IMG/VR virus record: IMGVR_UViG_3300034355_000834
Source: an uncultured virus (IMG/VR IMGVR_UViG_3300034355_000834)
Lineage: Duplodnaviria; Heunggongvirae; Uroviricota; Caudoviricetes
DNA length: 20,000 bases
Reading direction: 5' to 3' (one strand)
The notes beneath the pieces are model-generated. The model was not told the origin of the DNA, ran no database searches, and worked only from the letters and a program-made list of their open reading frames with translations. Shown piece after piece: positions 1-20,000 of the stretch; the first letter of the stretch is position 1; each line of letters opens with the position of its first letter. The position numbers and the translations under genes were made by a program.

Positions 1-217
1 CGGGTATACCAGCTGTGCCTCTACTTTGTCTACTTAATTCATAAGTAAGCGGAGTAACAGTTACGTTGGTAAGCGTTTGTCCTGTTTCGTATCCAACCAA
101 TGATCCAGAAGCAACTTGAGAATAAAAAATAACATCAGCTTGCTCTTGTGTTGATCCTGGTGGTGCAACGACTACATATTTCGCACCCGAAGGTAAGGTA
201 TATTCAAACTTAACCAT
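1..217 (-). CDS. Hypothetical virion/baseplate protein, partial (runs off the left edge)
   Basis: ATG at 217-215, 1 nt after the stop of the upstream minus-strand gene. The frame is open to base 1 (MVKFEYTLPSGAKYVVVAPPGSTQEQAD...). Not in the ORF track because it is truncated. Confidence 0.7.
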   Translation of the reverse strand, partial: MVKFEYTLPSGAKYVVVAPPGSTQEQADVIFYSQVASGSLVGYETGQTLTNVTVTPLTYELSRQSRGTAGIP

Positions 218-218
218 A

Positions 219-1745
219 TTACTCCTTGGTAATGCTCCACCCACTCGGCATTTGAGGCGCATTTGGCATTGATGATGGCTTTCCTTCTTCCAACGATATA
301 TTCAGTTTTACACCTTGGTTATGATAAGGATATGGCTCATGTGTGGGCGCTCTTGATACTATACTTCGTAGTGCAGTTGGGTCAACTTGCCAACCGGTAG
401 AAGAATCAAATGTAGTATCGGGTAAAATATATTCTGTAATACCATCGGGTGTGCTAACAATAGTAGGTGGCCCACTATTCAATAAAATAGTTGTTCCGAC
501 TAAATTTATAGCGGTTGAACTTTGTGCGCTCAGATAATCTGTTTTTATGCCAAGGAATCCATCTGCTTTTATGCCCAATTCAAATTGACTATAGATACTC
601 ATCAATCCCTTACTCGCAATATCAAGCGTATCATCCGATTGCATGGTGGTTCCTTTCATGCTTTTCATATTGAGCTTATTTCCGGCAAAAATATTTACAT
701 CTTCGTCTGCATGAAGGTTTATTGTTCCTTTTGTTCTTACATTAACTGAGTTGGTGGAGAATACATCTACTGTTCCCTCTTGTCCAAATTCTAACCATGT
801 TTGTCCATTTGCATGAATGATATAAAAGCAATTGGTATCATCGCTCATCAATATCTGGTGGCCATGCGCTGTTCTTAACCTAACCAGATTATTTTTTCCT
901 TTAGCATCACCATCATCCATGACCAAACTATGCCCACCTCGTCTGCCAGTAATTTGAGCACCCTCTGGTGTTTCATTCTGAACATCGCGCAAAAACGTTT
1001 TGTCAAATACTAGATTACCAGCATAGATTCCTCTACCCGGCGTAATAATACCAAAACATTGGCTTGGGCTTTCACGCTGGCTACTTGAGTTAATCGGCCC
1101 TCTTACTGGATCATTGATTAACCCCTGTTGGAATAATGTCATCGCCACGTAAGAATGAACTGGTTTTTTCTGATCAAAGAATTTTGGATTATCAGTGATA
1201 CCTTGATTGGCTATATTGATTTCTGTAACCGGAACCAATGGCGCTTTATTAAAATATGCCAACTGTGCGCCGTTGGTTTCCAATCTTTCTTCTTTCGGAA
1301 CCGCGCCAATTGCAGGCACCATCTGATTACACTGTGGTTGAGGAATACATCCCACGTAATAACCTTGGTTCGGATCACCAGCAACGAAGAAGCACAACAC
1401 TCTTACACCAGTATCTGGCGGAACAAACCACATACCATAGCTATTATTGTTTACATTAAATTTTCCCACATCGTCTGATGTTTGGGATTCCTCTCTCGGA
1501 GTTGAGCCGAAGAACGGCGGGCAATAACTCACTGTTCTCCACAAAGATTTATCAGTCAAATTCGGTTTACCACTCTTTTCAGTATCGCCAAATTCTTCAA
1601 TATACACTTGCAAACGACCACTTCTGGTAGGATCAACATTGTTGACAACAATACCGATGAATGGTCCCATTTCGGTTGGCGAACCACCTCTATCAAATTT
1701 ATATTGATTGGGTCTACCTTTATCTCTGACTACGTTTTCTGCCAT
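219..1745 (-). CDS. Baseplate central spike / hub protein (T4 gp5/VgrG-like OB-fold plus beta-helix; no lysozyme domain evident)
   Basis: GIVVNNVDPTRSGRLQV and GMWFVPPDTGVRVLCFFVAGDPNQGYYVGC resemble the gp5 OB-fold. GHSLVMDD...RLRTAHGHQILMSD and the following short beta repeats fit the beta-helix. Confidence 0.8.
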   Translation of the reverse strand: MAENVVRDKGRPNQYKFDRGGSPTEMGPFIGIVVNNVDPTRSGRLQVYIEEFGDTEKSGKPNLTDKSLWRTVSYCPPFFGSTPREESQTSDDVGKFNVNNNSYGMWFVPPDTGVRVLCFFVAGDPNQGYYVGCIPQPQCNQMVPAIGAVPKEERLETNGAQLAYFNKAPLVPVTEINIANQGITDNPKFFDQKKPVHSYVAMTLFQQGLINDPVRGPINSSSQRESPSQCFGIITPGRGIYAGNLVFDKTFLRDVQNETPEGAQITGRRGGHSLVMDDGDAKGKNNLVRLRTAHGHQILMSDDTNCFYIIHANGQTWLEFGQEGTVDVFSTNSVNVRTKGTINLHADEDVNIFAGNKLNMKSMKGTTMQSDDTLDIASKGLMSIYSQFELGIKADGFLGIKTDYLSAQSSTAINLVGTTILLNSGPPTIVSTPDGITEYILPDTTFDSSTGWQVDPTALRSIVSRAPTHEPYPYHNQGVKLNISLEEGKPSSMPNAPQMPSGWSITKE

Positions 1746-4150
1746 TAGGCTTCTCTGTTAATTAGTTGTGTTGAGCTATTTGTCACTAAGGTTTCCGTTC
1801 CATTTGGAACCTGAGTAATATCACCGTTTGATTGCGGTGGTGTTGCAGGCATTGTGTTATCAAGCGTCACCGGTACATTATTGTTATTTGTCGGAGTCAA
1901 CGATGAAGTAGGTATTCTATAATTTAATCCAGTTGCGTTAGTTTGTGTCGCATTGTTGCGTGTAGTGAGCGCCCTCCTCGCTGGCGTTCTATCAGTTACA
2001 CTCGCTCTTATATCTGATCCTATCATGCTATCTATTTGCAATTGCCTTTCTCTTGATAATCCATCATCAAGCACCCCTTTGAGTGTTTGGGTAAATTTTC
2101 CTTTTTCAAATTTACTTGTGATTTTTGATGTTCTATAAATCACTCTTTGTCTTGGATTATTTTGTCTGCCAACATTGTCAATAATGCCATTTATCTGAGT
2201 ATCGGGGTCCATTAAGCCGGTACTCAAATCATAATCAGACGGTGCGCTAAATGCGATCTCAAATAATACTTGACTACTATCAAGATTTATGCTACCGTCT
2301 GGGTAGAATCCACCATATACTAAATTTTCAGCAGCCGGTAGGCTCAACAATGATCCTTGCGCCATCCATGCCGGATCACCGACTATCTCTATTTCTGCAT
2401 CATTCAATGATTGATTATCATATAAAAAATCAGCGGCATTAGCTGCTATATCATTGGTTCTGCCAGCTGCACCATGCCCAGAATCACCCGATCTTGGTGA
2501 AAATATCAATTTATAATCTTCGTGTCCTTTCAACGATTCGGATAGTCGCTCACCACCATCACCGCCAAGAATGATAGTATGTTGAGTCTTCATGTGTTGT
2601 TCATACCGAAGAATCTGCGTATTTAACCCAGTAAACCAATAGTTGTATTCTTTAACTACGCCGGCAAACGGAGATGGTTTAAAATATGGACTCAATACAC
2701 TATAGACTTTAAATCTTGAGATAACGTACCGAATGGTGTAAGCATAATCATTTCGTTTAGGATCATATCCTTTTGGAATAGCTTGTACATTTATACTAAA
2801 CCAATCAAGATTTTTTTCAGCATTGATGTTATTAAACTGAGTCGTTTCTGATACCAATAGATTGGATTGGTTACTTATGTATGTGCTATTCCTAATAGTT
2901 TGGTCAATGATTTGCGTGATCTGTTGTCCAGCAGTGAAGTCGATCAATCTCACTGATTTATCCATAGATTGACGATTTGGATCACGTTGATCTGCCGCTG
3001 AACCTCTAAGTGGCATACCTGTTCCTTTTGTTCTACCATCTTTTACTGCTACAACCGCATTTGCTATTTCTGGATCAGCGAACTCAATGACATAAGTATT
3101 TGGTATACTGTATACTCCTTTGGCAACCAAATCTTGCTGATATTGATTTAATGCTGTCATCAACCCAAGCCTAACCGTATTTTTCGGTGTTGCTCCACTT
3201 TCATTTATTCTACCGGTAGTTTCAGTAGTCGACCCCGCTGCTTGTCCGGTTGTTACCGTGGTGCCTGTTGATAATACTTCCTTTACTGTATTACCACTTA
3301 CTTCCACATTGTACATCAAGCTATTTTGATTTTGGCCCTTGACTACCGTGATGGCGAGAGGTATAGCTTTTATGTGGTATTCAACCAATTTGTTTTCTTT
3401 TCCTACATTATATTCAATGTCGGTTATTTGGAATGGATAAAATTTTTCAACCAATGCGTAATTACTTTGCCCAGAAAGAGGTTTTCCTACTTGTACCAAA
3501 TTGCCATTTTCATCATAACCATAGAATTTAATTGCCATGACATAATTCTGAGAGCCAAGTGATTGATCTTTATCACCTCCAGCGCCCATCATGGCTTTAA
3601 TTGCTGCTCGCAGTCGTGGAATTAACGTAATTCCAGCCGGCTCTACTACGGTAAACGACATTTCAGAATCCATTGATGCTGTAGATTGTTCTCCTATTGG
3701 ATTTGTTTCAAGTATCAGATTGTCAAAGTAAAAATCAACATCAAAATAGGGACTGCGCTCATCATTGTTTACGCCACCACTTTGCATAACAATTGCTTGA
3801 GATGATAGAACCGATAAATCACCAGACATCACTTTAGCAATAGCATCTGATGTACACAGATACCACGTTAAAACATAATTGTAACTATAATAGTTGTCAA
3901 GTATATTGGGTTGCGCTGTGATTCTATCACTAAAAGGGGTACCGGCTTGAACAGCGACTTTTACTCTGTTGATGGTTGCATCATCGCTCGGGGCACCGGT
4001 ACCCGGAACAATGTTTGAAGAATTTGCATTTAAGTTGACCGGTTGTGGTCCATTTACACCAGTATTGACAAGCGTGATATTTGTCGGCGGTGTTGTTTGA
4101 CTCTGAGTAGTCGTTACAACAGGTACATTAGCTCCTACAACTACTGGCAT
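1745..4150 (-). CDS. Baseplate hub-like structural protein (gp27/gpD-like)
   Basis: 801-aa ORF upstream of the spike gene. NILDNYYSYNY near the N-terminus, AEIEIVGDP and SKFEKGKFTQTL near the C-terminus are typical of hub proteins. Termini are T/N/P-rich. Confidence 0.6.
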   Translation of the reverse strand: MPVVVGANVPVVTTTQSQTTPPTNITLVNTGVNGPQPVNLNANSSNIVPGTGAPSDDATINRVKVAVQAGTPFSDRITAQPNILDNYYSYNYVLTWYLCTSDAIAKVMSGDLSVLSSQAIVMQSGGVNNDERSPYFDVDFYFDNLILETNPIGEQSTASMDSEMSFTVVEPAGITLIPRLRAAIKAMMGAGGDKDQSLGSQNYVMAIKFYGYDENGNLVQVGKPLSGQSNYALVEKFYPFQITDIEYNVGKENKLVEYHIKAIPLAITVVKGQNQNSLMYNVEVSGNTVKEVLSTGTTVTTGQAAGSTTETTGRINESGATPKNTVRLGLMTALNQYQQDLVAKGVYSIPNTYVIEFADPEIANAVVAVKDGRTKGTGMPLRGSAADQRDPNRQSMDKSVRLIDFTAGQQITQIIDQTIRNSTYISNQSNLLVSETTQFNNINAEKNLDWFSINVQAIPKGYDPKRNDYAYTIRYVISRFKVYSVLSPYFKPSPFAGVVKEYNYWFTGLNTQILRYEQHMKTQHTIILGGDGGERLSESLKGHEDYKLIFSPRSGDSGHGAAGRTNDIAANAADFLYDNQSLNDAEIEIVGDPAWMAQGSLLSLPAAENLVYGGFYPDGSINLDSSQVLFEIAFSAPSDYDLSTGLMDPDTQINGIIDNVGRQNNPRQRVIYRTSKITSKFEKGKFTQTLKGVLDDGLSRERQLQIDSMIGSDIRASVTDRTPARRALTTRNNATQTNATGLNYRIPTSSLTPTNNNNVPVTLDNTMPATPPQSNGDITQVPNGTETLVTNSSTQLINREA

Positions 4151-4151
4151 A

Positions 4152-4454
4152 TTAGTATCCTAATGCTGCTTTTAATGTCGTGACTTTTGGCAAATAAATT
4201 TGAACACCGTCCGTAAAATCATAAGGAGGTGCTGTCAATGTATTAGGATTTCTTTGGTAAAATACCCACCATAATCCAGAATTGGAATACAAATCGTTTG
4301 CCAATAAATCAGGTCTATATTGATATGTCGCGTTAATAACAAATAATCTATCGTCAGTCTCTTTTGGAATAGGACGATTTACCCAAGGACCAAGATAAAA
4401 TGATTCAAATGGCGTAAGGTAATAGGGGCTGGTTGCTGGATATACAACAGTCAT
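4152..4454 (-). CDS. Baseplate wedge protein, LysM-like (T4 gp53 / tail X-like)
   Basis: YQYRPDLLANDLYSNSGLWWVF...N...G.QIYLP motif. Likely ATG at 4454, overlapping the upstream TAA (TAATG). Confidence 0.75.
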   Translation of the reverse strand: MTVVYPATSPYYLTPFESFYLGPWVNRPIPKETDDRLFVINATYQYRPDLLANDLYSNSGLWWVFYQRNPNTLTAPPYDFTDGVQIYLPKVTTLKAALGY

Positions 4455-5323
4455 TACCACATACCTCCCTTTAATAAAGCGCCCGTAGCGAAGCCTTTTA
4501 AGCTAAACGATTGACTCACTTGTCTTCTTGTTTGCATCGGTAAAACAGAAATATTGATAGTCATTTTAGTTGGAACATAAGTTGGAATACTTGCACCTAA
4601 ATTGGGCGATTGTGTAGCGAACGCATTAGGGGGAATAGCACCCGAGGTTAGTCCGGCAGTCTGCAATCTGGTTGCCGCCAATGATAAATTAGTCAATGTA
4701 GAGTTCTGTTTTGGTCTCTGATTGGAAAAATCAATACCGGTATTTTGAACTTTTGAACGTATGTAATCTACGTCTGGTGGCAATTGGTATGCAAAATTGG
4801 ACACCACAGCAGTATGCTCAATAAATTGATTAGGCCCGAATCCGGTCAAATAAACCAATGGTGGTGGGCTACCTCTTTCTGCATCTTGACCATAAAACAT
4901 CTTGGTTACTGATCTAAAAAAGTGAATTACCGCCAACAAGTAATTAGCTTCAAATGTATCTTGTGCTGTAAAAACACCCGAGATATCAACTTGGTCAACC
5001 GAACTACCTTGATAAAATTGCCCCAAATAATTTGAGTGAGTCAATTGATACGGCGCGTAGTTAGCTTTATACGATGTAGATACTTGTGGAGTATATGGAA
5101 AAATAACACCATCGGTGACTTTAAGTGGCTCTAATATGCCAGCAGGACTTGCGTTATATAAATAATCACTTTGAGGCGCAAGACTTATTCTAAAACGCCA
5201 GTCACCATTATTGTATAAACTTGTTTGATTAGTGATAGATTGCTGTAACTGAGCATTTAATACTGAGCCTTGTGTGGCAGCATTAAGTTCATTTACAGGG
5301 TCTAAAGTATATGGTTCTGGCAT
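4454..5323 (-). CDS. Tail-tube initiator / baseplate protein (gp48/gp54-like tube fold)
   Basis: GVIFPYTPQV...Y...THSNY, GSPPPLVYLTGFG and YVPTKMTINISVLP segments; position next to the LysM-like and hub genes. Confidence 0.6.
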   Translation of the reverse strand: MPEPYTLDPVNELNAATQGSVLNAQLQQSITNQTSLYNNGDWRFRISLAPQSDYLYNASPAGILEPLKVTDGVIFPYTPQVSTSYKANYAPYQLTHSNYLGQFYQGSSVDQVDISGVFTAQDTFEANYLLAVIHFFRSVTKMFYGQDAERGSPPPLVYLTGFGPNQFIEHTAVVSNFAYQLPPDVDYIRSKVQNTGIDFSNQRPKQNSTLTNLSLAATRLQTAGLTSGAIPPNAFATQSPNLGASIPTYVPTKMTINISVLPMQTRRQVSQSFSLKGFATGALLKGGMW

Positions 5324-5344
5324 AGTTTTTCCACGGTATTGTAT

Positions 5345-5352
5345 TATTTATG
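5345..5352 (-). promoter_or_regulatory. T4-type late promoter-like motif CATAAATA
   Basis: One mismatch to T4 late TATAAATA, ~22 nt upstream of the structural operon start. The same octamer precedes the other structural unit at 19982-19989. Confidence 0.6.
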
Positions 5353-5375
5353 CTTGAAAAATAGTGAAATTTTTC

Positions 5376-5404
5376 TTGCATAGGATGATATTATCTGATA
5401 TATT
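5376..5404 (+). promoter_or_regulatory. Sigma70-like promoter for the late-sigma gene
   Basis: TTGCAT-17 nt-TATATT with TG just upstream of the -10. Confidence 0.45.
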
Positions 5405-5433
5405 ATACTCATGTGTGTAACAGAGGAGGAATA

Positions 5434-6306
5434 GTGACACCGAGCAAAGTAAATTATCTAAACAATCGCGATCTTCTAAAAGAGATTCATAACAGTAAAA
5501 TCACTTACTGTAGTTTTCAGAACAAGGACACCGATCATCAATATGACATTATTTTACCCAGCGTTGAAAAAATAAATCGCTTAACTATTTCAGAGGCAAA
5601 GAGGCTCAAGGCTGATAGATTGAAGAAGGAAGGAATCGCTGAGATTGATCCAAAAAAGATTTCTCACACAGATTTAGTATTCCGAGTCCCATGTTGGGAT
5701 CATATTCCATTAGCTGTTCCAAAAGAAGCAAAAACTAAAACCAAGAAGATCAATATCACTGATGTATTTGATTTCTCGGACATATCACCAGAAGTAGATG
5801 ATGTCATCAATGATGACAATCCTATCAGCACAAAATACGTCGTACTGAATTTTCCGCCGTTTTATCACTATCGCCTTGATGAGAATAAGATACCGTATAT
5901 TGTCGGGAAAAGTCATTGGTCGGGTGATTTGGAAAATGGAGAATTTTGCCAAACGCACGGGCAAATAACCAATAAATTGGGTATGATGTTCATGAAATTA
6001 TGTGAACGATATTCCAGCAAAGGAAATTGGCGCTCATATTCTTATGTAGATGAAATGAGAAATCAGGCATTGTTACAATTGTCAATCAGTGGATTAAAAT
6101 TTGATGAATCCAAGGGTAGCAATCCATTTGCATACTTCACTTGCTGTGTAACCAATGCATTCAGACGCATTCTGAACAATGAAAAAGTTGCTCAAAATTT
6201 ACGTGATGATCTACTTGAAGCAAATGGACTCAACCCGAGTTGGTCAAGGCAGCAACAAGGCGTGTTTGAGGCTCAATTAAAAGCGCATAATTCAGAAGAA
6301 CATTAA
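5434..6306 (+). CDS. Late-transcription sigma factor (T4 gp55-like)
   Basis: VNYLNNRDLLKEI, NWRSYSYVDEM and KFDESKGSNPFAYFT motifs; lies upstream of gp47/gp46 as in T4-like phages. GAGGAGGA SD at 5423-5430 favours the GTG at 5434. Confidence 0.85.
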   Translation: MTPSKVNYLNNRDLLKEIHNSKITYCSFQNKDTDHQYDIILPSVEKINRLTISEAKRLKADRLKKEGIAEIDPKKISHTDLVFRVPCWDHIPLAVPKEAKTKTKKINITDVFDFSDISPEVDDVINDDNPISTKYVVLNFPPFYHYRLDENKIPYIVGKSHWSGDLENGEFCQTHGQITNKLGMMFMKLCERYSSKGNWRSYSYVDEMRNQALLQLSISGLKFDESKGSNPFAYFTCCVTNAFRRILNNEKVAQNLRDDLLEANGLNPSWSRQQQGVFEAQLKAHNSEEH

Positions 6307-6311
6307 AAAGC

Positions 6312-6340
6312 TTGCAATCCTATGATAGATGATGTAGACT
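6312..6340 (+). promoter_or_regulatory. Candidate sigma70-like promoter
   Basis: TTGCAA-17 nt-TAGACT in the intergenic gap. Confidence 0.35.
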
Positions 6341-6370
6341 GATGTTTGCATTATTATCGTAGGATTTTTT

Positions 6371-7387
6371 ATGTCTAATTTATTTAAAAAAGCGGCAGTT
6401 TTCACGGACCTCCATTTAGGACTCAAGTCCGATAGTGTTATTCACAACAATGATTGCATGGAATTTATTGATTGGTTTATCGCCACTGCTAAAGAGCAGA
6501 ATTGCGAGACTGGTATGTTCCTTGGTGATTGGCACAACAATAGAGCCTCACTCAATATCAGAACATTGCAATATTCACTGATTGCTTTGGAAAAGTTAGC
6601 AAAGGCGTTTGATCGTTTCTACTTTATCGTAGGGAATCATGATTCTTTTCTAAAAAACAGTCGTGAGGTAAATTCGCTTGAATGGGCGAAACACTTGGAT
6701 AACATTGTTCTATGCGATAATTGGTTATCAGAAGGCGATGTTACGATTGTTCCATGGATAGTAGAAGATGAGCATAAGCGTATTCAAAAAATAAAATCAA
6801 AATACGTTTTTGGCCACTTTGAATTACCTCACTTTAAGATGAACTCTTTAGTTACGATGCCCGATCATGGTTCAATTCGCAATGAAGATTTTGACAAGAT
6901 AGAAAAAGTCTTTTCTGGTCATTTTCATTTACGCCAGTGTAAAAACAACATTCATTACATTGGAAACGCTTTTCCCCACAATTTTTCGGACACTGGCGAT
7001 AGCGAACGCGGTTGTATGATTCTTGAATGGGGCAACGAACCAGAGTATTATTCATGGCCAAATCAGCCATTGTATTCTGCAACCAAATTAAGTACACTGA
7101 TTGACACAGCGCCCACGATATTGAAGGCGAATATGCATCTCAAGGTTGATTTGGACATTGATATCAGTTACGAAGAAGCCAATTTTATCAAGGATACATT
7201 TATCAGAGACTATTCATTAAGAGAAATGACGCTCATACCTATTAAAAATAATCAAGTCGACGTTGACCTATCACCCGGCGAGATCGTGTTTGAATCTATT
7301 GACCAAATCGTAACTTCCCAATTGACCAACATCAATAGCGAATTTTATGATCCAAAACTACTCCTTTCAATTTATCAGAACCTATGA
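6371..7387 (+). CDS. Recombination nuclease, Mre11/SbcD-like (T4 gp47-like)
   Basis: Metallophosphoesterase motifs DLHLG, LGDWH, GNHD, FGHF and SGHFH. Confidence 0.92.
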   Translation: MSNLFKKAAVFTDLHLGLKSDSVIHNNDCMEFIDWFIATAKEQNCETGMFLGDWHNNRASLNIRTLQYSLIALEKLAKAFDRFYFIVGNHDSFLKNSREVNSLEWAKHLDNIVLCDNWLSEGDVTIVPWIVEDEHKRIQKIKSKYVFGHFELPHFKMNSLVTMPDHGSIRNEDFDKIEKVFSGHFHLRQCKNNIHYIGNAFPHNFSDTGDSERGCMILEWGNEPEYYSWPNQPLYSATKLSTLIDTAPTILKANMHLKVDLDIDISYEEANFIKDTFIRDYSLREMTLIPIKNNQVDVDLSPGEIVFESIDQIVTSQLTNINSEFYDPKLLLSIYQNL

Positions 7388-7746
7388 TCATTGAATGGTT
7401 CAGAAAGACATTGAATATCGCAGAGAGAGCCGATCTATATGAAATGTCAAATATTCCTTCAAAACGGACTGGTTTACCTGTCACGGTTTTTTGTTCGCCA
7501 AAAGGCGCAGCTAAACACGAGTGTAGAGTAAAGGTGTCTAATATAGCCGGAGGAGTTAATGAACATGACGTATTTTCTATTGATTTAAGTGATCTTATTG
7601 TGCGAGGACACTGCAAGTTATCATCAGATGATCTAGAAGCGGTGAAGTGGTGGATTCACCGAAATCGTTTTGTAATTTTAGATTTCTGGAAAGAACGCAT
7701 AGATACATTGGATTTCTTGCAATCAATCAAGCCCATATCAGAGTAA
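7384..7746 (+). CDS. Small hypothetical protein (possibly DUF4160-like)
   Basis: ATGA overlap with gp47. EMSNI...TGLPV.V...H..RVKV...WI..N...ILDFW pattern recalled from small phage proteins. Confidence 0.55.
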   Translation: MIIEWFRKTLNIAERADLYEMSNIPSKRTGLPVTVFCSPKGAAKHECRVKVSNIAGGVNEHDVFSIDLSDLIVRGHCKLSSDDLEAVKWWIHRNRFVILDFWKERIDTLDFLQSIKPISE

Positions 7747-7755
7747 CAGATTAAA

Positions 7756-9516
7756 ATGACAATTAAACTCAACAATATTACACTCAAAAATTTTCTATCA
7801 ATCGGAGCGTCGTCTCAAGGAATTCATCTTGGGACAAACGAACTGACGTTGATCTTAGGCGAAAACATTGATCTTGGTGGTGATGGTAGCAGAAATGGAA
7901 CTGGAAAAACTTCCATTCTTCAAGCTATTTCATATGCGCTATATGGTCAATCTATTAGCTCAATTAAAAAAGATAATCTTATCAATCTAACCAACAATAA
8001 AAATATGTTGGTGAGCATTGACTTTACAATCAATGATAAGGAATACAGAATTGAACGAGGAAGAAGGCCAAACATTCTTAAATTTTATGTAAACGACCAA
8101 GAGCAAAAATTCAATGATGAAGCTCAGGGTGATAGCCGAGAAACGCAATACGCGATTGAAAAATTGATAGGCATCAGTCATGATATGTTCAAGCATATTG
8201 TAGCTATCAACACCTATACTGAATCGTTTTTAGCACTCAAGACGAACGATCAGCGAGTAATTATTGAACAACTATTAGGAATCACTCAGTTAAGTGAACG
8301 AGCAGAAAAAATAAAAGAGCAATCAAAAGCAACCAGAGATTCTATATCTCAAGAAGAATTCAGAATAAAAGCAATCAATGAAGCCAACAATAAAATTCAA
8401 GAGCAAATTGATAGCTTAATCAAACGACAAAAATTATGGCTCAATAAACAAGCTCAAGATATTGAATCATTCAAAAACGCATTAGACGATCTATCACACG
8501 TTGAAATTGAATCTGAAATTCAAGGTCATAAAAATTTGGAAGAATGGTTGATTAAAAGCACAGCGATCACCGAGGCCGAAAAGTGGATTAAATCAATTGA
8601 TTCCGAACAAAAGCGATTAGAGAAAACTCAGAGTAAGCTAAAAACAGAAATTGAGGCACTTGAATCACATAAATGTTACGCTTGTGGTCAAGAGCTACAC
8701 GATGAAAAACAAAATGAAATCATCCAATCAAAGAGCGAAATGCTACAAGAAGCGGTGACGCAGTGGTTATCAAACGATACTCAATGGCATGAACATAAAA
8801 AAATTATTGATGAGTTGGGTGATATTGGCAAGCGACCTACCGTTTTTTACAATACGCTTGAGCAAGCATTAAATCATCGCCATGCGGTAGAATCACTTGA
8901 ACAACAGATGAATAGTAGAATCAACGACCATGATCCTTATGGCGAACAGATTGATGATATGAAACATCGTGCATTACAAGAAATTAGCTACGATAAGCTC
9001 AATGAACTGACACGAATAAACGAACACCAAGATTTTCTGCTAAAATTGCTAACCAGCAAAGATAGCTTTATTCGTAAAAAAATCATTGATCAGAATCTAG
9101 CTTATCTAAATTCAAGGTTGACGCATTATTTGGATAGAATGGGCTTACCTCATGTTGTAAAATTTCAAAATGATTTATCAGTATCTATTGAAGAATACGG
9201 CAGAGAAATGTGCTTTGGCAATCTTAGCAGGGGTGAGATGACCCGATTAACACTATCATTGAGCTTCGCATTTAGAGACGTGTTTGAAAGTCTTTTTTCA
9301 TCCATCAATCTTTTATTGATAGATGAAATGATTGATGCCGGATTGGATTCTACTGGTGTTGAGAATGCGTTATCAGTATTGAAGAAGATTTCACGCGATA
9401 GACAAAAGAGCATATTCTTGGTATCACACCGCGAAGAACTATTGAGCAGAGTAGATAGAAAATTGTTGGTAGTTAAAGAAAATGGATTCACCTCATTTAG
9501 CGAGGAGGCATCATGA
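7756..9516 (+). CDS. Recombination ATPase, Rad50/SbcC-like (T4 gp46-like)
   Basis: Walker A NGTGKT, coiled coil with zinc-hook CYAC, signature LSRGE, Walker B LLLIDE, D-loop and H-loop (VSH). Confidence 0.93.
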   Translation: MTIKLNNITLKNFLSIGASSQGIHLGTNELTLILGENIDLGGDGSRNGTGKTSILQAISYALYGQSISSIKKDNLINLTNNKNMLVSIDFTINDKEYRIERGRRPNILKFYVNDQEQKFNDEAQGDSRETQYAIEKLIGISHDMFKHIVAINTYTESFLALKTNDQRVIIEQLLGITQLSERAEKIKEQSKATRDSISQEEFRIKAINEANNKIQEQIDSLIKRQKLWLNKQAQDIESFKNALDDLSHVEIESEIQGHKNLEEWLIKSTAITEAEKWIKSIDSEQKRLEKTQSKLKTEIEALESHKCYACGQELHDEKQNEIIQSKSEMLQEAVTQWLSNDTQWHEHKKIIDELGDIGKRPTVFYNTLEQALNHRHAVESLEQQMNSRINDHDPYGEQIDDMKHRALQEISYDKLNELTRINEHQDFLLKLLTSKDSFIRKKIIDQNLAYLNSRLTHYLDRMGLPHVVKFQNDLSVSIEEYGREMCFGNLSRGEMTRLTLSLSFAFRDVFESLFSSINLLLIDEMIDAGLDSTGVENALSVLKKISRDRQKSIFLVSHREELLSRVDRKLLVVKENGFTSFSEEAS

Positions 9517-9947
9517 AACAACGAATGATAGAATTTTACCTTGATTTAGCTAAACGAACAGCACAATTGAGCAGAGCGAAAAAACTTCAAGTAGGATGTG
9601 TGTTAGTTACTACAGAAGACGCTTTGCTGTATGGGTGGAATGGTGTACCGGCTGCTGGGCGTGGTGGTTGGCTCAATCAATGTGAATATGAATTGGAAGA
9701 CGGTTCTCTTAAAACATACGATTACGTACTTCATGCGGAATCAAACGCCTTGATGAAATTAGCGAAATCTACATTAAGCGGAATAGGATCATCGTTGTTT
9801 TGTACTCATAGTCCTTGTATTCATTGCGCTAAGTTGATTTATCAAGCGGGCATCGTGTCTGTGCATTATATTGAGGATTATCGGTGTGATCATGGGGTGG
9901 AATTTCTGAAACAATGCGAGGTAGAAATAATCAAACATAATAGTTGA
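9513..9947 (+). CDS. dCMP deaminase
   Basis: HAESNA and SPCIHC zinc-binding motifs, with VGCV and GWNG motifs. Confidence 0.9.
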   Translation: MKQRMIEFYLDLAKRTAQLSRAKKLQVGCVLVTTEDALLYGWNGVPAAGRGGWLNQCEYELEDGSLKTYDYVLHAESNALMKLAKSTLSGIGSSLFCTHSPCIHCAKLIYQAGIVSVHYIEDYRCDHGVEFLKQCEVEIIKHNS

Positions 9948-9971
9948 CATTCTGAATTTTTTCTGTATAAT
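9944..9971 (+). promoter_or_regulatory. Phage early sigma70-type promoter (copy 1)
   Basis: TTGACA-16 nt-TATAAT; TTCTGTATAAT core shared with three other sites. Confidence 0.8.
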
Positions 9972-10020
9972 GCCTCTCACGGTCGGGCTGTTCCGATTCA
10001 AAATTTTAAAGAGGCATTAA

Positions 10021-11430
10021 ATGATTACACTACGCGATTATCAGACCGAGACTCTAAACAACATTATTGCTGCTATCTATGCTGGCAACGGTTCAGTTAG
10101 CGGCAGAGTGGTTATCCCAACTGGTGGCGGCAAGACATTTCTTGAAGCTGCTGCATTGCATCACCAAATGAGTGAAAATTCAGAATCACGCATTCATTTG
10201 GTGCTTGCTCCTCGCATTCTACTCGTTAACCAACTGATTGATGAATACCGCAAATTCGCAAGCAACGGATTTAACGTAGCAGCATTTCACTCCGGTGAAT
10301 ATGAGCCGGATGCACAAAGTCTTTCTGTTCTCGGCAATGTTCCAACGACCACTTGCAAGGCAGATATTCTTGAAGCCTTGGATAATGCAAAATTCAGAAA
10401 TCGCGATCTCGTGGTATTCAGCACATATCATTCTTGCGGAAGATTGGCGGGAATTAATTTCGACACGATGATTGCAGACGAGAGTCAATTCTGCGTTGCC
10501 GAAGGTTTTCACGTAGACGTGATGAATGTTTCCGCTCGCGTAAAGTTATATTTTACTGCCACCGAAAAGCACACAGCATCATGCCTCGGACGAGGTCTCA
10601 ATAATGAAATCGCTTATGGCAAAAAACTTTCTAATGTAACTGCCGACATGTTGGTTGCAAAGGGAGTAATTCTACCGCCGAGAATGCACATCGCTCATTG
10701 CGAAGTAAACGAGGAAGTGGAAGATCCAACTTTGGATAAGGTTATTGAGATTGCAACAAAACAACATGAACTATCAGAGGACTTGGGATTCAGCAAAATA
10801 ATCTTCGCAATGAATGGCACAAATGCTGTTCGCACAATTGAGGAGAATGCCAAAATTTTGAAGAGTAAATTCCCAGATCACGATATCTTTTGCATCACTT
10901 CAAAATTTGGTTCCAGCATAAACGGCGTTGAGACAAATCGTTCTGCATTTATGGAAATTATGCGAGATTGCCAATCTGCTTTAATTTTTCATTACGATAT
11001 TCTCAGTGAGGGTATTGATATTGATGGCATCACCGGGGTTGCGTTGCTGAGAGGCATGGACCAAACGAAGTTGCAACAGACTATTGGCAGAGCAGTTCGC
11101 CTTTATAAGAAAGCACCTGAGCTAAAAACTTGCGCATGGGTATCGGTTCCTGTGGTAAACGGCAACGAAGATGATTTAGCCAATGTATATCGGGTAGTTC
11201 ATGCCATTCGTGAAGGTGGATATGACCTGAGCTATGATGAAGTAGTTATCACTAGCCCAGTTCATATTCCAGAATCTGATCCGATTGAAAACGCTTATGG
11301 CGATGATCCAAAGAAATCTGCCACCACTCATATTGAAAATATCTTTCATGAGATTGAATTGGGAGCGTATTGGGATAAAGTAGCAAAAAGCGAAACTTTT
11401 GATGATTTAATCTCTAGTCTTGACTTTTAA
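10021..11430 (+). CDS. SF2 helicase/ATPase of restriction-enzyme (ResIII / Type ISP-like) type, no fused nuclease
   Basis: Q-motif LRDYQ, Walker A PTGGGKT, LAPRILL, STYHS, Walker B IADESQ, TAT, EGIDI, QTIGRAVR. Confidence 0.85.
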   Translation: MITLRDYQTETLNNIIAAIYAGNGSVSGRVVIPTGGGKTFLEAAALHHQMSENSESRIHLVLAPRILLVNQLIDEYRKFASNGFNVAAFHSGEYEPDAQSLSVLGNVPTTTCKADILEALDNAKFRNRDLVVFSTYHSCGRLAGINFDTMIADESQFCVAEGFHVDVMNVSARVKLYFTATEKHTASCLGRGLNNEIAYGKKLSNVTADMLVAKGVILPPRMHIAHCEVNEEVEDPTLDKVIEIATKQHELSEDLGFSKIIFAMNGTNAVRTIEENAKILKSKFPDHDIFCITSKFGSSINGVETNRSAFMEIMRDCQSALIFHYDILSEGIDIDGITGVALLRGMDQTKLQQTIGRAVRLYKKAPELKTCAWVSVPVVNGNEDDLANVYRVVHAIREGGYDLSYDEVVITSPVHIPESDPIENAYGDDPKKSATTHIENIFHEIELGAYWDKVAKSETFDDLISSLDF

Positions 11431-11447
11431 ATTTAATTCTGTATAAT
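11420..11447 (+). promoter_or_regulatory. Phage early sigma70-type promoter (copy 2)
   Basis: TTGACT-16 nt-TATAAT with the TTCTGTATAAT core; GAGGA SD before ATG 11473. Confidence 0.75.
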
Positions 11448-11472
11448 AGCCACTTCACTTAACGAGGATTTT

Positions 11473-12516
11473 ATGAATAACTTTGCAAATCACGACACAC
11501 TATCAAAACTGTACAAGGTGATTGATGTTGCCCCACCACACCTACGTTATGATGATAGCCACAATGTCCGCACTCCCAAGAAGCTAGTACACGAAATCTT
11601 GGACCAAGTGGATGTTCACAATAAAACCATTTTAGTCATATTCAATGTTGAATGGATGTTCTCGTTGGTGTATCATTATGGCGTGAACCCAAAGAACATA
11701 ACGTTCTACTCGGATCATTGGATAAAGTCCGAGTACGCCAAGCGTATTGGCATTGAAGTAATAAATAGCTTAATGATAGATAGAAAATTTGATATTGTAG
11801 TGGGTAATCCGCCTTTCTCAAAAGGTAAACAATTGCTTTATCCTCAATTTTTTAAGGATTCATTGGATTTAGCCGAACTTGTGGTAATGATTATGCCATA
11901 TAATATATTAGCCGGAGGAAAGGTAAAATCACATAACAAATTGCTAAAAACTCATTCAATTAGTATTTCAGAAAATATAACAAATCATTTTAAAAATGTT
12001 GGCGTAGTTGACATGAGATATATTATTGCATCCAAAGATCAAATCAATGATATTGTCGACAATTCTTTTCAGTATGAAGAAATACTGCCCGATAACACAA
12101 GGCTACCGACTCCCATAAGAGGAATGAGTGGTCTTTCTACACCAAAGAATGAAGACCCCGACGGAGTAACAGGAATTTACGCCATACACAGAGGAAATAA
12201 GGCAATATGTAAAAAATACAGAACTGAGGTTGCCGCGCAAGTAAGAAAACCGATGAATTCAACTAGCCCTTGGTTCGTTTTGATTAGCATGAATCCGTAT
12301 AAGGGACTTTTTAATACTGCTGTTATAAAAAATGACGGAATGATTTGGAGTGGAAAAGTATATGCATTTGAATCTTCATCCGAAGATGAAGCAAACAAGT
12401 TAGCAGAATGGTTAGTATCAGATGTTATTCAACAAGAAGTGAGAAAATTCCTGGAAGAGAAAAAAACTTATGCCATTTCCCAAGAAATGATTAAAAAATT
12501 ACCCAACTACAAGTAA
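11473..12516 (+). CDS. N6-adenine MTase-fold / target-recognition protein, full-length copy (cassette 1)
   Basis: Motif X-like VRTPKKLVHEIL and motif IV KFDIVVGNPPF, followed by a variable C-terminal domain. Has its own promoter and SD. No clear glycine-rich motif I. Confidence 0.75.
   Translation: MNNFANHDTLSKLYKVIDVAPPHLRYDDSHNVRTPKKLVHEILDQVDVHNKTILVIFNVEWMFSLVYHYGVNPKNITFYSDHWIKSEYAKRIGIEVINSLMIDRKFDIVVGNPPFSKGKQLLYPQFFKDSLDLAELVVMIMPYNILAGGKVKSHNKLLKTHSISISENITNHFKNVGVVDMRYIIASKDQINDIVDNSFQYEEILPDNTRLPTPIRGMSGLSTPKNEDPDGVTGIYAIHRGNKAICKKYRTEVAAQVRKPMNSTSPWFVLISMNPYKGLFNTAVIKNDGMIWSGKVYAFESSSEDEANKLAEWLVSDVIQQEVRKFLEEKKTYAISQEMIKKLPNYK
11764..11817 (+). repeat. 54-bp cassette-start repeat, copy 1 (internal to the full-length gene)
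   Basis: aatagcttaatgatagatagaaaatttgatattgtagtgggtaatccgcctttc; other copies at 12544, 13511 and 14294. Confidence 0.95.
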
Positions 12517-12525
12517 AAACTAAAC

Positions 12526-12539
12526 GGACATGGATGTCC
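12526..12539 (+). repeat. GGACA-TGGA-TGTCC hairpin before cassette 2
   Basis: 5-bp stem with 4-nt loop; identical copies at 13493-13506 and 14276-14289. Confidence 0.9.
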
Positions 12540-12540
12540 T

Positions 12541-13476
12541 TTGAATAGCTTAATGATAGATAGAAAATTTGATATTGTAGTGAGTAATCCGCCTTTCCAA
12601 AAAACGGTAAACGGTCAGAGATTTCATGCAGCCGCGAATCATTGGCCAGAATTCGTAGTTAAAGCTGAAGCACTGACAAACACTGACGGTGTATTCGCTC
12701 TAATCACACCGAATGGTTGGATGACGCCATCCGCCGATGTTGGGAAGGGGAAAGGAGGAATTCGCATTTACGATTATTTACGAAATTATAAAACAATTTC
12801 AATAAACATCGATGAATGCGGTAGGCACTTTAAAGACTATGCGTCATCATTTACTTACTTCATCATCCAAAAAACAGAAGGAACATCCGATTTAACAAAA
12901 ATAGTAACGAAGGATTCTGAATTTAATGCGAACATAACGGATGTAGAATATTTCCCATCAATGGTTAATCCAATATCACTATCGTTGAATAAAAAAATTC
13001 TGCGAGGCAAACCTATTGGATTTACAAACAACAATACAGCAGAATCATTAAAGTTTGGCAAAGATATTACTGAAGTTCCATCAATTGATCATGGTGTAAA
13101 GTGCTATCACAGCTCTGCAAAGACGGGAACATATGTTTATTCATCTTATACCTCTTGCGCAGTGTCCAAGAAAAAAGTAATGGTATGCAGTTCAGGAACC
13201 TTTCTACCGATATATGATCAAGGAGTTTTGGGGTTTACCAATAAAATTTACGTATATTATTTAACAAATAACGAGAACCTGAACTCAATAAAAAGTTATC
13301 TTGAGAGTAAATTGATCAAAGCAATACTATCATTCAATAAAACATCTGGGTGGACAAGTTATGCCCTAAGAGTATTGCCCAAGGTTGATTTTACGAAAAA
13401 TTGGACCGACGAAGAGTTATACGCGCACTTCAACCTAACCCAAGAGGAGATTGATCTGATTGAGGCATCAGTTTAA
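12541..13476 (+). CDS. N-truncated MTase/TRD cassette 2 (different C-terminal type, Eco57I/TaqI-C-like)
   Basis: Starts TTG + NSLMIDRKFDIVVSNPPF, then WPEFV...GVFALITPNGW; ends DFTKNWTDEELYAHFNLTQEEIDLIE. Not alignable by eye to cassettes 1, 3 and 4 after the repeat. Confidence 0.75.
   Translation: MNSLMIDRKFDIVVSNPPFQKTVNGQRFHAAANHWPEFVVKAEALTNTDGVFALITPNGWMTPSADVGKGKGGIRIYDYLRNYKTISINIDECGRHFKDYASSFTYFIIQKTEGTSDLTKIVTKDSEFNANITDVEYFPSMVNPISLSLNKKILRGKPIGFTNNNTAESLKFGKDITEVPSIDHGVKCYHSSAKTGTYVYSSYTSCAVSKKKVMVCSSGTFLPIYDQGVLGFTNKIYVYYLTNNENLNSIKSYLESKLIKAILSFNKTSGWTSYALRVLPKVDFTKNWTDEELYAHFNLTQEEIDLIEASV
12544..12597 (+). repeat. 54-bp cassette-start repeat, copy 2
   Basis: One substitution versus copy 1 (GGT to AGT). 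Confidence 0.95.
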
Positions 13477-13492
13477 CAACTCTGGATTTAAT

Positions 13493-13506
13493 GGACATGG
13501 ATGTCC
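13493..13506 (+). repeat. GGACA-TGGA-TGTCC hairpin before cassette 3
   Basis: Identical 14-mer, preceded by a different upstream spacer. Confidence 0.9.
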
Positions 13507-13507
13507 T

Positions 13508-14266
13508 TTGAATAGCTTAATGATGGATAGAAAATTTGATATTGTAGTGGGTAATCCGCCTTTCTCAAAAGGTAAACAATTGCTTTATCCTCAATTTTTT
13601 AAGGATTCATTGGATTTAGCCGAACTTGTGGTAATGATTATGCCTTACAGCGAAAATTCAAACGGAGTGAAGGTAAAATCACATAACAAATTGCTAAAAA
13701 CTCATTCAATTAGTATTTCAGAAAATATAACAAATCATTTTAAAAATGTTGGCGTATCCGATATGAGATATATCTTTGCATCCAAAGATCAAATCAATGA
13801 TATCGTCGACAATTCTTTTCAATATGAAGAAATACTACCCGATAACGCAAGGCTACCGACTCCCATAAGAGGAATGATTGGACTCAACATGCGAATAAAC
13901 GAAGATCCAGCGGGTGTAACCGGGATTTACACTATACACAGAGGCAACAAGGTAATAATAAAAAAATATAAACCAGAGGTCGCTAATAAAGTAAAAAAGT
14001 CCATGAATTCAACTAGCCCTTGGTTCGTTTTGATTCAAGAAAATCCGTCTAGGGGACGCTTTAATACCACTGTTATAAAAAATGACGGAATGATTTGGGG
14101 TTCTAAAATATTCGCGTTGGAATCCAACACCGAAGATGAAGCAAACAAGTTAGCAGAATGGTTAGTATCAGATGTTATTCAACAAGAAGTGAGAAAATTC
14201 CTGGAAGAGAAAAAAACTTATGCCATTTCCCAAGAAATGATTAAAAAATTACCCAACTACAAGTAA
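13508..14266 (+). CDS. N-truncated MTase/TRD cassette 3 (paralog of cassette 1 C-terminus)
   Basis: TTG at 13508 is equivalent to the starts of cassettes 2 and 4. NPPF motif; near-identical to cassette 1 apart from discrete patches. Confidence 0.75.
   Translation: MNSLMMDRKFDIVVGNPPFSKGKQLLYPQFFKDSLDLAELVVMIMPYSENSNGVKVKSHNKLLKTHSISISENITNHFKNVGVSDMRYIFASKDQINDIVDNSFQYEEILPDNARLPTPIRGMIGLNMRINEDPAGVTGIYTIHRGNKVIIKKYKPEVANKVKKSMNSTSPWFVLIQENPSRGRFNTTVIKNDGMIWGSKIFALESNTEDEANKLAEWLVSDVIQQEVRKFLEEKKTYAISQEMIKKLPNYK
13511..13564 (+). repeat. 54-bp cassette-start repeat, copy 3
   Basis: One substitution versus copy 1 (ATA to ATG). Confidence 0.95.
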
Positions 14267-14275
14267 AAACTAAAC

Positions 14276-14289
14276 GGACATGGATGTCC
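14276..14289 (+). repeat. GGACA-TGGA-TGTCC hairpin before cassette 4
   Basis: Identical 14-mer. Confidence 0.9.
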
Positions 14290-14290
14290 T

Positions 14291-15046
14291 TTGAATAGCT
14301 TAATGATAGATAGAAAATTTGATATTGTAGTGGGTAATCCGCCTTTCTCAAAAGGTAAACAATTGCTTTATCCTCAATTTTTTAAGGATTCATTGGATTT
14401 AGCCGAACTTGTGGTAATGATTATGCCATATAATATATTAGCCGGAGGAAAGGTAAAATCACATAACAAATTGCTAAAAACTCATTCAATTAGTATTTCA
14501 GAAAATATAACAAATCATTTTAAAAATGTTGGCGTACCGGATATGAGATATATTATTGCATCTAAAGATCAAATCAATGATATCGTCGAGGATTCTTTTC
14601 AATATGAAGAAATACTACCCGATAACGCAAGGCTACCGACTCCCATAAGAGGAATGATCAGCCTCACTGCCTCTATAAATCAAGACCCCAATGGCGTAAC
14701 GGGAATTTACGCCATACACAGAGGCAACAAGATAATTTATAAAAAATACAGAACTGAAGTTACAAAGCAAGTAAAAAAGTCGATGAATTCAACTAGCCCT
14801 TGGTTCGTTTTACTCAACACCGAGCCGTCCAAAGGACTTTTTAATACTGCTGTTATAAAAAATGACGGAATTTTATGGTGCCACAAAGTTCTCGCGCTTG
14901 AATCTTCATCCGAGGATGAAGCAAATAAGTTGGCAGAATGGTTAGTATCAGATGTTATTCAACAAGAAGTGAGGAAATTGCTTAAAGTCAAGGGGTCATA
15001 TACCATTTCCCAAGAAATGATTAAAAAATTACCCAACTACAAGTAA
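14291..15046 (+). CDS. N-truncated MTase/TRD cassette 4 (paralog of cassette 1 C-terminus)
   Basis: TTG start, NPPF motif; the first 243 bp after the TTG are identical to cassette 1. Confidence 0.75.
   Translation: MNSLMIDRKFDIVVGNPPFSKGKQLLYPQFFKDSLDLAELVVMIMPYNILAGGKVKSHNKLLKTHSISISENITNHFKNVGVPDMRYIIASKDQINDIVEDSFQYEEILPDNARLPTPIRGMISLTASINQDPNGVTGIYAIHRGNKIIYKKYRTEVTKQVKKSMNSTSPWFVLLNTEPSKGLFNTAVIKNDGILWCHKVLALESSSEDEANKLAEWLVSDVIQQEVRKLLKVKGSYTISQEMIKKLPNYK
14294..14347 (+). repeat. 54-bp cassette-start repeat, copy 4
   Basis: Identical to copy 1. Confidence 0.95.
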
Positions 15047-15580
15047 AAACTAAACAACAAAATTTCAACAAACAACACCAGAGGACTCATGTACCATAGA
15101 TTCAAGTATATTTGTTACGATAAGGATAAACTCCTTAAAGGATGTAAAAAATTAAGCACATTTATGAATCGGTTGGATAAACAAAGCAAGGAAGAACACG
15201 GAATGGGATGGACTTCAGACAAGTACAAAGGAGAGGGCTTTGAAGCGTTCATTGAGGTCCTCATCAAAAATAGTCCAATTGATAAGCGAATCAACATCAA
15301 AAATTATCGCCCACATTCTGTAAAAAAGAATGGACCAGATATGGGCATTGATGGATATGGCATCTCTCATGACGGGAATCCTCACACTGTTCAGATTAAA
15401 TTCCGAAGTTTAGTAATGGAGGATTTAACCACAAAAGACGCCATATCAAATTTCGTCGCTACTACTGCCGCGAATCCAAAATATAAAGATGCCGATATGA
15501 CTATTTTTACCACAGCGGCAGGTCTAAATTTTAAATTAGCGGACAAAATGTATCATAATCGCGTGAGAACAATTGGATAC

Positions 15581-16050
15581 TTGGCATCCCCGCCTGTCAT
15601 ACCTTCACTCGGTGTCCTACCTCGTTTGGTAAGACCTCGTTTTATATCCGATAGACTTCTTGAGTTCTACGTTTCATCGGTATCTCAATTACTCACGGAT
15701 ATTAAATCTGCAATAATTGAGGTTATTCATACCTCCACGTGCATTAATTCGGACGTACCCCGCCCTATTGCCGTTAGGCCTTGCGATTTTAATAATATCG
15801 CTACAATTACGAGCATATACTACCCGGGCATCCCATGAGTGCTTATTTCATCACCCAATTGCTACGCCACTGTTTTTATTTATCAGTTCTTCAACTGATG
15901 TGATAATTTTATCATTACCTGACCAAGAAGTCAAGTGTTTTTTATCTGAGAAACGGCGGGGATAACCACCTCTATGCCCCAAAACGTCCTGCTACGCAAT
16001 GACTCGCCGAATATGCGTTTGGGGGTCGTCGTACATCCTTGTACTCCTTC
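15581..16050 (-). mobile_element. 470-bp non-autonomous insertion, probably an IS200/IS605/IS607 (TnpB-associated) derivative
   Basis: Precise gene interruption without a target-site duplication. The minus strand ends GGCGGGGATGCCAA and carries AGGGCGGGGTACGTCCGAATTAATGCACGTGGAG...CCGATGAAACGTAGAA, resembling a tnpB 3' end/omegaRNA scaffold. 9-bp inverted repeat at 15586-15594 / 15955-15963. Confidence 0.6.
15906..15934 (-). promoter_or_regulatory. Sigma70 promoter inside the insertion, firing leftward
   Basis: Minus strand TTGACT-17 nt-TAAAAT with extended -10 TG. Confidence 0.65.
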
Positions 16051-16122
16051 GAAGAATTATCTGATCTGGTAGATAACAATCAATCATTTTGGGAATCCTT
16101 CAGAAAAGAACTAACATAATAG

Positions 16123-16151
16123 TTGACAACATAAAAATTTTTCTGTATAAT
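16123..16151 (+). promoter_or_regulatory. Phage early sigma70-type promoter (copy 3)
   Basis: TTGACA-17 nt-TATAAT with the TTCTGTATAAT core; GAGGA SD downstream. Confidence 0.85.
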
Positions 16152-16178
16152 TGTCTTCCTTAACTATCGAGGAAGACA

Positions 16179-16571
16179 ATGTCTAAATTATACTTCGCTT
16201 ATGGGGCGAATATCAACAAGGATTCAATGAGGATTCGTTGCCCCGATGCTCAACCAATTCGTCCCATTATTCTTCGTGATTGGGAACTTGTTTTTTACAG
16301 TCATGCATCGGTTGAACCAAAGAATGGCGCGATTGTTCACGGTGTTCTTTGGGAGATTACACCAGAATGCGAAGAATCCCTTGATATATACGAGGGATTT
16401 CCCATCTATTACACCAAGGTAGATTATATTCAAGATGATGAAGAGTTCTTTTTTTACGAGATGAACGGCCATCGTTCTGGAACACCATCACCGAGATACG
16501 TCAATGATATCAATGATGCCTATAAATCATGGGGCATTGATCATCATATCGCCGTGAATAATTATTTTTGA
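16179..16571 (+). CDS. Gamma-glutamylcyclotransferase (GGCT/AIG2-like) family protein
   Basis: LYFAYGANIN, VHGVLWEI, LDIYEG.P..Y and PSPRY motifs. Confidence 0.85.
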   Translation: MSKLYFAYGANINKDSMRIRCPDAQPIRPIILRDWELVFYSHASVEPKNGAIVHGVLWEITPECEESLDIYEGFPIYYTKVDYIQDDEEFFFYEMNGHRSGTPSPRYVNDINDAYKSWGIDHHIAVNNYF

Positions 16572-16578
16572 ATAATCA

Positions 16579-16606
16579 TTGACATTCTCAAATCTTTCTG
16601 TATAAT
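16579..16606 (+). promoter_or_regulatory. Phage early sigma70-type promoter (copy 4)
   Basis: TTGACA-16 nt-TATAAT with the TTCTGTATAAT core. Confidence 0.8.
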
Positions 16607-16643
16607 ACGCATTTCTTAAATTACTTTAATCGGAAACAACATC

Positions 16644-17081
16644 ATGAATACAAAAATCATCATTGCATCGGTTCTTGCATCTACGCTCATCGGTTGCGGA
16701 GAAGATAAGGTCACCAATAATGATCCAATAATGGTAAGAAGTGCAAAAATGTCCAGCCTATGCCATGGTTATTATGCTAATCTGATTGATTATTTGGATG
16801 ACAATGGAAACATCTTCAATGACCAAAAGAACCTAAAGACTATCGCAGAAAAAATCAACGAGGTGTACGAAGATTCTCTTGATAATTTTTTGAATGAGGG
16901 AGCTATTACTGATAAAATCATCGCCGAAGATATGGAAAAAGCGAAAACCGCATTTGCAACCTCTTCAGCAGATGCAGTAAAAATGTATGATTCAGCACAT
17001 ACTCCATGTGGCACCAACGTAACGAACATTCTATCACCACAAGAATTCTTGAAACTAAGCGATAGTTGGAAAGAAGATTAA
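16644..17081 (+). CDS. Putative lipoprotein
   Basis: Signal peptide MNTKIIIASVLASTLIG followed by Cys18 (LIGC lipobox). Confidence 0.7.
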   Translation: MNTKIIIASVLASTLIGCGEDKVTNNDPIMVRSAKMSSLCHGYYANLIDYLDDNGNIFNDQKNLKTIAEKINEVYEDSLDNFLNEGAITDKIIAEDMEKAKTAFATSSADAVKMYDSAHTPCGTNVTNILSPQEFLKLSDSWKED

Positions 17082-17097
17082 ATCTATCTCTCTTCTT

Positions 17098-17127
17098 AAA
17101 AAGGCGGTTAAATTTAACCGCCTTTTT
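17098..17127. terminator. Intrinsic, potentially bidirectional terminator (perfect 30-bp palindrome)
   Basis: AAAAAGGCGGTTAAA|TTTAACCGCCTTTTT, just after the lipoprotein stop. Confidence 0.85.
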
Positions 17128-17149
17128 CATGCTTGCTAAATATGCAACA

Positions 17150-17689
17150 ATGTCAAGCAAATCAAAAACAAAAGGATCAAATTTTGAAAGAGCTTATTCT
17201 ACGTTCTTATCAGAATTATTCGGTTCTCCTTTTATTCGTGTGCCCAATTCAGGTGCATTCGTCGGAGGTAAAAACATCGTCCGAAAAGCTAAATTGGATG
17301 AGAATCAAGCAAAAACCTTCAAGGGTGATATTATTCCACCTGATACTTGGGTTAATTGGAATTGTGAGTGCAAATCATACGCCGATTTCCCGTTTCATCA
17401 GCTATTCAGCGGTGAAGTGAAGATTCTTGATACATGGATTGAACAGTGCCTAATCGTGGCAGATAAGGATGATTTTAGCTTTATTGCGTTCAAGATCAAT
17501 CGCAAAGGCACATTCATTGCTGTAAAAAAATATCACGCTGACATGAAGTTTATAAATAACTTTACATACAACAGCGAAAAAAATGGAGAATGGATAATAA
17601 TGGACTCAAGTGAGTTTTGGCAAATGAATGCCGATGTTGTTCGTTCTGTATGTGAAGAATTAAAAGAAAAAAGTAAAATTAACACTTGA
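17150..17689 (+). CDS. Holliday-junction-resolvase-like PD-(D/E)xK nuclease
   Basis: SKSKTKGSNFER...F.RVPNSGA...GDII...CECKSY. The likely start is ATG 17150, downstream of the terminator, with TAAATA just upstream. Confidence 0.75.
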   Translation: MSSKSKTKGSNFERAYSTFLSELFGSPFIRVPNSGAFVGGKNIVRKAKLDENQAKTFKGDIIPPDTWVNWNCECKSYADFPFHQLFSGEVKILDTWIEQCLIVADKDDFSFIAFKINRKGTFIAVKKYHADMKFINNFTYNSEKNGEWIIMDSSEFWQMNADVVRSVCEELKEKSKINT

Positions 17690-18860
17690 CACATTGTAGT
17701 GATATATATTACTATACAAGCATAGAAATTAGTAAGGCATCTTTAAGTAAGGCATCAAAAAACAGGCATCAAATTAAATCTATCACTGTGTAATACGGTG
17801 ATAGGGTATCCGGGTACAACGGATTCCTTAATGCACGATAGTTTGGCACTCTGTGCTACTATTGTTCCAACCGAGTAGTTATTTAATTACTTTGAATTTT
17901 TAGTTGGTATGTGCAAAATGTAATCGTAATAATAACACTGAGGGGATAATCGACCCGTCGCGAATAAATGACGGTCCTTGGGGTTCGGCTGAAATCGAAT
18001 TTCTAACATCAGATTCCCGTTTATGGACTCGAAACTGTTTCCAGTGAAAACCCGGCCACGTCGTGATGACGCGCCCGAAACAGAAAGTAGATGAGATTGG
18101 ACTGCTAGATTCCGTGAGTACCGGAGCTACCATAAATATCTGATGCCCTCAACAAAATAAGACTCTTAGGTGGAAGCGGAATAACGAGTATCCACCCCCA
18201 TTGAGACTGCTGAGTTATGCTCATTGCCGTCGGATTCTTGGGTGTCACGCTATTAGTAATTGCAGGGCAGGGCTGTCGTTACTAAGCAGTTAGGACCTAA
18301 CTTTAGGGTCTGAATGATGAGGGCAATGTGAAACAGATACAACCCTCACGTGCGTTATCTTTGTAGTCGGTAGGGGATAACCACGTTCCGTTGTGAGCCA
18401 AGACTGAGATAGGGGGTACAGCACAACCGCCTCCGTTGTTACTTAAGGATGAAGTAATGAATTCTCTAATACTGATGTGCGATTCGAACTCAAGAGATGA
18501 CATGCAAGCATGTTTTTTTGAATTCTTTACTTCCTTTGTGGGGTAGAATTGTTCTTCTTGCCCGTAAGGGCAAGATTGAGCGAAGAATCTAAGAGAGACA
18601 TCCGACGACAATTGATTATAACAACACTCTTCAAAAACATAATGAAACATAATTCATTATATCTATCTTAATTAAAGCTAATTAACCGTAAGAAAATAAA
18701 GCGAGGTGATGAACGAAGTGAATCACCGAAGCAGATGAGCTTTAGCTCATCTTTAATCTATCAATACAATCAAACATTATCAATAGTAATAGAATAATCC
18801 TTTTGACATTATGGATTCCTATGCCTAAAATTCAGTATCAAAAATGACATTGTTTCAGGC
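17690..18860. other. Long hairpin-rich non-coding region (candidate large ncRNA and/or origin)
   Basis: No convincing ORF; many stem-loops (e.g. TCTTGCCC-GTAA-GGGCAAGA at 18556-18575); visibly more GC-rich core. Confidence 0.55.
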
Positions 18861-18889
18861 ATAAAAAAGCACTCAGAATAGAGTGCTTT
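18861..18889 (-). terminator. Intrinsic terminator for the minus-strand gp26/gp51-like genes
   Basis: AAAGCACTC-6 nt loop-GAGTGCTTT; followed on the minus strand by a T-tract. Confidence 0.75.
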
Positions 18890-18911
18890 AATATCATATT
18901 CGCTAATAATA

Positions 18912-19145
18912 TCAAAAAAAGTTGAGGCCCGTCCGTTTCGTCACATCGAGATTGTCCTTGATCAATTCATTAACTGTCATTCTGTCATCATAACTTAGCA
19001 TCATAGCTTCTGAATAACTCATTCCTCCTCTCATATACCATGTAGTCTTAATAGCATCCGCTGCTATATCTCTCGCCTCCTTCTTCATTTTGTCAATGAT
19101 GTCAGTAACCTTTGCGGGATCACCTAAGAGGCGTCTTCGAAAAAA
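18912..19145 (-). CDS. Small baseplate-hub assembly protein (gp51-like); probably also the -1 frameshift extension of the upstream gene
   Basis: WYMRGGMSYSEAMMLSYDDR motif. The frame overlaps the upstream gene at a slippery site; an alternative own start is ATG 19088. Confidence 0.6.
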   Translation of the reverse strand, partial: FFRRRLLGDPAKVTDIIDKMKKEARDIAADAIKTTWYMRGGMSYSEAMMLSYDDRMTVNELIKDNLDVTKRTGLNFF

Positions 19146-19963
19146 TTGGATATATCCAACGTAAACTCCTGTGTATATTCGTGTTCGCAGTGTGGGCAAA
19201 TCACGTCTAATGGCTTTAGGTCAGATTTCTTTCGGACATCAATTCCGTGATCGCGGATAGCAGTATATTGAGCTTTGGGACAATTCTTTAAGAACTCAAG
19301 TATAAATTCAAAATCAGCAACAATGGCTGATGGGGTAGTTATTGAAGAAATAGTATGGGCAATACTTCTCATAGTTAAATCTGAAATTCTTCTGTAAGCA
19401 TCACCCAACGCCTTTGCTCGTTCCTCGTCTTCCATTTCGCTATTACCGGATATAGCATCAAGTGTGCGTTGATCAAAAAAATTGGAACGATTGACATCAT
19501 TCAACATTGTGTACGTTAGTGGTCTAAATGAAAACGATAGATCACCCATTTCTAGTGGCTGACTATAATCTACTGGTTGCATTGATCCTAATACAGTTTG
19601 AAGATCAACGTTGATTGTGTCGGATGTGTAACACGCGGGGCATGTCGTGCCGATTTCCATTTCTGGGCCATAACTTGCTAACCTGATCGCTGTTAGTAGT
19701 GCATTAAGATCACAAATTGGAAGATTCCATGCATTCTTGATGTTTGGAGCACAACCTTGGATTATTTCTACTAGCGCCATCCCATTAAATAAAAAATCAG
19801 GGGTGCGTGATATCATCTCTAAGGCGGCGGTAAGAGGGTAGATAGGAATCTCCCCATTCGGTGGAATATCAAGTTCACCTTCGGGGTAAAATTGTCCTCT
19901 ACTTGGTAATGCAATGGCTAACTTGGGGACACGAAAATATTGATTAAGTGGATTTGTTGTCAT
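19124..19963 (-). CDS. Baseplate hub assembly chaperone (T4 gp26-like)
   Basis: NPL.QYFR.P...I.LPSRG.FY, LL.AIR.ASYG, two CxxC motifs (CPAC, CPHC) and a terminal NFF. Confidence 0.75.
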   Translation of the reverse strand: MTTNPLNQYFRVPKLAIALPSRGQFYPEGELDIPPNGEIPIYPLTAALEMISRTPDFLFNGMALVEIIQGCAPNIKNAWNLPICDLNALLTAIRLASYGPEMEIGTTCPACYTSDTINVDLQTVLGSMQPVDYSQPLEMGDLSFSFRPLTYTMLNDVNRSNFFDQRTLDAISGNSEMEDEERAKALGDAYRRISDLTMRSIAHTISSITTPSAIVADFEFILEFLKNCPKAQYTAIRDHGIDVRKKSDLKPLDVICPHCEHEYTQEFTLDISNFFEDAS

Positions 19964-19981
19964 AATAACTCCTTTGATGTA

Positions 19982-19989
19982 TATTTATG
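19982..19989 (-). promoter_or_regulatory. T4-type late promoter-like motif CATAAATA
   Basis: Lies ~19 nt upstream of the gp26-like ATG, with an AGGAG SD between. Confidence 0.6.
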
Positions 19990-20000
19990 AATTAAAAAAC

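Follow-up and report, generated by a model that had tools for sequence, protein, structure and literature searches.

A phage locus with one complete DNA methylase gene and three headless cassettes

Anatomy and expression signals of the array

The window, the whole 20,000-nucleotide stretch of phage DNA analyzed here, contains one complete DNA methylase gene (ORF1) followed by three headless cassettes (c2 to c4; Table 1). The arrangement is real and unusual, its mechanism is half resolved, and no description of an arrangement of this kind was found in the literature searched. The source phage is from lake water. The ORF calls agree with the original prediction of one full-length gene and three 5'-truncated in-frame cassettes: all four frames are open, and the N terminus of about 97 residues is confined to ORF1. 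The 54-nt repeat was found at each of its four predicted positions, in direct orientation on the same strand and with 52 to 54 of 54 positions identical among copies, and four such near-identical 54-mers far exceed chance. Each headless paralog begins at this repeat and thus lacks the cofactor-binding head; in the AF2 model, the repeat falls between Rossmann-fold strands 3 and 4. The 21-nt leader with its inverted repeat is common to the three headless copies and absent from ORF1, and its hairpin is weak as RNA.

Table 1. Coordinates of the array and of neighboring features in the window
Feature	Position	Strand	Description
Mre11/SbcD-like and Rad50/SbcC-like recombination nuclease genes	6371..9516	+	T4 gp47/gp46 type
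Promoter-like site	11420..11447	+	TTGACT-16-TATAAT; 11/12 consensus match only; just upstream of ORF1
ORF1 (head and cassette c1)	11473-12516	+	347 aa; complete TaqI-like (gamma-class) N6-adenine DNA methyltransferase
Head	11473..11763	+	ORF1 residues 1-97; Rossmann strands 1-3, cofactor-binding half
Junction repeat copy 1	11764..11817	+	54 nt; encodes NSLMIDRKFDIVVGNPPF, strand 4 and motif IV
Leader of c2	12523..12543	+	21 nt; inverted repeat GGACAT..ATGTCC at 12526-12539
Cassette c2	12541-13476	+	Headless, 311 aa; divergent catalytic half, different recognition domain
Junction repeat copy 2	12544..12597	+	53/54 identical to ORF1 copy
Cassette c3	13460-14266	+	Headless, 268 aa; frame open from TTG 13460
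Leader of c3	13490..13510	+	21 nt
Homologous part of c3	from 13511	+	251 aa counted from NSL
Junction repeat copy 3	13511..13564	+	53/54 identical to ORF1 copy
Leader of c4	14273..14293	+	21 nt
Cassette c4	14291-15046	+	Headless, 251 aa
Junction repeat copy 4	14294..14347	+	54/54 identical to ORF1 copy
Gene directly downstream	15089..15838	+	Weak Mrr-type nuclease match (PF13156, E 0.012, below cut-off)

ORF1 matches PF07669 at 25.3 bits, which is equal to the cut-off of the profile search, and its AF2 model (pLDDT 88.2) has strands 1 to 4 at residues 53-56, 76-79, 95-97, and 106-111. The best Foldseek matches (E values of 2.8e-10 to 1e-8, probability 1.0) are M.TaqI (E 2.8e-10), CamA, and M.BseCI, which are solved gamma-class N6-adenine DNA methyltransferases and, like ORF1, monomeric two-domain enzymes with the same motif order of head, NPPY, and C-terminal recognition domain. 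They differ in having just 10-15% sequence identity to ORF1, a longer C-terminal domain, and a glycine-rich cofactor loop, instead of which the head of ORF1 has an atypical motif I, FNVEW.

To call c2 otherwise unrelated to the remaining cassettes overstates the case: its catalytic half is a divergent homolog of theirs (31% identity over 119 aa) and matches PF07669 at 38.4 bits, and it is joined to a different C-terminal recognition domain. Despite a body with 19% protein identity to the other cassettes, c2 is 87-95% identical to the other copies across a 63-nt junction window. The same discordance between a near-identical junction and a divergent body was found in L020, L033/L035, and L022, and the junction appears from these comparisons to be homogenized at the DNA level. 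A complex model of the head with c2 scored 0.81 (best control, 0.59), passing a mark that is reached by 116 of 157 solved complexes and 2 of 215 mismatched pairs. Across model runs, contact agreement was at least 92% and partner pLDDT at least 80, and head strand 1 (residues 52-56) pairs with c2 strand 4 (residues 6-11) in the modeled interface. The model predicts that head and c2 are compatible, which is not proof of binding, and likeness to solved single-chain methyltransferases may account for the pass.

The claim that only cassette 1 has a promoter is supported by consensus matches. The best promoter-like site in 11200-15400 precedes ORF1, and a consensus scan of this region found no plus-strand site above 9/12 within the array. 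Overall, the 18 promoter-like sites equal the shuffle expectation of 17.9. The Shine-Dalgarno sequence of ORF1, said to be strong, is ordinary (-5.9 kcal/mol, with values of -5.8 or stronger in 8 of 16 window genes). At their ATG starts, c2 and c4 have no Shine-Dalgarno match (+0.3 kcal/mol), the TTG starts of the same cassettes have a match of -3.7 kcal/mol, and c3 has a Shine-Dalgarno-like GAGGAG (-9.1 kcal/mol) ahead of its in-frame TTG; matches of -3 kcal/mol or weaker are found in 5 of the 16 accepted window genes.

Recombination genes of the phage Mre11/Rad50 type are located 2-5 kb upstream of the array. A domain scan of 24 window ORFs found no site-specific recombinase domain, as had been claimed. 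The product of the gene directly downstream belongs to phrog_7683, the function of which is not annotated, and its relation to the array is conjectural.

Mosaicism among the cassettes and in related phages

Cassettes c1 and c4 are the same over their first 75 codons (100% nucleotide identity), with 243 identical nucleotides after the junction, and c1 is the same as c3 over the last 45 codons. In the center of these three cassettes, dS is 0.66-1.05. Cassettes c1, c3, and c4 are mosaics: their 118 informative sites form 50 runs, and none of 10,000 permutations gave as few. The dN/dS ratio is about 0.26-0.30 in all cassette pairs.

Comparison of the locus with relatives revealed near-identical heads with c3- or c4-type bodies. 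In P0001, an identical head (97/97) is fused to c4 (250/250); P0002 (head, 87/97) and P0021 have a near-identical head fused to a c3-type body (239/251), and P0018 has a head with 85/97 identical residues fused to a c4-type body (242/250). However, P0001 may be an assembly path and not a real variant, since c1 and c4 share the 243 nucleotides after the junction. Records P0002 and P0018 both list a longest contig of 12,716 bp; if this is one contig, it would hold two complete genes and no head swap. L009 and L006 have 96.7% DNA identity across the head and up to about residue 190, after which their C-terminal domains are different. Cassettes c3 and c4 are 95-97% identical to head-attached orthologs, and head residues 21-97 have 73 of 77 positions identical, making c3 and c4 as well conserved as the head against relatives, with no decay.

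Alternative explanations and the wider family

An assembly artefact, in which strain alleles of a single gene were stitched in tandem, had been named as grounds for refutation. The nearest independent record (G001) ends at window position 11890, in the repeat region, and the Logan data consist of contigs and not reads, break at every repeat, and leave the body behind the head, c1 or c4, indistinguishable. However, four lake-water runs, each from a different study (2020-2024), contain 87-93% of the sampled words, and among the pieces listed, contigs specific to c1 and c2 occur with 0 mismatches in all four runs, those specific to c3 in three, and those specific to c4 in two. A 970-nt contig (12553-13522) joins the c2 tail to the next leader and repeat in 4/4 runs, which is hard to reconcile with stitched strain alleles, and a contig in run X3 (12403-12525) spans tail and leader. 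Furthermore, nothing in a single-gene locus corresponds to the leader, and cassette-specific word depths, which are a rough guide, are of the same order as those of the flanks and are not fractions summing to flank depth. Such an artefact is highly improbable. It is also unlikely, though less strikingly so, that the headless copies are recent partial duplications or captured allele fragments without function of their own, produced by T4-like phage recombination. The 100% identical cassette flanks imply recent events, the signal of purifying selection could date from a complete-gene past in another lineage, and tandem arrangements of complete paralogs are frequent in the family (L021, L022, L025, L028, and L043, with five in L022), so partial ones could arise accidentally. 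However, the cassette-specific contigs recur across the four studies despite 243-nt perfect direct repeats that favor deletion, all three frames are intact, and c3 and c4 match the conservation of the head. The same architecture also recurs independently, truncated at the same structural boundary with lineage-specific limits (the MKFD methionine or a point 12, 23, or 33 aa ahead of it).

A live rival, possible if somewhat doubtful, is that the headless ORFs are expressed genes, translated either from starts of their own or, past the upstream stop, through re-initiation or coupling; the existence of headless ORFs with their own starts and of common head-only genes means that the cassettes may be expressed halves and not silent spares. 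Each catalytic-plus-recognition half would then need a cofactor-binding half in trans, supplied by the head of ORF1 or by a head-only protein from another part of the genome, and one head, shared among the halves, would allow the phage to methylate several motifs simultaneously. Among the 41 loci retrieved, headless members were found in 8 further phage contigs, and about 13 of 150 listed family representatives are headless proteins of 238-268 aa with a Met start, three of them with short N-terminal leaders of their own. Their start signals are gene-like: the headless ORF overlaps the upstream stop as ATGA in L033 and as TAATG in L009, its ATG lies 2 nt past the upstream stop in L020, and GAGGA stands 7 nt ahead of the ATG in L013. 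Those of L026, L034, and L036 are stand-alone genes, with no head-bearing family member found in those records. Separate head-only genes (the N-terminal half of PF02384, ~150 aa) adjoin arrays in 17 loci and belong to a huge family, in which 7,996 of 8,000 candidates scored had an E of ≤1e-5. The Shine-Dalgarno-like matches at the TTG starts are consistent with expression, as is the predicted packing of head and c2, which may echo single-chain folds. Against this, the one head observed is part of the same polypeptide as c1, neither the window nor the 30-kb neighboring record G001 yielded a head-only ORF, and no close free-standing copy of the phage head was found among the 53-170 aa proteins of a 5.8-billion-protein set. 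Loci with complete genes only have head-only genes beside them just as often, and these genes are thus not specific partners of the headless ones. The ATG starts of c2 and c4 also speak against expression, and protein selection does not account for the zero synonymous differences between c2 and the other cassettes in the 54-nt junction.

A proposed module array and comparable systems

The anatomy, the mosaicism, the different modules on near-identical heads, and the predicted fit of head and c2 lead us to favor, with about even confidence, the reading that the locus encodes a phage DNA adenine methyltransferase as an array of modules exchanged by recombination. A single promoter and a single cofactor-binding head would serve four alternative modules, each comprising a catalytic half and a recognition domain, of which the first alone is fused to the head. 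The near-identical DNA encoding strand 4 and the NPPF motif would be the joint for homologous recombination, with further identical blocks of c1, c3, and c4 also serving as sites, and crossover or gene conversion there would place another module in frame behind the head. We infer that the T4-type recombination machinery of the phage itself drives exchange at a useful frequency per infection, that target sequence varies among the modules, and that the downstream copies are mainly a reservoir. Because relatives carry different copies on the same front end, the locus probably swaps the DNA-recognition part of the enzyme by recombination. The original proposal of repeat-mediated fusion to a single N terminus is in line with the mosaics and swapped bodies, but headless genes with their own starts compete with it. 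Against switching, simple crossovers between direct repeats delete the intervening cassettes, a loss that is one-way unless gene conversion or inter-genome recombination restores them, and joints inside the array are not among the listed Logan pieces, which end at the repeats. Against silent storage are the start signals of headless ORFs in the family, some of them stand-alone, and the site before the TTG of c3; such storage is not obviously necessary, since other phages keep several complete paralogs.

Silent-cassette antigenic variation by homologous recombination is known from Neisseria pilE/pilS and Borrelia vlsE/vls. As in these systems, one expression site with a promoter and a 5' constant part is followed by promoterless 5'-truncated copies, and conserved blocks are interleaved with variable patches; as in vls, the cassettes adjoin one another and are bounded by short direct repeats. 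There, however, a bacterial surface antigen varies, whereas here it is a viral DNA-modifying enzyme, each cassette is a whole module of catalytic half and recognition domain, all of them in direct tandem on one strand, and the array, in which switching is putative, is without a known initiating element. The multispecific cytosine methyltransferases of Bacillus phages SPR, phi3T, and rho11s likewise combine several target specificities in one phage methyltransferase locus and protect against restriction, but their recognition domains are all active in one polypeptide, whereas those described here are in separate stop-closed ORFs.

Phages Mu and P1 have invertible tail-fiber segments (G and C, respectively). 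Pneumococcal loci of the ivr/SpnD39III type are phase-variable Type I hsdS loci (PMC7383803). These systems share with the array a constant N-terminal part, alternative stored C-terminal specificity parts, and a changed DNA-target or host specificity as the outcome. They have inverted repeats and a dedicated site-specific recombinase, whereas the array has direct repeats and no recombinase domain in the 24 window ORFs scanned; in hsdS loci, a separate S subunit varies, and here it is part of the methyltransferase itself. In Helicobacter, recognition domains shift between restriction-modification genes (PMC3467074). This domain movement resembles the array in that recombination occurs at flanking conserved sequence between paralogous methyltransferase genes, but it involves complete genes at separate bacterial chromosome loci and no headless array behind one head. 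M.AquI and M.EcoHK31I are two-polypeptide methyltransferases. Fragments of split M.SssI complement each other (PMC3404938). These enzymes show that a divided fold can reassemble, as predicted for the packing of head and c2, but they are cytosine-5 enzymes with other split positions and one pair per enzyme, whereas the phage head, of which no free copy was found, would serve several halves.

If the downstream copies are a reservoir, sub-populations of the phage could differ in the methylation patterns that protect them from host restriction systems, and not every genome would be exposed to every methylation-dependent nuclease.

Methyltransferase identity and layout of the array

The one complete gene of the array, ORF1, consists of a head (residues 1 to 97) followed by a first cassette (c1) and is predicted from its structural model to encode a gamma-class, TaqI-like N6-adenine DNA methyltransferase, with methyl transfer to adenine as the predicted reaction. 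The AlphaFold2 model (33 sequences; pLDDT 88.2) has M.TaqI, CamA, and M.BseCI as its best Foldseek matches (probability 1.0, TM 0.40 to 0.46), and both the two-domain fold and the motif order (head with X and I to III, then IV to VIII, then the recognition domain) are as in solved gamma-class members. TaqI is also recovered, weakly, by sequence profile. Against PF07669 (Eco57I; gathering score, 25.3 bits), ORF1 scores 25.3 bits, which equals the cutoff, and the headless paralogous open reading frames downstream of it, c2, c4, and c3, score 38.4, 24.4, and 21.5 bits, respectively. Motif IV (NPPF) lies at residues 112 to 115 of ORF1 and is found in c2, c3, and c4 as well.

In the ORF1 model, strands 1 and 2 span residues 53 to 56 and 76 to 79. 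Strand 3 ends the head at residues 95 to 97 and strand 4 (FDIVVG, followed by NPPF) occupies residues 106 to 111, which indicates that the junction repeat begins exactly between the head and the catalytic and recognition part. The glycine-rich cofactor loop (motif I, FxGxG type) is missing from the head, which has ILVIFNVEWMF instead, and its cofactor binding thus remains putative. Close homologs have FNVEF or FNIEW at motif I, and DPxCGDGQF is found there in other family members and in head-only genes.

Positions of the array, of related methyltransferase genes, and of nearby features (numbers without prefix are window positions; L0xx, fetched homologous loci)
Feature	Position	Orientation or location	Remark
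ORF1	11473-12516	same strand as c2 to c4	347 aa
c2	12541-13476	same strand as ORF1	open frame
c3	13460-14266	same strand as ORF1	open frame
c4	14291-15046	same strand as ORF1	open frame
Junction repeat, 54 nt	11764, 12544, 13511, 14294		match to ORF1 copy, 54, 53, 53, and 54 of 54
Promoter-like site, TTGACT-16-TATAAT	11420-11447	upstream of ORF1	best of region
Insertion-like stretch	15580-16020	inside gene starting at 15089	~440 nt
Stand-alone headless genes	L026:742-1611 and 4950-5882, L034:2186-3109, L036:5001-5855		
Five complete tandem paralogs	L022:3311-9025		
Methyltransferase module in 1,100- to 1,400-aa proteins	L020:449-4036, L010:5520-8996, L032:1905-6059, L041:2199-5924		C-terminal ~350 aa
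Head-only genes	L007:2095-2544, L020:5893-6321, L017:6058-6570, L030:1991-2485		13 more loci

The original prediction assigned a promoter, a strong Shine-Dalgarno sequence, and an N terminus of about 97 residues to the first cassette alone. A promoter-like site is indeed found solely before ORF1, with plus-strand sites in the array matching at no more than 9/12 positions, and the head encoded there is the only one in the window and in the nearest independent neighbor record (G001), but the Shine-Dalgarno match of ORF1 is an ordinary one (-5.9 kcal/mol). The shared repeat was recovered at the start of every cassette, in four copies with 53 or 54 of 54 identical positions, and the three downstream frames are intact, as had been stated. 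The claim that c2 is otherwise unrelated to its neighbors is too strong: its C-terminal domain is different and is common to other family members, but its catalytic half is a divergent homolog (31% identity over 119 aa). Folded alone from 12 sequences, c2 gave a low-confidence model (pLDDT 68) that was left unused.

The downstream cassettes start 17 to 25 codons upstream of motif IV and have in common a leader of 21 nt, absent from ORF1, that includes a small inverted repeat. No ribosome-binding match was found at the ATG starts of c2 and c4; the cassette start signals are ambiguous in the sequence, and none of the runs with the locus is on record as RNA. The ORF1 stop codon is in frame with the first TTG of c2, at a distance of 27 nt (12514-12543), and the same is true of c3 and c4 (14264-14293); the leader contains a 5-codon mini-ORF (ATGGATGTCCTTTGA) whose TGA overlaps the first TTG of the next cassette. 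This arrangement may be due to chance or may be a re-initiation device. A role for the leader as a terminator or structured signal is unsupported, since its RNA hairpin is weak (-6.3 kcal/mol, z = -0.5). Scans found no Rfam family and no tRNA. Stop-codon read-through from ORF1 into c2 or from c3 into c4 was rejected by eye, as a fusion of a complete and a headless protein would make no structural sense, as was frameshifting or ribosome hopping at the junction, where a slippery heptamer is absent.

The array in independent samples and exchange at the joint

The neighbor record G001 stops at window position 11890, within the repeat region. Independent samples came from four lake-water metagenome runs of four studies (2020 to 2024), represented by contigs only, in which 87 to 93% of the sampled words are present. 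The contigs of these runs break at every repeat, and cover is scant or nil in some bins, so that the lack of a listed joint within the array weighs neither for nor against switching. Among the pieces listed, contigs specific to a cassette and free of mismatches were found for c1 and c2 in 4/4 runs, for c3 in 3/4, and for c4 in 2/4, and a 970-nt contig (12553-13522) joining the c2 tail to the next leader and repeat is present in all four. The word depth of the cassette-specific contigs, a rough guide, is close to that of the flanks and not a fraction thereof. Taken together, the cassette-specific contigs, the bridge at the c2 tail, and the depth make it very improbable that the array is an assembly artifact in which alleles of different strains were stitched together. 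Which body stands behind the head, that of c1 or that of c4, is not decidable from these contigs, as 243 identical nt are common to both. Counted from the junction, sequence specific to one cassette first appears at 54 nt for c2, 135 nt for c3, and 244 nt for c4. Elsewhere, 50,697 phage records gave no match in a DNA search and, at the protein level, nothing beyond a weak match (29%) in two records of Synechococcus phages. In IMG/VR, the truncated neighbor record was all that protein and exact-pattern scans returned. One metagenome scan and one genome scan, from which near-identical records may have been withheld, gave only relatives of at most 36% identity or bacterial matches limited to motif IV.

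The window belongs to the genome of a T4-like myovirus of lake water, with genes for baseplate proteins, a late sigma factor of the gp55 type, nucleases of the Mre11/Rad50 type, a dCMP deaminase, and a helicase. A stretch of about 440 nt downstream of the array resembles an insertion and is more G+C rich than the sequence around it. The PHROG match of the gene in which it lies stops at residue 163, and, by eye, a plausible C-terminal coding piece appears to resume near 16020, although it did not show in the one frame translated. In all four runs, several different sequences meet at 15580 to 15582, 15641, and 15869 to 15921, and the depth is raised there, a pattern of joins and depth as for a mobile or repeated element. 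The stretch folds somewhat better than shuffled sequences (z = -2.9) and matches no Rfam family or tRNA. An Mrr-like ORF downstream of the array was considered as an initiator of recombination and set aside as pure speculation, its Pfam match (E = 0.012) being below the cutoff.

Blocks of 100% identity alternate with divergent patches in c1, c3, and c4, which gives these cassettes a mosaic structure; the first 75 codons of c1 are those of c4, and its last 45 are those of c3. The center of the mosaic is old (dS of 0.66 to 1.05), the 118 informative sites are grouped in 50 runs (as few in 0 of 10,000 permutations), and dN/dS is 0.26 to 0.30 in all cassette pairs, including c3 versus c4. The body of c2 has only 19% protein identity to the other cassettes, whereas its DNA is 87 to 95% identical to theirs in a 63-nt window at the junction. 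Selection at the protein level fails to explain this identity, which points to concerted evolution of the junction DNA.

Comparison with related phages, which the original prediction had proposed, recovered other bodies attached to heads that are identical or nearly so. Database protein P0001 combines an identical head (97/97) with the c4 body (250/250), although this may reflect an alternative assembly path via the repeat shared by c1 and c4. P0002 and P0021 have a head matching at 87/97 residues on c3-type bodies (239/251 and 238/251, respectively), and P0018 has a head matching at 85/97 on a c4-type body (242/250). Because no more than 135 nt separate its c3-specific patch from the junction, P0002 is less likely than P0001 to be a short-read mis-join. 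The longest contig given for P0018 and for P0002 is 12,716 bp in both cases, and these proteins might come from a pair of complete genes on a single contig. Within a distant lineage, the DNA of loci L009 and L006 is 96.7% identical over the head and about 190 aa and then encodes different C-terminal domains, with a further headless ORF immediately downstream in L009. Recombination at the joint, and with it a swapping of modules behind the head over evolutionary time, is well supported. The proposal that crossover at the repeat switches specificity is one of the readings weighed below.

Headless and head-only genes in the wider family

Scans with family alignments led to 41 fetched loci, in which tandem arrays are common, with five complete paralogs in L022 and two to four in L025, L021, L043, and L028. 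The L022 paralogs form an all-complete counterpart of the window array, with near-identical DNA at the heads and junction (83 to 98% over 63 nt) and bodies of 23 to 46% protein identity. Headless ORFs, defined by a stop no more than 33 codons upstream of motif IV, are found in eight further phage contigs among these loci. They follow a head-bearing gene in L009, L020 (two), L030, L033 (three), and L035, and L013 has two in succession. Stand-alone headless genes occur in L026, L034, and L036, starting MKFDVVVGNPPY after AT-rich leaders; in these records, which are fragments (15%, 21%, and 71% complete), no head-bearing family member was found. The truncation points vary by lineage, which indicates independent events: some lie at the Met of MKFD, others 12, 23, or 33 residues before it. 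This Met, which precedes the KFD of strand 4 (M101 of ORF1), is conserved in most family members (family alignments A2, A3, and A5), is kept in complete single-copy genes too, and is the start codon of most headless ORFs.

Some headless ORFs bear what appear, from sequence, to be the signals of translated genes: headless starts overlap the upstream stop in L033 (ATGA) and L009 (TAATG), GAGGA precedes the ATG in L013, and the ATG lies 2 nt past the upstream stop in L020. When 1.84 billion representatives were searched, 388 matched; the 150 listed include about 100 complete proteins, 8 matches that form the C-terminal part of a longer protein (365 to 1,183 aa), and about 13 headless proteins (238 to 268 aa), each of which is initiated with Met. 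The methyltransferase module also forms the C-terminal part of long proteins in four fetched loci (see the table) and in P0044, P0058, P0059, P0064, P0065, P0075, and P0080.

A further conserved gene of about 150 aa has the head only, with motifs X and I to III and no NPPY, and matches phrog_21201 and the N-terminal part of PF02384 (positions ~21 to 118). It sits beside arrays in 17 loci, where it overlaps the final methyltransferase gene in most cases, and belongs to a very large family (7,996 of 8,000 scored candidates at E ≤ 1e-5). Such genes are equally frequent beside complete-only loci and loci with headless genes, and they may provide a shared subunit for headless halves or have another role. 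Neither the window nor 30 kb of G001 (38 kb of a 126-kb genome) was found to contain one. Of the thousands of matches to the head-only profile, the best 120 include none on a contig of 126,397 bp, which says little about this phage, and the proteins of 53 to 170 aa in the protein set include no close free copy of the window head.

Role of the downstream cassettes

The architecture is closest to that of silent-cassette gene conversion systems (pilE/pilS and vlsE/vls). Common to them are one expression site with a promoter (here a promoter-like site) and a 5' constant coding region, several 5'-truncated copies (here with no promoter-like site above 9/12), and variable blocks flanked by conserved ones that also occur in the expression site. 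Phase-variable hsdS loci and the Mu G segment are alike in logic. However, unlike in those invertible systems, the junction repeats are direct, with inverted pairs limited to 21 nt at 81% identity within coding sequence, and no recombinase was found: as the original prediction held, a Pfam scan of 24 window ORFs gives no recombinase or integrase domain. In split two-polypeptide methyltransferases, both half-genes are present in one genome; the window has three headless halves and a fused head, with no free head in the 38 kb covered. The literature covered, which excludes subscription journals, yielded no account of phage arrays of headless methyltransferases and none of adenine methyltransferases that are naturally split.

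We consider the chances about even that c2 to c4 are a silent reservoir drawn on by homologous recombination. Against such a store, direct repeats favor one-way deletions, other phages just carry several complete genes, and no variants at the level of single molecules were seen in data that consist only of contigs breaking at the repeats. That the headless ORFs are instead expressed halves, complemented by a head in trans, is possible but rather unlikely. Headless ORFs with start signals of their own do recur in the wider family, but the sole head of the window is fused to c1, a free head is absent from the 38 kb examined, the ATG starts of c2 and c4 have no ribosome-binding match, and expression in trans leaves the DNA-level identity of the joint unaccounted for. 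It seems improbable that the headless copies are by-products without function.

Structure prediction suggests that even the divergent c2 fits the window head. The complex of the head (residues 1 to 100) with c2 passed with a score of 0.81, compared with 0.59 for the best control; the mark was reached by 116/157 solved complexes and by 2/215 mismatched pairs. The pass may, however, reflect the solved single-chain enzymes of this fold. Contact agreement among the runs was at least 92% and the partner pLDDT at least 80, with strand 1 of the head against strand 4 of c2 in a rebuilt sheet. Since fusion and complementation in trans both need this fit, the prediction favors neither.

As a tentative model, for which we see somewhat less than an even chance, the silent store would make the array a viral contingency locus. 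The phage would keep silent methyltransferase modules in the manner of pilE/pilS, and its own homologous-recombination machinery would place another module behind the single head in some of the progeny. Each burst would then contain subpopulations with different DNA methylation patterns, a form of bet-hedging against the varied restriction systems of its hosts and their methylation-dependent nucleases. The complete, headless, and head-only genes of aquatic phages would represent a modular kit recombined at the joint between strands 3 and 4, the parts of which may also be assembled at the protein level.

Phage methyltransferases are a main counter to restriction-modification systems, and, to our knowledge, it is poorly understood how phages match the diversity of host restriction. 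If the cassettes are a silent store, no specificity switch based on silent cassettes would have been described before this one, either in a virus or in a methyltransferase proper, and it would be driven by general recombination without a dedicated recombinase. If they are expressed halves sharing a head, the array would be a natural combinatorial split DNA methyltransferase, which would also be new and would be useful in engineering programmable methylation. The headless ORFs in eight other phage contigs and the thousands of head-only genes suggest that the phenomenon may be widespread in aquatic phages and not a single case.
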